DNA of 64,000 bases from Nitrospira japonica (GCA_020725385.1 DYFC01000006.1:3737-67736); one strand, 5' to 3'. Counted from the stretch's first letter, positions 1 through 64,000 are shown. Numbers and translations: made by a program. The notes: generated by a model not told the origin, from the sequence alone.

Positions 1-991
1 TAATCTGGCCTAAGAAAATGCCGGTAACAGAACCTATTATTCCAAGAATTAGACCATGAAATGTAAAGAGCATAATAATAGTTTTTTTGTCTGCTCCAAG
101 ACCTCTTAGTATCCCTATTTCAGTTCGCTTTTTTACGACTGAAATAAAAACTGTGTTATAAAGCATGAATATACCAACCAGAATAGCTATCAGACTCACA
201 AATTGAAGATTGTATCTGAAGGAACCGATCATGGCTTTCTGGTTTTTAAAAATATTTTCTTTTTTATCAATTTTCAGATTTGAAGGTAGTGCAGATTTAA
301 TTATGCTTGCATTGCGTTCATCAGTAGAAATATCAATTTTTGATAAGACCCCTATCTTTCCAAAATATTCCTGGAAATTTCCAATATCCATAATAATTGT
401 ATTTGAAACGAGAATATCAGAATCAATGATATTCACAACCTTTAAAGGGTATTCTCTGTCATAGACTATAGCTCTAAAAATATCTCCTTTTTTTATTGAA
501 TGTTTATTAGCGAATTTTTTTGTTACAAGCACAGCATTTGTTTGCCTGTAAAAATCATCGAAATTATATCTTTCAAGAAATCCCCAATCCGGGTTATGGG
601 AATTTGAGGAAAGAGTTTCAGATGGAAGCAGTTTTAAAAACTGCGTTGCCTTTACAGTGAAAATCCCGTTTATTTCAACAGAGTCTTTTAATTCAGGCAA
701 ATAAGCAAAGGTTTGCAACAAAGGGAAACAGCTTTCTTCAATTTCGCGTATTTTTTTGTAGACATTCTCATCAAAATCAACACCTGATATATCTACAATC
801 TCATAATTTACAAAAGATATAATTCCTTTAATATTGGATTCAAAAGAATAAATAGCTCTATCGGATGCAACTTTGACACCAGTAAAAAGTGCTATTCCGA
901 GAGCAATTCCTAATATTGATAAGAACGTAAGAAATTTATTTTCACAGATATTTCTAAAGACAAGAATTCTTAAAAGCTTGAAGAAATTCAC
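1..991 (-). CDS. ABC transporter permease, FtsX/MacB-LolC-like (3' end runs off the window)
   Basis: Not in the ORF track. Hand translation of the minus strand from GTG at 991 (GTGA overlap with the stop of the upstream ATPase) stays open to position 2. It starts [32 protein letters not shown] and ends VVKRRTEIGILRGLGADKKTIIMLFTFHGLILGIIGSVTGIFLGQI, a typical FtsX-domain pattern. Confidence 0.8.
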   Translation of the reverse strand, partial: MNFFKLLRILVFRNICENKFLTFLSILGIALGIALFTGVKVASDRAIYSFESNIKGIISFVNYEIVDISGVDFDENVYKKIREIEESCFPLLQTFAYLPELKDSVEINGIFTVKATQFLKLLPSETLSSNSHNPDWGFLERYNFDDFYRQTNAVLVTKKFANKHSIKKGDIFRAIVYDREYPLKVVNIIDSDILVSNTIIMDIGNFQEYFGKIGVLSKIDISTDERNASIIKSALPSNLKIDKKENIFKNQKAMIGSFRYNLQFVSLIAILVGIFMLYNTVFISVVKKRTEIGILRGLGADKKTIIMLFTFHGLILGIIGSVTGIFLGQI

Positions 992-1632
992 TTATAAACA
1001 ACCCCGTCTTTTATGGTTATAATCCTGTCTGCATACTGAGCTATATAGTTTTCATGTGTAACAATGATGACTGTCTTTTGAAACTCTTTAATGAGTCTGC
1101 ATATAAGTTCCATAATCAATTTTCCTGTTTCACTATCAAGACTGCCTGTTGGTTCATCAGCAAGAATAATTTCTGGTGAATGTACAAGTGCTCTTGCGAT
1201 TGCTACTCTTTGTTGTTCACCTCCTGATAATTGAAACGGGAAAGAGCTTTCCTTATCTTCAAGCCCTACAAGATTTATGAGATATTTGACTTTTTCTTCA
1301 TCCATTGCATTATTAAGAATAAGCGGCATCGAGATATTTTCAAATACACTTATATTTGGTAATAGATTAAAAAACTGAAATATAAAGCCAATTTTCCTTC
1401 TTCTATACAAAGTTAATTCATCGTCAGAATATAAAGATATATCTTCATCATTAACAATAATCTTCCCCTTTTCAGCCTTATCCATTCCACCTATGATATT
1501 TAATAAAGTTGACTTTCCGGAACCCGATCTTCCAACAATAGATATAAACTCACCTTTATTAACTTCAAGTGAAATATCTTTCAGAACATGAAAATTACCG
1601 TAATATTTATCCACATGTTTGAGCTTTATCAA
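988..1632 (-). CDS. ABC transporter ATP-binding protein (MacB/LolD-like)
   Basis: Walker [10 protein letters not shown], signature LSGGEQQR, Walker [10 protein letters not shown]. Translationally coupled to the permease. Confidence 0.9.
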
Positions 1633-1665
1633 GTTAACTCCTTCTATTTTAGATATTACTGTTAG

Positions 1666-2727
1666 TTAATAACCTGTCATTTCAACATATGCTCTGCCAT
1701 TTGAAGAGCCTTCCACCTTACATGTGCCCTCCCAGTAATAATTGCCTGTAGTTTTATATGCAAGCACTTCCTGGTCTTTAACCAATGGTTTAATTCTTAT
1801 ATTAACTTCCTCGGAAGGAATCTTGATTTCCCACTCTATTGGATATTTTGCTTTAGTTTTTTTAGAAACATAGAATGACTTTGCAATTACAGTAAATTCT
1901 TTATTAGACAAATTTCTATATCTGCCATCAGCATATACAAAAGTTCCTGAAGAATGTATGTCAATTGAACCATCTCTTTTTCTTAGGATGTATAACATTA
2001 TCTCTCTTTCATCATCAAATTTTATGGAAAACCAATCCCATCCTGAATGTTTTGTCCCCATAAGGTTTGAAAGAATTTCTCTATCAAACCAGCTTTTGCC
2101 TGTAACTTTGAATTTATTATTTCCTATTTTCAGAGTCCCATGTGTATAGAGATTAGTGTATGAAAAATAGTAAGAAGCAATAAAAGATGACTCTTCCGAT
2201 TTTCTGAAATACCCGTTTTCTCCATGAAGTACAATAGGTTTTAAAGGATTTAAAAACAATTCTATAGCTTTTTCTCTATCATAAGCTTTAATATAAAAGC
2301 CATTGATAACACTATATTTCAAATTGTTTTCATCGATCCGCAAATTAAGTTCATTTTCATTTAATTCTGCAAATCCAAAAGCACCTGAATCAGATTTTTC
2401 ACTAAAATGAAACTTTTCATTCAAAACATCTGTTATGCCAAAATGTGAAATGTAAATCCTGTTTACTCCGAACTTAGATTTAAATTTCTTTTTCTGCACA
2501 TTTACCACAAAAAATGTAAGTTCATATCCGAATTCCCTGCCCTCTTCATCATAAAGATGCCCTGTAAAATACCACCACTGGATTCGAAAGTCTTTCTTAA
2601 AATTTAAATCTTCAGGAAATTTTAACTGATAATCTTTTTTAGGAGATGAGAATTCTTCTGGCAAAGAAATAGAAGTAATTGATAGGAGTACAATTATTAA
2701 TAACAAAAACAAAATATTACTTTTCAT
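1666..2727 (-). CDS. AttH/CrtC-like lipocalin-fold secreted protein (ABC-transporter associated)
   Basis: N-terminal signal peptide. The WWYFTGHL motif and overall length are typical of the AttH / hydroxyneurosporene-synthase-like family. First gene of an attEFGH-like arrangement. Confidence 0.65.
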   Translation of the reverse strand: MKSNILFLLLIIVLLSITSISLPEEFSSPKKDYQLKFPEDLNFKKDFRIQWWYFTGHLYDEEGREFGYELTFFVVNVQKKKFKSKFGVNRIYISHFGITDVLNEKFHFSEKSDSGAFGFAELNENELNLRIDENNLKYSVINGFYIKAYDREKAIELFLNPLKPIVLHGENGYFRKSEESSFIASYYFSYTNLYTHGTLKIGNNKFKVTGKSWFDREILSNLMGTKHSGWDWFSIKFDDEREIMLYILRKRDGSIDIHSSGTFVYADGRYRNLSNKEFTVIAKSFYVSKKTKAKYPIEWEIKIPSEEVNIRIKPLVKDQEVLAYKTTGNYYWEGTCKVEGSSNGRAYVEMTGY

Positions 2728-2764
2728 ATATATAGATTACCATTGCAGCTTTATATTTATCCTC

Positions 2765-3610
2765 ATGAGATGTATAATTTTAATTAGATTTGACATGGAA
2801 ATTAAATTATTAAAAGAAATAGGCCAAAGACTTTTTGAAAAAATTCATTCTCTATCAAATAAGACCAGAGAACCTCTTGGCAGAGGAGCTTCAGGAGATA
2901 TAACTTATCAGATAGATAAACTTGCAGAAGAAATTATTATTTCAGCTCTTGAATCAACCGGTGAACCTTTAACCATTATCTCCGAAGAAATTGGGATTAG
3001 AAAAATTAAAGGTGGAGGGAAAAATGTTTTGATTGACCCTATTGATGGTAGTAGAAATGCAGTTTCAGGGATACCTTTTTATTGTTCTTCGATTGCCATA
3101 GCGGATGGGGACAGGATAGGTGACATTGAACTTGCATATATTATAAATCTCATTAATGGTGATGAATTCTATGCTAAAAAAGACAATGGAGCATTTATGA
3201 ACAATAATATGATTAAATCCCAGGCAGATGATAGTTTTCGGACAATAGCTTATGAAGCACAGTTGCCATCAAGGGATTTAAAGACTATTTTGCCTTTACT
3301 CTCGGCAGCAAGAAAAGTTCGTTGCTTTGGTTCAACAGCTCTTGATCTTGCATACCTTGCAGCAGGATCTTTGAGTGTTTTTGTTAATCCCTCTCCCTCA
3401 AGATGTATTGATTTTGCAGGTGGATGGCTTATTGTTAAGGAATCTGGCGGAGTCTTTACAGACATACAAGGTAATTCAATAGAAAATATCAGTGTAGGTA
3501 TCGAAAAATCAACTCCCCTTCTGGTATCTGGTAATTTATTGCTGCACAGAAAAGCACTCAAACTAATTAAAAATCAATTACAGGGGACCTCGCAAGATAT
3601 TTTAATGTAA
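2765..3610 (+). CDS. Inositol monophosphatase / FBPase family protein
   Basis: IISEE and DPIDGSRN metal-binding motifs; C-terminal CIDFAGG in place of WDxAAG. The true start may be the ATG at 2795 (MEIKLLKEIG). Confidence 0.8.
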   Translation: MRCIILIRFDMEIKLLKEIGQRLFEKIHSLSNKTREPLGRGASGDITYQIDKLAEEIIISALESTGEPLTIISEEIGIRKIKGGGKNVLIDPIDGSRNAVSGIPFYCSSIAIADGDRIGDIELAYIINLINGDEFYAKKDNGAFMNNNMIKSQADDSFRTIAYEAQLPSRDLKTILPLLSAARKVRCFGSTALDLAYLAAGSLSVFVNPSPSRCIDFAGGWLIVKESGGVFTDIQGNSIENISVGIEKSTPLLVSGNLLLHRKALKLIKNQLQGTSQDILM

Positions 3611-3694
3611 GAATTTAGTTTCTTTATATTTTTTATTTGTTTGCTTTTAGATAATATCAAAAGTTAAATAAAAAGAAAAATAAAGGGGGAAAAT

Positions 3695-4510
3695 ATGGAT
3701 AATTCTTTGGCAAGAAACAGTAATCTATTACTGTATTTTTTTAATTCTTTAGGGAAAAAGATAATAAAGATAATAAACGAACTTGGTGCTATAGTCATTT
3801 TTTTTATACTTGCTTTTCTGAAGATCTTCAGGCGCAAGCAAATTCATGAGATTATTCAGCAAATTTATTATATTGGTGCAAAGTCAGCGAATATTGTTAT
3901 GCTCGTTGGCCTTTTTACCGGTATGGTTTTAGGTCTGCAACTTTATTATACTTTGACGAAAGTAGGTTCATCCGGATTCCTTGGTTCTGTTGTTGCGCTT
4001 ACACTTATAAGAGAATTAGGACCTGTTCTTACCGCTATAATGATAACAGCGCGTGCAGGCTCTGCAATGACAGCCGAGATTGGCAATCTTCGCATTTCCG
4101 AGCAGATAGACGCTCTTTATACTATGAGAATAGACCCGCAACGTTATCTTGTCAGCCCATGCATTGCAGCTTCGATCATTAGCTTTCCCTTGCTCACTGC
4201 TTTATTTGACCTTATTGGCATTCTCGGCGGATACATCACCGGTGTTGTCCTTCTCGGTGTAGATAAAGGCGCATACTTCTATCGCATTCAGGCACACGTA
4301 GACATAATTGATATCAGGGGCGGGTTTATAAAATCAATTGTCTTTGCTTTGCTTGTCTCTACAATATGTTGCTATAACGGATACTTTACTCATTTGCGGA
4401 CCGACAGTTACGGTGCGCGTAGCGTCAGCTTATCTACTACTTCGGCAGTTGTATTATCCTGTGTAACAATACTAATCTCAGACTATGTTGTTACATCTTT
4501 TCTTATGTAG
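3695..4510 (+). CDS. mlaE: MlaE-family ABC permease (lipid asymmetry maintenance)
   Basis: Polytopic membrane protein with the MlaE signature IRELGPVLTAIMITARAGSAMTAEIGNLRISEQIDAL. Confidence 0.85.
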   Translation: MDNSLARNSNLLLYFFNSLGKKIIKIINELGAIVIFFILAFLKIFRRKQIHEIIQQIYYIGAKSANIVMLVGLFTGMVLGLQLYYTLTKVGSSGFLGSVVALTLIRELGPVLTAIMITARAGSAMTAEIGNLRISEQIDALYTMRIDPQRYLVSPCIAASIISFPLLTALFDLIGILGGYITGVVLLGVDKGAYFYRIQAHVDIIDIRGGFIKSIVFALLVSTICCYNGYFTHLRTDSYGARSVSLSTTSAVVLSCVTILISDYVVTSFLM

Positions 4511-4518
4511 GCATTCAT

Positions 4519-5745
4519 ATGGAAACACCTTTAATAGAATTCAAAGGTATAACCAAACGATTTTCAGGAAAAACGGTTCTTGACAGGATTGATCTGTCTA
4601 TTTATGAAAACCAGATTACAACAATTATAGGCAAAAGCGGAAGTGGCAAGAGTGTTCTAATTAAACATATCATAGGACTCCTTTCCCCTGATGAAGGAAG
4701 TATTCTTTTCAGAGGGAAACCGGTCGATAAGATGAAGAAAAAAGAATGGGAAGAATATAGGAGCAGAATTAGCTATATGTTCCAGAATAATGCCCTTTTC
4801 GATTCTATGACCGTGTTTGAGAATATAGCTTTGCCTTTAAAACAAACAACCAATCTTAAAAAGAAAGAAATTGAAAAGAAGGTAATGTCACGCATTGAAC
4901 AGATGGAACTTTTGGATGCTGCAAACAAATATCCTGCCGAACTTTCAGGTGGCATGCAAAAACGAGTAGCTATGGCAAGAGCTCTCGTAACAGACCCTGC
5001 AATCGTTCTGTTTGATGAACCCACAACCAGTCAGGACCCTATAAGGAGAAATATAATTCTAAGCATGATAGCCCATTACAGAAAAAAATTCGGGTTTACC
5101 GCTATACTTATTAGCCATGATATACCAGATGTCTTTTTTATTTCCGACCGCATACTTCTATTATGGGACGGGAAGATTGCTTTTAATGGCTCATACGAAG
5201 AGTTTTATAGACTCAAGCATCCAATGATAGATGAATTTCTATTGAGCATCGAAGGACTTAAGGATGAACTCACCGGACTGCTTTCAAAAAGAATGTTTAG
5301 ATCACGCTATGACATCCTCACGGATCAAAGGAATATTGGCAATATAATTACAGCAGTACTTTTTAGTATTGAATTTAAGATGCCAGACGAAATAAATGGC
5401 TCGCTGATTTCTACAGAAATCCTAAAAGCACTCGGAGAATATGTAAATACATACTTTGGACCATTAGGGGGGTTCTCGGCACGTCATAGCAGTAGAAAGA
5501 TACTCACTGTTTTACCATATTTAAAACCCGAGGAGGTGGAAAAATCGGTTCATGATTTTGCATTAGAACTTCAGCAAAAAACTCTTACCGGAAGTGCAGC
5601 AGATGTTAGGGAATGCTTTGAAATAGAAGTAACTGCTGGCATAACCGAAGCCGGACCATCCGATGATATTGAGAACATAATCGAAAAGGCCGAGAAAAAC
5701 AAAAAAATAATTGCGTTATACAAGTGTGGCAAGGAGGACAGTTAG
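4519..5745 (+). CDS. mlaF: MlaF-like ABC ATPase with a ~150-aa C-terminal degenerate GGDEF-like domain
   Basis: Walker A GKSGSGKS, LSGGMQKR, Walker B VLFDEPTT. After ~250 aa, DELTGLLSKRMF ... AVLFSIEFKMPDEING ... ARHSSRKILTVLP mirrors DxLTGLxNRRxF ... DIDxFKxxND ... RxGGDEFxxLLP. Confidence 0.8.
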   Translation: METPLIEFKGITKRFSGKTVLDRIDLSIYENQITTIIGKSGSGKSVLIKHIIGLLSPDEGSILFRGKPVDKMKKKEWEEYRSRISYMFQNNALFDSMTVFENIALPLKQTTNLKKKEIEKKVMSRIEQMELLDAANKYPAELSGGMQKRVAMARALVTDPAIVLFDEPTTSQDPIRRNIILSMIAHYRKKFGFTAILISHDIPDVFFISDRILLLWDGKIAFNGSYEEFYRLKHPMIDEFLLSIEGLKDELTGLLSKRMFRSRYDILTDQRNIGNIITAVLFSIEFKMPDEINGSLISTEILKALGEYVNTYFGPLGGFSARHSSRKILTVLPYLKPEEVEKSVHDFALELQQKTLTGSAADVRECFEIEVTAGITEAGPSDDIENIIEKAEKNKKIIALYKCGKEDS

Positions 5746-5747
5746 AA

Positions 5748-6209
5748 ATGAAAAAATACTCGATGGAAACAATAGTAGGAATATTTGTAGTTATAGGAAT
5801 TTTTTGTGTAGGATATATGACTATAAAATTGGGGAAAATATCATTATTCGGAGATGATTACTACACTCTTTATGCACGTTTCGGTTCGGTATCAGGATTA
5901 AAAACCGACAGCCCGATAGAAGTTTTTGGCATACAGGTTGGTCGCGTAGAACGATTAGTTATAGATAAAGAAAAACAAACTGCTCTTGCAGAATTAAGGA
6001 TAAGAAAAGACATTACTATTTATGATGATGCACGTGCCACTATCAAGACTTCCGGTCTTATTGGTGACAAGTTCGTCAATATCGACCCCGGAGGAGGAGG
6101 CGAAATCCTTAAATCCGGAGGCACCATAACCGAAACCGGTTCGCCCATTGATATAGAGGATCTCATAAGTAAATACGTTTTTGGAGATATAACAAAGACT
6201 GGCAAATAG
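5748..6209 (+). CDS. mlaD: MlaD (MCE-domain) substrate-binding component
   Basis: One N-terminal TM helix plus an MCE domain. The ATG at 5748 lies 10 nt after an AAGGAGG Shine-Dalgarno. The ORF-track start at 5724 is a GTG inside mlaF. Confidence 0.8.
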   Translation: MKKYSMETIVGIFVVIGIFCVGYMTIKLGKISLFGDDYYTLYARFGSVSGLKTDSPIEVFGIQVGRVERLVIDKEKQTALAELRIRKDITIYDDARATIKTSGLIGDKFVNIDPGGGGEILKSGGTITETGSPIDIEDLISKYVFGDITKTGK

Positions 6210-6229
6210 AAATGTATCTATTTTTCGGT

Positions 6230-8044
6230 TCAAGCAACTTTTTTAAGAGGTTTTAAAGGAACGATAATTGTTGCTTTTGTACCGAATCCCGGTTTTGAAT
6301 CAAATTTAAAATGACCGCCAAGATATTTAATTCGCTCATGTATCGTAAATAATCCGAAACCTTCTTTCTTATTTGTATAAGGATTTATTTTAACTGTATC
6401 AACACCAATTCCATCATCCTCAACCTGTATCTGCATATTTTTATAGTCACGATTTATAGAAATTTTCACATTTTTCGCTTTTGCATGTCGGGCGACATTT
6501 ATCATCAATTCCCTTACAGCCTGATAAAGAAGTATTCTTGTTTCATCATTTATTGGTTTTGGTCTTAAATCATCCTCAAACCTGAAAATAAGTCCGAGTT
6601 GTTTCTGGAATTGATACCCCAACCATTTTAGTGCTGGCTCAAGACCTTCTTCATATAATATAGGCGTGCCCAGCTGAAACGTAAGTGATTTTGTATATTC
6701 CATTGTCTGGTTTATTAGGTCAATCAATTCATCGGTGAGTTCTTTTGATTTGTCATATGATTTAGATTCCCTTAGTGTTTCAAGTTTATTTTTACAATAA
6801 AAGAGAGTTTGTCCTATATAATCATGCAATTCAGAAGCAATACATCTTCTCTGCCTTTCTTCTACAAGGGATAATTCAGATGACAATGTTCTTAATTGTT
6901 CCTGATAAGATATCAATTCTTTTTCAGCTATTTTTCTGGCAGTAATATCAGTAAATACACCGAAACTCCCGTTAAAATTTTTATTTTCATCAAAAATAGG
7001 TCTTGGAGAAACCAGTGTGTAAAGCTTTTTTTCGTTTTTCCCTGTTATTGTAATTTCATAAGGAGAGGAATCACCCTGCATTCTTGAAGACCAGTGTTTT
7101 TGAAATATTTTCTGATTTTCTTTGTCAAAAAGTACCATAATCTGATAGCCGATAAGTTCTTCTTTAGAATAACCTGTCATCTTACAGAATTGTTCATTTA
7201 CAAAGGTGATTATGCTATTTTTATCTATCATTGCAAGACCTTCGCTCATTGTTTCAATAAGGGTGCGATGATGTTCCTCACTTTGCCGAAGTGCGTCTTC
7301 AGCACGTTTTCTATCCAATATTTCCTGCTGAAGCTTCTCGTTTGCGAGAGTAAGTTCCATTGTACGTTCTTTTACCCGTTGTTCCAATTCATCATGTGCT
7401 AATTGCAAAGCATTCTCTACTTTTTTTCTCTTTGTAATTTCTTTATAGATATTTTCAATAGTTTCGTTGGTAACACGTTTAAGAGATTCAAGTAATTCAA
7501 CTTTTGAAGTCCCTTTTACCCTTGCATTGAGATTACCTGTCGAAACTTTGTGAAGCACATCAAAATGTTCGGCAAGACCTATAGCTATTTCATGGGATTG
7601 ATCAACTATTTCTCCTATTTCTGAAGCTGTAAGATTTATGAGTTTCTTCAGTTTTCTTATAAGCTCAATATTTGAGTACTCGGATATTCTTACAGTCGGA
7701 TCCCCTGATGAGATTTTCTTTAATGCTTCAAAAACTTCAGACATACTCAAGGCGAGTTCCATACTCATCGATTCAAGTTCCTTATCCCGCTCAACAATCA
7801 TTCTTGAGAACTCTTTAAATTGCTTGTTTACAACTTTAATAGTTGCTTTCATAGCATTTATATCTTTATTTGCTTTTAACATCTCGCAATCAAGACACAT
7901 TTCTATTTTCTCAAGAAATTTACCTTGAATTGAATCCCTGCATTGTGTTCCCGAAAACAGCCAGCATTTATAGTCATCCGATTCATAGGCAGGGCATTGA
8001 ATTTTATTGCACTTAAATACTTCCCAGCATTTCAAGGGTTTCAT
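6230..8044 (-). CDS. Cytoplasmic sensor histidine kinase: Cys-rich two-CW N-domain, coiled-coil/HAMP-like, PAS, HisKA_3, HATPase
   Basis: N-terminus KCWEVFKCNKIQCPAYESDDYKCWLFSGTQCRD...CLDCE; no TM segment. PAS region (MIDKNSIITFVNEQFCKMTGYSKEELIG). H-box SELHDYIGQTL (NarX/DegS type). N/G boxes NVARHAKA, DDGIGV, GFGL. Confidence 0.85.
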   Translation of the reverse strand: MKPLKCWEVFKCNKIQCPAYESDDYKCWLFSGTQCRDSIQGKFLEKIEMCLDCEMLKANKDINAMKATIKVVNKQFKEFSRMIVERDKELESMSMELALSMSEVFEALKKISSGDPTVRISEYSNIELIRKLKKLINLTASEIGEIVDQSHEIAIGLAEHFDVLHKVSTGNLNARVKGTSKVELLESLKRVTNETIENIYKEITKRKKVENALQLAHDELEQRVKERTMELTLANEKLQQEILDRKRAEDALRQSEEHHRTLIETMSEGLAMIDKNSIITFVNEQFCKMTGYSKEELIGYQIMVLFDKENQKIFQKHWSSRMQGDSSPYEITITGKNEKKLYTLVSPRPIFDENKNFNGSFGVFTDITARKIAEKELISYQEQLRTLSSELSLVEERQRRCIASELHDYIGQTLFYCKNKLETLRESKSYDKSKELTDELIDLINQTMEYTKSLTFQLGTPILYEEGLEPALKWLGYQFQKQLGLIFRFEDDLRPKPINDETRILLYQAVRELMINVARHAKAKNVKISINRDYKNMQIQVEDDGIGVDTVKINPYTNKKEGFGLFTIHERIKYLGGHFKFDSKPGFGTKATIIVPLKPLKKVA

Positions 8045-8154
8045 TATTAAAATTACCGAACCTTTCCAGGAACTCCCTGTTTAAGATGCTACTATTTTTT
8101 AATTTTATAATATTTCCGTATATTTCTAAAGACGCCCAAAATACATTATTCGTG

Positions 8155-9498
8155 TTAAGGTATCTGTATATTAAATCCTTTTATTTTGCGATGAAGGTTG
8201 CTTCGCTCTACTTCCAGAACTTCGGCGGTCTTTGATATATTCCAGTTGTTTTCTTGAAGCTTTCTAATAATAAAATCCCTCTCAAAAGCTTCTTTTGCTT
8301 CTCTTAAAGTATTAAAAGAAAAACAATCCGAATGTGTGTTTTGATTTAAGAAAATATTTTTAGGTGTAATAATTTCAGAAGGAGTCATGATTACAAGTCT
8401 CTCGATTACATTTCTTAGTTCTCTAATATTTCCCGGCCAGTCATATACAGAAAGCAATCTCAATCCATCATCTGTAATTTTTTTTGGTTTTTGTCCGTAT
8501 TCATCTGCGAAATATTTAAGGAAATGTTCAACAAGTTCAGGGATATCTTCCTTCCTTTCCCTTAACGGAGGAATAATAATAGGTATTACATTTAATCTGA
8601 ACAAAAGATCTTCTCTAAAATTTCCTTTTTTTACTTCTTCAAAAAGATCCTTGTTTGTAGCAGATATAATTCTAACATCGACCTTTATATTTTTACTTCC
8701 ACCAACTCTCTGGAATTCCTGAGTTTCGATAATACGCAGTACTTTGGACTGGGTTGATAATGACATATCACCAACTTCATCAAGAAATAGTGTTCCTTCA
8801 TCGGCAAGCTCAAATTTCCCTTTTTTACGTTCAAATGCTCCGGTAAAAGAACCTTTCTCATGTCCGAATAGCTCGCTTTCTATAAGTTCCTGAGGAATTG
8901 CTGCACAATTCATTTCGATAAAGGGCTTATCGACTCTTGGGCTATTTTCATGCAGAAGGTGTGCAACAAGCTCCTTACCAGAACCGCTTTCCCCGAGTAT
9001 TAATACTCTACTGTTACTTATAGCTGCCATATTAATTTGTTCTTTTAAGTTCTGGATTTTTGTTGAACTACCAACAAGTTTCCATTTTCTTGTGATGTCT
9101 TCTTTTAAAGCTCTGTTTTCAAGCTCCAATGTCCTTTTTTCAAGAGCCAATTTTGTTACCAGAAGAACTCTTTCGAGTGAAAGTGGTTTTTCGAGAAAAT
9201 CATAGGCGCCAGAGCGTGTAGCTTTTACAGCAAGTTCAATATTTGCATGACCCGATATCATTACAACCGGCATAGTTGGATTTATGGATTTTATTTCTTT
9301 CATGGTTTCTATGCCATCGATTCCGGATAGCCATACATCAAGAAAAACAATATCAGGCGAATTTTCCTTCATTATTTTAAGGGCTTCTTCTCCTGATGAT
9401 GCTGTAATTACATCATAACCTTCATCTTTGAATATATCCGAGAGTGTTTCCCTTATTCCTTCTTCATCATCTACTATTAGTACGAGTTTATCTATCAT
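8155..9498 (-). CDS. Sigma-54-dependent response regulator (NtrC/NtrX-like)
   Basis: Receiver (LIVDDE...DVWLSGIDG), AAA+ Walker A GESGSGKE, GSFTGA sigma-54 contact loop, C-terminal Fis-type HTH. Confidence 0.9.
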   Translation of the reverse strand: MIDKLVLIVDDEEGIRETLSDIFKDEGYDVITASSGEEALKIMKENSPDIVFLDVWLSGIDGIETMKEIKSINPTMPVVMISGHANIELAVKATRSGAYDFLEKPLSLERVLLVTKLALEKRTLELENRALKEDITRKWKLVGSSTKIQNLKEQINMAAISNSRVLILGESGSGKELVAHLLHENSPRVDKPFIEMNCAAIPQELIESELFGHEKGSFTGAFERKKGKFELADEGTLFLDEVGDMSLSTQSKVLRIIETQEFQRVGGSKNIKVDVRIISATNKDLFEEVKKGNFREDLLFRLNVIPIIIPPLRERKEDIPELVEHFLKYFADEYGQKPKKITDDGLRLLSVYDWPGNIRELRNVIERLVIMTPSEIITPKNIFLNQNTHSDCFSFNTLREAKEAFERDFIIRKLQENNWNISKTAEVLEVERSNLHRKIKGFNIQIP

Positions 9499-11517
9499 TT
9501 ATATCTCCTTTATTGGCATCTCTATTTTAAATACCGAACCTTTCGGTATATTCTCTCTTACTGTTATTTCCCCGCCATGTTCTTTAACAATCCTGTTTGC
9601 TATTGCAAGACCAAGACCTGTCCCGCCCTTTTTTGTTGAAAAATTAGGTTGAAAAAGTCTATCCATATCCGTTTTTTTGATTCCAGTGCCTGTATCTGCA
9701 ATTTCAACAGAAAGACTATTCAACTCTGGATTAAAATTTATGACAACATCAATAACACCGGTATCGGACATTGCCTGTATTGCGTTATCAAATATATTTA
9801 TAAGAACTCTCTTGAATTGTTCCGTGTCGAGTTCAACAGAGGGAATGTCATTGGGTATTGATACGTTTATCTTAATATTCTTATAACCATAGTACAGATG
9901 GATTACTTCATCTATAATATTATAAAGATTTGCAGGTTTCTTTTTTATTTCCGGCATTTTCCCGTATCTTGAAAACTCGTCAACAAGCTTTTTTAAACTC
10001 TCAACTTCTCTTATGATTGTTCTAGTAGATTGATAGAAAGTATTTTCAAAGTCCTTGTCTTTATTATCCCATTTTTTCATCATGCGTTCTGTCGAAAGCC
10101 TTATAGGTGTTAAAGGATTCTTGATTTCGTGGGCAATTTTTCTTGCAGCATCCTGCCATGTTAGAGCTTTCTGGGCTTCTATAGCTTCTGTAATATCATC
10201 AAAAACAACAAGCAACCCGATATATTTTTCGTTATCTTTCAGACTCGTTATAAAAATATTAAGGGATAATTTCTTATCACCAATCAATGTGCTTATCTGT
10301 TTTTTCACAGGTCTAAATTGCCTGCCCTCTATGCTTTTAACTATCTCTCTTATTTCCTGAGAATCGATTTGTGATAACAATTCATTGTAATTTTTATTTA
10401 CAACTTCATCCTGTCTTATCCCGAGAATCATACATGCTGCACCATTTATCATTGAAATATTCCCGTTAATATCAAGCATAATAACCCCTGAATTTATATT
10501 ATCAAGAATGTTTTTAAGATACAGATAAGCTGACTGAATGGATTCTTTGCCTGCTTTTAAGTTTTTCACCATTTCATTAAAAGAATTCACGAGCAGACCC
10601 ATTTCGTCTTCTTTCTCTAAATCAATATGCACATCAAGATTTCCAGAAGAAACCTGCTGATTTGCAAGAACGAGCATCTGTATTGGATCGGTTATATTTC
10701 TTGAGATCCTTAAAGCAACCCAAAGGGCAAAGAATACAACTATTGTAGTGATAAACCCAAGTATCAGGAGATAGTTTGCTTTAACAGGAACTCTCAATGA
10801 TTCTAAAGTTAAGTAATTTTCATATGCATCATTTATTTTATCTGCATACTTTGTAATTGAAGAAGGCATATAAGTTTCAACAATCGCTACTCTTATGACC
10901 CTGCCATTTTTATATTCAGGCACAGCTGCTCTTATTATATCTCTGGTATCATTTGAAATAACCTCTGCTCCTTCTTTACCTTCAAATGCAGATTTAATTG
11001 TTTCGGTTGCTTCTTCAGGAAGTTGATAAATATATTTTAGCGTATAACTGCCCTGAACTTCTTTTTCATTATGAATCCGGCTCCTAGCAAAAGCAAGAGC
11101 CTTCTGTTTTTCATTTTCATAGATTGTTTTTGCGATTTCAACCGAGCTTTCAATAGGTGTCTTAATCTGGGGAATAAACCAGCGGTCTATATAATTTGTG
11201 ATTAATCCGCTTGCTATAAAAAACAAAAGGGCAGAAGGAATTAAAGTGATGATGACAAATGTCGCAACCAGTCTCGTTTTGAATTTATAACCCGGAACTT
11301 GATGTTTTTTCTCAAAAAAAAGTTTTACAAGACTTTTGGCTATGAAAAAAATTAAGACAAGTAATGCAAGAAAAGTAAGGTTAAAAAGAAGCAGAAGAAT
11401 AATCTGTGTTGGAAAAGGTATTGTTTCATGCCTTATATAATGGATCTCGAGGGCAAAAGATGTGATTATAAAAATCGCTGAGAAAAAAAGAAAAATTTTA
11501 AATCTTAATTCTTTCAT
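9499..11517 (-). CDS. NtrY-like sensor histidine kinase (TM, HAMP, PAS, HisKA, HATPase)
   Basis: Multi-TM N-terminus, HAMP, PAS, H-box AHEIKNPLTPI, HATPase G-boxes DTGTGI and GTGLGL. Abuts its regulator with no gap. Confidence 0.85.
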   Translation of the reverse strand: MKELRFKIFLFFSAIFIITSFALEIHYIRHETIPFPTQIILLLLFNLTFLALLVLIFFIAKSLVKLFFEKKHQVPGYKFKTRLVATFVIITLIPSALLFFIASGLITNYIDRWFIPQIKTPIESSVEIAKTIYENEKQKALAFARSRIHNEKEVQGSYTLKYIYQLPEEATETIKSAFEGKEGAEVISNDTRDIIRAAVPEYKNGRVIRVAIVETYMPSSITKYADKINDAYENYLTLESLRVPVKANYLLILGFITTIVVFFALWVALRISRNITDPIQMLVLANQQVSSGNLDVHIDLEKEDEMGLLVNSFNEMVKNLKAGKESIQSAYLYLKNILDNINSGVIMLDINGNISMINGAACMILGIRQDEVVNKNYNELLSQIDSQEIREIVKSIEGRQFRPVKKQISTLIGDKKLSLNIFITSLKDNEKYIGLLVVFDDITEAIEAQKALTWQDAARKIAHEIKNPLTPIRLSTERMMKKWDNKDKDFENTFYQSTRTIIREVESLKKLVDEFSRYGKMPEIKKKPANLYNIIDEVIHLYYGYKNIKINVSIPNDIPSVELDTEQFKRVLINIFDNAIQAMSDTGVIDVVINFNPELNSLSVEIADTGTGIKKTDMDRLFQPNFSTKKGGTGLGLAIANRIVKEHGGEITVRENIPKGSVFKIEMPIKEI

Positions 11518-12122
11518 TTGAGTAAGCCGGTTGTGAAATATTGAGAATCTTTTTTAATTTTAAATGCATTTTCGGATACAAAAAACATGAAATAACCCAA
11601 TACAGGAGGGAGTTTTCTAATTTTCGATTCAGCAGTTACTCTAACAAAATATACGCTATTTTCGAGCTCCTTAATATTTGCAAGTTTAATATTTTCAAAA
11701 CTTAACGCCCATTGAAGCATGGACTCAAATGATTTAAATCTTTTTCTGACCTGAGATGCACCATCATTTGAAGTTGCTATAAATTCAGTTTTGACCGGAT
11801 CAACTTTAATCGTTCTGGTAAATGATTTGCCTGTGATAAATTCATCAGGCCACATTTCCCATACCCTGAAGAGATCTATATGAAATATTATTTCCTTCTT
11901 TATTCCATTTTTTATTTCTTCGATGAATTTATCATCAAGGGTAACAGAAGTTGTGACATATATATCGTTTTCAAATATTCTTACCTCGGGACCAGAAATT
12001 TCAGCAGCTATTAATCTTGATTGAAACGCAAAAAAAACAAGTGCGAGCGCAACAATAATTGAAACTATATCTTTTTTTAAGTTACCTATAAAAATATTTT
12101 TCATGATTATTTCTTTGAACAA
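11514..12122 (-). CDS. DUF4390-like protein (commonly precedes ntrY)
   Basis: Signal/TM segment followed by a beta-rich domain. The 4-nt overlap with the ntrY-like gene matches the usual DUF4390-ntrYX layout. The real start is possibly the ATG at 12104. Confidence 0.55.
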   Translation of the reverse strand: MFKEIIMKNIFIGNLKKDIVSIIVALALVFFAFQSRLIAAEISGPEVRIFENDIYVTTSVTLDDKFIEEIKNGIKKEIIFHIDLFRVWEMWPDEFITGKSFTRTIKVDPVKTEFIATSNDGASQVRKRFKSFESMLQWALSFENIKLANIKELENSVYFVRVTAESKIRKLPPVLGYFMFFVSENAFKIKKDSQYFTTGLLK

Positions 12123-12218
12123 AGGCTTGACTTATTTCAAAAATTGTATTTTCATTATAGCATAGCAGATTATACTACTACTAAATAGTTATTATACATA
12201 ATCTTTAAGGAGGGTTAG

Positions 12219-12701
12219 ATGGAGATAAAAACAGTTAAAATTAATATCCCAGAAGGTTGCAATATAATACTCGGACAGACTCATTTTATTAAAACTATTG
12301 AAGATCTTTATGAAATTATTGCAACCACAGTGCCTGGTGCAAAATTTGGAATAGCTTTTACCGAAGCATCTGGTCCGTGTCTTATCAGAACAGAAGGAAA
12401 TGACGGTGAATTGATTGATGTATGTGTTGATAATCTCAAAGAAGCAGGAGCGGGTCATGTATTTTGTATTTTATTAAAAAATGCTTTCCCGATTAATGTC
12501 CTAAATCAAATTAAGAATTGTCCCGAGGTATGCCGTATTTTTTGCGCTACTGCCAATCCGCTTGAAGTTGTAATATGTAAAACAGAGCTGGGTAGCGGCA
12601 TTATTGGAGTAATAGATGGCTTTTCACCAAAAGGAGTTGAGACTCCCGGTGATAAAGCCCATAGAAAAGAATTTCTGAGAAAAATAGGATATAAACTATA
12701 A
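12219..12701 (+). CDS. Adenosine-specific kinase family protein (PF04008-like)
   Basis: 160 aa. [17 protein letters not shown]...[18 protein letters not shown]...[19 protein letters not shown]...CATANP matches my recollection of this family. Strong SD AAGGAGGG. Confidence 0.55.
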
Positions 12702-12721
12702 TTTATTATAAAGGAGAAGAT

Positions 12722-13039
12722 ATGCTGCCAGAACTTAAGTATGACGAAAAAGGACTCATACCCGCTATCATTCAGGATATTAATACAGGTGAGGTATTAA
12801 TGATGGCTTACATGAATGAGAAGTCTTTGCAGATGACCGTAGAAACAGGGTACACTCATTTTTGGTCCCGTTCAAGACAAAAATACTGGAAAAAAGGGGA
12901 GACATCAGGTCATGTCCAGGAAGTTAAAGAGATATTATACGATTGTGATGCTGATACTTTACTTGTCAAAGTAATACAGCATGGCTCTGGAGCATGCCAC
13001 ACAGGCAACAGAACATGCTTTTACAGAAATATTAAATAG
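12722..13039 (+). CDS. hisI: Phosphoribosyl-AMP cyclohydrolase
   Basis: GLIPAIIQD...VLMMAYMN...[18 protein letters not shown]...DCDADTLL...GACHTG; monofunctional length. Confidence 0.9.
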
Positions 13040-13068
13040 AGAATTACTAATAAAAATAGGAGAATGAT

Positions 13069-13230
13069 ATGAGTAAATATAAGTGTTCGGTTTGTGGTTA
13101 TATTTATAATCCTGAAGAAGGAGACCCTGATTCAGGAATTCCTCCCGGAACACCCTTTGAAAAACTTCCGGATGATTGGAAATGTCCGGTATGCGGGGCT
13201 GAAAAATCAGCTTTTGAAAAGATCGATTAA
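13069..13230 (+). CDS. Rubredoxin (53 aa; below the ORF-track size cut-off)
   Basis: Hand translation gives [53 protein letters not shown]. It has two CxxCG knuckles and the conserved rubredoxin core; SD AGGAG lies 7 nt upstream. Confidence 0.9.
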
Positions 13231-13252
13231 TTTTTATGTTTCATCAAAAGAT

Positions 13253-13260
13253 TGTATAAT
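13253..13260 (+). promoter_or_regulatory. Candidate extended -10 promoter element (TGTATAAT) upstream of kaiC
   Basis: TGnTATAAT lies 24 nt upstream of the kaiC ATG. The -35 is weak (TTTTAT). Confidence 0.35.
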
Positions 13261-13283
13261 TTAGCCAAAGATAGGGGGTTCTT

Positions 13284-14699
13284 ATGTCAATAAATAACAA
13301 AAGGACATTGAAAAAGACGCCGACCTATATTACAGGACTCGATGAAATTCTTAATGGAGGATTACCATACGGACGTACATCACTTGTATTTGGGACTCCT
13401 GGGAATGGAAAAACTGTAATGGGGGTGGAATACCTTTATAGAGGAGCAATAAATGGAGAACCGGGTATTTTTCTTGGGTTTGAAGAAACAGTGAAAACCC
13501 TATGCGAAAATGCACTTACCATGGGTTTTAATCTTTCTTCTTTGATGAAAAAAAATCAACTTTTTCTTATGGACGGAAAGATTGAGCCTGATATAGTCAT
13601 GAGTGGCAAGTTTTCACTTAAGCCTATGCTTTCAATTATTTCAGGAAAAGCAAAGGAAATAGAAGCAAAGAGACTCGTTCTGGATGCGCTGGATGTGGTT
13701 TTCGGGTTATTAGAAAATCCTGTTCAGGTACGTTCAGAATTATATCATTTAAATCTATGGCTTATGAAGTTAGGACTTACAACACTTATAACCTTAAAAC
13801 CAAGAGAAGGTTATCCGGGAACTTTGTTTCAGGATTATTTTTACTCAATATCAGATTGTGTTATTCATCTTGATGTAAGGCAATTAGATCAGGTCTCTAC
13901 AAGACGCTGTCGTATAGTTAAATATCGTGGTTCTGATTTTGGAAGAAATGAATATCCTTTTATTATTACTGATAAAGGTATCCGTTTAATTCCAATTACA
14001 AAATTTGATCTAAGACATAAGCCTTTTGGAGAGAGAATTTCATCTGGCATTGCAAGACTCGATGATATGCTTGGAGGAGGCTACCAGAGAGCATCATGTA
14101 TTCTATTGGCAGGTGAACCGGGAACAGGAAAAACAATTCTTGCAACAACATTTATTGCCCAGATGTGTAAACAAAATGAAAAGGCTTTGTATTTGAGTTT
14201 TGAAGAATCACCTGAAGCCCTTACTCATAATACAGCAAGCGTAGGATTAAATCTTGAACAATTTACAACATCGGGAAATCTTTTAATTGTAGGTGCAATG
14301 CCTGAAGCAACAGGTGTTGAAGAACATTTAATGAGACTTTTTGATAAAGTTGAAAGCTTTAATCCACAGCATGTAATTATAGATGCTATTTCTGCCTGTG
14401 AACGAATAGCGGGCAAAGAAGCTGCTTTTGATTATCTCATGCGTATTTTGAATTTCCTAAAAGAAAAAGGTATAACAGTAGTTCTTACAAACCAAACATC
14501 GGGTAAAAAATCACAGTTAGAAATATCAGGCAATGGAATATCATCCATGGTGGATACAGTAGTTTTTATAACATATGTACATGGTGAGAAAGAAATTAAC
14601 AGAACTATTCAGATTCTAAAAGCAAGGGGTTCAAGTCATTCAAATAAAATAAAAGGATTCAGAATAAATGACAATGGTATAGAGATTTATGATATTTGA
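13284..14699 (+). CDS. kaiC: KaiC-family double-domain ATPase/autokinase
   Basis: Two RecA-like halves, each with a Walker A (GTPGNGKT; GEPGTGKT) and an EE catalytic pair (GFEET; SFEES). GISSMVDTVVFI aligns with the S431/T432 phosphosite loop of cyanobacterial KaiC. Confidence 0.85.
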   Translation: MSINNKRTLKKTPTYITGLDEILNGGLPYGRTSLVFGTPGNGKTVMGVEYLYRGAINGEPGIFLGFEETVKTLCENALTMGFNLSSLMKKNQLFLMDGKIEPDIVMSGKFSLKPMLSIISGKAKEIEAKRLVLDALDVVFGLLENPVQVRSELYHLNLWLMKLGLTTLITLKPREGYPGTLFQDYFYSISDCVIHLDVRQLDQVSTRRCRIVKYRGSDFGRNEYPFIITDKGIRLIPITKFDLRHKPFGERISSGIARLDDMLGGGYQRASCILLAGEPGTGKTILATTFIAQMCKQNEKALYLSFEESPEALTHNTASVGLNLEQFTTSGNLLIVGAMPEATGVEEHLMRLFDKVESFNPQHVIIDAISACERIAGKEAAFDYLMRILNFLKEKGITVVLTNQTSGKKSQLEISGNGISSMVDTVVFITYVHGEKEINRTIQILKARGSSHSNKIKGFRINDNGIEIYDI

Positions 14700-14735
14700 A
14701 ATTAAGGTCTTAGAGGAATTTTAGGGAGGGATAAG

Positions 14736-15089
14736 TTGGCTGGTAATATAAAAGGTAAGAAGAAAGAAAAATCTATTGATAGACCGGACAAAAGAAAAAA
14801 GCTTTTATATTATAATTTAAGGTTATTTATTGCCGGTGATGAACCAAATTCAAGAATAGCAAAAGAGACTTTGGAAAATTTATGTAAAAAGTATCTTTAT
14901 GAAAATTATAAACTGGAAATAATTGATGTGGTTAAGGATTTTAAATCAGCAATTGAGGAAAAGATCTTTTTCGCTCCGACTTTAATTATTGAGACTTCTG
15001 AATTTAAATCAAGAATTGTTGGTTCTTTGATTGATAAGAAAAAATTACTGGATATTCTTGGTTTGTCTGAAACAAACAGTGATAAATGA
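14736..15089 (+). CDS. kaiB: KaiB (thioredoxin-like fold) with a Lys-rich N-terminal extension
   Basis: LRLFIAGDEPNSRIAKETLENLCKK...YKLEIIDVVKD...APTLI. TTG start 6 nt after a GGGAGGG SD. Confidence 0.8.
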   Translation: MAGNIKGKKKEKSIDRPDKRKKLLYYNLRLFIAGDEPNSRIAKETLENLCKKYLYENYKLEIIDVVKDFKSAIEEKIFFAPTLIIETSEFKSRIVGSLIDKKKLLDILGLSETNSDK

Positions 15090-16915
15090 ACAAAAAAAAG
15101 CTTACTTATAAAGAACTTCAGGAAAGACTTACTCAGGCTGAAGAAGCTATTGAAGCATTGCGTTCAGGCAAAGTTGATTTAATATTAGGTGAGAATTGTC
15201 CACTTGTAATTAAGGCAAGGACACTGGAGCAAGAGGCGCAAAAGCTCAATGCTGCAATTGAACAAACATCGGATTGGGTAGTTATAACCAATAAGGATGG
15301 AACTATTGAATATGTAAATAAGGCAGTAGAAATAATATCAGAATATAGAAGAGAGGAATTAATTGGGAAAAATCCCAGAATTTTTAAGTCAGGAAAGCAT
15401 GATAGGGAATTTTATAAGAATTTATGGGAAACAATATGTTCTGGAAATGTATTTAATGCAATTTTGATAAACAGGAAAAAGACAGGAGACTTGTTCGAAC
15501 TTCATTATACAATAACACCATTAAAAAATAAAGACGGTCAAATTCATCATTTTATAGCTACAGCAAAAGACATAACAGAACAGAAGCTCCTTAAGGAACA
15601 GATGGAATATTCCGCAAAATATGATACTCTAACCGGTCTATATAACAGAAAATATTTTACAGAAGAGATTAACCATCTGGCAGATAATGCTCAGAAACAG
15701 GGGATTAAATTTGCTGTAGTCTTAGTTGATATTGATAAATTTACAGCTCTGAATGATACTTTTGGTTTTGAAACCGGAGACGAAATATTAAAAAGAGCAG
15801 GCAAGAGAATTTTCAATAGTATCTGTACGGATTGCAAGGTTTCACGTTTTGAGGCTGACAAATATGGAGTGCTACTTTCTGATACAGGCAATCCCGAGGA
15901 TATAATTTTAGTGCTCGAAAAAATAAGAAGCAATTTCAATAGATCATTTAAAATCGGTACTGAAGATATATTTCTTACATTATGCATGGGGATTTCAATA
16001 TTTCCTGAAAATGGCAATAGTGCTGAAGCTCTAATAAAAAATGCTGAAATTGCACTTTCAAAAGCAAGATCTATAAGGTTGAATAACTATCAGTTTTTTG
16101 AAGAAGAAATCAATATTAAAACCTCGGAATTTGTACACATGCAGAGACATTTATTCCATGCGCTCAAAAAAAATGAATTTACCATGCATTATCAACCTTA
16201 TTTTGATTGTCAAACCCGTGAATTGAAGGGAGTAGAGGCATTGATACGGTGGAATAATCCAAAATTTGGTCTTGTAACTCCCGGAATGTTTATCCCATTT
16301 CTTGAAGAAACAGGAATGATATTAGAAGTTGGCAAGTGGATTATAAGAACAGTATGCAAACAAATCAGGGAGTGGATAAATAAAGGTTATGATAAACAGA
16401 TGGTGCCTGTGTATATCAATCTATCATTGGCTCAATTCATGCAAAAGGATTTAACAGATTTTATTGAAAGAACTATTTCTGAAACAAATATAAAGTCAGA
16501 ATACTTAGGTTTTGAGATTACCGAAAGCTTTTTTATGCATGATATTGAGCATACCCAGAAAATATTAGGAAACCTAAGACAAAAAGGGATTTCTGTAAAT
16601 ATAGATGACTTTGGAACAGGATATTCTTCACTTAGCAGTTTGTGGAAGTTGCCTTTTAATAATTTAAAAATTGACAGCTCTTTTATTAAAGAATTAACAA
16701 CCAATCCTGACAATACAGCTATAGTAATAACAATAATCTCACTTGCCCATAATCTTAATCTTAAGACAATTGCTGAAGGTGTTGAGAACGAAATTCAGTG
16801 GCAGACGCTTCGAATACTTAAATGCGATATGGTGCAGGGCTATTATTTTAGCAGACCTTTGCCAGCAGATGAAGTTGAAAGATTCTTTGAAAGTAAAATA
16901 ATATTGTTTACATAA
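15086..16915 (+). CDS. PAS / degenerate GGDEF / EAL protein (predicted c-di-GMP phosphodiesterase)
   Basis: ATGA overlap with kaiB. N-terminal coiled coil plus PAS. The GGDEF fold is retained (LTGLYNRKYF, VLVDIDKFTALND) but the signature reads RFEADKYG. The EAL residues are intact (EALIRW, N in NLS, EITES, DDFGTGYSS, KIDSSF, EGVENE, QGYYF). Confidence 0.85.
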   Translation: MNKKKLTYKELQERLTQAEEAIEALRSGKVDLILGENCPLVIKARTLEQEAQKLNAAIEQTSDWVVITNKDGTIEYVNKAVEIISEYRREELIGKNPRIFKSGKHDREFYKNLWETICSGNVFNAILINRKKTGDLFELHYTITPLKNKDGQIHHFIATAKDITEQKLLKEQMEYSAKYDTLTGLYNRKYFTEEINHLADNAQKQGIKFAVVLVDIDKFTALNDTFGFETGDEILKRAGKRIFNSICTDCKVSRFEADKYGVLLSDTGNPEDIILVLEKIRSNFNRSFKIGTEDIFLTLCMGISIFPENGNSAEALIKNAEIALSKARSIRLNNYQFFEEEINIKTSEFVHMQRHLFHALKKNEFTMHYQPYFDCQTRELKGVEALIRWNNPKFGLVTPGMFIPFLEETGMILEVGKWIIRTVCKQIREWINKGYDKQMVPVYINLSLAQFMQKDLTDFIERTISETNIKSEYLGFEITESFFMHDIEHTQKILGNLRQKGISVNIDDFGTGYSSLSSLWKLPFNNLKIDSSFIKELTTNPDNTAIVITIISLAHNLNLKTIAEGVENEIQWQTLRILKCDMVQGYYFSRPLPADEVERFFESKIILFT

Positions 16916-16932
16916 GAAGGAGAATTTTATAT

Positions 16933-17601
16933 ATGGAAGATTTAAAGCATTCCGAGACATGGAGAGTATTTAGAATTCAATCAGAGCTTGTTGAAGGATT
17001 CGAGACTTTAAATGATCTTGGACCAGCGGTAGCAATTTTTGGGAGCTCACGCATGAAGCCCGGCTCGCATTATTATAAAAAAGCTGTTGAACTTGGAAGA
17101 CTTCTTTCAAATTCAGGGTTCTCGGTTATTACAGGCGGCGGTCCCGGAATTATGGAAGGAGCTAATAAAGGGGCTAAAAAAGGCAAAGGAAAATCTGTAG
17201 GACTTAATATAGAAATTCCAGCAGAGCAGCATCCCAATCCTTATCAAGATATAAATCTTTCATTCAGATATTTTTTTATCAGAAAACTAATGTTTGTCAA
17301 ATACTCAATGGCATTCATTATTTTTCCCGGAGGCTTTGGCACAATGGATGAATTATTTGAAGCATTGACTTTGTCTCAAACAAAAAAGATAGGGGTATTC
17401 CCTATAATTCTATTTGGTAGTGAATACTGGGCAGGATTAATTGAATGGTTCAGATCAACACTTATACCACACAATACAATTGAGGCAAAGGATCTCGGAT
17501 TATTCAGTGTTGTTGATGAAGTTCATGAAGTTTGCGGTATTTTACAGGAATACAAGAAAGCATATAATCAGGAAATACCTGAATGCAAACAACCAAGATA
17601 A
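16933..17601 (+). CDS. LOG-family (TIGR00730-type) nucleotide phosphoribohydrolase
   Basis: GGGPGIMEG and PGGFGTMDELFE motifs. Confidence 0.85.
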   Translation: MEDLKHSETWRVFRIQSELVEGFETLNDLGPAVAIFGSSRMKPGSHYYKKAVELGRLLSNSGFSVITGGGPGIMEGANKGAKKGKGKSVGLNIEIPAEQHPNPYQDINLSFRYFFIRKLMFVKYSMAFIIFPGGFGTMDELFEALTLSQTKKIGVFPIILFGSEYWAGLIEWFRSTLIPHNTIEAKDLGLFSVVDEVHEVCGILQEYKKAYNQEIPECKQPR

Positions 17602-17602
17602 C

Positions 17603-18169
17603 CTATTTGCGGGGATGTTCTTTACGGTAATCTACAGGTCTTTCTTTAAGCCCTTTATCCGACCATATGCCAAGCTTATTTTTACGGGCATAGGATTGGG
17701 CTTCTGTAAATTCATTAACATACTTTACATTAGGCGGAAAAGTAAAAAGCATTGCATATCCGTTCTCAAGGATTTTCTTATTAATTAGCTGTCCATCTGA
17801 AGTTCTTAAATATCCGAGCAATCTACCATATTTATCCCTTTTATCAACATCATATTCGATAGACACTTTCCATCCTGAAGAACTTATTATAGATTGGAGA
17901 AATTCTTTTGATTTATCCCCCCATGGTTTCTGCGCAAGTTCAGGAGCGTCAATGCCTATAAGCCTGATTTTTTCTTCTTTCTTGCCGATTTTTACAGTAA
18001 CAGTATCCCCATCTGCTACCGATAAAACAGGAATCAGAGAGCTTGCAGGTTTACTACCTATTGAACCTTTATTTTCATTTAAAAAATAAAAAACTGCAAC
18101 AACAATAAAAATAAATGAGGTAAGTATATTAACATTTCTAAATTTTCTATTCTTAATATTCATATACAT
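17603..18169 (-). CDS. Membrane-anchored thermonuclease (SNase-like)
   Basis: N-terminal TM helix; DGDT...IRLIGIDAPE...YGRLLGY staphylococcal-nuclease pattern. Confidence 0.8.
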   Translation of the reverse strand: MYMNIKNRKFRNVNILTSFIFIVVAVFYFLNENKGSIGSKPASSLIPVLSVADGDTVTVKIGKKEEKIRLIGIDAPELAQKPWGDKSKEFLQSIISSSGWKVSIEYDVDKRDKYGRLLGYLRTSDGQLINKKILENGYAMLFTFPPNVKYVNEFTEAQSYARKNKLGIWSDKGLKERPVDYRKEHPRK

Positions 18170-18200
18170 ATTATATACTTTTTAAGGTTATAATTATCAT

Positions 18201-19613
18201 ATGCAATTAACACCCGGACCCGGCTATACAATCACCATCAGGATTGAAATGCCTAAACAAGTAGGCCTTTTTTCTTCTGTTGCTTCTGCAATAAATGGTG
18301 TAGGCGGAGATATATGCGCTTCTGATATAGTGAGAACCAGCAGCAATTCAGTTTTCCGGGATTTTACTGTAAATGCGCGCGATGAAGATCATGAAAAAGA
18401 AATTGTTGAAGCTGTAAAAAAAATTGAAGGGCTTAGAATAGTACATGTATCTGATAGAACATTTCTTTTACATCAAGGTGGCAAAATCGAGATACGCAAT
18501 AAACTCCCGATAAAAAATCGTAATGACCTTTCAAGGGTTTACACTCCCGGTGTAGCCCGCATATGTATGGCAATTCATAATGACATACAGAAAGCTTATC
18601 GTTATACAATTAAAAGAAATTCTATTGCAATAATAACCGATGGCACAGCAGTTCTTGGGCTCGGGGATATAGGACCTGAAGCAGCATTGCCTGTAATGGA
18701 AGGCAAGGCGATGATTTTTAAAGAATTTGCAAATATTGATGCATTCCCTATATGTCTTTCATCAAAAAAGCCGGATGAAATAATAAACACAATTATAAAT
18801 ATTTCGCCCTCATTTGGAGGAATTAATCTTGAGGATATTTCTGCTCCAAGATGTTTTGAAATAGAAGAAAACCTAAAACAAAAACTTGATATACCAGTAT
18901 TTCATGATGACCAGCACGGCACAGCAGTCGTTGTGCTGGCTGCACTGTTGAATGCTTTAAAATTAGTTAATAAGAAGATAGAAGATTTAAAAGTTGTTAT
19001 TTCAGGAGCTGGAGCAGCCGGGATAGCGTGTTGCAAAACATTAATAGAAATAGGAGTAAAAAATATGATTGTCTGTGATACAGCAGGCTCAATATATGAA
19101 GGTAGAACAAATAATATGAACCCTGTAAAACAATGGGTTTCTAAAAATACAAATACAGAGAAATTTAAAGGAAGTCTCTCAGACGCCTTAAACAGAGCAG
19201 ATGTTTTCATAGGTGTTTCAGCAGGAAATATTCTAACTGTAGAGGATATTAAAAAAATGGCTAATGATTCTATTGTCTTTGCACTTGCAAATCCTTTGCC
19301 TGAAATTTCACCAGATGAAGCTTTGCCTTATGTCAGAATTATGGCGACAGGCAGGTCTGATTATCCAAATCAGATAAATAACATGCTCTGTTTCCCGGGA
19401 CTTTTCAGGGGATTGCTTGATTCAAGAGCTAAAACAGTTAATGAAGAAATTAAACTTGCTGCTGCAAGAGCAATAGCTTCAATAATAGATGAAAAAGACT
19501 TAAGTGAAGATTATATAATCCCGAGTATTTTCAACAGAAAAGTTGTACAGGCAGTTGCATCAGCAGTTGAGGAAGAATCATATAGAACAGGAGTTGCAAG
19601 TAAAGAGAGATGA
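18201..19613 (+). CDS. NAD(P)-dependent malic enzyme with N-terminal ACT-like domain
   Basis: VYTPGVA, GLGDIG, DDQHGTA, SGAGAAG motifs. Confidence 0.85.
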   Translation: MQLTPGPGYTITIRIEMPKQVGLFSSVASAINGVGGDICASDIVRTSSNSVFRDFTVNARDEDHEKEIVEAVKKIEGLRIVHVSDRTFLLHQGGKIEIRNKLPIKNRNDLSRVYTPGVARICMAIHNDIQKAYRYTIKRNSIAIITDGTAVLGLGDIGPEAALPVMEGKAMIFKEFANIDAFPICLSSKKPDEIINTIINISPSFGGINLEDISAPRCFEIEENLKQKLDIPVFHDDQHGTAVVVLAALLNALKLVNKKIEDLKVVISGAGAAGIACCKTLIEIGVKNMIVCDTAGSIYEGRTNNMNPVKQWVSKNTNTEKFKGSLSDALNRADVFIGVSAGNILTVEDIKKMANDSIVFALANPLPEISPDEALPYVRIMATGRSDYPNQINNMLCFPGLFRGLLDSRAKTVNEEIKLAAARAIASIIDEKDLSEDYIIPSIFNRKVVQAVASAVEEESYRTGVASKER

Positions 19614-20371
19614 GGTCTTATATTGAAAAGAAAATACTAAGATACAAAGAAGGTTCATTAATAGAAATTAGTGATGCTATAGCTGCTGAGAAAAAATTAC
19701 AGATAGTAATTAATGGTAAAGAAATTGTCAGTTTAGTTTGCACACCTTTACAAATCAGAGAACTTGTAATAGGTTTTTTACTTACCGAAGGAATTCTCAA
19801 AGGTCATTTTTGCGCTGATTCTCTCTTAATTAAAGATAATGACGAAATAACTGTAGGCATTACACTTGATGGAGAAATTGAAGAATGTCAGATGACAATA
19901 ACATCAGGTTGTGTAGGAGGAATTACATTTTCTGCAAAAAAAGAATTAAGCAAAATCTCTGATAAATTTGTTTTAAATGCTGGAACATTAAAGAAGTTGT
20001 TTATAGAGTTTAACCAAAAGTCAGAACTTTTTAGAATGACAGGTTGTGTCCATAGTGCTGCGATTGCTGATAAAGATGGAATAATTTCTTTCTCTGAAGA
20101 TGTTGGAAGACACAACGCAGTTGATAAAATCATAGGCTATTGCATAATTGAAAATATACCTTTTACAGAAAAAATATTACTTGCAAGCGGCAGGCTTTCA
20201 TCAGAAATTGTAACAAAAGCAGGAAAGTGGGGAATACCTATTATAGCAAGCAGGACTTCGCCAACCAGTCGTGCAGTTGAAATCGCTGAAAATGCAGGAA
20301 TTACACTCATTGGTTTTGTAAGAGGAGACAGATTCAATATTTATACAAACAGCCATCGCATAACTATATGA
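19610..20371 (+). CDS. fdhD: FdhD sulfurtransferase (formate dehydrogenase accessory protein)
   Basis: GRHNAVDK motif and typical length. ATGA overlap with the malic enzyme gene. Confidence 0.8.
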   Translation: MRSYIEKKILRYKEGSLIEISDAIAAEKKLQIVINGKEIVSLVCTPLQIRELVIGFLLTEGILKGHFCADSLLIKDNDEITVGITLDGEIEECQMTITSGCVGGITFSAKKELSKISDKFVLNAGTLKKLFIEFNQKSELFRMTGCVHSAAIADKDGIISFSEDVGRHNAVDKIIGYCIIENIPFTEKILLASGRLSSEIVTKAGKWGIPIIASRTSPTSRAVEIAENAGITLIGFVRGDRFNIYTNSHRITI

Positions 20372-20391
20372 GCAAAGAGCTAAGAGCAAAG
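20371..20391. repeat. Purine-rich dispersed motif, copy 1 (AGCAAAGAGCTAAGAGCAAAG)
   Basis: Similar AGCAAA...AGAGCAAA strings occur in two other intergenic spacers (49359, 59186). Confidence 0.5.
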
Positions 20392-20455
20392 ATTGTACAA
20401 CATAGAAAGGTATTTTAAGAGTAAAATAAGGTATATAAGATTAGCTGGAGGGAAT

Positions 20456-20671
20456 ATGGGTACTGTTACGAAAGAAAAAAAGGTTGCTGATATGACTGTG
20501 GGAGAACTTCAGGAAATTATTAGAAAAACAATTAGTGAATTTCTGGATCCTGATTATGGACTTGAATTAAGACCCGAAATAGAAAAGGAACTCGAGGAGT
20601 CCTTAAAACAAAAAGAACGTGCTGAAGGAATTCCACTTGAAAAAGTAATAAAAGAATTAGGGCTTAAATAG
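20456..20671 (+). CDS. Type II antitoxin (small acidic protein preceding relE/parE)
   Basis: 71 aa from the ATG at 20456, after a GGAGGG SD. Its stop overlaps the toxin GTG (ATAGTG). Confidence 0.6.
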   Translation: MGTVTKEKKVADMTVGELQEIIRKTISEFLDPDYGLELRPEIEKELEESLKQKERAEGIPLEKVIKELGLK

Positions 20672-20928
20672 TGTTTCGGGTTATCATACTTCCTAAAGCC
20701 TTTAATGATCTTTCAAAGCTTGATAAATCTATATCTAAGCGTATTATAGAAAAAATTATATGGCTATCTGAGAATGCTGAAAACATTACTCATTTTTCTC
20801 TTAAAGGTAGATTTAATGAACTGTTTAAGTTACGAATAGGTGATTGGCGGGTTATTTATGATTTAGATTACGAACAAAGGATAATGACAGTACATAAAGT
20901 CGGACACAGAAGCGAGATTTATAAATAA
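20671..20928 (+). CDS. RelE/ParE-family type II toxin
   Basis: 85 aa. LRIGDWRVIY...V..VGHRSEIY is the classic RelE/StbE C-terminal pattern. Confidence 0.8.
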   Translation: MFRVIILPKAFNDLSKLDKSISKRIIEKIIWLSENAENITHFSLKGRFNELFKLRIGDWRVIYDLDYEQRIMTVHKVGHRSEIYK

Positions 20929-20983
20929 AATAGAATTAAAACCAAATTCATCTGTAATAACACTATTTATGATATAATTTTTT

Positions 20984-22513
20984 ATGAGCATAGTTAAAGA
21001 AATTCCTTATATAAGCCCTGAAGATTTGCCAAAAGTGCCATTTGTAATAAACGGCATTTCATCAAGATTTATCCGTGAAAATAAGATTGTACCTCTTGAA
21101 ATGAAAAATAATGTCTTAAAAGTCGTAATGGCAAATCCAGATGATTCATCTGTAATTGATGCGCTAAGGGTAGCAACATCTTCTGATATTGTAGTTTATA
21201 CTTCGGACAAGAATCTTCTTGAGGAATATATTTCCCGTTTCTATGAGCAGGAATCACAAAACATAAACAGAATTATTGAAGATCTTGGAGACAGGGGGAT
21301 AGAATTTCTTAAAGACGAAGAGGAAGATATTGGCCATCTAAAAGACCTTGCATCAGAAGCTCCGATAATCCGTCTTGTTAATATGCTCATATCAAGAGCA
21401 GTTGAAAGCAGGGCGAGTGATATTCATATAGAGCCTTTTGAAGATGAACTAAAAGTTCGTTATCGAATAGACGGAGTCCTACATGATATAGAATCAACTC
21501 CTAAGAGATTGCAGGCTGCTATTGTTTCAAGAATTAAAATTATGGCAAAACTTAATATCGCAGAAAGAAGGCTGCCGCAGGATGGACGCATAAGACTTAA
21601 AATAGGCGATAAAGAGCTTGATTTAAGAGTTTCAACAATTCCTGTGTTATATGGTGAAAGTGTTGTTATGAGACTTCTGCATAAAGAAGGCATTGTTATA
21701 GACCTTAACCTTCTTGGATTTCCCGGGCATACACTTAATTTATTTAACCAATTAATTCAAAAACCAAATGGAATAATTCTCGTAACAGGACCAACAGGAA
21801 GTGGAAAAACCACAACGCTTTATGGCGCTCTTGATAAAATTAATTCACCTGATAAAAAGATTATAACGGTTGAAGACCCTGTTGAGTATCAATTGAAAGG
21901 TGTAAATCAAATTCAGGTAAAACCTCAAATAGGTTTGAATTTCGCAAATACTTTAAGGCATATTGTCAGGCAGGACCCTGATATTATTATGATAGGTGAA
22001 ATCAGAGACCTTGAGACAGCAGAAATTGCTATTCAATCAGCCTTGACAGGTCATTTAGTATTTTCAACCTTACATACAAATGACGCTCCAAGCGCTATTA
22101 CAAGATTACTCGATATGGGGGTTGAGAATTTTTTACTATCATCTACCATAAGGGGAATACTCGCACAAAGACTTGTCAGGGTAATATGCCCTTCATGTAA
22201 AGAACCCGACCAAACTGTGCCTGACAGAGAGCAGTTGAGTCTTTTCGGGATTGATACTTCTATTACTATATATCATGGCAAAGGTTGCGAGAAATGTGCA
22301 TTTACAGGATATTACGGCAGATCCGGGATATTTGAATTGCTTGTTGTTGATGATGATATTCGGAAGCTGATCTTAAAAAATGCTGATTCAAATCAAATAA
22401 GAGATGCGGCAAGAAAGAATGGAATGAAAACTCTTCTTGAAGATGGCGGAGATAAAATAAAAGCAGGAGTTACAACAATCAGTGAAGTCCTCAGAGTTAC
22501 CCAGGAAGCCTAA
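20984..22513 (+). CDS. GspE/PilB-family secretion ATPase (orphan)
   Basis: T2SSE_N domain, Walker A GPTGSGKTTT, Asp box VEDPVE, Walker B IIMIGEIRD, His box FSTLHTN, tetra-Cys CPSC...CEKC. Confidence 0.85.
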   Translation: MSIVKEIPYISPEDLPKVPFVINGISSRFIRENKIVPLEMKNNVLKVVMANPDDSSVIDALRVATSSDIVVYTSDKNLLEEYISRFYEQESQNINRIIEDLGDRGIEFLKDEEEDIGHLKDLASEAPIIRLVNMLISRAVESRASDIHIEPFEDELKVRYRIDGVLHDIESTPKRLQAAIVSRIKIMAKLNIAERRLPQDGRIRLKIGDKELDLRVSTIPVLYGESVVMRLLHKEGIVIDLNLLGFPGHTLNLFNQLIQKPNGIILVTGPTGSGKTTTLYGALDKINSPDKKIITVEDPVEYQLKGVNQIQVKPQIGLNFANTLRHIVRQDPDIIMIGEIRDLETAEIAIQSALTGHLVFSTLHTNDAPSAITRLLDMGVENFLLSSTIRGILAQRLVRVICPSCKEPDQTVPDREQLSLFGIDTSITIYHGKGCEKCAFTGYYGRSGIFELLVVDDDIRKLILKNADSNQIRDAARKNGMKTLLEDGGDKIKAGVTTISEVLRVTQEA

Positions 22514-22529
22514 CCAGAATTAACATTCA

Positions 22530-24269
22530 TTATTCTTGAACAAGGCTCATAATTCGGCGTGAGTATTCTTGTGTAAGGCTATTAAGAAATACAGCATCTA
22601 TTGGTCCTTTTGAAGTAATTATTTCAAAAAAACGTTTGGGAATCTTTATATTTTCAGGGTCATAACCTGTAGAAATTCTGGTTTTCCATCTAAGTTTTTG
22701 TATTTCTACCGATATTTTTTCGATATTGTCAGCGATATTTTTATAACCTATTACACTTAAACAATCTTTAAGAAGCTCGTTTGTATAAACATTCCTTGCG
22801 AAAAGACATGAAACCATTGAAGTAAGAAAAACTCTTGCTTTTTCATCATTCAATAAAAATTCAATAGCCTTTTCTATGTTTTTATCATTGTGCTTGAGGT
22901 CATATGAATATCCTGCTGAGTCAAGATGGGAATGTCTCAAGCCCAATGCCTGAGAAGTAAAAAATACTTCTCCTGTTGCATAACCTGCCATTTCCTGTCC
23001 GAGCACACACGCAAAATCTTCACCTTTATACTTTAAAGCCGCATTCATAGTACCTTGTGAAAGAGTTTTGTAGAAATCATTTGCGCCTGTTGCAAGATAA
23101 AACATGGCTTCTTTATAAGATTGTGCATTCCCAAAAGAAAGAGGGATAATTGTTTCTTTTACAGTAATAATCCCTTTTTCAAAGGCCTCTGTAGCCCATG
23201 CAAGAGCAACTCCTGAAGACATTATGTCCAGTCCCATCTTTTCGGCAGCATCTATTATTGAAAGAACAGAAAAACAATTTTTAACGCCGAGCATCGAACC
23301 TGAAGCAAAAACAGGTTCATGGTCATATGATACCTGACGGTAAAGATATTGATTCTCTTCCATAAATTTTTCCCTTACAAATCCTATGTGAATGCAACCA
23401 ACCGGACATCCAGCACAGGCTGCATTACGTAGTAATGCATCATTTGCAAATGTTTCACCTGTGATGCCTTTTATTTCAGAATCGCTTGTATTTTGTAAAT
23501 TCTTACATGGCAAGCTTTTGAATTCATTCAATACAGCAACATTCTCGGTAGTCCCGAGATTGTGGTATTTACTCATCATTTCTGTAGTTGTAAGTTGTTT
23601 AAAAACATCATGAAACAGTTTCGGATAATCCTTATTCTCTACAAGTGAAAAATTACCATCGCCCTGTATAACAATAGCCTTGAGATTTTTTGAGCCCATC
23701 ACCGCACCGCTCCCGAGTCTTCCAAAATGCCTGTATGTATCAACGTTTATACAAGCCATAGGAGAGAGGTTCTCCCCGGCAGGTCCGATTCTCAATATAC
23801 TCCTGTGGCCGGAACCTCTAAACATATTCCTCAGAATTTTACCGGTAACTTGAACATCCATACCCCAAAGATAATGCACTTCTCTCAATTCAAGATTTCT
23901 CGACCCTATAAAAAGGCAGGAAGGTCTATTTGCTTTTCCGGTGATTACAATCCCGTCAATATCAGCAAAACGCATACATAGAGCAGAGCGTCCTCCTCCA
24001 TGGCTTTCAGCATATTGATTATGATAAGGAGATTTGAAAGCACAAACAGTCTTACTCATCAAAGGGAAATAGCCTGTCAGAGGGCCAATCGTAAAAATGA
24101 TTGATTGTTCCGGGCTATCCCAATTATCTTTTATATTGCAGTATTTATTAAACAACAAAGCAGCAAGTCCGCTCCCTCCTGCCACTTCTTCTCTACCATC
24201 GACTTTTATAAAAGTCCCTTTTCTCAATGTTAAATCATATAAAAGTACTTTGAAATAATTCCTTATCAT
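22530..24269 (-). CDS. Aldehyde:ferredoxin oxidoreductase family (tungstopterin) enzyme
   Basis: 579 aa. AOR N-domain (GGSGLAALLF, GPLTG), Fe-S ligands CAGCPVGC. Coupled to a ferredoxin gene. Confidence 0.8.
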   Translation of the reverse strand: MIRNYFKVLLYDLTLRKGTFIKVDGREEVAGGSGLAALLFNKYCNIKDNWDSPEQSIIFTIGPLTGYFPLMSKTVCAFKSPYHNQYAESHGGGRSALCMRFADIDGIVITGKANRPSCLFIGSRNLELREVHYLWGMDVQVTGKILRNMFRGSGHRSILRIGPAGENLSPMACINVDTYRHFGRLGSGAVMGSKNLKAIVIQGDGNFSLVENKDYPKLFHDVFKQLTTTEMMSKYHNLGTTENVAVLNEFKSLPCKNLQNTSDSEIKGITGETFANDALLRNAACAGCPVGCIHIGFVREKFMEENQYLYRQVSYDHEPVFASGSMLGVKNCFSVLSIIDAAEKMGLDIMSSGVALAWATEAFEKGIITVKETIIPLSFGNAQSYKEAMFYLATGANDFYKTLSQGTMNAALKYKGEDFACVLGQEMAGYATGEVFFTSQALGLRHSHLDSAGYSYDLKHNDKNIEKAIEFLLNDEKARVFLTSMVSCLFARNVYTNELLKDCLSVIGYKNIADNIEKISVEIQKLRWKTRISTGYDPENIKIPKRFFEIITSKGPIDAVFLNSLTQEYSRRIMSLVQE

Positions 24270-24706
24270 TTTTGGTTCTCTGTTAAATTTTCATTATTAT
24301 CTGAAGCTACAATTTCCTTCATTTCAAGGCAATTATGAGGGCAAAAATTAACACACCTGCCACAATGTATGCATACAAAAGGCTCTCCGGATGGGTCAAG
24401 ATATATTGCATCTACTGGACAAGCCTTTGCACATTCTCCACAAAGAATGCAAAGACTTTTTCTCACAATAACTCCACCGCCTTTTCTTTGTGAATAGGCA
24501 CCTGTTGGACAGGCTAATACGCAAGGAGCCGGATTACATGCGAGACAATTTTTTGCTTCGAATCCTGTTGAAAGCCCGCCTGATGAAGCGATTCTGATAC
24601 CTGCGGTATCCCATGAAAGCTTTCTATGTACAAGTCTTGCACAGGCAAGAGAGCAAGAATGACAACCTATGCATCTTTCCATTCTGGGGGCAATTAATAT
24701 TTTCAT
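24266..24706 (-). CDS. 4Fe-4S cluster ferredoxin
   Basis: CIGCHSCSLAC, CILCGECAKACP, CIHCGRCVNFCP. Confidence 0.85.
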   Translation of the reverse strand: MKILIAPRMERCIGCHSCSLACARLVHRKLSWDTAGIRIASSGGLSTGFEAKNCLACNPAPCVLACPTGAYSQRKGGGVIVRKSLCILCGECAKACPVDAIYLDPSGEPFVCIHCGRCVNFCPHNCLEMKEIVASDNNENLTENQK

Positions 24707-24735
24707 AAATTTCTAAATTAAGATCGGGTTGAAAA

Positions 24736-25020
24736 TCAATTCATTGAAGGTTTGCCGGGAGATAATTTTTGTATCAGAGGCAAAATATCAGTCAAAAGGT
24801 TATTAGTAATTTCACACTGGATTCTTGAAGCATTTTCAAGATTCTTTATCCCCTGTTTCAACCTTTCAATGCTTTTATTAAGGCTATCAATAGAATTAAT
24901 TGCCTTCTCGGTATTTTTATTTATCATTTCTTTACGTTTAAGACATTCCTGAATCAGAGACTGATGCTTCTGTCTTTCTTCAGGTGTTAAGTTTGCGATA
25001 AAATCCTCAAGGTTATTCAT
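24736..25020 (-). CDS. Hypothetical coiled-coil protein (first gene of the AOR operon)
   Basis: 94-aa ORF in line with the ferredoxin/AOR genes; no recognisable motif. Confidence 0.4.
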   Translation of the reverse strand: MNNLEDFIANLTPEERQKHQSLIQECLKRKEMINKNTEKAINSIDSLNKSIERLKQGIKNLENASRIQCEITNNLLTDILPLIQKLSPGKPSMN

Positions 25021-25104
25021 ATCATACCTTAAAATGTTAACAGTTATTTATTTTGATAATATATAATTATGATTATTATTAATTAATATTTCAATACATT
25101 TTTT

Positions 25105-25926
25105 ATGGAATGGAATAAAATATCAGTAAAAGTACCATATACATTACTTGAGCAGACTTACAATTTTTTGTGGCAATATATAAATGGTATCTCTGTTGAA
25201 AGAATTGATAATAATTTCAAAATAGATAGTTATGTTGTCCCCTCTCGGTCACGGGACATAACAAGGAGACTAAAGAGGTTTTTACAGATTCTGGCTAAGA
25301 CTTATCAATCAAAATTCACACTTCCGGAAATAATAGAGAAATTTGAGAAATGCTGCAATTTTATTGCAATCCCCTACCCTAATGCCTATATTCCGGATTT
25401 CGGGATTCCTATTTTTATTCAACGTGGCAGGGCATTTGGAATAGGGAGCCATCCATGCACGTTGTATTGTTTAAATGCTTTAATGGATTTGTATCTTACA
25501 AGAAAATATTCTTTGCCCTTAAAAACACTTGACGCCGGTACAGGAACAGGAATCTTATCTATTGCAGCAGTACGTTTGGGGATAAGACAAATCACTGCTG
25601 TTGAAATCAGTCCCGAATCTGTTATGGAAGCTCATGAAAATTTTGTTATCAATGAAGTACAAGACTTTATAAATCTACAGCAAGGCTCTGTTACTGAAAT
25701 TTCAGATAAATTTGATTTGATTCTTGCAAACCTTTTTGGAGATTTGCTCATGCAAATTGCACCCATGATTGTTAATAATCTCTCAGAAAATGGTTTACTT
25801 ATCGCAGGTGGTATGGCAGTATCCCAAAGTAAGAAAGTTATTTCAGTTTTTGAGAATCTCGGATTAACTGAAAAAAAACACTATGAAGATGAAAACTGGT
25901 GTGTTTCTGTATTAAAAAGACTTTAA
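25105..25926 (+). CDS. prmA: Ribosomal protein L11 methyltransferase
   Basis: SAM motif LDAGTGTGILSIAA, GSHPCT, PrmA length. Confidence 0.8.
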   Translation: MEWNKISVKVPYTLLEQTYNFLWQYINGISVERIDNNFKIDSYVVPSRSRDITRRLKRFLQILAKTYQSKFTLPEIIEKFEKCCNFIAIPYPNAYIPDFGIPIFIQRGRAFGIGSHPCTLYCLNALMDLYLTRKYSLPLKTLDAGTGTGILSIAAVRLGIRQITAVEISPESVMEAHENFVINEVQDFINLQQGSVTEISDKFDLILANLFGDLLMQIAPMIVNNLSENGLLIAGGMAVSQSKKVISVFENLGLTEKKHYEDENWCVSVLKRL

Positions 25927-25991
25927 CTGTTTAGTTCAAATTATTTTTTGATGATGATTATTCTTTTTAGAATCTGATAAAATAATGGGTT

Positions 25992-26648
25992 ATGATTGAT
26001 CTGCATACTCACAGTTTTTTTAGTGATGGAGAACTTATTCCATCCGAGCTTATCAGAAGAGCCGAAGCGATCGGATACCAGGCTATTGCTATTACAGATC
26101 ATATCGACGCTTCAAATATTGATTCCGTCATTCCAAAAATTGTCCAGGCCATTAATAAAATAAAGGATTATATCTCGATATATGCTATTCCTGGAGCTGA
26201 AATTACTCATGCTCCTCCGCAAACTATACCTGAACTTGTAAAAGAAGCGCGCCGTCTCGGAGCAAAAATTGTAGTTGTTCATGGAGAAACCATTGTCGAG
26301 CCTGTTACACAGGGTACCAATCGTGCAGCAATAGAAGCCGGGGCCGATATACTTGCACATCCCGGTTTAATAACCGAGGATGATTTGCTTTTTGCAAAAG
26401 AAAAAGACATTGTCCTTGAAATAACTTCCAGGAAAGGACATTCCCTTACAAATGGGCATGTAGCTAAAGAAGCTCTTAGACTTGGCGTAAGATTATGTAT
26501 AAATACAGATTCACATAGTCCGTCAGATCTTATTACAAAAACTTTTGCTATTAGAGTGCTTTCAGGCGCAGGCATAGAAGATAGTTTGATTAGTTCAATA
26601 TTCGAAAACTCAAAATTACTTATAGAAAAAACTCTCAGGAGGAATTAA
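25992..26648 (+). CDS. PHP-family phosphoesterase (histidinol-phosphatase-like)
   Basis: IDLHTHSFFSDG N-terminus; HGE and DSH metal ligands. Confidence 0.75.
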   Translation: MIDLHTHSFFSDGELIPSELIRRAEAIGYQAIAITDHIDASNIDSVIPKIVQAINKIKDYISIYAIPGAEITHAPPQTIPELVKEARRLGAKIVVVHGETIVEPVTQGTNRAAIEAGADILAHPGLITEDDLLFAKEKDIVLEITSRKGHSLTNGHVAKEALRLGVRLCINTDSHSPSDLITKTFAIRVLSGAGIEDSLISSIFENSKLLIEKTLRRN

Positions 26649-27349
26649 TGCCAAAAGTAATCAAAAAAAGGATCCCTAAAAGAACCGAAATAGAGACCGA
26701 AGAACAGGTAAAAGAACGACTTGAAAATCTCAAGGAAAAATTAGCCGAAAGACAACGAAATTTAATAAAATATGGGACAATTATTCTTATACTAATCATC
26801 GCAGTAGCAGGTTTTTTTATTTATTCCAGAACAATTTCTCAAAAAGCTAAAAACCTCGAATATCAGGCATATAAAACACTTTATGGTCCTATTCTGCCGG
26901 GAGCAAACAAACAGGATAATATCTCTAAGGCTCTTGATTTATTCAAAAAATCGTATGATACAAAAAAATCTCCTTCTTCTTTATATTATTCTGCAATTTG
27001 CTATTATAAACTCGAAAAATATGAAGATTCTATTAATGCTTTAAAAAATTTCATATCTAAATATCCGGATGATTCTATTTATACACCACTTGCTTATCAG
27101 ACACTTGCGTCTGCATATATTTCAAAAGGGGATTTAAATGAAGCAAAGAAAACACTTAATACTTTATATAACTTAAAAGGTAATCTTTTTAAAGATTTTG
27201 CTCTAATGCAGACTGCTCTTATCCTTGAAAAAGAAGGTAAACATGATGAAGCAAAAAAACAATACGAAGAACTCACCAAAAAATTCCCTGATTCACCACT
27301 AAAAGCCGAAGCAGCAGCAAAAATTTCTGACAAAAAAGAGATTAGATAG
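26648..27349 (+). CDS. Membrane-anchored TPR protein (YfgM-like)
   Basis: Basic N-terminus, one TM helix, TPR repeats. Confidence 0.6.
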   Translation: MPKVIKKRIPKRTEIETEEQVKERLENLKEKLAERQRNLIKYGTIILILIIAVAGFFIYSRTISQKAKNLEYQAYKTLYGPILPGANKQDNISKALDLFKKSYDTKKSPSSLYYSAICYYKLEKYEDSINALKNFISKYPDDSIYTPLAYQTLASAYISKGDLNEAKKTLNTLYNLKGNLFKDFALMQTALILEKEGKHDEAKKQYEELTKKFPDSPLKAEAAAKISDKKEIR

Positions 27350-29201
27350 GGTCTGTTTTCCCTTTTTTTGTTTTGTAACGGTTGTAGAAAAGCGGTATCA
27401 AAGATACCAGAATAACAAGTCCAAGACCGATTATGAACGCCGGGGATACTTTTCCTCTAACTAATTCGAGCAACGAGCTTGAAAAAACAATAAATGCTAT
27501 ACAGGCAGGTAACATGCAAAAAAAAGTCGTTACAGCATAATGCAGGAATTTTATTTTTGTGAGTCCGAAAGCATAGTTCAGAAGATTGAAGGGGAAAAGG
27601 GGTATCAAACGGGTAAAAGCAACAATCTTCCAGCCATGTTTTTCAACTCCTTTATCAAGTCTCCTCCATCGCGGGCTCTTCAATTTTCTTTCAATCCAAT
27701 CTCTTGCGATATAACGGGAAATAAGAAATGCAAGACATGCTCCTGCAGTAGCACTGCTGATAGTATATAAGACACCCCAGAAAGGGCCAAAAAGAATTCC
27801 ACCAACAATCGTGATGGGAACCCCGGGTAAAAAAAGTGAAGGAGCAATGGTGTATATCAGCATGTATATTAATGGTGCTAAAGCTCCATAGCCTTGAATT
27901 AGTTCTCTAAGTGAATCCTGTTCAAGATAATGTGTTGCTCCTGTATAACGCACAGCAAGAATGGCTGTGATAATAACCCCGAGAAAAAGGAACCGGTTAA
28001 GAGTTCCTCCTTTTGTTTTCTCCTGAATGGAAAAAGTTCGTTCACGGGTTGTTCTCCCTTGCGATGTCTTTTTAAGTATCTTTTTCAGTTTTAACCGGTT
28101 TATGTATGTAAAAGGTGCTTTTGCAACCCTCACAGTTCCTGCCATCGTAGCCGAGGGTTGAAATAAAAGATCAAGGACATGACTTGTAGGGGTTAAGGAA
28201 TCTAAAAAATTGGCACAACCGGCGCAGTAGGTAATAATTCTTTTTTCTTCTGCTTCCTTTTTTCTTTGTAGCCCCCATTTCTTTGCAAGGTCAGGTGCTA
28301 TAAATCCAACAGACCCTCCTTCACCACAACAAAGAGTTTTTTTACCACTATGCACCATTTCCTCAACTGTAAGTCCCTTTGCAGAAACTAAATCGCGTAC
28401 AGCGGTATGCACCGATTCATCAAATCTCAATGCACAGGGATCGTGGATTGTTACAACACCACAAACCTGTTCTGTATCGGGCAATCCGTTTTGAACCATG
28501 AATTCATAAACGCTACTGACAGAAATACCATCACCGTATTTCTTAAAGACTTTGTAACAGTTCGGACATGCTACCACAACATTTTTCACACCATTATTTA
28601 TTAAATATTCTTTCATTTCCTGAAACATTCCTTTAAAATACCCGTCCCTGCCAAGATCGTGAGAAGGTTTTGTGCAGCAATCAAGAACGATTCCTAATGA
28701 GGGTATTTTTCTTTTCATATGCTCATAAAGTTTTTGAACCTTGTCCGGTCTGGTTCCGGAAAGTGTACACCCGGGGAAAAAGACCGAGTCACAATCACGC
28801 GGTATGGAATAGAATGAATATTTTTGAGAAGTTCCGCGCTTCTCATAGTTCAAAATTGTATTATATTCCGGATAATCGCCGTTACCCCTCCGGACAGTTT
28901 CACGTCGCATCTCAAGAAACATAGAGGCCGGGTTAATCTTTACTGGACAGACAGCAGCACAAAGCTGGCAGAGACTACACTCAAATGGCATCCCCTGAAA
29001 AAGATTATCAGAGGGGTTATAAGAATCTGCAATATCTTTCGGTTTGCCATATTTTCTAAGAAATTCGCATTCTTTTTGACAGAGTTTGCATTTGATACAT
29101 TCTTCAGATATAATGGCAAGCTGTTCTTTAAGAGCAGGTAGCATATCAAGTGTTGAAGGATCTTTTACTTTAAGCTTTTTTTCTTCAAGAGTATTTTGCA
29201 T
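27342..29201 (-). CDS. Fusion: HdrD/GlpC-like Fe-S + 2x CCG domain oxidoreductase with a C-terminal TVP38/TMEM64 (DedA-superfamily) membrane domain
   Basis: CIKCKLCQKECEF and CSLCQLCAAVCP; CCG motifs (FFPGCT, LDCCTKP, HDPCAL, LCCGEGG). Then TM helices with VPITIVGGILFGPFWGVLYTISSATAGACLAFLISRYI. Confidence 0.75.
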   Translation of the reverse strand: MQNTLEEKKLKVKDPSTLDMLPALKEQLAIISEECIKCKLCQKECEFLRKYGKPKDIADSYNPSDNLFQGMPFECSLCQLCAAVCPVKINPASMFLEMRRETVRRGNGDYPEYNTILNYEKRGTSQKYSFYSIPRDCDSVFFPGCTLSGTRPDKVQKLYEHMKRKIPSLGIVLDCCTKPSHDLGRDGYFKGMFQEMKEYLINNGVKNVVVACPNCYKVFKKYGDGISVSSVYEFMVQNGLPDTEQVCGVVTIHDPCALRFDESVHTAVRDLVSAKGLTVEEMVHSGKKTLCCGEGGSVGFIAPDLAKKWGLQRKKEAEEKRIITYCAGCANFLDSLTPTSHVLDLLFQPSATMAGTVRVAKAPFTYINRLKLKKILKKTSQGRTTRERTFSIQEKTKGGTLNRFLFLGVIITAILAVRYTGATHYLEQDSLRELIQGYGALAPLIYMLIYTIAPSLFLPGVPITIVGGILFGPFWGVLYTISSATAGACLAFLISRYIARDWIERKLKSPRWRRLDKGVEKHGWKIVAFTRLIPLFPFNLLNYAFGLTKIKFLHYAVTTFFCMLPACIAFIVFSSSLLELVRGKVSPAFIIGLGLVILVSLIPLFYNRYKTKKGKTDPI

Positions 29202-29469
29202 CGTTTAAACTATTTCACAGAAAAAAATTTCTACAGCCAAATCCAGTTAACAGAAACGTAGAATAAATTTCTGTTGAAAAATGTCTGCTTTTTTTAATTA
29301 AGATATGATAGTTGTTTTCGTAATATTTATAATTTACCTTCTAAAAAATACTCTTATCCAATTTTTTATTTCGATTAATATAAATGTAATCATAGTAATA
29401 ATCTATTGTATATCCGTACAAGATCGAAACCGTAACTTTTTAAATAAATTTTTAAGCAAGGGGCATTAT

Positions 29470-29493
29470 TTTGGATTAATATTTGGATTAATA
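29470..29493. repeat. Perfect 12-bp tandem direct repeat (TTTGGATTAATA x2)
   Basis: Read directly. It lies in the AT-rich spacer between the mltD-like 3' end and the Fe-S/TVP38 gene 5' region. Confidence 0.7.
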
Positions 29494-29536
29494 TAATGAA
29501 GTTTCAGGAGATGCTTCTATCTGTTAATTATAATCA

Positions 29537-30820
29537 CTAAGATTTATCCTGCTTTGTTTTAAGAGAAGCTGTCTTAACAGACTTTGATATATTTGTTTTC
29601 TTTAGTTTTTTATTTACAGATGAAGCTTTTGACTTTTTGTCATTTTTATTGAAATTTTGTTTCGCCTTCAAAGAAGTTCTTTTAGAAATAATTTTATCAT
29701 CGTAATCCATTTCAATTTTCCATTTTGGAGGAATATATATTATCTTACCTTCCTTAAGTGGCATTATATTTTCTAAGTCATTTAAATCAAAAATCACTTC
29801 TTCCGGAACACCTGTTTTCTTCGAAATCTTCTTAAAAGTATCACCTTTTTTTACAGTATATTTGTCGAGCACAAATTTCCTGTCTTCGGGTATCCGTGAA
29901 AAATTCTGCTGAAATGTTTCTTTTTTTCCTTTTGGTATTCTAAGAGTATATTCAGGCATATATGGTGGTGTGCACCATCTTCTCAATTCAGGATTCAATT
30001 CTTTAATTGTTTCAATGGTTGTTTCCGCAGCCTCTGCTATAATTTCAAGGTCAACAGGCGATTTAACAGTTACAAGGTCATAGTTGAGCGGATCATGATA
30101 TTCAAGATTCTCAAAACCGAATTTCTGTGGATCGGTTGCGATCATGCTTGCTGCAATGAATTTTGGAACATAATCTTTAGTCTCATTTCTAATATATCTT
30201 GTGCTGAGCAAAGACCAATAGTCATCTGCATTTGATTTATCAAGAGCCCTCTGTATTTTTCCCTCTCCTGCATTATATGCAGCCATTGCAAGATTCCATG
30301 AGCCAAACATTTTATAAAGATCTTTCAAATAATTTGCTGCCGCAATTGTAGATTTCACAGGATCTTTACGCTCATCTTTCCACCAGTTAATTTCAAGCCC
30401 ATAATTTCTGGCGGTTGAAGCTATAAATTGCCAGTATCCTACTGCCCTGGCAGGCGAATAAGCATTAGCGTTAAAACCACTTTCAATTAAAGGCAAAAAA
30501 ACTATATCTTCCGGAACATTGTTTTCTTTTAAGATACTTTTCATTAATTCAAGATATTTTCCTGACCTTGCAAGCCAGATAGAAAAACGTTCTTTGATTT
30601 TCCCTGTGAAATAATTAATGTGCCTTCGCACAGCATTTTCTGCTATTTCATTTGAGCTGTAGTTATCAATTATTTTGGGAACATTGTTTAACTTTTCTTC
30701 AGGCAATGAAGATATAACAGGACTATCCGGGGATATATCCCTTGATTGCTCTAATGCATAAAGTTGAGAAACAAATAAAAAAACGACGAAAAATAAACTA
30801 AATAATACCTTTTTATACAT
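29537..30820 (-). CDS. Lytic transglycosylase with LysM domain (MltD-like)
   Basis: Signal peptide; SLT catalytic region ESGFNANAYSPARAVGYWQF...AYNAGEG; LysM YTVKKGDTFKKISKKTG. Confidence 0.85.
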   Translation of the reverse strand: MYKKVLFSLFFVVFLFVSQLYALEQSRDISPDSPVISSLPEEKLNNVPKIIDNYSSNEIAENAVRRHINYFTGKIKERFSIWLARSGKYLELMKSILKENNVPEDIVFLPLIESGFNANAYSPARAVGYWQFIASTARNYGLEINWWKDERKDPVKSTIAAANYLKDLYKMFGSWNLAMAAYNAGEGKIQRALDKSNADDYWSLLSTRYIRNETKDYVPKFIAASMIATDPQKFGFENLEYHDPLNYDLVTVKSPVDLEIIAEAAETTIETIKELNPELRRWCTPPYMPEYTLRIPKGKKETFQQNFSRIPEDRKFVLDKYTVKKGDTFKKISKKTGVPEEVIFDLNDLENIMPLKEGKIIYIPPKWKIEMDYDDKIISKRTSLKAKQNFNKNDKKSKASSVNKKLKKTNISKSVKTASLKTKQDKS

Positions 30821-31010
30821 ACATTATATTTTTAGCTCAAAACAGACCTTTTTGTCAAGAAAAAACCATTTATTGCTAAAAGAGGCAAAGTCATTAAGAA
30901 TACATATGTTAAGCATATCTGTTGTAGAACATTTCAGCATTTGTTAAAATAATTCTCAAAGCTAATGAATTGTATAAATTTTTAATTTCATAATTATTAC
31001 CAAAATCATT

Positions 31011-32747
31011 ATGGGTACTTGCAATAAACAATCTTATGCCACAATTGGCGAAGTCCCGGATTTACGGAATATGCAAACCTTTTCAGCATTGGTTGACCTT
31101 CCACGTAATATTCTAATTGCAGAGGGTATTGAAGAAATCTCATTAATCATTCTTAATCATGCAAAAAAACTTACAGATAGTAAATTCGGGTTCACCGGGT
31201 ACATAGACCCTCTTACAAATTATCTTATAAGTCCAACTCTTACTGTTGAAATATGGGAGAATTGTAAGATAAAAGATAAGAATTATATTTTCAAGGAATT
31301 TAAAGGATTATGGGGATGGGTCCTTTTGAATAAACAACCTTTGCTTACCAACAACCCGTCCTCCGATCCACGTTCAACCGGGATTCCGGAAGGTCATATA
31401 ATAATTGAAAATTTTCTATCCGTTCCTGCATTGATAAAAGATGAACTCGTTGGTCAAATATCTCTTGCCAATTCAAGTAGAGATTATACCGAACAAGATA
31501 TTATTACCTTACAACAGCTTGCGTCTCTTTATGCAATTGCAATCAATAGAAAAAGGTCTGAAGAAAAACTTATGCAGAGTCTTGAAGCATTACAGGCCGT
31601 GTATAATATAGCAACAACACTTCGTGGTTCATATGAAATGCTCTGTGAACAGGTTGTTTTTACCCTTGCGAAATTTCTCAAAATTGCCTGTGTTTCCATA
31701 CAACATATTAAAGAAGATAAAGTTACAATAATCTCGAAAATATGTGATGGCATTCTTTTCCATAATGAAACAGAATTACTAAGCGAATCTCCTTGTTTCG
31801 AGGCTATTGCTGCAAAAAAACCATTGCAGATTATTATGAAGGAAAAGAGAAAGTTTCCATTGTACAAAAAATTCAAAAGCTGTATTCTTTCTCCTATTCT
31901 TATAGAAGGCGAAACAAAAGGTTATATATGCGCAATGGATTATTCGGAAAGAAAATTTAGTGAAGATGAACTAAGACTTCTCGAGATATTTTCAAAACAC
32001 GTTGCCTATGAATTAGAGCGTATTGAAATGGAAAACAAATTAAGATACCTTGACAAAATGAAGCTTCTTGGACAGCTTGCCGCAGGAGTTGCTCATGAGG
32101 TTAGAAATCCGCTGAATGCGATTCTTGCTATTGCTGAGGCACTATTTCAGGATATTAAAGATATAGGTGAAAATCCTGATTATTATAAACCTTTTTTAAA
32201 TCATATCAGAAGTCAGGTTGATCGTCTCTCAAATCTTATGTCCGACCTTCTTGATCTCGGCAAACCGATTAAACACGAAACTTTTCAGAAGGAATATTTA
32301 CCGGAAATATGTCTTGCAACAATTGATCTTTGGAAACAAACTCCTTTGTCGAAGGACTATAAAATAATCTTTATTCAGCCTGAGGAAAAAGAAAATCTTT
32401 ATTTAATGGCTGACAGCTCACGCTTACAACAGGTTTTTTTAAATGTGATCGAAAATGCATGTAATCATAGTCCCAGGGGAAGTGATATACAATTTATCAT
32501 TTTAAATCCAAAAGGAGGGTTTATTAAAATTCAAGTTATTGATCAGGGAACAGGTGTGCCTTCAGAAAACCTTCCAAAGGTTTTCGAACCTTTCTTCACT
32601 TCACGTAAAAAAGGAACCGGTCTTGGCTTAAGTCTGGTAAAACATATTGTACAATCACATGGAGGCGAGGTTACAATTTGGAACAATACACCTTCACCGG
32701 GATGCACGATTGAAATAACTTTACCTTTATTTAAAGGGGAAGAATAA
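31011..32747 (+). CDS. Cytoplasmic GAF-GAF sensor histidine kinase
   Basis: Two GAF-like regions; H-box GVAHEVRNPLNAI; HATPase (NVIENACNHS, DQGTGV, GTGLGL); no TM segment. Confidence 0.85.
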   Translation: MGTCNKQSYATIGEVPDLRNMQTFSALVDLPRNILIAEGIEEISLIILNHAKKLTDSKFGFTGYIDPLTNYLISPTLTVEIWENCKIKDKNYIFKEFKGLWGWVLLNKQPLLTNNPSSDPRSTGIPEGHIIIENFLSVPALIKDELVGQISLANSSRDYTEQDIITLQQLASLYAIAINRKRSEEKLMQSLEALQAVYNIATTLRGSYEMLCEQVVFTLAKFLKIACVSIQHIKEDKVTIISKICDGILFHNETELLSESPCFEAIAAKKPLQIIMKEKRKFPLYKKFKSCILSPILIEGETKGYICAMDYSERKFSEDELRLLEIFSKHVAYELERIEMENKLRYLDKMKLLGQLAAGVAHEVRNPLNAILAIAEALFQDIKDIGENPDYYKPFLNHIRSQVDRLSNLMSDLLDLGKPIKHETFQKEYLPEICLATIDLWKQTPLSKDYKIIFIQPEEKENLYLMADSSRLQQVFLNVIENACNHSPRGSDIQFIILNPKGGFIKIQVIDQGTGVPSENLPKVFEPFFTSRKKGTGLGLSLVKHIVQSHGGEVTIWNNTPSPGCTIEITLPLFKGEE

Positions 32748-34102
32748 TGAATCCAAGAATTCTTTTAATTGATGACGAAGATGCTACAAGGTTTGGTTTC
32801 TCCCGCTATCTTTCAAAAGCAGGTTATATAGTTCATGAAGCAGCAAATCTTTTCGAAGCACGGGAATCAATTAACTCCCAGAGATATGATGCTGTATTGC
32901 TCGATGTAAACCTTCCCGATGGAAGCGGCCTGGATTGGATTATAGATGTAAGACAAAGTTACCCCGACATACCAATAGTAGTTATTACAGGTTATGGAGA
33001 TATTCCTGTTGCCGTAGAAGCCATGAGACGCGGAGCGGATAATTTTCTTACAAAACCTGTAAACATGGCTGACCTCGAAGTCTTTTTAAGAAAAAGTCTT
33101 GAAATTGGTTCTTTAAGAAGAAGACATTTAATAGACAAGAGATTATCAAAAAAACCTCAAATATATTTTGGTGAAAGTCCGGGCATGAAAAAAGTCCTTG
33201 AACTTGCAAAACTTGCTGCACAGAATGATTCTCCGGTCGTTATATCAGGTGAAACCGGCTCCGGAAAAGGTGTACTTGCAAAATGGCTTCATGAAAACAG
33301 TCTGCGTAGTTCATCTTCATATGTTGAGGTTAATTGCTCTAATTTAAGGGGCGATTTGCTTGCAAGTGAATTATTCGGGCATGCAAAAGGTGCTTTTACT
33401 TCTGCAATTCAGGAAAAACAGGGACTGATTGAAGTTGCCGATGGGGGAACCCTTTTCCTTGATGAGATTGGAGATATGGATATAAGCGTCCAGGCACAGT
33501 TCCTTAAGGTTATAGAGGAAAAACAATATCGCCGTCTCGGAGAAGTAAAAACCAGGAGCAGTGATTTTAGACTAATTTGTGCGACAAACAGGGATCTTCT
33601 CGACGACATAAAAAAAGGCTCCTTTCGCAAGGATCTTTATTTCCGGATAAATGTTCTCCCCATCGAAATACCACCCTTGAGGGAAAGGCCTGAAGATATT
33701 CCCGGACTCGTTGAACACATAATCAGGAGTTTAAGTCCTCAACCCGTTGAGATAACGGCTGATGTTATGAAATTACTACAGGAATATTCATGGCCGGGCA
33801 ATATAAGAGAGCTAAAAAATGTTCTCGAGAGAGCTTTATTGCTTTCTCACGGGAAACAAATGACTACCGAACATTTTTACGACCTTGAACCCGCAACTCC
33901 TGAAATTCCAATGCGTTCCTCAAGTAAATATGCTGACATTGAAGAATCACATATAAGAGCAATTTTGAAAAGATTCCACGGAGATACAGCTAAAGCATCA
34001 AAAGCTCTTGGCATGTCAAGAGCAACACTTTATAGAAAACTCAAAAAATTTAGAATAACTCCTGAAGTTAATTTTGACCCCGCACCGGGAGAAGAGCAAT
34101 AA
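32747..34102 (+). CDS. Sigma-54-dependent response regulator
   Basis: Receiver, Walker A GETGSGKG, GAFTSA loop, C-terminal HTH (ASKALGMSRATLYRKLKK). ATGA-type overlap with the kinase gene. Confidence 0.9.
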   Translation: MNPRILLIDDEDATRFGFSRYLSKAGYIVHEAANLFEARESINSQRYDAVLLDVNLPDGSGLDWIIDVRQSYPDIPIVVITGYGDIPVAVEAMRRGADNFLTKPVNMADLEVFLRKSLEIGSLRRRHLIDKRLSKKPQIYFGESPGMKKVLELAKLAAQNDSPVVISGETGSGKGVLAKWLHENSLRSSSSYVEVNCSNLRGDLLASELFGHAKGAFTSAIQEKQGLIEVADGGTLFLDEIGDMDISVQAQFLKVIEEKQYRRLGEVKTRSSDFRLICATNRDLLDDIKKGSFRKDLYFRINVLPIEIPPLRERPEDIPGLVEHIIRSLSPQPVEITADVMKLLQEYSWPGNIRELKNVLERALLLSHGKQMTTEHFYDLEPATPEIPMRSSSKYADIEESHIRAILKRFHGDTAKASKALGMSRATLYRKLKKFRITPEVNFDPAPGEEQ

Positions 34103-34109
34103 TCTTTAA

Positions 34110-34156
34110 ATTCTCAAAATTCTCATCCTTGAGAATAAATTCTCAAAGATGAGAAT
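34110..34156. promoter_or_regulatory. Candidate enhancer (UAS): two 18-bp palindromes ATTCTCA-N4-TGAGAAT spaced 20 bp apart, plus an extra half-site
   Basis: ATTCTCATCCTTGAGAAT (34119-34136) and ATTCTCAAAGATGAGAAT (34139-34156), with a half-site ATTCTCA at 34110. They sit 70-95 bp upstream of the -24/-12 element. Confidence 0.55.
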
Positions 34157-34218
34157 TTTACAATACCCTTCATATTCATAACTCTTTGAATAATTTACAA
34201 AAACTATCTTTTTAAACA

Positions 34219-34234
34219 TGGCATTGCTTTTGCT
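34219..34234 (+). promoter_or_regulatory. Sigma-54 (-24/-12) promoter
   Basis: TGGCATtgcttTTGCT matches TGGCAC-N5-TTGCW with exact GG/GC spacing. It lies 58 nt upstream of the ATG at 34292. Confidence 0.7.
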
Positions 34235-34291
34235 CAAATCTTTTGTAATAAAAATTCATTTCCGTTATCTTGATGAGAAGGAGCATATTGA

Positions 34292-34663
34292 ATGCAAAAA
34301 CAGGTGCTTGTCGTTGATGATGAAGTAACTATACTTCTTGCTTTTAAAAAGATATTACAGAAACCGGGAATTAATGTTGATACAGCAGAAAGTATTGAAG
34401 ATGTAAAAGGGCTTCTTAATAAAAATTGTTATGATGCCGTTATTGCAGACCTGCGTCTTTCGGGCATTTCAGGCGAAGAAGGACTTGAAGTTATACGTTA
34501 TGCCAAAGAATGTAACCCTGACACAAAAGTAATTCTCATGACTGCCTACGGTAATCAGGATGTAATGAAGAAAGCTTATAGTCTTGGTGCGGCTTTTTAT
34601 TTTGAAAAGCCGGTATCTGCAAATGTTCTTAAAGATGCCTTAAAGAATTTGGGGGTAACGTGA
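34292..34663 (+). CDS. Stand-alone response-regulator receiver (CheY-like)
   Basis: VLVVDDE...IADLRLSG...MTAY...EKP. SD AAGGAG. Confidence 0.85.
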   Translation: MQKQVLVVDDEVTILLAFKKILQKPGINVDTAESIEDVKGLLNKNCYDAVIADLRLSGISGEEGLEVIRYAKECNPDTKVILMTAYGNQDVMKKAYSLGAAFYFEKPVSANVLKDALKNLGVT

Positions 34664-35109
34664 AAGAAATGATAAAAATCAGTGATAAGATCAGAAAAGT
34701 TTTAATAGTAGATGATTCAGAACTTCTTCACAGGATGTATGATCTCATATTTTTTCGCTGCAAAAATAAAGGGCTAAGAATACTTCATGCATATGATGGC
34801 AGGGAGGCACTATCGAAATTATCCGAACACTCTGATACAGACCTGATTATTCTCGATATACATATGCCGGTTATGGATGGTCTCCAGTTTTTAAGACATT
34901 GCAGTAAAGAAAAGATACATCAAAAAATACCTGTAATAATAACCGGAACTCAAGGTAAAGAAGAGGACACGATGGATGGGTTAAAAGCTGGAGCTAAGGG
35001 TTATCTTGTTAAACCTTTTGAAACAGAGAATTTTTATAAAGTAATAAACAAAGTTTTTTATGAGGAACCAGCAGCTTCTCAAAAAACATTGGAAGTTTCA
35101 AGAATGTAA
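34660..35109 (+). CDS. Stand-alone response-regulator receiver (CheY-like)
   Basis: VLIVDDS...LDIHMPVMDG...ITG...KPF. GTG start overlapping the previous stop. Confidence 0.85.
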   Translation: MKEMIKISDKIRKVLIVDDSELLHRMYDLIFFRCKNKGLRILHAYDGREALSKLSEHSDTDLIILDIHMPVMDGLQFLRHCSKEKIHQKIPVIITGTQGKEEDTMDGLKAGAKGYLVKPFETENFYKVINKVFYEEPAASQKTLEVSRM

Positions 35110-35137
35110 TAGTGATTTATTTAACGGGTATCTTTAA

Positions 35138-36994
35138 ATGAATATTATAAGAACAGAAGAATACAAATTACGCAAGCAGAATATATTCTGGATAAAAACA
35201 TCCTCTGCTCAACTTGTAGACGCTCTAAATCTTCTCAATCATAAGAACCCTCAAGTAGTAATAAAGACTATTCAGAAACTACGTGAAATTAGAGATTTAA
35301 GGGCACTCGAACCTTTAAGAATGCTCTTGAACCATCCTGATTTGGAAGTAGTTAGTGAAACTATCCTTGCAATTGGTTCACTGGGAGATGAAAGGGTAGT
35401 AAATGATTTAATACCTTTTCTTAATTCAGAACCTTTACTACAAACCTCTGCGATACAAGCTTTAGGTGAAATACGCTGTCAGACAGCAATTGGTTATCTT
35501 GAACAAATGCTTACTGATTCAATTGTAGGACCAATGGTTGCAGAAACAATGGCTTTTATTGGCGGCATAGCAGCATACAAAGCACTGGCCAAACATTGGT
35601 TGAATCATGGTGAACAAATTGACACGGAAAACTATCTTAGTTTACTTAAACATGTGCTGGAAGGTATAAATTCACAAGTACCTCATATAGAAGGGATTTG
35701 TGAATCCTTCTCAAGATACCTGAATGACCCGAATGATTCAATCCGGGCATTAGCTGCTTGCTGCCTAATTGCTTCAGGGCCATGTCCTGAAGACATGAAA
35801 GCATTAAGTATAATTTCGGAAACACTCGGAGATAATATTCAACTACCTGCATGTCTAAAAAACAGGAAAGATCTTGTTCCAAGGCTCCTTAATAGCAGTG
35901 AAAATTTGATTTTATGGGGTTTTCAACTTTCAGCTTTGTATCCAAAAAACGCATCTCCCATGGATATTCTTAATGCTTTAAAAAAATATTCGGATGAATC
36001 GGATAATATTAATTATATTGCAGATGTTTTACTCAAAGTTAAAGATCCAATTCTTGCACCTGCTATCCTTGATTTATATTGCAGGATTTCCTGGGACAAA
36101 AGAATAATTTTACACCCTCTATTAAAGATTTATAAAAAACAAATTCGTTTATTATTGATTGATTATGATATTGATGACGAAACAAGAATTGTAATTTCTG
36201 CACATATTGGAGTCTCCCCTGTATGCATTGCTCTTGAAATAATGGACCTGCCACTGGATAGCCGTATTCTTGTTTTGTCTCTTTTAAGTGATTGCAAAAG
36301 TATTATGAAATGTATGCCATGGTCTCAATGGCTTGAAAATAGCCCGGGATTTTACTTGAATGTGGCTGCTGATGTTACTTTGAAATCAGGGATTAAAGAA
36401 ATTTTTCCTGTATTAAGAAAGATATTCCCGTCTTACCCTGTTAAAAAATTGATAAAATCAGCTGGAACACTCAAAGATAAAGAAAGTGTCTCTATACTTA
36501 TAAAGCATCTCGAAACTGAATCAACAGAAACAAGGATGCTCATTCTTGAGAGTCTCGGATATATTGGCGGCAAAGAAGCAAGGCAGGGGCTGAAAAACTA
36601 TATAAAGAATTGCAAAAAAACCGGGGAATTACACAAAGCAATCAGATCACTGTCATTTTGTGCAACATCGGAAGATTGCAGCTTTTTCAGAGAACTTTCC
36701 TCTGATTCTGACTGGCACGTAAGATCAATCTGTGCTGAAGTGCTCAGTCGCTATCCAAGCCTTGAAAATTTTGAAACACTCATAAAATTATCCTCAGACC
36801 CTGAAAAAATTGTTTCACAGCGAACTTCTTTCTTCCTGAAATATCTTCCAATGGGGAATTTTTTAATTCGCCAACAGGAGCATAACAGTTCAGACAAAGA
36901 ATATCAAGATATCCAATTAGAGTCAAAAGATAAAATTGAGTCTTTTAAATATAATCATCAATTAAAGGAGCATCAAAATGTTACAGGAAATTAA
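35138..36994 (+). CDS. All-HEAT-repeat (PBS-lyase-type) protein, 618 aa
   Basis: Repeated A(I/L)xALGxIxDxRAhxxLxxLL units along the whole length. No enzymatic motif, signal peptide or TM segment. Confidence 0.7.
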   Translation: MNIIRTEEYKLRKQNIFWIKTSSAQLVDALNLLNHKNPQVVIKTIQKLREIRDLRALEPLRMLLNHPDLEVVSETILAIGSLGDERVVNDLIPFLNSEPLLQTSAIQALGEIRCQTAIGYLEQMLTDSIVGPMVAETMAFIGGIAAYKALAKHWLNHGEQIDTENYLSLLKHVLEGINSQVPHIEGICESFSRYLNDPNDSIRALAACCLIASGPCPEDMKALSIISETLGDNIQLPACLKNRKDLVPRLLNSSENLILWGFQLSALYPKNASPMDILNALKKYSDESDNINYIADVLLKVKDPILAPAILDLYCRISWDKRIILHPLLKIYKKQIRLLLIDYDIDDETRIVISAHIGVSPVCIALEIMDLPLDSRILVLSLLSDCKSIMKCMPWSQWLENSPGFYLNVAADVTLKSGIKEIFPVLRKIFPSYPVKKLIKSAGTLKDKESVSILIKHLETESTETRMLILESLGYIGGKEARQGLKNYIKNCKKTGELHKAIRSLSFCATSEDCSFFRELSSDSDWHVRSICAEVLSRYPSLENFETLIKLSSDPEKIVSQRTSFFLKYLPMGNFLIRQQEHNSSDKEYQDIQLESKDKIESFKYNHQLKEHQNVTGN

Positions 36995-37355
36995 AAAAGA
37001 AAACGAACATATTGATTTTGAACTTTACAGGTTTGTTTTTGAGACTGCTGTTGAAATTTTTGAAGAGATATTTGAAACATCAAAGAGATTCCCCCGGGAG
37101 AAGGTTTTCCTTATTGATCAGGTTCGCAGACATTCCAAACTTGTTTGTATTAATCTTGCTGAGGCATGGAGAGCAAAGAAAGACAAAAATATATTTATGG
37201 ATAAAATTTCTGAAGCAGCACAGGAAGCATCCAGAGTACAGAATTGTCTAAAATTTGCTGTTAGATGTAAATTTATAGGCAATGATGTCTTCAAAAAACT
37301 TGATTCAAAATATGAAGATATTTTCGAAATGCTCTGCGATGGAGTAAGAAGTTAA
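36978..37355 (+). CDS. Four-helix-bundle protein (23S rRNA intervening-sequence protein family)
   Basis: FxLY.F......I.......FPREKVFLIDQVRRHSKLVCINLAEAWRAKK...EAAQEASRVQNCL pattern. SD AAGGAG. Overlaps the HEAT gene by 17 nt. Confidence 0.75.
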   Translation: MLQEIKKENEHIDFELYRFVFETAVEIFEEIFETSKRFPREKVFLIDQVRRHSKLVCINLAEAWRAKKDKNIFMDKISEAAQEASRVQNCLKFAVRCKFIGNDVFKKLDSKYEDIFEMLCDGVRS

Positions 37356-37443
37356 TAAGGTTTTAACTTTGATCTTAGACTTAACCTCCTAACCAGAAAA
37401 TATAGTTTTAATTTTGTATCGTGAAATGACAACTTTTACAGGG

Positions 37444-38556
37444 TTAAGGAAATTTTTTCTGTGTATGGCAGGTAAAACATCCTCCTGTTTTGCTATTATC
37501 TCCTGCTATCATTTCATTATAATCCCATCTAAGCATGTCAGGATATGGACTTCCATGTGCTCTATGACATGAAAGACACATAACTCTATCAGTTCCTGGG
37601 GTTACTGTACTTGAAACAGTGCTTAGATTAGGCCGGGAAACTGGCGCTTGAGGATTATATACAGTATATGATGAATATTCACCTCTGTTGGGTATCTCTG
37701 TATCGCCTGCTGGGTGTCTAAGCCAGTTGCCATTTGAATCCCGGTTCCTATCAGGATTCAATGAATCCCAGCTATGATAATCCCTATGACAACCAGCACA
37801 AAAATCACTTATTCCCTGAGGATTTGTATGCCCCGGTGCATATGGAGCAAAAGGTTTATCAGTATCCCTATATTCATTATGGTCATTTGGGCTTACAGTT
37901 ATTTCCCAATCTGAATCTTCAATGCCCTGCACACATGGCCTGCTTGAATGAGGAGGAATATCAAATACCCAGGCAGGCCTGCCAAGGAAACGATAGCATC
38001 CATTTTCTTCCTTTACAATACCACCCGGTTCAGGGTCAGGAGCATGATGTCTCGGGACATGACAGCCTATGCAACCATTTCCGGTAATAGGATTGAAAAC
38101 CCAATAAGGACCTGGGCCAAGCCTTATACTTGCCAGAGATGCATGACAACCGGCGAAACCACAAGTGACTCCGGTTTCAGACGCACCTGGAGCATGATTA
38201 AGTTGTTTATCAACAGTTATTACATTATGTCCGTATTCATCTCCCTTGTACTGTACATAATAAAAATTTCCACCAGCAGTCATTGTTCCTGGTTCAACAG
38301 TGTTATAAACAATTGGAACAATAGAATCCCCAAGAACTTTGGTAGGCGAACCATCTGTTGAAGAATGACATGCTATACATTTAATATTCACAAGATGATA
38401 GCCGGGACCACCTACTTTAGGGGCTTCATTATAAAATTGAATTCCATTTTGTGAATTATGCATTGTATGACAATTAGAACAAACACCTTTAACCCGTGCA
38501 TATGCTATTTGTGAAGTTATAAATAAACATAATATTGTTAAAAATATCTTCTTCAT
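37444..38556 (-). CDS. Secreted multihaem c-type cytochrome (6 CXXCH + 1 CX4CH)
   Basis: Signal peptide. Haem motifs CSNCH, CIACH, CGFAGCH, CIGCH, CAGCH, CLSCH, CFTCH. Confidence 0.85.
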   Translation of the reverse strand: MKKIFLTILCLFITSQIAYARVKGVCSNCHTMHNSQNGIQFYNEAPKVGGPGYHLVNIKCIACHSSTDGSPTKVLGDSIVPIVYNTVEPGTMTAGGNFYYVQYKGDEYGHNVITVDKQLNHAPGASETGVTCGFAGCHASLASIRLGPGPYWVFNPITGNGCIGCHVPRHHAPDPEPGGIVKEENGCYRFLGRPAWVFDIPPHSSRPCVQGIEDSDWEITVSPNDHNEYRDTDKPFAPYAPGHTNPQGISDFCAGCHRDYHSWDSLNPDRNRDSNGNWLRHPAGDTEIPNRGEYSSYTVYNPQAPVSRPNLSTVSSTVTPGTDRVMCLSCHRAHGSPYPDMLRWDYNEMIAGDNSKTGGCFTCHTQKKFP

Positions 38557-38710
38557 TTTACCATGCCTCTTCTAATGAAGTTTGTTAAGCACTTATTAAT
38601 TACAATTTACGGCATTTTGAATTTATTAGCAAGAGCTAAATTTATTGCTAAAATTTAATTTCCACAGAAATAATATCCTTATTTCAAGAAATTTATTAGG
38701 TTAATATTAC

Positions 38711-38739
38711 TTGACATACCCCGCACAGCTATATATTAT
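38711..38739 (+). promoter_or_regulatory. Near-consensus sigma-70 promoter (TTGACA-N17-TATTAT)
   Basis: Read directly. It points into the decayed methyltransferase gene and onward to the P-type ATPase. Confidence 0.5.
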
Positions 38740-38789
38740 TTTCGATAATATAATAAATTTAAAAATCAATGTTATGCATAAAACAAATT

Positions 38790-38985
38790 ATGACTTACGA
38801 ATTTAGTGTTAAAAAGTACGAAAGCGCTTCCGATCATCAAAAAGAATTGGGCAAAAAATAATAGCTGAATTAGGACTGAGAGGAAATGAAAAAATACTTG
38901 ATTTGGGCTGTTGTGACGGAGAACTTACTAAAAACCTATCCCGTCTTGTGCCAGATGGGTATTAGGCATTGATGTTTCCACCTGA
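38790..38985 (+). pseudogene. Decayed SAM-dependent methyltransferase (N-terminal part only, at least 2 frameshifts)
   Basis: MTYEFSVKKYESASDHQKELGKK then a double stop. The +1 frame continues KIIAELGLRGNEKILDLGCCDGELTKNLSRLVPDGY, stop. A further shift gives VLGIDVST, stop. LDLGCxDG...GIDxS is the class I SAM motif I region. Confidence 0.65.
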
Positions 38986-38986
38986 A

Positions 38987-39115
38987 AAATCGATAAAGCT
39001 TAAGCGTGTATATGACCCACCTTCAAAGGATTATGGCAAGAGAATCCTTGTTGATAGGCGGCAAAGGGGCTTCAGGAAGAATGAAGCAAAAATTGATGAA
39101 TGGTTAAATGAGTAA
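38987..39115 (+). pseudogene. DUF488-like N-terminal fragment
   Basis: KSIKLKRVYDPPSKDYGKRILVDRRQRGFRKNEAKIDEWLNE then stop. This resembles the first ~40 aa of DUF488 proteins (RVYDPP..DG.R.LVDRLWPRG..K....D.W); the remainder is missing. Confidence 0.5.
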
Positions 39116-39183
39116 TAAGTTTGAAGAAAGCTACCCATCATGCATTAGGCTCACTACATAGCTTATCTACTTTGAGGTGAGAT

Positions 39184-41610
39184 ATGGATTTAAAAATCCG
39201 CAATACATCTGAATACGAAAAGCTTTCCATTGATGACACACTCAAGGTTTTGGATACATCAATGAATGGGCTTAATGAATCCGAGGCTGAAAACAGGCTA
39301 AAGTTATTCGGATATAACGAGATAACAGAGAAAAAGAAAAACCCCTTGCTCGAATTCCTGCTGCGCTACTGGGGGTCGATGCCCTGGCTGCTGGAATTGG
39401 CAATGGCGCTTTCACTCATATTGAGGCATTATCTTGAGGGGATAATTATCTTTGTGCTCCTTACGGTTAACGCAGTCATAGGCCATATGCATTCACGGGG
39501 TTCTCAAAGGGCTGTTGAGCTTTTGAAGAAGAAGCTCGCTGTTCAGGCAAAGGCATTGCGGGATGGTAAATGGATAATAAAAGTGGGAAAGGAAATTGTG
39601 CCAGGAGATATTATTGCTGTAAAGCTCGGCGATATAATTCCTGCTGATGCAAAGATATTAAGCGGTGAACTTTCTATTGACCAATCAGCCCTTACCGGAG
39701 AATCCCTCCCGGCAAATGCAAAACAATCGGATATTGTTTATTCTGGCTCTGTAGTAAGGCAGGGAGAGGCCAGATGCGTTGTTGTAAATACAGGCATAAA
39801 TACATACTTCGGCAAGACAGCAGAACTGGTCAGGATAGCAAAGCCAAAGTCCCATCAAGAGGAAGTGATGATGGCTATAGTTAGATACATGATGTATCTG
39901 GGCATAGCCGCATTAGTTCTTGTTCTGGCATATGGTTTGGCGATGCATATTCAGGAGCATTTTGTGACTGTGCTTACCCTCGCTGTTATCTTTCTCATGG
40001 GAGCGGTGCCTGTTGCCCTTCCTGCAGTTCTCACCATAGTTCAGGCAGTGGGTGCAATGGAGCTTGCAAAAAAGGGGGCACTGGTAACAAGGCTTGATTC
40101 AATAGAAGACGCTGCCTCCATCGATGTGCTCTGTCTTGATAAAACAGGCACAATAACACAGAACAGATTGTCGGTTGCTGACAGCATAACATTTTCAGAT
40201 TATAAGAAAGAGGATGTTGTTAGAATAGCTGCTCTGGCCTCACAAGAGGAAGGCATGGACATAATAGACCTTGCAGTTATCGAATATGCTAAAGGCATGG
40301 GAGTCGATTTTAATGCATACAAACAGATTTCTTATACGCCATTCAACCCTTCAATCAAGAGGACAGAGGCTATTGTTGAAATTAATGGAAAACAGTTCAG
40401 GGCTATTAAAGGAGCTGCACAGGTAGTTATGTCCATGTGTCGTGGAATTGATAAGGGGACGACAGATAATGCAAATAAAATAATAGAGGAGTTTTCTCAG
40501 AAAGGGTATAGGACAATAGCAGTTGCAAGATCAGAGGGCGATGATTTAGATAATCTTAAGCTTATCGGATTACTGCCTCTCTCAGACCCTCCCAGACCCG
40601 ATTCCAAAGGCATGATAGAGGAGGCAAGAAGGCTTGGAGTAAAGCCGATGATGCTTACAGGAGATAACATAGCCATAGCAAAAGAAATAGCCCGTCAGGT
40701 AGAGATCGGCGATAAGATTATCAGGCTTGAGGACATTAAAGGCCTGAGCGAGGATGAACAGATAAAGATTGTTGGTGAGATTGACGGCCTTGCAGAGATA
40801 TATCCAGAGGACAAATACAGGGTTGTGAAGCTCCTTCAGTCAAAAGGGCATTTGGTGGGCATGACAGGAGACGGGGTAAATGATGCCCCGGCCCTGAAAC
40901 AGGCAGAGATGGGGATAGCTGTTTACAATGCAGCGGATGTGGCAAAGGCATCTGCGAGCGTGGTCTTAACAGAATCGGGCATAGGCGTAATAATCGATGC
41001 AGTAAGAATAAGCAGGCAGACATACCAGAGGATGCTTTCATGGGTAATAAACAAAGTTACAAAGGTCATAGAATTTGTGGGACTGTTGACCATAAGCTTT
41101 TTATGGCTCCATGACATTGTCCTTTCACTTCTCGGAATGTCACTCCTTGTATTTGCCAATGATTTCGTCACCATGACCCTGTCAACGGACAATGTGAAAC
41201 ATACGGGTAATCCAAACAAGTGGAATGTAAAGAACATCACAATCGCATCTCTCATTCCGGGCATGCTGCTGGTGATTGAAGGAATCATTGTAATCCTGAT
41301 CGGCCTAAAATATTTTCATCTTGAATGGGAGAAGCTGCGCACTTTAGTAATGCTGAATCTAATATTTAACAGCCAGTTCAGGGTATTGATTATAAGGGAG
41401 AGGAGGCACTTCTGGTCATCCATGCCAGGCAGGGAATTATTAGTCCTGAGTGCTGCTACGATTATAGGATTCGGACTATTAGGTGTATATGGCATCTTTG
41501 TCCCAGCGCTTACATTGCATCATGTTCTCACTGTTCTTGCTTTTTCTGCCATATTCACCCTCGGCATAGATTTTCCGAAGTATTATCTATTCAGAAGATT
41601 TGGATTATAA
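39184..41610 (+). CDS. P3A-type (plasma-membrane-like) proton-efflux P-type ATPase
   Basis: GLNESEAENRLKLFGYNEI, TGES, TM4 VPVALPAVL (PIAMP-like, not PEGLP), CLDKTGTITQNRLSV, TGDN, MTGDGVNDAPALKQAEMGIAV. The whole-length pattern matches plant/fungal/archaeal H+-ATPases. Visibly higher GC than its neighbours. Confidence 0.85.
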   Translation: MDLKIRNTSEYEKLSIDDTLKVLDTSMNGLNESEAENRLKLFGYNEITEKKKNPLLEFLLRYWGSMPWLLELAMALSLILRHYLEGIIIFVLLTVNAVIGHMHSRGSQRAVELLKKKLAVQAKALRDGKWIIKVGKEIVPGDIIAVKLGDIIPADAKILSGELSIDQSALTGESLPANAKQSDIVYSGSVVRQGEARCVVVNTGINTYFGKTAELVRIAKPKSHQEEVMMAIVRYMMYLGIAALVLVLAYGLAMHIQEHFVTVLTLAVIFLMGAVPVALPAVLTIVQAVGAMELAKKGALVTRLDSIEDAASIDVLCLDKTGTITQNRLSVADSITFSDYKKEDVVRIAALASQEEGMDIIDLAVIEYAKGMGVDFNAYKQISYTPFNPSIKRTEAIVEINGKQFRAIKGAAQVVMSMCRGIDKGTTDNANKIIEEFSQKGYRTIAVARSEGDDLDNLKLIGLLPLSDPPRPDSKGMIEEARRLGVKPMMLTGDNIAIAKEIARQVEIGDKIIRLEDIKGLSEDEQIKIVGEIDGLAEIYPEDKYRVVKLLQSKGHLVGMTGDGVNDAPALKQAEMGIAVYNAADVAKASASVVLTESGIGVIIDAVRISRQTYQRMLSWVINKVTKVIEFVGLLTISFLWLHDIVLSLLGMSLLVFANDFVTMTLSTDNVKHTGNPNKWNVKNITIASLIPGMLLVIEGIIVILIGLKYFHLEWEKLRTLVMLNLIFNSQFRVLIIRERRHFWSSMPGRELLVLSAATIIGFGLLGVYGIFVPALTLHHVLTVLAFSAIFTLGIDFPKYYLFRRFGL

Positions 41611-41627
41611 ATATAGGAGGTTTTTAA

Positions 41628-41942
41628 ATGCCTGAAAGTTCGGATGAAAGGAAGAATGTATCAAAACATATTCTGCCCACATCTTCAAACCTGCTCGGAT
41701 TATGCTTCATATTGATTAACTTCGTGAAATTCTGGAAGATAGATAAAAAGATAGACCTTGTCCTTGATAGGTTCGTCGGAATAGCAATAATCCTGTTTCT
41801 TTTCTCCAGCATATTTTCCTATATGTCCATGCGAGCGAGGAAAAAGGCAGCATTTTACGAAAGGATAGCAGACATCATTTTTCTCATCGGTCTATTTTTC
41901 ATAACAGTCATTTCATTGATGATAGCCTTTGAGGTGCTGTAA
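41628..41942 (+). CDS. Small 3-TM membrane protein, unknown function
   Basis: 104-aa ORF 17 nt after the ATPase stop, with an AGGAGG SD and three hydrophobic stretches. Confidence 0.55.
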   Translation: MPESSDERKNVSKHILPTSSNLLGLCFILINFVKFWKIDKKIDLVLDRFVGIAIILFLFSSIFSYMSMRARKKAAFYERIADIIFLIGLFFITVISLMIAFEVL

Positions 41943-41950
41943 CTATCGAT

Positions 41951-43048
41951 TCATACAGTTGTTTTAATAATTCGAGCAATCTTCTTTATATCTCTGCTAT
42001 TAAGTTCCGGATACATTGGAAGTGAGAGCACTTCTTTTGCTGCTTTTTCAGCCTCTGGAAAATCTCCTTTTTGATAACCAAGAAATTTTAAAGCTTCCTG
42101 TAGATGTAAGGGAACCGGGTAGTAAACAACAGAAGATACGCCATGCTCTTTTAGTCTTTCCTGAATAATATCTCTTTTTTTGCTTCTGATAGTGTATTGA
42201 TGATAAACATGAAATGAGCCTTGCTTTTCAACAGGGCATTGAACAAAATTTGAAAGCAATTCAGTATATATAGACGCATTTTCCCTGCGCTTTTTGTTAT
42301 ATTCATCTATATATTTGAATTTAACAAGTAAAATGCCTGCCTGTAACTCATCAAGCCTGCTATTGAACCCAACTCTTTTATGTCTATAAGAACCTCTTGA
42401 ACCATGATTTCTTAATTGCTTAATAATTTCAGCCGAAGATGCCTTATTAATTGTAATCATTCCCCCATCACCATATGCACCAAGATTCTTACTTGGATAG
42501 AAACTGAAACAACCTGCATCTCCAAAAGACCCTGTTTTTTTCCTGTTAAATTCAGCACCAAAAGATTGGGCACAGTCTTCTATTACTTTTAATTTATATT
42601 TTCTGGCTATCTTCATAATTTCATCCATGTTGGCAGGATGTCCAAAAAGATGAACAGGCAATATGGCTTTTGTTTTTTCAGTTATGTGACTTTTTATCTG
42701 TCCGGCATCCATATTAAATGTATCGGGATCAATATCTACAAAAACAGGAGTAGCTCCAGTGTATAGGATTGCTTCTGCTGTTGCAAAAAAGGTAAAAGGT
42801 GTTGTTAAAACTTCATCGCCCGGTCCTATATCAAGTGCATCTATGGCAAGATGGAGTGCATCTGTTCCAGATGCAACTGCAATAGCATGTTTGGTTCCTA
42901 TATATACAGAAACTTTTTTCTCAAGTTCTGAAACTTTTTCGCCTAATATATAATGACTGCTTTCGAGTATTTCTGTAACTGTACGGATAACATCCTTTTT
43001 GATTGCATAAAACTGGCTTTTAAGATCAACCATCGGTATCATTAACAC
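41951..43048 (-). CDS. DegT/DnrJ/EryC1-family PLP-dependent sugar aminotransferase
   Basis: Family-typical layout with the PLP-lysine context FSFYPSKNLGA. Confidence 0.85.
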   Translation of the reverse strand: MLMIPMVDLKSQFYAIKKDVIRTVTEILESSHYILGEKVSELEKKVSVYIGTKHAIAVASGTDALHLAIDALDIGPGDEVLTTPFTFFATAEAILYTGATPVFVDIDPDTFNMDAGQIKSHITEKTKAILPVHLFGHPANMDEIMKIARKYKLKVIEDCAQSFGAEFNRKKTGSFGDAGCFSFYPSKNLGAYGDGGMITINKASSAEIIKQLRNHGSRGSYRHKRVGFNSRLDELQAGILLVKFKYIDEYNKKRRENASIYTELLSNFVQCPVEKQGSFHVYHQYTIRSKKRDIIQERLKEHGVSSVVYYPVPLHLQEALKFLGYQKGDFPEAEKAAKEVLSLPMYPELNSRDIKKIARIIKTTV

Positions 43049-43959
43049 TAACTCCTTATCATTTCATTTATTTTTAGAACTACACTAAGAGCATTTCTAC
43101 CTTCTTTTGCGGAAACACGTGGCCTTTTTCTATTCTTAACACAATACAGGAAATCTTTTAATTCTTCTTTAAGCGGCTCTTTCTTTTCAGGTCTTATTAC
43201 TTCTGAAAGCATTTTTTCTCCTGACATATAATGACGGGTTATTTCTGATTGTTGATAGTCAATCGCTAAATAAGATTCTTTTTGAAATATTTTGAGTATC
43301 CGTCGTTTTTCAGGAGATAATCTACTTACAGTTGATAATGCCGTACACCCGTTCTCGAAATCAAGCCATGCTTTTGCAACATCAATTTTTTCTGTTAGTA
43401 CCTTTGCACCAACTGCCTTTATATCTTTGACAGATACATCTATGAGACTTAATATTATATCTATGTCATGGATCATTAAATCTAAGGTAACATCCACATC
43501 TGTTGCTCTACCAAGGAAAGGCGACATCCTTTCGGATTCGATAAAGAGTGGCTCTGTAATTAATTCAGATGCTGAAAGTATTGCAGGATTATAACGTTCG
43601 AGATGACCAACCTGGATAATACAATTTTTTTCTTTTGATAGTTTTATAAGTTCCTCAGCTTCTTCTACAGTCTCTGTGATAGGTTTTTCAATAAGTAAAT
43701 CTTTTCCTGCATTTAAGCACTCATAAGCTATGGAATAATGGGTTGTTGTTGGAGTTACTATACTTAATGCATCAACTTTGTCTATTATTTCCCTGTAATT
43801 ATATATTGAATTGCAATTATATTCTTTTGCGAGTGCATCGGCTTTTGTTTTATCAATATCAACAACAGCGATTAATTCAGCTTCTTCAATTTCTGAATAT
43901 ATTCTTGCATGATGACGTCCGAGGTATCCAACACCTATCACTCCTACTTTAACCGGCAA
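43048..43959 (-). CDS. Gfo/Idh/MocA-family sugar-nucleotide dehydrogenase
   Basis: Rossmann N-terminus VGVIGVGYLGRHH. TTG start after an AAGGGGA SD. 1-nt overlap with the aminotransferase gene. Confidence 0.8.
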   Translation of the reverse strand: MPVKVGVIGVGYLGRHHARIYSEIEEAELIAVVDIDKTKADALAKEYNCNSIYNYREIIDKVDALSIVTPTTTHYSIAYECLNAGKDLLIEKPITETVEEAEELIKLSKEKNCIIQVGHLERYNPAILSASELITEPLFIESERMSPFLGRATDVDVTLDLMIHDIDIILSLIDVSVKDIKAVGAKVLTEKIDVAKAWLDFENGCTALSTVSRLSPEKRRILKIFQKESYLAIDYQQSEITRHYMSGEKMLSEVIRPEKKEPLKEELKDFLYCVKNRKRPRVSAKEGRNALSVVLKINEMIRS

Positions 43960-43971
43960 TTTTTCCCCTTT

Positions 43972-44982
43972 TTATAAAGCATTGCTAACCCTTTTAACTT
44001 CTTCAAGTTTTTTCAAAGCCTTGCCTGAATCTATTGATTCAGCAGCTAAATTATATGCTGTTCTTAAATCTTCAGTTTTACCTGCAGCAATAAACGCAAG
44101 AGCTGAATTTAATAATACTATCTCTCTTTTTGGACTTTTTTCACCTTTAAGGATTGAAAGAGTAATTAATGCATTCTCGTCTTTTTTCCCGCCTTTGATT
44201 GATTCAATACTGCTTCTCCATATTCCAAAATCCTCGGGTTCTATAAAGAAATTCTCTACCACACCATTTTTATAACGTGAAATTTTTGTTTTACCAGAAA
44301 TACTTACTTCATCAAGTCCATCTTCTCCATGCACAATAATTGCATCGAGAGTTCCAAGGTTTCCAAGAACTTGTGCGAGAGTATCTGTCAGGTTTTCTGA
44401 AAAAACACCGAGTATCTGTCTTTTTGCTCCTGCAGGATTTGTAATCGGTCCGAGTATATTAAAAATTGTTCTTATCCCTATTTCTCTTCTCGGGCTAATA
44501 GCATATTTCATTGCTGGATGAAACAAGGGTGCAAAAAGAAATCCAAATCCGGTCTGGAAAAGACAGGTCTCAACTTTTTCAGGCTGAAGATCAATCTTAA
44601 TGCCAAGAGCTTCAAGAACATCAGCACTTCCTGATTGGCTGGATACAGAACGATTTCCGTGTTTTGCTACTGGCACTCCTGCTCCGGCTACAACAAATGC
44701 CGTTGTTGTTGATATATTGAATGTATGGGACATGTCACCACCTGTCCCGCATGTATCAAGAACATCTTCAGGAGCTTTTATTCTGGTAGCTTTTTCTCTC
44801 ATTATTTTTGCAGCACCTGTTATTTCATCAACTGTTTCACCTTTTATTCTGAGAGCTGTTAGAAAAGAAGCTATCTGGGAATCAGTTGCTTTACCTTCCA
44901 TAATTTCCTTCATACACTCAGCCATCTCGGTTTCTGAAAGGTTGATATTATTTACTAACATATTTATAGCTTCTTTAATCAT
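43972..44982 (-). CDS. trpD: Anthranilate phosphoribosyltransferase
   Basis: DTCGTGGD, NISTT, KHGNRSVSS motifs. Confidence 0.9.
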   Translation of the reverse strand: MIKEAINMLVNNINLSETEMAECMKEIMEGKATDSQIASFLTALRIKGETVDEITGAAKIMREKATRIKAPEDVLDTCGTGGDMSHTFNISTTTAFVVAGAGVPVAKHGNRSVSSQSGSADVLEALGIKIDLQPEKVETCLFQTGFGFLFAPLFHPAMKYAISPRREIGIRTIFNILGPITNPAGAKRQILGVFSENLTDTLAQVLGNLGTLDAIIVHGEDGLDEVSISGKTKISRYKNGVVENFFIEPEDFGIWRSSIESIKGGKKDENALITLSILKGEKSPKREIVLLNSALAFIAAGKTEDLRTAYNLAAESIDSGKALKKLEEVKRVSNAL

Positions 44983-44989
44983 AAACCCT

Positions 44990-45562
44990 CTACAAATTTT
45001 GAAGTTTTAAGAAATTGTTTAAGAGTCTTTTCCCTTCTCTGGTGAGAATTGATTCTGGATGGAATTGGACACCCTCTATTATAAAAATCTTATGTCTTAC
45101 ACCCATAATTTCCCCACTTTCTGTCCATGCAGTAATTTCAAGACAATCGGGCAAAGTCTCCTTTTTTATTATTAAAGAATGGTATCTCGTTGCTTCAAAA
45201 GGATTTTCAAGCCCTTCAAAAATTGTTTTACCATCATGATATATCATTGATGTTTTGCCATGCATGAGTTTTGGCGCTCTGATAATTTCTCCACCAAATG
45301 CAGCTCCTATCGCCTGATGGCCAAGACATACACCGAGAATCGGTATTCTTCCTGCAAAATTCTTTATTACATCTATTGAAATTCCTGCTTCCTTTGGAGT
45401 ACATGGCCCTGGAGATATAACGATTCTGTCAGGCTTCATTTCTTCAATATCAGAAATCTTTATTTTATTGTTCCTGAATACTTTAATATCTTCACCAAGT
45501 TCTCCAAAATATTGAACAAGGTTATAAGTAAAAGAATCATAATTATCAATCATTAATAGCAT
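44990..45562 (-). CDS. trpG: Anthranilate synthase component II (glutamine amidotransferase)
   Basis: GVCLGHQ nucleophile elbow; HPES C-terminal motif. Confidence 0.9.
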
Positions 45563-45572
45563 GTTATCACCT

Positions 45573-47072
45573 TTAGTGTAATTGCTTCTCAGCCATATTT
45601 ACTGCTTTCATCATACCCATAGCTTTATTTAAAGTTTCTTCATACTCTTTTTCCGGGATAGAGTCTGCGACTATTCCAGCTCCTGCCTGAACATATACTT
45701 TATTGCCTTTGATTATTAAAGTTCTTATTGTTATACATGTATCCATATTGCCTGAATAGCTAATATATCCGACTGCTCCGGCATAAGGACCTCTTCTAAC
45801 AGGCTCGAGCTCTTCGATAATTTCCATTGCTCTTACCTTAGGTGCGCCTGTCACTGTTCCGGCAGGAAAACATGCCTCAAGCACATTAAAAGCATCGAGC
45901 CCTTCTTTAAGTATGCCTTGAACATTAGAAACAAGATGCATAACATGACTGTATCTTTCAATAGACATTAGTTCTGTAACCTTTACTGTACCGACTTCAG
46001 AAACTTTTCCAACATCGTTTCTGCCAAGATCAACAAGCATTATATGCTCTGCTATTTCTTTTGGATCTTTTTTCAACTCTTCTTCAAGTCTTATATCTTC
46101 TTCCTCTGTTTCTCCTCTTTTTCTGGTTCCTGCTATAGGTCTTAGAATAATTTGTCTGCCTTCAAGTCTTACAAGTATCTCCGGAGAAGAACCAACAAGT
46201 TTAGTGTCGCCTGTATCAATATAGTACATATACGGAGATGGATTTATAACACGCAACGCTCTGTAAACATTAAAAGGATCCGAGGAAAATTCACAACCGA
46301 ACCTCTGTGAAAGAACCACCTGAACAATATCTCCTGAAAAAATATATTCTTTGCATTTTAAAACCGCATTTTCAAATGCTTCTTTTGAGATGAATGACGA
46401 TAAATACCTTCTTTGCTGTTCATCCTTATTTAAAGATGGCAATAATGGATTGGCTTTCCTGGTACGACTTTTTGCTTTTCTAAGCTTCTCTACAATATTA
46501 TCAATCTTTTGCCCGGCTTCTTTATATGCTTCCTCTATTGTTTTATTGTTTATATGTGCATTGGATACAACTTTAATTTTCCCTTTCAAATTATCAAATA
46601 TAACGACAGTATCTGTAACCATGAGGAATATATCCGGCAATTTGAGTGATTCTTTCTTATAATCTGGCAATTCTTCAAAGAATCTCACCATGTCATATCC
46701 TATATAACCGACAAGTCCTCCGTAAAATCTCGGCAGTCCGGGGACATCAACAGGTTTATAAGCAGTGAGTTCCCTTTTTATAATGTCAAAAGGGTTTTTT
46801 GTTTTGATACGTTGGGTACCTTTTTCTGTATCTTTTATCTCTATTTTATTACCCCAACCCTTTATAATTCTTGATGGTTTTGAACCGAGAAAAGAATAAC
46901 GAGCCCATTTTTCTCCACCAATCATGCTTTCAAGCAAAAAGGAAGGCGAACCTCCGAGTTTTAGCGCTGCAGAAACAGGGGTTTCAGTATCAGCAAGGAT
47001 TTCTTTATAAACAGGAATTAGATTTCCTTTTGATGAAAGTGCCCTGAATGTTTCTAAATCAGGATACAACAT
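45573..47072 (-). CDS. trpE: Anthranilate synthase component I
   Basis: [15 protein letters not shown], [28 protein letters not shown]. Confidence 0.9.
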
Positions 47073-47115
47073 ATTGACAAAAACTATCCTTTCCTATTAG
47101 TATTATTAAAGTTCA

Positions 47116-47145
47116 ATTATAGCTTATTATTGCTCGATAAGTTAA
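47116..47145 (-). promoter_or_regulatory. Candidate sigma-70 promoter for trpE (TTAACT-N18-TATAAT on the minus strand)
   Basis: Read on the minus strand. It would give a leader of ~35-40 nt, so no room for an attenuator or T-box. Confidence 0.3.
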
Positions 47146-47207
47146 GAGTTTTAAGACAATATTTTTTTCTTAAGATTTATACTTTCTGTCTTGCAATAAC
47201 TTTAAAT

Positions 47208-47283
<76 letters not shown>

Positions 47284-47386
47284 TTATAGTATTTAGATCA
47301 AAGTTAATATTTATAAGAGATATAAGCCGGTTTTCGTTTAATTATTTTAAACTTATCACTTTTTGTGCTGAATTTTTTCATAGATT

Positions 47387-47461
47387 GGCGGCGTACCCAA
47401 GTGGCAAGGGAGAGGTCTGCAAAACCTTTATGCAGCGGTTCAAATCCGCTCGCCGCCTCCA
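47387..47461 (+). tRNA. tRNA-Cys (GCA), CCA encoded
   Basis: Acceptor GGCGGCG/CGCCGCC, anticodon stem GAGGT/ACCTT with loop CTGCAAA, T arm AGCGG-TTCAAAT-CCGCT, discriminator U; 75 nt. Confidence 0.85.
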
Positions 47462-49272
47462 ACAACAAGCTGTTCAAGAATACCCGGATCTAAACCTTTT
47501 TGTTCAAAATAATCTTTTTCGAGTGTTTCAACATAAAACCTATCAAGTCCGCTGTTATCCAGAAAATCTTCTCTTAAAGTAATATCTTTGTTCTTTATTA
47601 CTATTGGCAATAAATGATTTATATAGAAAGATTCCTTTTGTAAGTCAATAAATACCTTTTCGAATAATTTTTTAGGCACATCAACATGAATGCCTTTTTC
47701 GGATAATTCACGTATTATATCTTCATGAACCTTTTCACGCCCTCTTCGTGTATCAAGCCCGGGGAAGAAACTGCGTAAACGTTCTTTCAATGCTGCATAA
47801 ACCAAGCGATATAGTTTTTCCTCCTCTGAAATGCTTCTAAGTTCAGCGATAACCTCTTTTAAAGAAGCATCTCCTGCTGATATTTTTTTAATGCCCTTGT
47901 TTATTGCCTGTACCTTTTTTCTACCATAAGCTGATATATACTTATTGTTTAATAATGTTTGAATAAATACTTCATCAAAAAGTTTCGGGTCGAGTTGATC
48001 AAATTCTTTTTTGTTTCCTATCAGGCTTCTTAATGAATCCTCTGTTAAATCTATATTCTCAAGAAAAGCAATTTTACTGAGAACCGAAGAGGTATTGTCA
48101 TATCTATCAAAATAGGTAACAACAGAAGTAAATTCCTCGAAATAACTGAAATCATTTGTTTCACGAACTATCTCATCACATGTGCGAACAGTGTCAAGAA
48201 GAACCTGTTCAAATCCTTTGTCTCCTTTTAGCTCGGCAACTTTTTTTGCTTTTATCAATCTAACTATATCTTCATTTATTATATGTTTCTTAAGAGCCGG
48301 ATCTTTGAAAAACAGGCTCTGAAGTATTGTTCTTGTCTCAAGAAGATATTCAGGTTCTTCGGTTTGCTGAACTTTTTTCCCCTTCAAGAGAAGTTCATCA
48401 AGTGTATCAAACAGCACTTCGGGAATATTATTTCTTATTCCGAGTGTGCGCAATCTGTTAAGTCTTGCGATTTCGGATTTCTGCAGGGTCTCTCTCTGCA
48501 TTCCTGCAAGCAAAATGTCTCTATATTCATCAACAACGCTTTTATTTTCCGGGTGACGGTACATAATATCAATTCTCATTCTCTCAAGCTGGTAACGGTC
48601 AATATCATAACGGGCTACAATTTCTTCAAGATAAAGCTCTTCATTGAGGGAAAGCATACGCTCTCTTGAATAAAACTTTTTTAATCCACTATAAAATTTC
48701 TCATTCCCTATATTTACGAGTTTGAATATAAAAACAGTTGAGTTTTTCTCTTTAAGTTCAGAAATGAAACCATTTAGAAGTTCTGTGTCTTTATCCTCGG
48801 AAATTAAATTGGTTCTCTTAAGAAATTTCCCAACAGACCTTAAGATAAGTTTCTGTCTTCTAATATAATCTCCCTGAAAATCGGATGATACAAAGAAATA
48901 ATAGTTCTTTACTGCATGTCCATGAAGAAAAAGACGGTAGAAAGATTCTTTGCCTTCGGTATTATTTGTAAAAACAACTTTTTCATTTTTATCAATAAAA
49001 GCCCCGAACATTATAAGTCTGTTTACAACTGACTTTTTTATTAAGTCTTTAATAGGTTTTTCAACGCCGAACATATACTCACAGAAACTACCACCCGTTC
49101 CATTGTAATGAACCCCTGTCTCTGTTATAGTAAACTCGTTCCCGCGCGAGAAGAATCTGATGCTGTTTGTATTTTCTTCATAAAAATAGTTGCTATATAT
49201 CCCCGGGCCACTGATAAAGGCAAAATATTCTATACTTCCGATAGTTCCGTGTAATCTAAGGTCATTTATCAT
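47440..49272 (-). CDS. Conserved-looking hypothetical protein, 610 aa (beta-rich N-domain plus long helical C-region)
   Basis: Long uninterrupted ORF with host-like composition. No Walker, metal-cluster, TM or signal motifs seen. The last 22 nt lie antisense to the 3' end of tRNA-Cys. Confidence 0.6.
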   Translation of the reverse strand: MINDLRLHGTIGSIEYFAFISGPGIYSNYFYEENTNSIRFFSRGNEFTITETGVHYNGTGGSFCEYMFGVEKPIKDLIKKSVVNRLIMFGAFIDKNEKVVFTNNTEGKESFYRLFLHGHAVKNYYFFVSSDFQGDYIRRQKLILRSVGKFLKRTNLISEDKDTELLNGFISELKEKNSTVFIFKLVNIGNEKFYSGLKKFYSRERMLSLNEELYLEEIVARYDIDRYQLERMRIDIMYRHPENKSVVDEYRDILLAGMQRETLQKSEIARLNRLRTLGIRNNIPEVLFDTLDELLLKGKKVQQTEEPEYLLETRTILQSLFFKDPALKKHIINEDIVRLIKAKKVAELKGDKGFEQVLLDTVRTCDEIVRETNDFSYFEEFTSVVTYFDRYDNTSSVLSKIAFLENIDLTEDSLRSLIGNKKEFDQLDPKLFDEVFIQTLLNNKYISAYGRKKVQAINKGIKKISAGDASLKEVIAELRSISEEEKLYRLVYAALKERLRSFFPGLDTRRGREKVHEDIIRELSEKGIHVDVPKKLFEKVFIDLQKESFYINHLLPIVIKNKDITLREDFLDNSGLDRFYVETLEKDYFEQKGLDPGILEQLVVGGGERI

Positions 49273-49358
49273 GAAAGAAATATATCATAGTAGTTGAGAT
49301 AAAATAAACAGGAAATAAAAAAATGTATTATATAAACTTCCGGGCCGGCAAGTAAAAA

Positions 49359-49380
49359 AGCAAAAAGCGAAGAGCAAAAA
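49359..49380. repeat. Purine-rich dispersed motif, copy 2 (AGCAAAAAGCGAAGAGCAAAAA)
   Basis: See copies at 20371 and 59186. Confidence 0.5.
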
Positions 49381-49436
49381 CAAAAATACAAAGCGAAACA
49401 ATGAAAAAGCATCAATTCAAGATAAAAAAGAAGCAA

Positions 49437-49513
49437 GATTCCTCAGCCGCTTATATTCCTTCGAAAGACAATACAAGCCTTCTTTATTGTCATTTCGAGC
49501 GAAGCGAGAAATC
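49437..49513. repeat. Imperfect palindromic element containing TGTCATTTCGAGCGAAGCGAGAAATC
   Basis: The left arm GATTCCTCAGCCGC...TTCGAAAGACA (49437-49470) is an imperfect reverse complement of the right arm (49488-49513). The minus-strand frame of the right arm reads SRFARNDN. Confidence 0.55.
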
Positions 49514-49576
49514 TTTAAGGCTTTCAAAATTTGCCGTGAATTGCTGGCTTAACAGATTGAAGATGTTGTGAAAGAT

Positions 49577-49735
49577 TTATTTTTCTTCCTCTTGAGTTTC
49601 TTCTTTTTCAGTTTTAATGGTCACATCTCTAACGAATTCAGTGCATCGCATATCCTTGCCGGAAACACTAAATTTTTTCTGGCATGTTTCACGCCATGCA
49701 CAGATAGCACATATACTTATATCTTCTGAAGTCAT
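49577..49735 (-). CDS. 52-aa Cys-rich mini-protein (below the ORF-track cut-off)
   Basis: Hand translation gives MTSEDISICAICAWRETCQKKFSVSGKDMRCTEFVRDVTIKTEKEETQEEEK. It has four Cys (CxxC-x5-C-x12-C) and an acidic tail. Its ATG overlaps the upstream stop (ATGA). Confidence 0.5.
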   Translation of the reverse strand: MTSEDISICAICAWRETCQKKFSVSGKDMRCTEFVRDVTIKTEKEETQEEEK

Positions 49736-50565
49736 TGGTTCCTCCTGAAATACCAGCTTAATACTTTTTCAATATTTGAAATTATATTGTCCTTAGCATT
49801 TATTATAAATATCTTATCATTTATATGAAAGAGTTCTTTTTCCATCCTTATTATTTCTGGCGGAGCAATATATTTTTTCTTTAATTCTTCTTCAAACATT
49901 AAGACTATTTTATCTTTCATCCTCAGTTCTGTATCATCAAAAAAAATACTTATTTCCGGATGTAAATCTTCAATTCTTTCGAAAAAGGCTGAAATTTCCT
50001 TCTGATATATTTGCTTTGGAGGAGAAGATTTTATTTCCATATAAAGAATAGAGCTGTCAACTTTTGCGATTAGATCATAATCCCCGCCAACTCTGGGACG
50101 TTTGAAACGTATACCCCAGATTGCTTCTATAGCAAATTCCTTCTTAAGAATTTCCGAAAGGAACCATTCAAGTGTTTCGCCAAAACTTTTGATAGGTCTA
50201 TTTTTCAGTCTATATTCAGGATAATTGTACTCAACCATATCTATTTTTATAAGATAATCAATATATTCTTTTGTGACTCCTGAAGTAGCATAGCGTGTAA
50301 CTTCCTCGGGTTTGAATCCTTCCTGTTTTTTTATCACATCTCTTAAAAAAAGACGGAAAGAATATTTTTTCAACATCTCATAAAAACTTGATAAAAATTC
50401 TTCGGAAGGAATTAATAAGTCATCGGATGGTTTTGATTTAAAGATTTTAAATCCCCTTCTTTTTAAAAGCATTTCAAGTGAAGGAGTTAAATCTGAGAGA
50501 GACTTCCTGAGCCTCTTTATCTCGTCTCTTAAATCCTGTGACGGATCACGACCTTTTTTATCCAT
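49732..50565 (-). CDS. Hypothetical protein: wHTH-like N-region plus PD-(D/E)xK nuclease-like C-region
   Basis: 277 aa. The segment GGDYDLIAKVDSSILYMEIKSS fits a D...(D/E)xK restriction-endonuclease-fold core. Family not recognised. Confidence 0.5.
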   Translation of the reverse strand: MDKKGRDPSQDLRDEIKRLRKSLSDLTPSLEMLLKRRGFKIFKSKPSDDLLIPSEEFLSSFYEMLKKYSFRLFLRDVIKKQEGFKPEEVTRYATSGVTKEYIDYLIKIDMVEYNYPEYRLKNRPIKSFGETLEWFLSEILKKEFAIEAIWGIRFKRPRVGGDYDLIAKVDSSILYMEIKSSPPKQIYQKEISAFFERIEDLHPEISIFFDDTELRMKDKIVLMFEEELKKKYIAPPEIIRMEKELFHINDKIFIINAKDNIISNIEKVLSWYFRRNQ

Positions 50566-50599
50566 TACTAAAGTATATTTTAAAACACAATCATTTGAA

Positions 50600-50992
50600 T
50601 TAAATAAATTTTATAGCAACTCTTCTGTGTCTTGGTCCGTCAAACTCGCAGAAAAATATTGATTGCCATGTTCCTAAAAGAAGCTTTCCTTCATCAATAA
50701 TTAAATTTGCTGAAGTTCCTACGAGAGTCGATTTAATATGCGCATCGGCATTCCCTTCGCGGTGGGAATAATTCATTTCATGCGGGATCAGCCTATTTAA
50801 AGCATTTATAATATCACGTTGGACACTCGGATCAGCGCCTTCATTGATAGTTATTCCTGCGGTTGTATGAGGAACATAAAGACAACAAATCCCTTTAATG
50901 ACGCCTGCTTCTTTAATGACTTCCTGAACCATTTCTGTTATATCTATTAACTCAATTCTTGTTTTACTCTTTAAATTAATATGCTTTATCAT
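50600..50992 (-). CDS. YjbQ/UPF0047 family protein (secondary thiamine-phosphate synthase-like)
   Basis: HTTAGITINEGADPSVQRD...H...GNADAH...L.G pattern. Confidence 0.8.
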   Translation of the reverse strand: MIKHINLKSKTRIELIDITEMVQEVIKEAGVIKGICCLYVPHTTAGITINEGADPSVQRDIINALNRLIPHEMNYSHREGNADAHIKSTLVGTSANLIIDEGKLLLGTWQSIFFCEFDGPRHRRVAIKFI

Positions 50993-50994
50993 AA

Positions 50995-52008
50995 CTACCT
51001 CCCGAGGGCCTCTGTATAGAACTCATTATCAATATGAAATTTTATTGCTAATGAAAATAAATTTTCAGGCAAATTAAATGTTTTTACTTTAATTATATCC
51101 TTTTCTGTCGTAACAATCCATTCTAAATTATTTTCTTTGGCCTCATTGATAATATGTCGGATGTCGGTTTCTGTAAAATTATGATGGTCACGAAACGTCT
51201 TAAAATATTTAAGATTAACACCTATTGAAAGCAAAGTTTCTTTAAAAGACTCTGGATTGCCTATTGCGCAAAAGCCATAAAAAGTTTTTCCGGCTGCCCA
51301 TTCAATAGGATATATGACACCATTAATATTCTTAAAATACAATGGCTTATGCTTTGAATAGAAAACAGGAGCGTTGAAATTATATTTTCTAATCATCTTT
51401 AATGTTTTATGTGAACCAATATCTATATTATTTTCCCCTGAATCTGTTTTTGTTATAACAATTATATCCGCTCTTTTTATTTCACTAATAGGTTCCCGCA
51501 GTCTTCCAACTGGTAGAAGTTTATTGTTACCAAATGGATTCATACTGTCAATTAGAACAATATCCTTATCCCTGTACAATCCCCAGTGCTGGAACCCATC
51601 ATCGAGAATAAAAAGATCCGGTTTTTTCTCATGCGGTATGTTATTGAGTGCGAAGATTCCAGCTTCATATCTGTTAATTCCTTTAACAATAGGTATTTCT
51701 TTAAGATATTGTGCCATAAGGAAAGGTTCGTCTCCTGCTGTCTTTACATCCATTAAAGGACCGTCTCCTTTGCTTATGAAACAGATGTCGCTGGCATCTC
51801 CCCTATAACCTCTTGTTAGTATACATGGTTTAAAACCTTTTTCCTTAGCCTTTTCAGCGATAGCAATTGTTGCAGGTGTCTTACCCGTTCCCCCTGTTGT
51901 TATATTCCCGATGCTTATTACTTTCACAGGAAGCTTCTTCTGATTGGATAGTTTAATCTTCTTTTTTGCTGAACATCCTGCATAATATAGAATTTCAAAT
52001 ATATTCAT
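50995..52008 (-). CDS. lpxK: Tetraacyldisaccharide 4'-kinase
   Basis: P-loop GNITTGGTGKTP; LpxK length. Confidence 0.85.
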   Translation of the reverse strand: MNIFEILYYAGCSAKKKIKLSNQKKLPVKVISIGNITTGGTGKTPATIAIAEKAKEKGFKPCILTRGYRGDASDICFISKGDGPLMDVKTAGDEPFLMAQYLKEIPIVKGINRYEAGIFALNNIPHEKKPDLFILDDGFQHWGLYRDKDIVLIDSMNPFGNNKLLPVGRLREPISEIKRADIIVITKTDSGENNIDIGSHKTLKMIRKYNFNAPVFYSKHKPLYFKNINGVIYPIEWAAGKTFYGFCAIGNPESFKETLLSIGVNLKYFKTFRDHHNFTETDIRHIINEAKENNLEWIVTTEKDIIKVKTFNLPENLFSLAIKFHIDNEFYTEALGR

Positions 52009-52190
52009 TTGCTTATTTTAATCCCGATTTTCCGGTTCTCCCAACATATGAATTTTATCAGGCAAAATTTATTCAATCAGAAAAATATAACCGGGGAGTC
52101 TGGAGCTATTTTACAATACTGTTGTCAATGCTTAGATACAAGATCATCATGCCGAATTTTCAGCATTTTTGTATCGTATAATTAGTACAA

Positions 52191-54011
52191 CTAAACCACC
52201 CTAACAGGGTTAATGCTCTCGAATTCCCTTATGATTTCATCTATTTCAGAGCTATCCAGTGTTTCTTTTTCAAGCAATTTTTTTGCAAAGATTTCAAGTA
52301 AGTCCCGATTTTCTGTAAGAAGATTTATTGCATTATTATAAGCTTCAATAACTATTCTTTTAACCTCTTCATCAATCTCAACAGCGGTCTTCTCGCTATA
52401 ATCTTTATGTCTGGCAATCTCTCTGCCGAGAAATATCTGTTCGTCTTTTTTACCAAAGGTTAAAGGTCCTAATCTGTCGGACATTCCCCATTCAGTAACC
52501 ATTTTTCTTGCAAGTTCTGTTGCTCTTTCAAGATCATTTCCTGCTCCTGTTGTCATATGCTGCAAGGCTATCTCTTCTGCAGCTCTTCCACCAAGTAAGA
52601 CGGTAAGGGTTTTCATGAGATATTCTTTTGAATATGTATAACGATCATCGATTGGCAGTTGTTGTGTAACACCAAGTGCCCTACCTCTCGGAATTATACT
52701 TACTTTATGTAAGGGATCTGTACCGGGTGTAAGTCTTGCAACAAGAGCATGACCTGCTTCGTGATATGCTGTATTCTTTTTTTCTTCCTCGCTGATAATC
52801 ATGCTTTTTCTTTCAACACCCATTAATACTTTATCTTTTGCTGCCTCGAAATCAGACCTCTCAATCTTTGTTTTTCCAACACGGGCTGCGAGTAATGCTG
52901 CTTCATTGACCAGATTTTCAAGATCAGCGCCTGAAAAACCGGGTGTGCCCCTTGCTATTTGTTCGAGATTCACATTCTCATCAATGGGCTTATTTCTTGT
53001 ATGAACTTTCAATATCTCGAGCCTTCCTTTTACATCAGGCTGCGGAACAACAACCTGTCTGTCAAATCTTCCCGGTCTTAATAGCGCAGGATCAAGCACA
53101 TCCGGTCTATTAGTTGCTGCAATAATAATAACTCCTTGATTTGCTTCGAACCCGTCCATTTCTACAAGAAGCTGGTTTAATGTCTGCTCTCTTTCATCAT
53201 GGCCTCCGCCAAGTCCTGCACCACGATGTCTTCCAACAGCGTCTATTTCATCAATAAATATTATGCATGGTGAATTTTTTTTCGCCTGATCAAAAAGATC
53301 TCTCACTCTTGAAGCTCCTACTCCAACAAACATTTCAACAAAATCAGAGCCTGATATTGAGAAAAATGGAACACCTGCTTCTCCGGCAATTGCTCTTGCA
53401 AGAAGCGTTTTTCCTGTGCCGGGCGCGCCTACAAGCAATACACCTTTCGGAATTTTACCGCCAAGTTTCTGAAATTTCTGGGGATCTTTAAGAAAATCTA
53501 TTATTTCCTGAACTTCTGCTTTTGCTTCTTCAATACCTGCGACATCAGCAAAAGTTACCTTTACTGCTTTTTCTGATATAAGTTTTGCCTTTGCTTTTCC
53601 AAAAGAAAGAGCTTTGTTCCCTCCTGTCTGCATCTGGCGCATAAAAAATATCCAGATAACAACAAGAAAAATTATAGGCCCCCATGAAAAGAAAAGATTC
53701 CAGTACCATGGGTTCTGTTCTTCAGGCTTTACCGCGATTTTTACATTTTTTTCTTTTAGAATTTTTACAAGGTCAGGGTATTCTGTAGTAAATGTCCTGA
53801 ATTTTTTCCCGTCTTTTAATTGACCTGTTACAACATTTCCTTTTATAGTCACTTCTTCAATCTGATTTTCATCAAGCTTTGTAATAAAATCGGAAAAAAT
53901 AATCTCTTCTTCGGCTTTTTTTGGCATATTCATTAGATTAAAGAGAACTATCATCATAATGCCAATCAAAAGCCACATTACAAGACTTCTATAGTTATTC
54001 ATTTTATTCAT
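52191..54011 (-). CDS. ftsH: ATP-dependent zinc metalloprotease FtsH
   Basis: Two TM helices, Walker [15 protein letters not shown], zinc motif HEAGHAL. Confidence 0.95.
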
Positions 54012-54041
54012 AATTTATATATTTTAGCATATTAAGCGGAT

Positions 54042-54773
54042 TTAAAATTTAAGGACGTCTTCTTCAATAACTTTCTTTTGAATTTCAATAAGTTGTTTTA
54101 TCCCCCGGTCGGCGAGTTTAAGTAATAAATTCAAAGTATCATTTGAAAAAGGGTTTCCTTCAGCAGTTCCCTGAATCTCAACAAATCTTCCGCTTCCTGT
54201 CATAACAATATTCATATCAACTTCAGCCTGAGAATCTTCTAAATAACAAAGATCTACCATTGGTTCTCTATTTACAACACCTACACTTATTGCAGCAAGA
54301 TAATCCTTCAAAGGTGTTTTATCAATTAAACCGTTTCTTAGTGCAAATTTTAATGCATCAACCATACAAATGAAGGCGCCAGTAATCGAAGCTGTTCTTG
54401 TGCCCCCGTCTGCCTGTAAAACATCGCAATCAATCCAGATAGTTCTTTCACCAATAGATGAAAGATCAACCACTGACCTGAGTGCCCTGCCAATAAGTCT
54501 TTGAATTTCATGTGTTCTACCGCTTATTCTACCGGCTACCGCTTCTCTCATTGTTCTTGTATGTGTCGCTCTTGGCAACATTGAATACTCAGCTGTTATC
54601 CAGCCTTTTTTCTGATCTTTAAGAAAAGGCGGCACTTTTTCTTCAATGCTTGCAGTGCATACAACTTTTGTATTCCCTATCGAAATAAGTACAGAGCCTT
54701 CAGCAGTATTCAAAAAATTCCTTTGTATTTCTATACTTCTAATCTCATCATTTTTTCTTCCATCCGGTCTCAT
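54042..54773 (-). CDS. rph: Ribonuclease PH
   Basis: MRPDGR N-terminus, [11 protein letters not shown]. Confidence 0.9.
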
Positions 54774-55583
54774 TTAACCTCCTAATTGAATTTTTTCTAT
54801 ATTATTAATCTTTTCTCCAAGAAATTTTTCTCCAATGTTTAAAAATTTTTCTACTGAATCTGTAACAAAAAATTCTCTCAAAGGACTCCCCTCTTTTTTC
54901 TTCTCAAGTCCTGAAGTCTTCAATATCTTCTTTATTTCACCAGCAGTCTCGATTGCTGAATCTATAAGCGTAACTTCTGAACCCATAACATTAGATATTA
55001 CTTTCTTAAGTAAAGGATAATGGGTACATCCAAGGACAATTGTATCTATATTGCTGTTTTTAAAATTTGAGAGATATTTTTCAGCGATTAAACTTGCTAT
55101 AGTGCCATCGGTCCAGCCTTCTTCAACCAGAGGGACAAAAAGCGGACAGGCAAGAGCCGTGACCGAAATTTCCTTATCAAGATTCTTTATAGCTTTTGTG
55201 TATGAATTGCTTTTTATAGTAGCTTCTGTTCCTATAACACCAACCATTTTATTCCTTGTAGCCTTCACAGCAGCCTTTGCACCTGGTTCAATAACCCCTA
55301 TGACAGGAATATTTACCATTTCTTTAATTGCATCAAGACTTATAGCAGAGGAAGTATTACAGGCAATAACAAGAAGTTTAATATTTTTTGAAATAAGAAA
55401 TCTTGTGTTTTCAAAAGAATATCTTAAGACAGTTTCTGGAGAGCGAATTCCATATGGAACTCTTGCAGTATCCCCAAGATAAACTGTATTCTCATATGGA
55501 AGTGCCTTTAATATTTCTTTTAATACAGTCAATCCACCTATTCCTGAATCAAAAACTCCAATTGGTTGTTCTTTTATATCCAA
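54774..55583 (-). CDS. murI: Glutamate racemase
   Basis: FDSGIGGLTV, ACNTSS and GCTHYP catalytic Cys motifs. TTG start 6 nt after an AAGGAG SD. Confidence 0.9.
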   Translation of the reverse strand: MDIKEQPIGVFDSGIGGLTVLKEILKALPYENTVYLGDTARVPYGIRSPETVLRYSFENTRFLISKNIKLLVIACNTSSAISLDAIKEMVNIPVIGVIEPGAKAAVKATRNKMVGVIGTEATIKSNSYTKAIKNLDKEISVTALACPLFVPLVEEGWTDGTIASLIAEKYLSNFKNSNIDTIVLGCTHYPLLKKVISNVMGSEVTLIDSAIETAGEIKKILKTSGLEKKKEGSPLREFFVTDSVEKFLNIGEKFLGEKINNIEKIQLGG

Positions 55584-55717
55584 AACAAACTCCTTTTATC
55601 CTTTAGCCGTAACGCGTTGCTCGTTATCCGTACTTAAAAACGGATATGATAAACGATTTTTGCAACGCCTGCATTTTTCGGGTTAATCTATATTTTACAA
55701 TCCCTGATTCTGTCTAT

Positions 55718-56278
55718 TTACGATGTTTCGTATGATACAATTCCTTTTAAAGGATATTTAAGATAAAAATGCCCTCCAAGAGTTTCAACTTCTTTCCCTT
55801 CAATAAGCACTTTTACATCCTGTATATCTTCTATATTGGAAATAATGCTCTGGTACAAACCTTTAAGTAAAAGCAATTCTGAAATTGCATCTCCCCGAAA
55901 GTTTTTCCTGAATTCCTCCGAAAGATCTACATATAATATTCTGTCAGCACCTTTATAAATACCGAGGATTTTGACTTCTTTAGGTACAACAGGAACTTTA
56001 GTATCAATAGGTCCCTTTAAATATTGTTCGACAACTGCTTCAGCTATTGCAACCGGTAGAGTTCTCCTCGGCAGTCTTCTTTCTTCTATCTGTAGATGTT
56101 CTCCGGCAGGATAATACATTCTGAGCGAATACAGATCCTCGGCATTCTCTGCACCGTTTTTTATCTCAATTTTTTTGCTGACTGCTTTTATCGAAGAAAA
56201 GTACCAATAGCCCACAAAAACTCCTGAAATAAACAACAAAAATAATACAGAGACACCGATAACTTTCTTCTTATCCAT
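55718..56278 (-). CDS. GerMN-domain protein
   Basis: TM anchor plus a GerMN-like pattern (LYVDLSEEF...G...E.LLLKGLYQSI). Confidence 0.6.
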   Translation of the reverse strand: MDKKKVIGVSVLFLLFISGVFVGYWYFSSIKAVSKKIEIKNGAENAEDLYSLRMYYPAGEHLQIEERRLPRRTLPVAIAEAVVEQYLKGPIDTKVPVVPKEVKILGIYKGADRILYVDLSEEFRKNFRGDAISELLLLKGLYQSIISNIEDIQDVKVLIEGKEVETLGGHFYLKYPLKGIVSYETS

Positions 56279-57261
56279 TAAATTCCTTTATTAGTATTTT
56301 CTTGTGAACTTTCTATTTGTCCATAGGCTAAAAATGCTTTTATAATCGCATTAACAATTTTCGTTTTTCTCTGCTGGTCATATATTGTAACCTGTGCAGA
56401 AGGAAACTCAATCAGAACAGCAGGGGCTCCTATTGAATTAAGCAAAGGCAAAGGCATTTCTCTTAGAACAATTTGTTCCTTGAATTCTTCTTTAAATACT
56501 TTTATCAAGTTATCCGCCAACACTTTGCTTTTGTTTAAAAACTTTTTTTGTCTCATTTCAAGACCATATTCACTTAGTGTTTCAGAACCGGATTTATCTT
56601 CAAAATAAGGTGTATAAACAGCAAATTTACCCGAATTAGATATATGCAGACTAATAAAAATATCGGGCTTCCTGAGATTTGTAAAACTTATTCTCTCGGA
56701 TAACTGTAAGTATTGATCAACTTTTCTTGTAAGAAAAACCTTTTTGCCTTTCTTAATTAGATAATTGCTTAATTCTTTTGCAATATCAAGACAGATGTCT
56801 TTCTCGTTCTTTTCCTTAAATATTATCCCGAAATCATATCCTCCATGTCCTGCATCAATGACAAAAGAGTTCAATAAAATACCGGATGGTTTCTCAGGGT
56901 GTATCTCGGTACTTTTTATATCGAAAACAATTCTTGCAGGTGACGAAAGTTTAAAAGTTTTTATTTCCCCTTTTTCCTTAATATTAAGAGTCAAGGTTTT
57001 ATTTGCTTGAGTAACTTCAAATGGAGGAGTTTTTAAGGGAGTTAAACTAAATGAATCAGGAAAATCAATTTTTATCTGGCTCGAAACAATATTTGTCTGG
57101 GCTTTTGTAATAATAGGCTCTTCGGATTCAATAACAATGCGCATAAAGCCTTCCTGTTTGCTATATTTCAGAAAGACTTGGGGTTTTTTCTGGGCATGCA
57201 CATTAAATCCAGCAATTACAATGATTATTGCAAAAAAAAATAAAATAAAATTTTTCTTCAT
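56278..57261 (-). CDS. N-acetylmuramoyl-L-alanine amidase with AMIN domain (AmiC-like)
   Basis: Signal peptide, AMIN-like N-domain, Amidase_3 start VIDAGHGG. Confidence 0.8.
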   Translation of the reverse strand: MKKNFILFFFAIIIVIAGFNVHAQKKPQVFLKYSKQEGFMRIVIESEEPIITKAQTNIVSSQIKIDFPDSFSLTPLKTPPFEVTQANKTLTLNIKEKGEIKTFKLSSPARIVFDIKSTEIHPEKPSGILLNSFVIDAGHGGYDFGIIFKEKNEKDICLDIAKELSNYLIKKGKKVFLTRKVDQYLQLSERISFTNLRKPDIFISLHISNSGKFAVYTPYFEDKSGSETLSEYGLEMRQKKFLNKSKVLADNLIKVFKEEFKEQIVLREMPLPLLNSIGAPAVLIEFPSAQVTIYDQQRKTKIVNAIIKAFLAYGQIESSQENTNKGI

Positions 57262-57662
57262 TGTACTAAAGTTTTTATATCAAAAATCGGAGGGTTCATT
57301 ATGGTCTTTTTCACAGCGCATTGATCTGCTACTTTAATTATTGCATCATGGTATTTTACCGGAAAATCTGGTGGTAAGATTATTTCAATAATAATTTTTT
57401 CAAGGAATTCTTTCCCATCAGGTTTTTTAGCGTATTGAAGTCTTTGAAACAAGGTTATGTTTTCAGTTGGGATACCTCTTTTCTGACAGAAACTTAGAAC
57501 ATAAAATCCAGCGCAGGTGCCAATTGACGCCATAAAATAATCATAAGGTGATGGAGATGTTCCTTCCCCGCCGTCTTTTACAGGCTGATCAGTCTCAACA
57601 GAAAATCCATTCCATTCTGCTTTAACTCTTTTTCCGCCAGGCAAAGTAATTTTTAGTTCCAT
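57258..57662 (-). CDS. OsmC-family protein
   Basis: OsmC-like sequence with the conserved Cys pair. Start moved to the ATG at 57662, 8 nt after an AAGGAG SD; the ORF-track start at 57698 overlaps sirC. Confidence 0.7.
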   Translation of the reverse strand: MELKITLPGGKRVKAEWNGFSVETDQPVKDGGEGTSPSPYDYFMASIGTCAGFYVLSFCQKRGIPTENITLFQRLQYAKKPDGKEFLEKIIIEIILPPDFPVKYHDAIIKVADQCAVKKTIMNPPIFDIKTLVQ

Positions 57663-57675
57663 ATTATGCTCCTTC

Positions 57676-58350
57676 TTATCTATTATCGCAATATTCATTA
57701 AATTTATTTTTCAGAACATTAATAGTTGTTTTACATCCTTTGTCTCTTAATAGGCTCAAAATAGTCTTAGAACCAGCATATTTCAGGAATTCAGTTCTCT
57801 TTTTATTGTCATGAATATGTCTAATTGCTTTTCCTCTTATGAATTGGAGCGATTTTAAAAATTGTTCAAATTCTTTTTTATAATGCCCTTCTATTTCCTT
57901 CCTGATTGTTCGTGACATCGCAGGGCTAATGCCACTTGTGGAAATAGCTATAGTAAGATGTCCCCTTTTAACAACAGATGGTACTATGAAATTACATAGT
58001 TCAGGAGTATCTACAACATTTACAAGACATTTTGCCTCTCTTGCAATCTGTTCATTAACTTCTCTTTCATTAGTAGCAGCTATGACAAGAAAATAATTTT
58101 TCAAATCACCTTTTTTATATTCCCGGTTAATATGCATTATTTTCCCTTCAGATGCTTTTTTCTCAAGTCTTTTAGTAATTAGGGGACTGATAACTGTCAC
58201 ATCAGCTTCTGCTTTGAGTAATGAAAGAACTTTTCTTTCAGCAATTTTTCCACCACCGATAACAACTGTTTTCTTATTTCTCAGATTTATAAACGCAGGA
58301 TAATAGACAGGGTATTTTTCAGTCTTCTGATATTTTTTTAAATAATTCAC
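57676..58350 (-). CDS. Precorrin-2 dehydrogenase / sirohydrochlorin ferrochelatase (SirC / CysG-N-like)
   Basis: Rossmann VVIGGGKIAERK; ~220 aa, the siroheme synthase N-domain layout. Confidence 0.75.
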   Translation of the reverse strand: MNYLKKYQKTEKYPVYYPAFINLRNKKTVVIGGGKIAERKVLSLLKAEADVTVISPLITKRLEKKASEGKIMHINREYKKGDLKNYFLVIAATNEREVNEQIAREAKCLVNVVDTPELCNFIVPSVVKRGHLTIAISTSGISPAMSRTIRKEIEGHYKKEFEQFLKSLQFIRGKAIRHIHDNKKRTEFLKYAGSKTILSLLRDKGCKTTINVLKNKFNEYCDNR

Positions 58351-59129
58351 TTCTTAAGTTTTGAGATTTCTTTCTGGGCATCCTTTGCCAGTTTATTATT
58401 TGGATATTTCTCGGTAAGAAGAGAGAAAATTGTTTGCGCCTTTTCATTTTGCTTTAGTTCTTTATATGATAAGCCGGTGAGAAAAAGCACCTTTGCTTCA
58501 TCTTTATAATCAGGAAAATTTTTAAGCAAACCTTCAAATCTTCTAATCGCTGCATTGTACGATCCCTTCTTAAAATAGAATTCTCCGACAAGGAATTCAT
58601 AATCAGCAATAATATTACGGCACTTTTGTATTTTCAATTCAACTTCTTCTTTATAAGGGTTGCGCGGATATGTCTTCTTGAGTTTTTCAAATTCTTCAAG
58701 AGCCTTTGCTGCTCCACTATAACCTCTTTCCGGTCCTTCAATCTGGTTAAAATATATCATTCCTATCTGGTATTGAGCATATGACGCATACTGATGATCA
58801 GGATAGTTCTCAATAAATTTCTGGTATTCTGATATTGCCATTTCAGGAGAGTCTTCTTTAACATAAGAATCTGCTATTTTAAGTTGCGCAAGTGGAGCAT
58901 ACTTTCTTGAAAAATCCCTGTTTTTTACTTCAAGAAAAGCAGCACGAGCTTCGTCATAATTCTTTTTCTCGAGTTGCTCGTTTGCTGAAGCAAAAACCTT
59001 TTCAGCATCAAAACTCTCTGTTGGCTTTAATTTGGATTTGCCCGAACATGAAAACAGAATTATACAAAAGCTCAATATTAAGAGTATCTTTACTTTTGAA
59101 GCAAAAGAATTTATAAGTACTTTTCTCAT
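58347..59129 (-). CDS. bamD: Outer-membrane assembly lipoprotein BamD (YfiO)
   Basis: Lipobox LFSCSG, TPR repeats, typical length. Confidence 0.75.
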   Translation of the reverse strand: MRKVLINSFASKVKILLILSFCIILFSCSGKSKLKPTESFDAEKVFASANEQLEKKNYDEARAAFLEVKNRDFSRKYAPLAQLKIADSYVKEDSPEMAISEYQKFIENYPDHQYASYAQYQIGMIYFNQIEGPERGYSGAAKALEEFEKLKKTYPRNPYKEEVELKIQKCRNIIADYEFLVGEFYFKKGSYNAAIRRFEGLLKNFPDYKDEAKVLFLTGLSYKELKQNEKAQTIFSLLTEKYPNNKLAKDAQKEISKLKK

Positions 59130-59185
59130 GTCAGATATTATAGCATAGTATATGACTAAAGTTATAATAAGAAAACATGCAAAAA

Positions 59186-59209
59186 AGCAAAAGGGCAGAG
59201 AGCAAAAAA
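59186..59209. repeat. Purine-rich dispersed motif, copy 3 (AGCAAAAGGGCAGAGAGCAAAAAA)
   Basis: See copies at 20371 and 49359. Confidence 0.45.
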
Positions 59210-59245
59210 CCTAATCGGGTTAACGATAATAGATAATAAAATAGG

Positions 59246-59698
59246 TCAACTTTTCAAATCAGATGTACAGTTAGGGCATCTTACCGCTTTAATTGGAATT
59301 ACAGAAAAGCAATAAGAGCATTCTTTTGTTGTTTGAACAGGTGGAGGAGCCTCCTGTTTTCTTCGCATTGCGTTTATATTTTTAATGATTAAAAAAACTG
59401 AAAAGGCAACGATTAAGAAACTTATTATAGAATTAATAAATTTGCCATAATTCAAAGTTACTGCACCGGCAGCATTTGCAGAAGCCAAAGTCTCATAAGG
59501 GGCAGGCGTTTTACCTTCTTTCAAAATAATATACAGGTTTGAAAAATCCACATTCCCGAGCAAGATTCCTATTGGAGGCATAATTATATCTGTTACAAAC
59601 GAATTTACTATAGCGCCGAAAGAAGCTCCGATTATTATACCGACAGCCATATCCACCACATTCCCTTTCATTGCAAATTCTTTGAATTCTTTAAACAT
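59246..59698 (-). CDS. mscL: Large-conductance mechanosensitive channel with C-terminal CxxC...CxxC zinc-ribbon tail
   Basis: [44 protein letters not shown] is the MscL TM1 signature. The ATG at 59698 follows a GGGGGA SD. Tail: [22 protein letters not shown]. Confidence 0.85.
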
Positions 59699-59943
59699 AA
59701 TGCTTCCCCCTTTTGTTTTATTTTCAATACTTTTATCACACTTGTTTATTGATGTCAAATTCATTTTATAATTTAAATCACATGTTTCTTTAAAATAAGC
59801 AAGGGTTCTGGTATTATTTTTAATTATAAGTTCGTATAAATGCTTTTTAATAATTCTAATCCTGAAACAGTGAGGACCATACATAATAGGAGACTTCTCA
59901 TTTAGAATTCTAAAAATCTGAAGAAAGGAATCAATTGAAAGAT

Positions 59944-60648
59944 ATGTCTTTAGAAAAATTAAAAGCTGACCTCTTGAAAGTAGCAAATACTGAAAAAGCA
60001 AAAATACTTTCGAAATTCTTCAAAACAGGGAAAGGTGAATATGCTGATGGTGACAAATTTCTTGGAATTACGGTGCCAGTCCAAAGAAAAATTGCCAGGA
60101 AATATCTTAACCTATCCTTATCTGATATAAAAACCCTACTTTCTTCAAAATACCATGAGCATAGATTTACGGGTTTGATAATACTTTGTTCACAGTATAA
60201 AAAATCAGCGCAAAATGAAAAAGAAAAGATTTTTCATTTCTATCTTGAAAACTTAACGTATGTTAACAATTGGGATCTTGTAGATATTTCTGCTCCTGCT
60301 ATTATAGGAGATTATCTTCTCGGTAAAGAATGCGCGATTCTTTATAAGCTTGCTTCTTCAGAATCTTTATGGGAAAGAAGAATAGCTATTTTATCAACAT
60401 TTACTTTTATTAAAAATAATCAATTTGATGACACATTTCGAATTGCTGAGATTCTTTTAAAAGATAAAAATGATTTAATTCACAAAGCAGTTGGTTGGAT
60501 GTTGCGCGAAATCGGCAAGAGAAATAAAGAAATAGAAGAGCAATTTCTCAAAGAGCATTATCAGCACATGCCTCGCACAATGCTCAGATATGCCATAGAA
60601 AAATTCAGCGAAAAAGAACGTAAAGAATATCTAAACAAAACTAATTGA
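59944..60648 (+). CDS. DNA alkylation repair protein (AlkD-like HEAT-repeat family)
   Basis: [11 protein letters not shown] and [13 protein letters not shown] motifs. The ORF-track start at 59935 is a TTG; the ATG at 59944 is preferred. Confidence 0.75.
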
Positions 60649-60940
60649 ATTATATATTCTGAACTATGTTCTGAAATGATTTTAGGACATGAGTTTTAAT
60701 GCAAAAGCATTATTTACCTCCTTTTAATTCAATAGTATCCGGTCATTAACAGAAATTTAATCTACCCAACATATTCTTTTAATATTTGCCTGCTAATGTA
60801 TTTCTTGATTGTATCGTACTTCCATACTCATGGAAACGGCATCTAAAGAAGTGCTTTAAACTTCTGCCGGAAAGGAGGTGAGCAGGGGAGAGTCCTGGAA
60901 GTTGCATAATTATATTGAAAAAGACAAAGGAGAAAGATAG

Positions 60941-62602
60941 ATGAAAAACAAGTCTAGTAATACCAGAATTATTTCAATTCTTACAATTGCCTGTACTCTA
61001 ATAATTTTATGTAATTTCGTATTTCCAAATTATGTAATTGCAAAGGTATCTGGAAATACTAAGAAAAATGGCAAATGGATGTCAGGTGATTTCCATCAGC
61101 ATACTACATACACAGACGGATCAAATCCAATCGCTACGGTTATGCACAAGAACTACGAACTCGGGCTCGATTGGTGGGCTAACTCTGAACATGGAGGCGG
61201 TTTTACAAGAGATGCATATGGACCCATTCTATTTGATGGCTTTGATACAGGTGAATATGCCCGTTTCTGGGATGATACATCTGTATATCCTTCTGGAACA
61301 ATTATCGGTGACCTGTCAATGAGTGGTGGTCACAGGAAAATGTGGCGCTGGCAGTCCATACGTGATTATTCGTTTCAAGACATTCTCTCAGCAAGACTTA
61401 CATATCCAGACAAAATTATTATCCAGGGACTCGAATGGAATATGCCCGGACATGAACATTGTAGCACAGCCATAATCTTAAATCAGTTCAATTCCAATCC
61501 TGACAGCAATGCTATCGCTGAATTTGAGTATAAATTCGATAATAGCGATACAGACAAAACCGGAGGAGCAGCGCAGGGCTGGGTAAAAAGCCTGCTCTCA
61601 GGACATGCAAAGGCAGTCGAAGCTGCCAAGTGGATGCAGGAGAATTTCCATCTTTCAAACTGGATGATTCCAGCCCATCCAGAGCGCAGAAGTACCTATC
61701 GTATAGAACATTTTCGAGACTTGAATAATGCAGCCCCAGATGTTGCATTCGGTTTTGAGAGTGTTCCGGGTCACCAGAAAGAATCAGACAGAGGTAGTTA
61801 TGGTATTGGCGCTGTTGGCAAAGGTACCTATGGTGGTGCGGGTATCTATGTAGCAAAGATCGGTGGTGTATGGGATGCTCTTCTTGGTGAGGGCAGAAAA
61901 TGGTGGCTCTTTGCAAGCTCTGATTTTCACAACACAGAAGATGATTTCTGGCCGGGAGAATATACAAAAACATGGACATATGTATTAGATGAAAATAACG
62001 ACGGAGATTTCTCCGCCCGGGAAATTCTTGATGCACTCCGGTCAGGCAACTCATTTGTAGTGCACGGCGACCTTATTAATGCCCTTGATTTCAACCTGCA
62101 GTATAAAAATAATTTTGCATATATGGGGCAGGAACTTACAATGGATAAAGGAGGACATCTCAAGATAAAAATACGTTTTAAGAGCCCGAAGGTTAACAAT
62201 AATGGCGATCCTGTAATGGTTGATCATATACAGTTGATCAGTGGCGAAGTAAATGGAAAGATAGAGCCTTCAAGTCCTTATTATACTGACGATAAGAATA
62301 CAAGCTCAAAAATTGAAGCCACATTTAACGCAAAAAATTGGGAAGTCGATGAAGATGGCTGGTACACCATTGTATATCACATCAAAGATATACAGAAAAA
62401 CATGTACTACAGGATTAGGGGCACAAATCTTGCTCCAGGCACCCACTGTGAAACTGATGCTGAAGGCAATCCCTTAATTGACCGTTTTGATGAAATATTA
62501 AATCCCGGATGCGAAATTTATTTCAAGAATCATGACAAAGCAGAAGAGGCATGGTCAGACCTCTGGTTCTATTCTAATCCAATTTTTGTGAGGGTAAAGT
62601 AA
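60941..62602 (+). CDS. Secreted PHP-domain-like metallophosphoesterase, 553 aa
   Basis: Signal peptide/TM; GDFHQHTTYTDGS (PHP HxH motif), NSEHGG, GHEHC, PAHPER. Higher GC than its surroundings. Confidence 0.6.
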   Translation: MKNKSSNTRIISILTIACTLIILCNFVFPNYVIAKVSGNTKKNGKWMSGDFHQHTTYTDGSNPIATVMHKNYELGLDWWANSEHGGGFTRDAYGPILFDGFDTGEYARFWDDTSVYPSGTIIGDLSMSGGHRKMWRWQSIRDYSFQDILSARLTYPDKIIIQGLEWNMPGHEHCSTAIILNQFNSNPDSNAIAEFEYKFDNSDTDKTGGAAQGWVKSLLSGHAKAVEAAKWMQENFHLSNWMIPAHPERRSTYRIEHFRDLNNAAPDVAFGFESVPGHQKESDRGSYGIGAVGKGTYGGAGIYVAKIGGVWDALLGEGRKWWLFASSDFHNTEDDFWPGEYTKTWTYVLDENNDGDFSAREILDALRSGNSFVVHGDLINALDFNLQYKNNFAYMGQELTMDKGGHLKIKIRFKSPKVNNNGDPVMVDHIQLISGEVNGKIEPSSPYYTDDKNTSSKIEATFNAKNWEVDEDGWYTIVYHIKDIQKNMYYRIRGTNLAPGTHCETDAEGNPLIDRFDEILNPGCEIYFKNHDKAEEAWSDLWFYSNPIFVRVK

Positions 62603-62611
62603 GATTATGTG

Positions 62612-62644
62612 AAAAGCGAAGGATATAATTTATCCTTCGCTTTT
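62612..62644 (+). terminator. Rho-independent terminator
   Basis: Perfect 14-bp stem AAAAGCGAAGGATA / TATCCTTCGCTTTT with a 5-nt loop. The 3' arm ends in TTTT. It lies 10 nt after the stop at 62602. Confidence 0.8.
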
Positions 62645-62747
62645 ACATTCTTCACTAACGGGCTGTCTCTATATTAAATCTTAACTTCTCCTTCATCATT
62701 TTGTAACAATTCTATTGTAAAATTTCTATAAAGAAAGGAGCGAAAAT

Positions 62748-62954
62748 ATGGAGACAATAATGGCAAATATGAAAAACAATGTAATAATGACTATATTTAC
62801 CAACTGCCCATACAGCGGCAAAACAATATGTAAGGCTTCATTATCATCATTGATTATTGACAGAAACACAAGGAAAGACTATTGCACCAGTGAAAACTTT
62901 GATGACTGTCCTATATTTTTATCAAAAATACTAAGAGGGAGCGGAAGAGTATGA
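62748..62954 (+). CDS. Small Cys-motif protein (68 aa), paralogue A
   Basis: SD AAGGAG. NCPYSGKTICKASLSSLIIDRNTRKDYCTSENFDDCPIF. Confidence 0.5.
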   Translation: METIMANMKNNVIMTIFTNCPYSGKTICKASLSSLIIDRNTRKDYCTSENFDDCPIFLSKILRGSGRV

Positions 62955-63202
62955 ACCTGTCTCGAAATTTCATCATTTGCCCTTACCTGAGCGGTAGCGA
63001 TGAAGGATTAATTTGTCATGCATGCTCTTCGCATATCAGAAATATAAGTGACATTGATCTTGACATATGTTTAAGTAAGCATTACGAATTATGTTATATA
63101 TATTTTACTGTCTTACAGGACATTATTGAATCTGAAATAATAGGTTTCCAAATTCAAAATATTCAGGCAGGGCAGACATCTATGCCTTTACTTATGAAGT
63201 AA
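62951..63202 (+). CDS. Small Cys-motif protein (83 aa), paralogue B
   Basis: ATGA overlap with paralogue A. ICPYLSGSDEGLICHACSSHIRNISDIDLDICLSKHYELCYIYF aligns with A (CPY..SG..IC.A.SS.I....D.C.S..[FY][DE].C.I[FY]). Confidence 0.5.
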   Translation: MNLSRNFIICPYLSGSDEGLICHACSSHIRNISDIDLDICLSKHYELCYIYFTVLQDIIESEIIGFQIQNIQAGQTSMPLLMK

Positions 63203-63318
63203 TCTATTTTTCAAAATTAAGAAACTTATTTTAAAGTACGTTTTGGGATTCTGTAGAAAACATTAAAAATCAATAAAATCACTTAGGAAACCTTATAATT
63301 ATCAGGAAATTTATTAGA

Positions 63319-63807
63319 TTATTCAGGAACCCATTCAGAAACAGTTTGAAATCGTGTTACATGAATACACCTGGTAATCTTTACCAATATAAGTCTTGTT
63401 TCAGGAGAATGAACAAATTCATTGAGCTCAGGATGTTTCTTTATGAGTATTTCAGCAAACTCTGTCCATTTTTTCCCCTTTTTCAAAGGCATGGCATTCC
63501 CTAAAATAGTTATAGATTCAGCAGCCATATAATCTTTTTTTGTATTCGACCGTGTATCAATTAGAAGGGAAACGCGAGGGTTCTTAATAATATTTTTATA
63601 CTTCTGTGTCCTTCCCGGTGTAGAAAATATAATTCTTTTCCCTTCAGGGGAAAGTGCAAAAGCAACTATCGAAGTGTAAGGTTGGCTATTTGATTCAGTT
63701 GCAAGGACAGCATGAAGTTGCTCTTTATTTAAAGCCTTTAACCTCTCAAGTACCGGTGTATCACCTTTTATTACTCTATTAGGTATTGATTCCTCTGATT
63801 TCTTCAA
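63319..63807 (-). CDS. Pyridoxamine 5'-phosphate oxidase-family (FMN-binding split-barrel) protein
   Basis: LATESNSQPYTSIVAFALSPEGKRIIFSTPGRTQKYKNIIKNPRVSLLID, typical of the family. Confidence 0.7.
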   Translation of the reverse strand: MKKSEESIPNRVIKGDTPVLERLKALNKEQLHAVLATESNSQPYTSIVAFALSPEGKRIIFSTPGRTQKYKNIIKNPRVSLLIDTRSNTKKDYMAAESITILGNAMPLKKGKKWTEFAEILIKKHPELNEFVHSPETRLILVKITRCIHVTRFQTVSEWVPE

Positions 63808-63841
63808 ATTCCACCTGATATGAAAGTTTGATAATAGTATA

Positions 63842-64000
63842 TCAGAATTTAATTCCTAAATCAGGCAATATTGTTGAAATTACTCTTATTTTGTCTGCAA
63901 GAAGCAATACGCCAAATATTATAAGCACAAGACCGCTTATTATATTGATTGCACGCATGTATTTAAAAATCTTCGGAGAATGCGCAAGATAGACATTAAT
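63842..64000 (-). CDS. CcdA/DsbD-type cytochrome c biogenesis membrane protein, C-terminal fragment (5' end outside the window)
   Basis: Hand translation in frame with the window edge: INVYLAHSPKIFKYMRAINIISGLVLIIFGVLLLADKIRVISTILPDLGIKF, stop at 63842-63844. R.I..ISG..LI..G.LLL is the usual CcdA C-terminus. Confidence 0.55.
   Translation of the reverse strand: MNVYLAHSPKIFKYMRAINIISGLVLIIFGVLLLADKIRVISTILPDLGIKF

Follow-up and report, generated by a model that had tools for sequence, protein, structure and literature searches.

KaiA-less KaiBC pairs are widespread outside cyanobacteria, yet little is understood of the processes they govern or of the means by which they do so. The locus described here raises the question of whether such a pair might govern the turnover of a second messenger. 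Within a 64,000-nt stretch of Nitrospira japonica DNA (GCA_020725385.1 DYFC01000006.1:3737-67736; hereafter, the window), positions 13,253-16,915 of this Nitrospirota genome carry a clock-type kaiC-kaiB pair that, as read from the gene overlap, is translationally coupled to the gene of a predicted c-di-GMP-degrading enzyme (Table 1). Hydrolysis of c-di-GMP by the presumed output enzyme can be followed simply in vitro, and three proteins would be enough to test whether the Kai state gates it.

Table 1. Features of the cassette and its immediate flanks, in window coordinates.
Feature	Position	Strand	Evidence
Rubredoxin gene	13069..13230	+	Pfam PF00301 E 1e-25; 53 nt 5' of kaiC
Candidate -10 element of the cassette promoter, TATAAT hexamer	13255..13260	+	Read from sequence; 23 nt 5' of kaiC start
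kaiC, double-domain, 471 aa	13284..14699	+	Pfam KaiC/ATPase PF06745 matched twice, E 6e-103
kaiB Shine-Dalgarno, AGGGAGGG	14723..14730	+	Sequence
kaiB, 117 aa from a TTG start; KaiB-domain protein of divergent sequence	14736..15089	+	Pfam KaiB PF07689 E 1.3e-12
ATGA, phosphodiesterase start over kaiB stop (TGA); predicted translational coupling	15086..15089	+	Sequence
PAS / degenerate-GGDEF / intact-EAL gene, 609 aa	15086..16915	+	Pfam PAS E 1e-17, GGDEF E 9e-35, EAL E 2e-72
N-terminal module (Nmod), residues 1-48: helix, then RSGKVDLILGE..PLVIK	15086..15229	+	In all kaiB-adjacent orthologues, missing from non-Kai paralogues
PAS domain, residues 54-165, PAS_9/LOV-like	15245..15580	+	Pfam PAS_9 E 1.7e-17, PAS E about 1e-16
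Degenerate GGDEF domain, residues 177-329	15614..16072	+	Pfam GGDEF E 9e-35; aligned with paralogues and MorA
EAL domain, residues 355-591, complete catalytic residue set	16148..16858	+	Pfam EAL PF00563 E 1.9e-72
LOG/TIGR00730-family gene	16933..17601	+	Pfam and NCBIfam; 17 nt 3' of phosphodiesterase gene

Gene content and motifs of the cassette

The kaiC product scored 492 bits against the NCBIfam model NF006799 'circadian clock protein KaiC' (cut-off 408) and did not reach the cut-off of the cyanobacterial-type equivalog TIGR02655 (315 bits, cut-off 546). Its best PDB matches were 8zn5 (E 8e-96) and the R. sphaeroides KaiC structures 8db3/8dba. Both Walker A motifs (GTPGNGKT, residues 37-44, and GEPGTGKT, 277-284) and both catalytic EE pairs (67-68 and 307-308) are present. 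In the alignment, Ser420/Ser421 of the CII motif GISSMVDT fall opposite IST of the cyanobacterial-type KaiC (8zn5) and LSS of R. sphaeroides KaiC, giving a putative phosphorylatable Ser pair at the S431/T432 position; ISS is found throughout the family. The protein stops where S. elongatus KaiC reaches residue ~481, without the A-loop or the C-terminal (KaiA-binding) extension, and its tail past the K.RG..H motif measures 19 aa, compared with 89-154 aa in many relatives that carry long tails. Neither KaiA nor a SasA/CikA-type kinase was found among the annotated genes flanking the cassette, and no further kai, GGDEF, EAL or HD-GYP genes were found in the 64-kb window. With no KaiA among these flanking genes and no KaiC extension to substitute for it, the locus as annotated does not match a self-sustained KaiABC-type oscillator.

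kaiB begins 36 nt 3' of kaiC, and its product exceeded the gathering cut-off of PF07689 (47.7 bits against 27) and stayed under the NCBIfam cut-offs for cyanobacterial KaiB equivalogs (NF006798, 46.9 against 110; TIGR02654, 46.2 against 145.3). It carries a Lys-rich N-terminal extension, and the TTG start is supported because the orthologues retain this extension. An AF2 model, predicted from 12 sequences only, gave a beta-alpha-beta-alpha-beta-beta-alpha order (core pLDDT 77-89), so that KaiB is predicted to adopt the thioredoxin-like topology of the fold-switched type. The top structural matches of the model were the fold-switch-stabilised KaiB 5jwr_B (TM 0.91, 1.3 A), the KaiC-bound R. sphaeroides KaiB 8fwj_M and the Legionella KaiB 4kun. 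Where a G89A change locks KaiB in its fold-switched state, this protein has Ile and most of the subfamily has Ala.

These features bear on whether the cassette keeps time at all. It could be a KaiBC-type stress/energy switch, of the kind proposed for Legionella KaiBC: the ATP/ADP or redox status that KaiC reports would pass through KaiB to c-di-GMP hydrolysis, and there would be neither an intrinsic delay nor hourglass behaviour. Such a switch would suit a non-phototrophic Nitrospirota host, a KaiC devoid of the A-loop and C-terminal extension that cyanobacterial and R. sphaeroides KaiC use, and a KaiB with Ile at the G89A position, where Legionella KaiB, which has the fold-switched fold and a link to the stress response, has Ala. 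However, KaiC keeps both EE pairs and the Ser-Ser phosphosite that it has in common with the R. sphaeroides hourglass KaiC, and a slow phosphocycle is therefore possible. We consider a switch devoid of any timer distinctly unlikely; it departs from our best explanation, given below, in its dynamics only, the wiring being identical.

In the PAS domain of the 609-aa protein, the motif GKNPRIF at residues 94-100 presumably places NPRIF where LOV domains have the flavin-binding NCRFL. The GGDEF signature is replaced by EADKY at residues 256-260 (RFEADKY, 254-260), and no RxxD I-site was found five residues upstream of it (TDCKVSRF, with CTDC at that position); the domain thus has neither the GG[DE]EF motif nor the RxxD site of active-class diguanylate cyclases, and it keeps the Mg/base-contact residues D217, N223, D232 and R254. 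In the EAL domain all expected residues were located, namely E384, R388, N445, E477/E480, D507/D508 (DDFGTGYSS), K528, E564/E567 and Q584, and the catalytic/metal-binding residues are invariant among 12 homologues. The solved proteins closest to the GGDEF-EAL enzyme were MorA 4rnh (E 3e-93), DosP 9bgv and RbdA 5xgb, and the NCBIfam equivalog cut-offs for DibA and DosP were not reached. The motifs fit a protein that would degrade c-di-GMP without making any.

An earlier note on this DNA had described a full double-domain KaiC with two Walker A motifs, two EE pairs and Ser-Ser at the phosphosite position, a KaiB with a strong Shine-Dalgarno sequence and a TTG start, a 609-aa protein whose ATG overlaps the kaiB stop and which combines EADKY with a complete EAL set, and a neighbourhood free of kaiA and SasA/CikA-like kinases. 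Our analysis agrees with it in each respect, as regards kaiA and such kinases for the annotated neighbours, and in the domain search that it had suggested, KaiC, KaiB, PAS, GGDEF and EAL all matched their Pfam models. The flanks are more variable. The TATAAT hexamer upstream of kaiC was missed by a consensus promoter scan because the -35 region is poor. The rubredoxin gene is local context outside the conserved cassette, being present in locus L001 and missing from the cassettes of L004/L005. The LOG/TIGR00730-family gene, possibly co-transcribed with the cassette, is not kept with it either, since none lies downstream in L004 and L005.

Conservation of the cassette and its N-terminal module

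Orthologues of the 609-aa protein (65-84% identity) have kaiC-kaiB upstream within three distinct flanking contexts (L001, L004 and L005/L006), whereas paralogues (L009 and L010; 48-51% identity) have no adjacent kaiBC and are missing the first ~48 residues, that is, Nmod. Because the cassette survives these changes of flanks, and paralogues at about 50% identity are without both kaiBC and Nmod, the linkage is not chance, and gene content supports a functional tie of the PAS/degenerate-GGDEF/EAL gene to kaiBC. The two groups also part in their motifs: the non-Kai paralogues retain RxxD (RKGD) and G[GS]DEF, and every Kai-linked orthologue reads RFEADK[YF].

The association extends well beyond close relatives. 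When metagenomes were scanned from kaiB, a gene encoding Nmod lay directly after kaiB in 74/74 evaluable loci, those with enough downstream DNA, and the two genes shared an NTGA start/stop overlap in 61 of the 74. Scanning genomes from Nmod gave kaiC-kaiB directly upstream in all eight evaluable loci, which come from several phyla. An Nmod HMM run on the ORFs of 105 loci matched only genes after kaiB, one cut locus and, weakly, one locus devoid of kai genes (L025). The three genes might be co-transcribed neighbours whose products are not coupled, with the overlap arising from genome compaction; 4-nt overlaps are frequent in compact bacterial operons. Adjacency in every evaluable locus of both scans, across phyla and with changing flanks, together with the confinement of the module to kaiB-adjacent proteins, makes this explanation highly improbable.

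From these data we delineated a kaiC-kaiB-(Nmod-PAS-output) cassette family, in which the product encoded after kaiB starts with a helix and [AS][IL]RxGxxD followed by PAS, as the 609-aa protein does. At E<=0.001 Nmod matched at least 480 cluster representatives, and nearly all of the 150 matches listed start at residue 1. The HWE histidine kinase encoded after kaiB in Rhodobacter sphaeroides KD131, which we take to be the strain of the KaiBC hourglass study, begins with Nmod (E 3e-12). In every Nmod protein the module leads straight into one or more sensory PAS domains. Among the complete family members, 30 of 34 classifiable clusters have an enzymatic output (HK, EAL or HD-GYP), and some Nmod proteins are PAS/GAF-only. 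Histidine kinases predominate and c-di-GMP outputs are rare, the recurrent ones being GGDEF-EAL in Solirubrobacteraceae (L024) and HD-GYP (L104 and P0211). The 609-aa enzyme is a rare output variant within a widespread, already noted KaiC-KaiB-sensor operon.

The earlier note had taken conserved adjacency in relatives as a test of its proposal and had suggested counting EAL or GGDEF-EAL genes close behind kaiB. The adjacency withstood the change of flanks and was tight for genes encoding Nmod; as to the output, most were histidine kinases. Its interpretation that the KaiBC state may gate c-di-GMP turnover directly is supported as far as a functional link is concerned, given the cassette kept as flanks change, the family-wide 4-nt overlap, and the module and uniformly degenerate GGDEF specific to the Kai-linked clade.

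What Nmod does may be docking of the downstream enzymes to Kai proteins, as its distribution suggests. An AF2 model gave a helix at residues 8-26 and low confidence at 28-45 (module pLDDT 37-63). Counting against docking, the basic N-terminal extension of KaiB and the acidic Nmod helix show no consistent complementarity over the family. A similar helix with an 'AIRSGxVDAxVV' motif occurs in P0135, a protein fragment, and this combination presumably lies inside other PAS proteins as well, so that motifs of this class may not be confined to Kai systems.

Proposed route from KaiC to c-di-GMP hydrolysis

Our best explanation, to which we give a little better than even credence, is that kaiC, kaiB and the 609-aa gene form a single signalling unit in which KaiB, alone or with KaiC, would gate the EAL domain by docking on Nmod-PAS. 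KaiC would act as an autokinase/ATPase whose state follows Ser420/Ser421 phosphorylation and nucleotide supply, with no KaiA partner and no A-loop. KaiB would probably rest in its thioredoxin-like, KaiC-binding fold and join or leave KaiC depending on the state of the latter. Alone or on the KaiC CI ring, it would dock on Nmod and PAS of the enzyme, and the resulting shift of the dimer would turn EAL on or off. The GGDEF domain would synthesize no c-di-GMP and serve at most as a GTP sensor or structural relay. The net output would be c-di-GMP hydrolysis that depends on the Kai state and probably on a PAS ligand. If so, Kai clock/hourglass proteins would be tied to decisions on biofilm and motility that a second messenger controls. 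A like plug-in arrangement, with a histidine kinase as its usual output, recurs across a wide range of phyla, the R. sphaeroides KaiBC hourglass operon among them.

Two further observations count in favour of docking: the KaiB model matches fold-switched, KaiC-bound KaiB, and there is a precedent in KidA (Synpcc7942_1859) of S. elongatus, a PAS-GGDEF-EAL protein whose PAS domains bind fold-switched KaiB (PMC9478674). Conserved gene order alone cannot supply the direction of signalling. The PAS-GGDEF-EAL protein may be an input or modulator of KaiBC, its N-terminal region binding KaiB and tuning KaiB availability or KaiC cycling upon a PAS-sensed signal, with c-di-GMP activity regulated independently. 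KidA itself speaks for this reading and against an output, since the period phenotype is obtained with its PAS-ABC fragment alone and does not need its GGDEF/EAL domains (PMC9478674), so that KidA acted on the oscillator and not as a proven output. The histidine kinase of the R. sphaeroides kaiBC operon has likewise been proposed as a redox input, and both the invariable PAS behind Nmod and the PAS/GAF-only members fit a sensory role. Against it, the prevalence of enzymatic outputs among the classifiable clusters is easier to explain if enzyme activity is the thing controlled, and the Kai-linked clade has lost its cyclase and I-site motifs while keeping all EAL catalytic residues, which indicates selection on the hydrolytic output. 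We therefore judge the input role unlikely.

Beyond the single unit, a more general hypothesis, which we hold tentatively and rate somewhat short of even, is that Nmod is an adaptor dedicated to docking KaiB, free or in complex with KaiC, letting one Kai timer or energy switch drive interchangeable HK, EAL or HD-GYP outputs and, here, Kai-phase-dependent c-di-GMP hydrolysis. If the adaptor hypothesis is true, time of day or energy history would control a second messenger in a non-phototrophic anaerobe, and Nmod, because it is also found in the R. sphaeroides kaiBC operon, would identify the output link that has been missing for Kai systems outside cyanobacteria generally. The module, shared by so many protein clusters, offers a defined site, open to mutation, as a candidate interface between Kai proteins and effectors.

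Relation to known Kai and c-di-GMP systems

The arrangement of kaiC-kaiB with a c-di-GMP gene is not new. GGDEF/EAL genes after kaiC-kaiB clusters were noted by De Luca et al. 2011 (PLoS One, Fig. 4/S6), a kaiC-B-PAS/HK operon is known in Rhodopseudomonas palustris and Rhodobacter (Cereibacter) sphaeroides (PMC4794148), and the authors of the KidA study proposed that this protein connects the clock with c-di-GMP (PMC9478674). The implication in the earlier note that the output logic had gone uncharacterised accordingly finds no support in that form; in the literature searched we found no biochemical demonstration of a Kai-gated phosphodiesterase or of Kai-gated c-di-GMP turnover. The report of De Luca et al. 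is, in the part cited, a gene-context observation in other taxa, and that part describes no shared N-terminal module, overlap, GGDEF degeneracy or biochemistry.

In domain order the enzyme resembles DosP of E. coli, RbdA and MorA of P. aeruginosa and PdeA of Caulobacter, PAS-GGDEF-EAL proteins in which an N-terminal sensor controls EAL. The degenerate GGDEF domain of PdeA is reportedly an established GTP-binding allosteric domain. All four respond directly to O2, GTP or other small signals, and none is known to be coupled to Kai proteins. KidA shares with our enzyme both the domain order and a tie to KaiB, which is physical in KidA and a gene overlap here. KidA has four PAS domains, keeps the residues that GGDEF and EAL activity require, operates alongside a KaiABC oscillator and was found by pull-down (PMC9478674), whereas the N. 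japonica protein combines a single PAS domain and Nmod with a degenerate GGDEF, and its gene overlaps kaiB. The R. sphaeroides/R. palustris operon has the same gene order, Ser-Ser phosphosite in KaiC and lack of KaiA, and in R. sphaeroides the product after kaiB also opens with Nmod and then PAS. In contrast to those operons, KaiC here has no C-terminal extension (the solved R. sphaeroides chain 8dba has 568 aa), KaiB is divergent with its Lys-rich extension, and an EAL phosphodiesterase stands as the output in place of the HWE/HisKA kinase.

The kaiC-kaiB-phosphodiesterase cassette

HMM searches matched KaiC, KaiB, PAS, GGDEF and EAL domains in three co-oriented genes, kaiC, kaiB and the gene of a 609-aa protein, a predicted c-di-GMP phosphodiesterase (hereafter the phosphodiesterase; table), as an earlier note made by reading the DNA alone had proposed. 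KaiC gave two matches to the Pfam KaiC model (E 6e-103) and, with 492 bits, passed the cut-off of 408 for the NCBIfam model NF006799 'circadian clock protein KaiC'; for TIGR02655, the equivalog of cyanobacterial KaiC, it scored 315 of the 546 bits required. Together with the positions of the Walker A motifs (37-44 and 277-284) and EE pairs (67-68 and 307-308), these results upheld the reading of a double-domain KaiC with a Ser-Ser pair. When the protein is aligned with KaiCs of solved structure, that pair, Ser420-Ser421 within GISSMVDT, matches the position of IST in 8zn5 and of LSS in the R. sphaeroides protein. The protein ends at the position of residue ~481 in S. elongatus KaiC and therefore has no A-loop/KaiA-binding tail; past K.RG..H it has 19 residues, versus 89-154 in many relatives. 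In three fetched loci (L004, L005 and L007) kaiC appeared as two gene calls, one for each of the CI and CII halves. Genuinely split genes were considered and dropped: relative to the intact, near-identical copy in locus L006 these are 1-nt frameshifts, which on alignment are most likely assembly errors or pseudogenes/gene decay.

The KaiB domain is divergent (Pfam, 47.7 bits vs 27) and missed both NCBIfam KaiB equivalog cut-offs. The claimed TTG start with a strong Shine-Dalgarno sequence (AGGGAGGG, 5 nt before the start) was confirmed, and the start is supported because orthologues retain the Lys-rich N-terminal extension. An AF2 model built on a subfamily alignment predicted a beta-alpha-beta-alpha-beta-beta-alpha fold with a core pLDDT of 77-89. 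Foldseek ranked first 5jwr_B, a fold-switch-stabilised KaiB with KaiC CI (TM 0.91, rmsd 1.3 A), followed by KaiC-bound R. sphaeroides KaiB, Legionella KaiB and thioredoxins; the top 50 held no ground-state tetramer KaiB entry. Where T. elongatus KaiB has Gly89, whose change to Ala (G89A) favours the fold-switched state, the window KaiB has Ile and most of its subfamily has Ala. The AF2 and Foldseek results and this non-Gly residue suggest that KaiB may rest in the KaiC-binding fold. Some cassettes carry tandem kaiB pairs, as in Solirubrobacteraceae (L024) and Pararhizobium (L107); in L024 the product of the first kaiB has Gly at position 89 and that of the second Ala.

Sequence reading likewise substantiated the overlap of the phosphodiesterase gene with kaiB, the GGDEF signature EADKY and the full set of EAL catalytic residues. 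No Shine-Dalgarno sequence of its own was seen ahead of the gene, and the RxxD inhibitory site is absent from the protein. In the AF2 model (pLDDT 83), a helix at 8-26 and a poorly defined segment at 28-45 are followed by a helix at 45-60 leading into the PAS domain (64-162), a linker helix at 164-178, and then GGDEF and EAL. The PAS domain has a LOV-like sequence pattern, but since NPRIF stands in place of the NCRFL of LOV domains, no ligand can be assigned to it. The degenerate GGDEF domain retains D217, N223, D232 and R254, aligned with the residues through which active cyclases contact metal and base; by analogy with Caulobacter PdeA, in which such a domain senses GTP, a GTP-sensing role is possible.

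An identical protein and the closest relatives of the phosphodiesterase (82-84% identity) are encoded in metagenome-assembled genomes of Nitrospirae/Nitrospirota. Orthologues of full length, sharing 84%, 71% and 65% identity with it, are all directly 3′ of kaiC-kaiB, with three different sets of surroundings: L001 shares the synteny of the window, L004 has enolase/Zip as flanking genes and L005/L006 have SelB/HepT. The kaiB-EAL adjacency on which the earlier note relied is thus conserved in relatives. The homologues next in similarity are not beside kai genes; they are two stand-alone 584-aa proteins (48-51% identity) and one REC-fused version. Alignment with non-Kai paralogues showed that the Kai-linked proteins have ~48 additional N-terminal residues (LTYKELQERLTQAEEAIEALRSGKVDLILGENCPLVIKAR), a degenerate RFEADK[YF] motif and no RxxD, with EAL residues invariant throughout the clade, whereas the paralogues are without the N-terminal segment and retain RxxD and G[GS]DEF-like motifs. 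Loss of cyclase features is thus a trait of the Kai-linked clade, and a functional link of kaiBC with the PAS/degenerate-GGDEF/EAL gene is well supported by comparison of genomes.

The 64-kb window (G+C about 34%) contains no further kai, GGDEF, EAL or HD-GYP genes; an Rfam scan of it returned two tRNAs only and no c-di-GMP riboswitch. A promoter/terminator scan gave counts at shuffle level and predicted no terminator between the three cassette genes. The LOG-family and rubredoxin genes were rejected as parts of the system because they are missing from the L004/L005 cassettes. The LOG-family gene overlaps the phosphodiesterase gene in L001 and elsewhere is not conserved with the cassette; its product weakly resembles the nucleotide nucleosidase PpnN. 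The secretion ATPase carries the Pfam domain MshEN, whose family includes high-affinity c-di-GMP receptors, and was dropped as a candidate receptor, no RLGxx-type motif being seen by eye. The ParE-family toxin locus, whose 92-aa partner has no Pfam match, is absent at the same spot in syntenic L001 and so looks like a recent insertion. The divergent histidine kinase/regulator operon has neither the N-terminal module described below nor an evident kai link.

Coordinates of the cassette and of other features (window positions unless a locus or accession is named)
Feature	Coordinates	Strand	Remark
DUF4390 / HAMP-PAS histidine kinase / sigma-54 NtrC-type regulator operon	8155-12122	-	upstream of, divergent from cassette
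kaiC	13284-14699	+	471 aa
kaiB	14736-15089	+	TTG start
KaiB residues 1-25	14736-14810		basic extension
609-aa phosphodiesterase gene	15086-16915	+	ATG overlaps kaiB TGA as ATGA
LOG/TIGR00730-family (SLOG) gene	16933-17601		17 nt after phosphodiesterase gene
ParE-family toxin gene (PF05016) and 92-aa upstream partner	20393-20928		between fdhD and secretion ATPase
Type II/IV secretion ATPase, MshEN N-terminal domain	20984-22513		4 kb downstream of phosphodiesterase
Two-call kaiC, L004	4238-5651		
Two-call kaiC, L005	4183-5639		
Two-call kaiC, L007	150-1606		
Tandem kaiB cassette, L024	4214-6884		Solirubrobacteraceae
HD-GYP protein, L104	838-4518		
HWE kinase, R. sphaeroides KD131 plasmid pRSKD131A	NC_011962.1 124088-125524 (L106 6467-7903)		directly after kaiB
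Tandem kaiB cassette, L107	6162-8519		Pararhizobium

An N-terminal module in proteins encoded after kaiB

Residues 1-48 of the phosphodiesterase, which we name Nmod, are a candidate Kai-docking module. Downstream of relatives of the window KaiB we found PAS proteins with other outputs, each starting with Nmod: a hybrid histidine kinase (L011), a GAF-PAS kinase from Sumerlaeota (L012) and a PAS kinase (L014). In two surveys, both seeded with narrow alignments and so weighted in favour of proteins related to those of the window, kaiC-kaiB was directly upstream in 8/8 Nmod-seeded loci with a confirmed module and sufficient upstream DNA, and an Nmod-bearing gene was directly after kaiB in 74/74 metagenome loci with more than 107 nt past kaiB. 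The first survey, of one genome per GTDB species, comprised 10 loci; the eight belong to Nitrospirae, Deltaproteobacteria, Desulfobacteraceae, Tepidiaquacella, Hyphomicrobiales, Sumerlaeota, Thermodesulfobacteriota and Solirubrobacteraceae, and the other two are a cut locus and a weak match (Leptospirales) without kai genes. The second, seeded with the KaiB subfamily, yielded 80 loci (57 KaiB clusters at 90% identity) and was scored by a position-based test, several high-GC loci having long spurious ORFs that extend upstream; in 61 of the 74 loci the kaiB stop and the start codon of the Nmod gene share bases as NTGA.

Across 105 fetched loci, the only ORFs that the Nmod HMM matched were the genes after kaiB, one in a cut locus and one weak match. 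A 9-sequence profile found only 3 short proteins in a word-indexed protein database, an effect of the index and not of rarity, because 480 of the 1.84 billion cluster representatives searched exhaustively with HMMER matched at E <= 0.001; in nearly all of the best 150 of these the match starts at residue 1. The HWE kinase of Cereibacter (Rhodobacter) sphaeroides KD131, presumably the strain of the KaiBC hourglass study, begins VTPAEIDELRRRLHEAEETLKAIRQGDVDALVV (Nmod HMM E 3e-12), and the protein downstream of the Pararhizobium kaiC-kaiB-kaiB operon likewise carries Nmod.

P0135, a 99-aa fragment lacking genomic context, has a related helix and a 'AIRSGKVDAVVVAG..QVFTLEGAD' motif, a longer variant that also occurs in Pararhizobium and Solirubrobacteraceae kaiB-linked proteins. 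This class of motif may not be confined to N-terminal, Kai-linked positions. The first 25 residues of KaiB are strongly basic (net charge about +7), also in the close relatives L026 and L027; in L028/L029 the extension carries less charge (+3), and the wider KaiB subfamily does not generally have it. Charge complementarity between this Lys-rich extension and the acidic Nmod helix is seen in the Nitrospirota clade, but was not counted as evidence because only 60-68% of loci overall show it.

Outputs of the cassettes

A c-di-GMP output is rare among Nmod cassettes. The 34 classifiable KaiB clusters are followed by histidine kinases (26), sensor-only PAS/GAF proteins (4), GGDEF-EAL proteins (3, all close relatives of the window, L026-L029) and an HD-GYP protein (1). 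Among the best 150 of the 480 Nmod representatives, at least 82 are histidine kinases, one cluster is GGDEF-EAL (the window's family) and one is HD-GYP; the rest are 46 fragments (<300 aa), one protein with a REC match only and 19 longer proteins with no output match in a local search, eight of which, on a Pfam scan, proved to be PAS/GAF-only (7) or an HWE-type kinase (1).

The HD-GYP proteins, L104 in the first set (Nmod-PAS-GAFx5-HD-GYP, HD...HHE...GYP intact) and P0211 in the second (Nmod-PAS-HD-GYP, domain intact), represent another class of c-di-GMP phosphodiesterase, unrelated to the first, on the same cassette type. The Solirubrobacteraceae locus L024 reads kaiC-kaiB-kaiB-Nmod-PAS-GGDEF-EAL, with GGDEF and RxxD intact and an ELL-type EAL. 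From the window, L024 and HD-GYP forms it follows that at least three different forms of c-di-GMP enzyme have joined the cassette; the phosphodiesterase-only form with a degenerate GGDEF was seen in no family but that of the window (Nitrospirae where a source is named).

Proposed control of the phosphodiesterase and known systems

We propose that the state of KaiC (Ser420/421 phosphorylation, nucleotide in CI) would govern KaiB binding, that Nmod-PAS would serve as the dock for KaiB or KaiBC, and that a shift of the dimer would gate EAL activity, with a second input from the PAS domain. Translational coupling would tie KaiB production to enzyme production. The sequence data show the genes and the state of their motifs, the conserved order and overlap, the module particular to the clade and the predicted fold of KaiB; we infer that the proteins bind, which of them controls the other and with what sign, the kinetics of KaiC and any timing. 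KidA, a PAS-GGDEF-EAL protein of S. elongatus, binds fold-switched KaiB (Kim et al. 2022, PMC9478674), and the main alternative, that the PAS-GGDEF-EAL protein influences KaiBC in the manner of KidA, is by this analogy conceivable; we consider it unlikely. According to a 2026 study, the rhythm of S. elongatus responds to the level of c-di-GMP, but not via direct Kai protein binding.

The arrangement itself is of a kind already noted and no surprise to a specialist. De Luca et al. 2011 noted GGDEF/EAL genes after kaiC-kaiB, Ma et al. 2016 (PMC4794148) described a kaiC-B-PAS/HK operon, and Kim et al. 2022 pointed out PAS genes beside kai homologues in other bacteria. The statement of the earlier note that this output logic is uncharacterised therefore does not stand as worded. 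In the literature reached by an incomplete search, no description of the shared N-terminal module or of a Kai-gated phosphodiesterase was found. A phosphodiesterase gated by KaiBC would offer a three-protein system open to assay, and Nmod a specific candidate for the link between KaiA-less Kai systems and their effectors.

The window KaiC differs from that of S. elongatus, which has an A-loop/KaiA-binding tail, and from that of R. sphaeroides, which has a long C-terminal extension. Legionella KaiB has Ala at the Gly89 position, like most of the window's subfamily and unlike the window KaiB itself. By analogy with the stress or energy switch proposed for Legionella, the same wiring might act without timekeeping, which we regard as quite improbable. 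For the phosphodiesterase, whose gating by KaiBC is the reading that we favour, the nearest solved proteins are MorA, DosP and RbdA, all of them sensor-controlled GGDEF-EAL enzymes with the same type of domain order.
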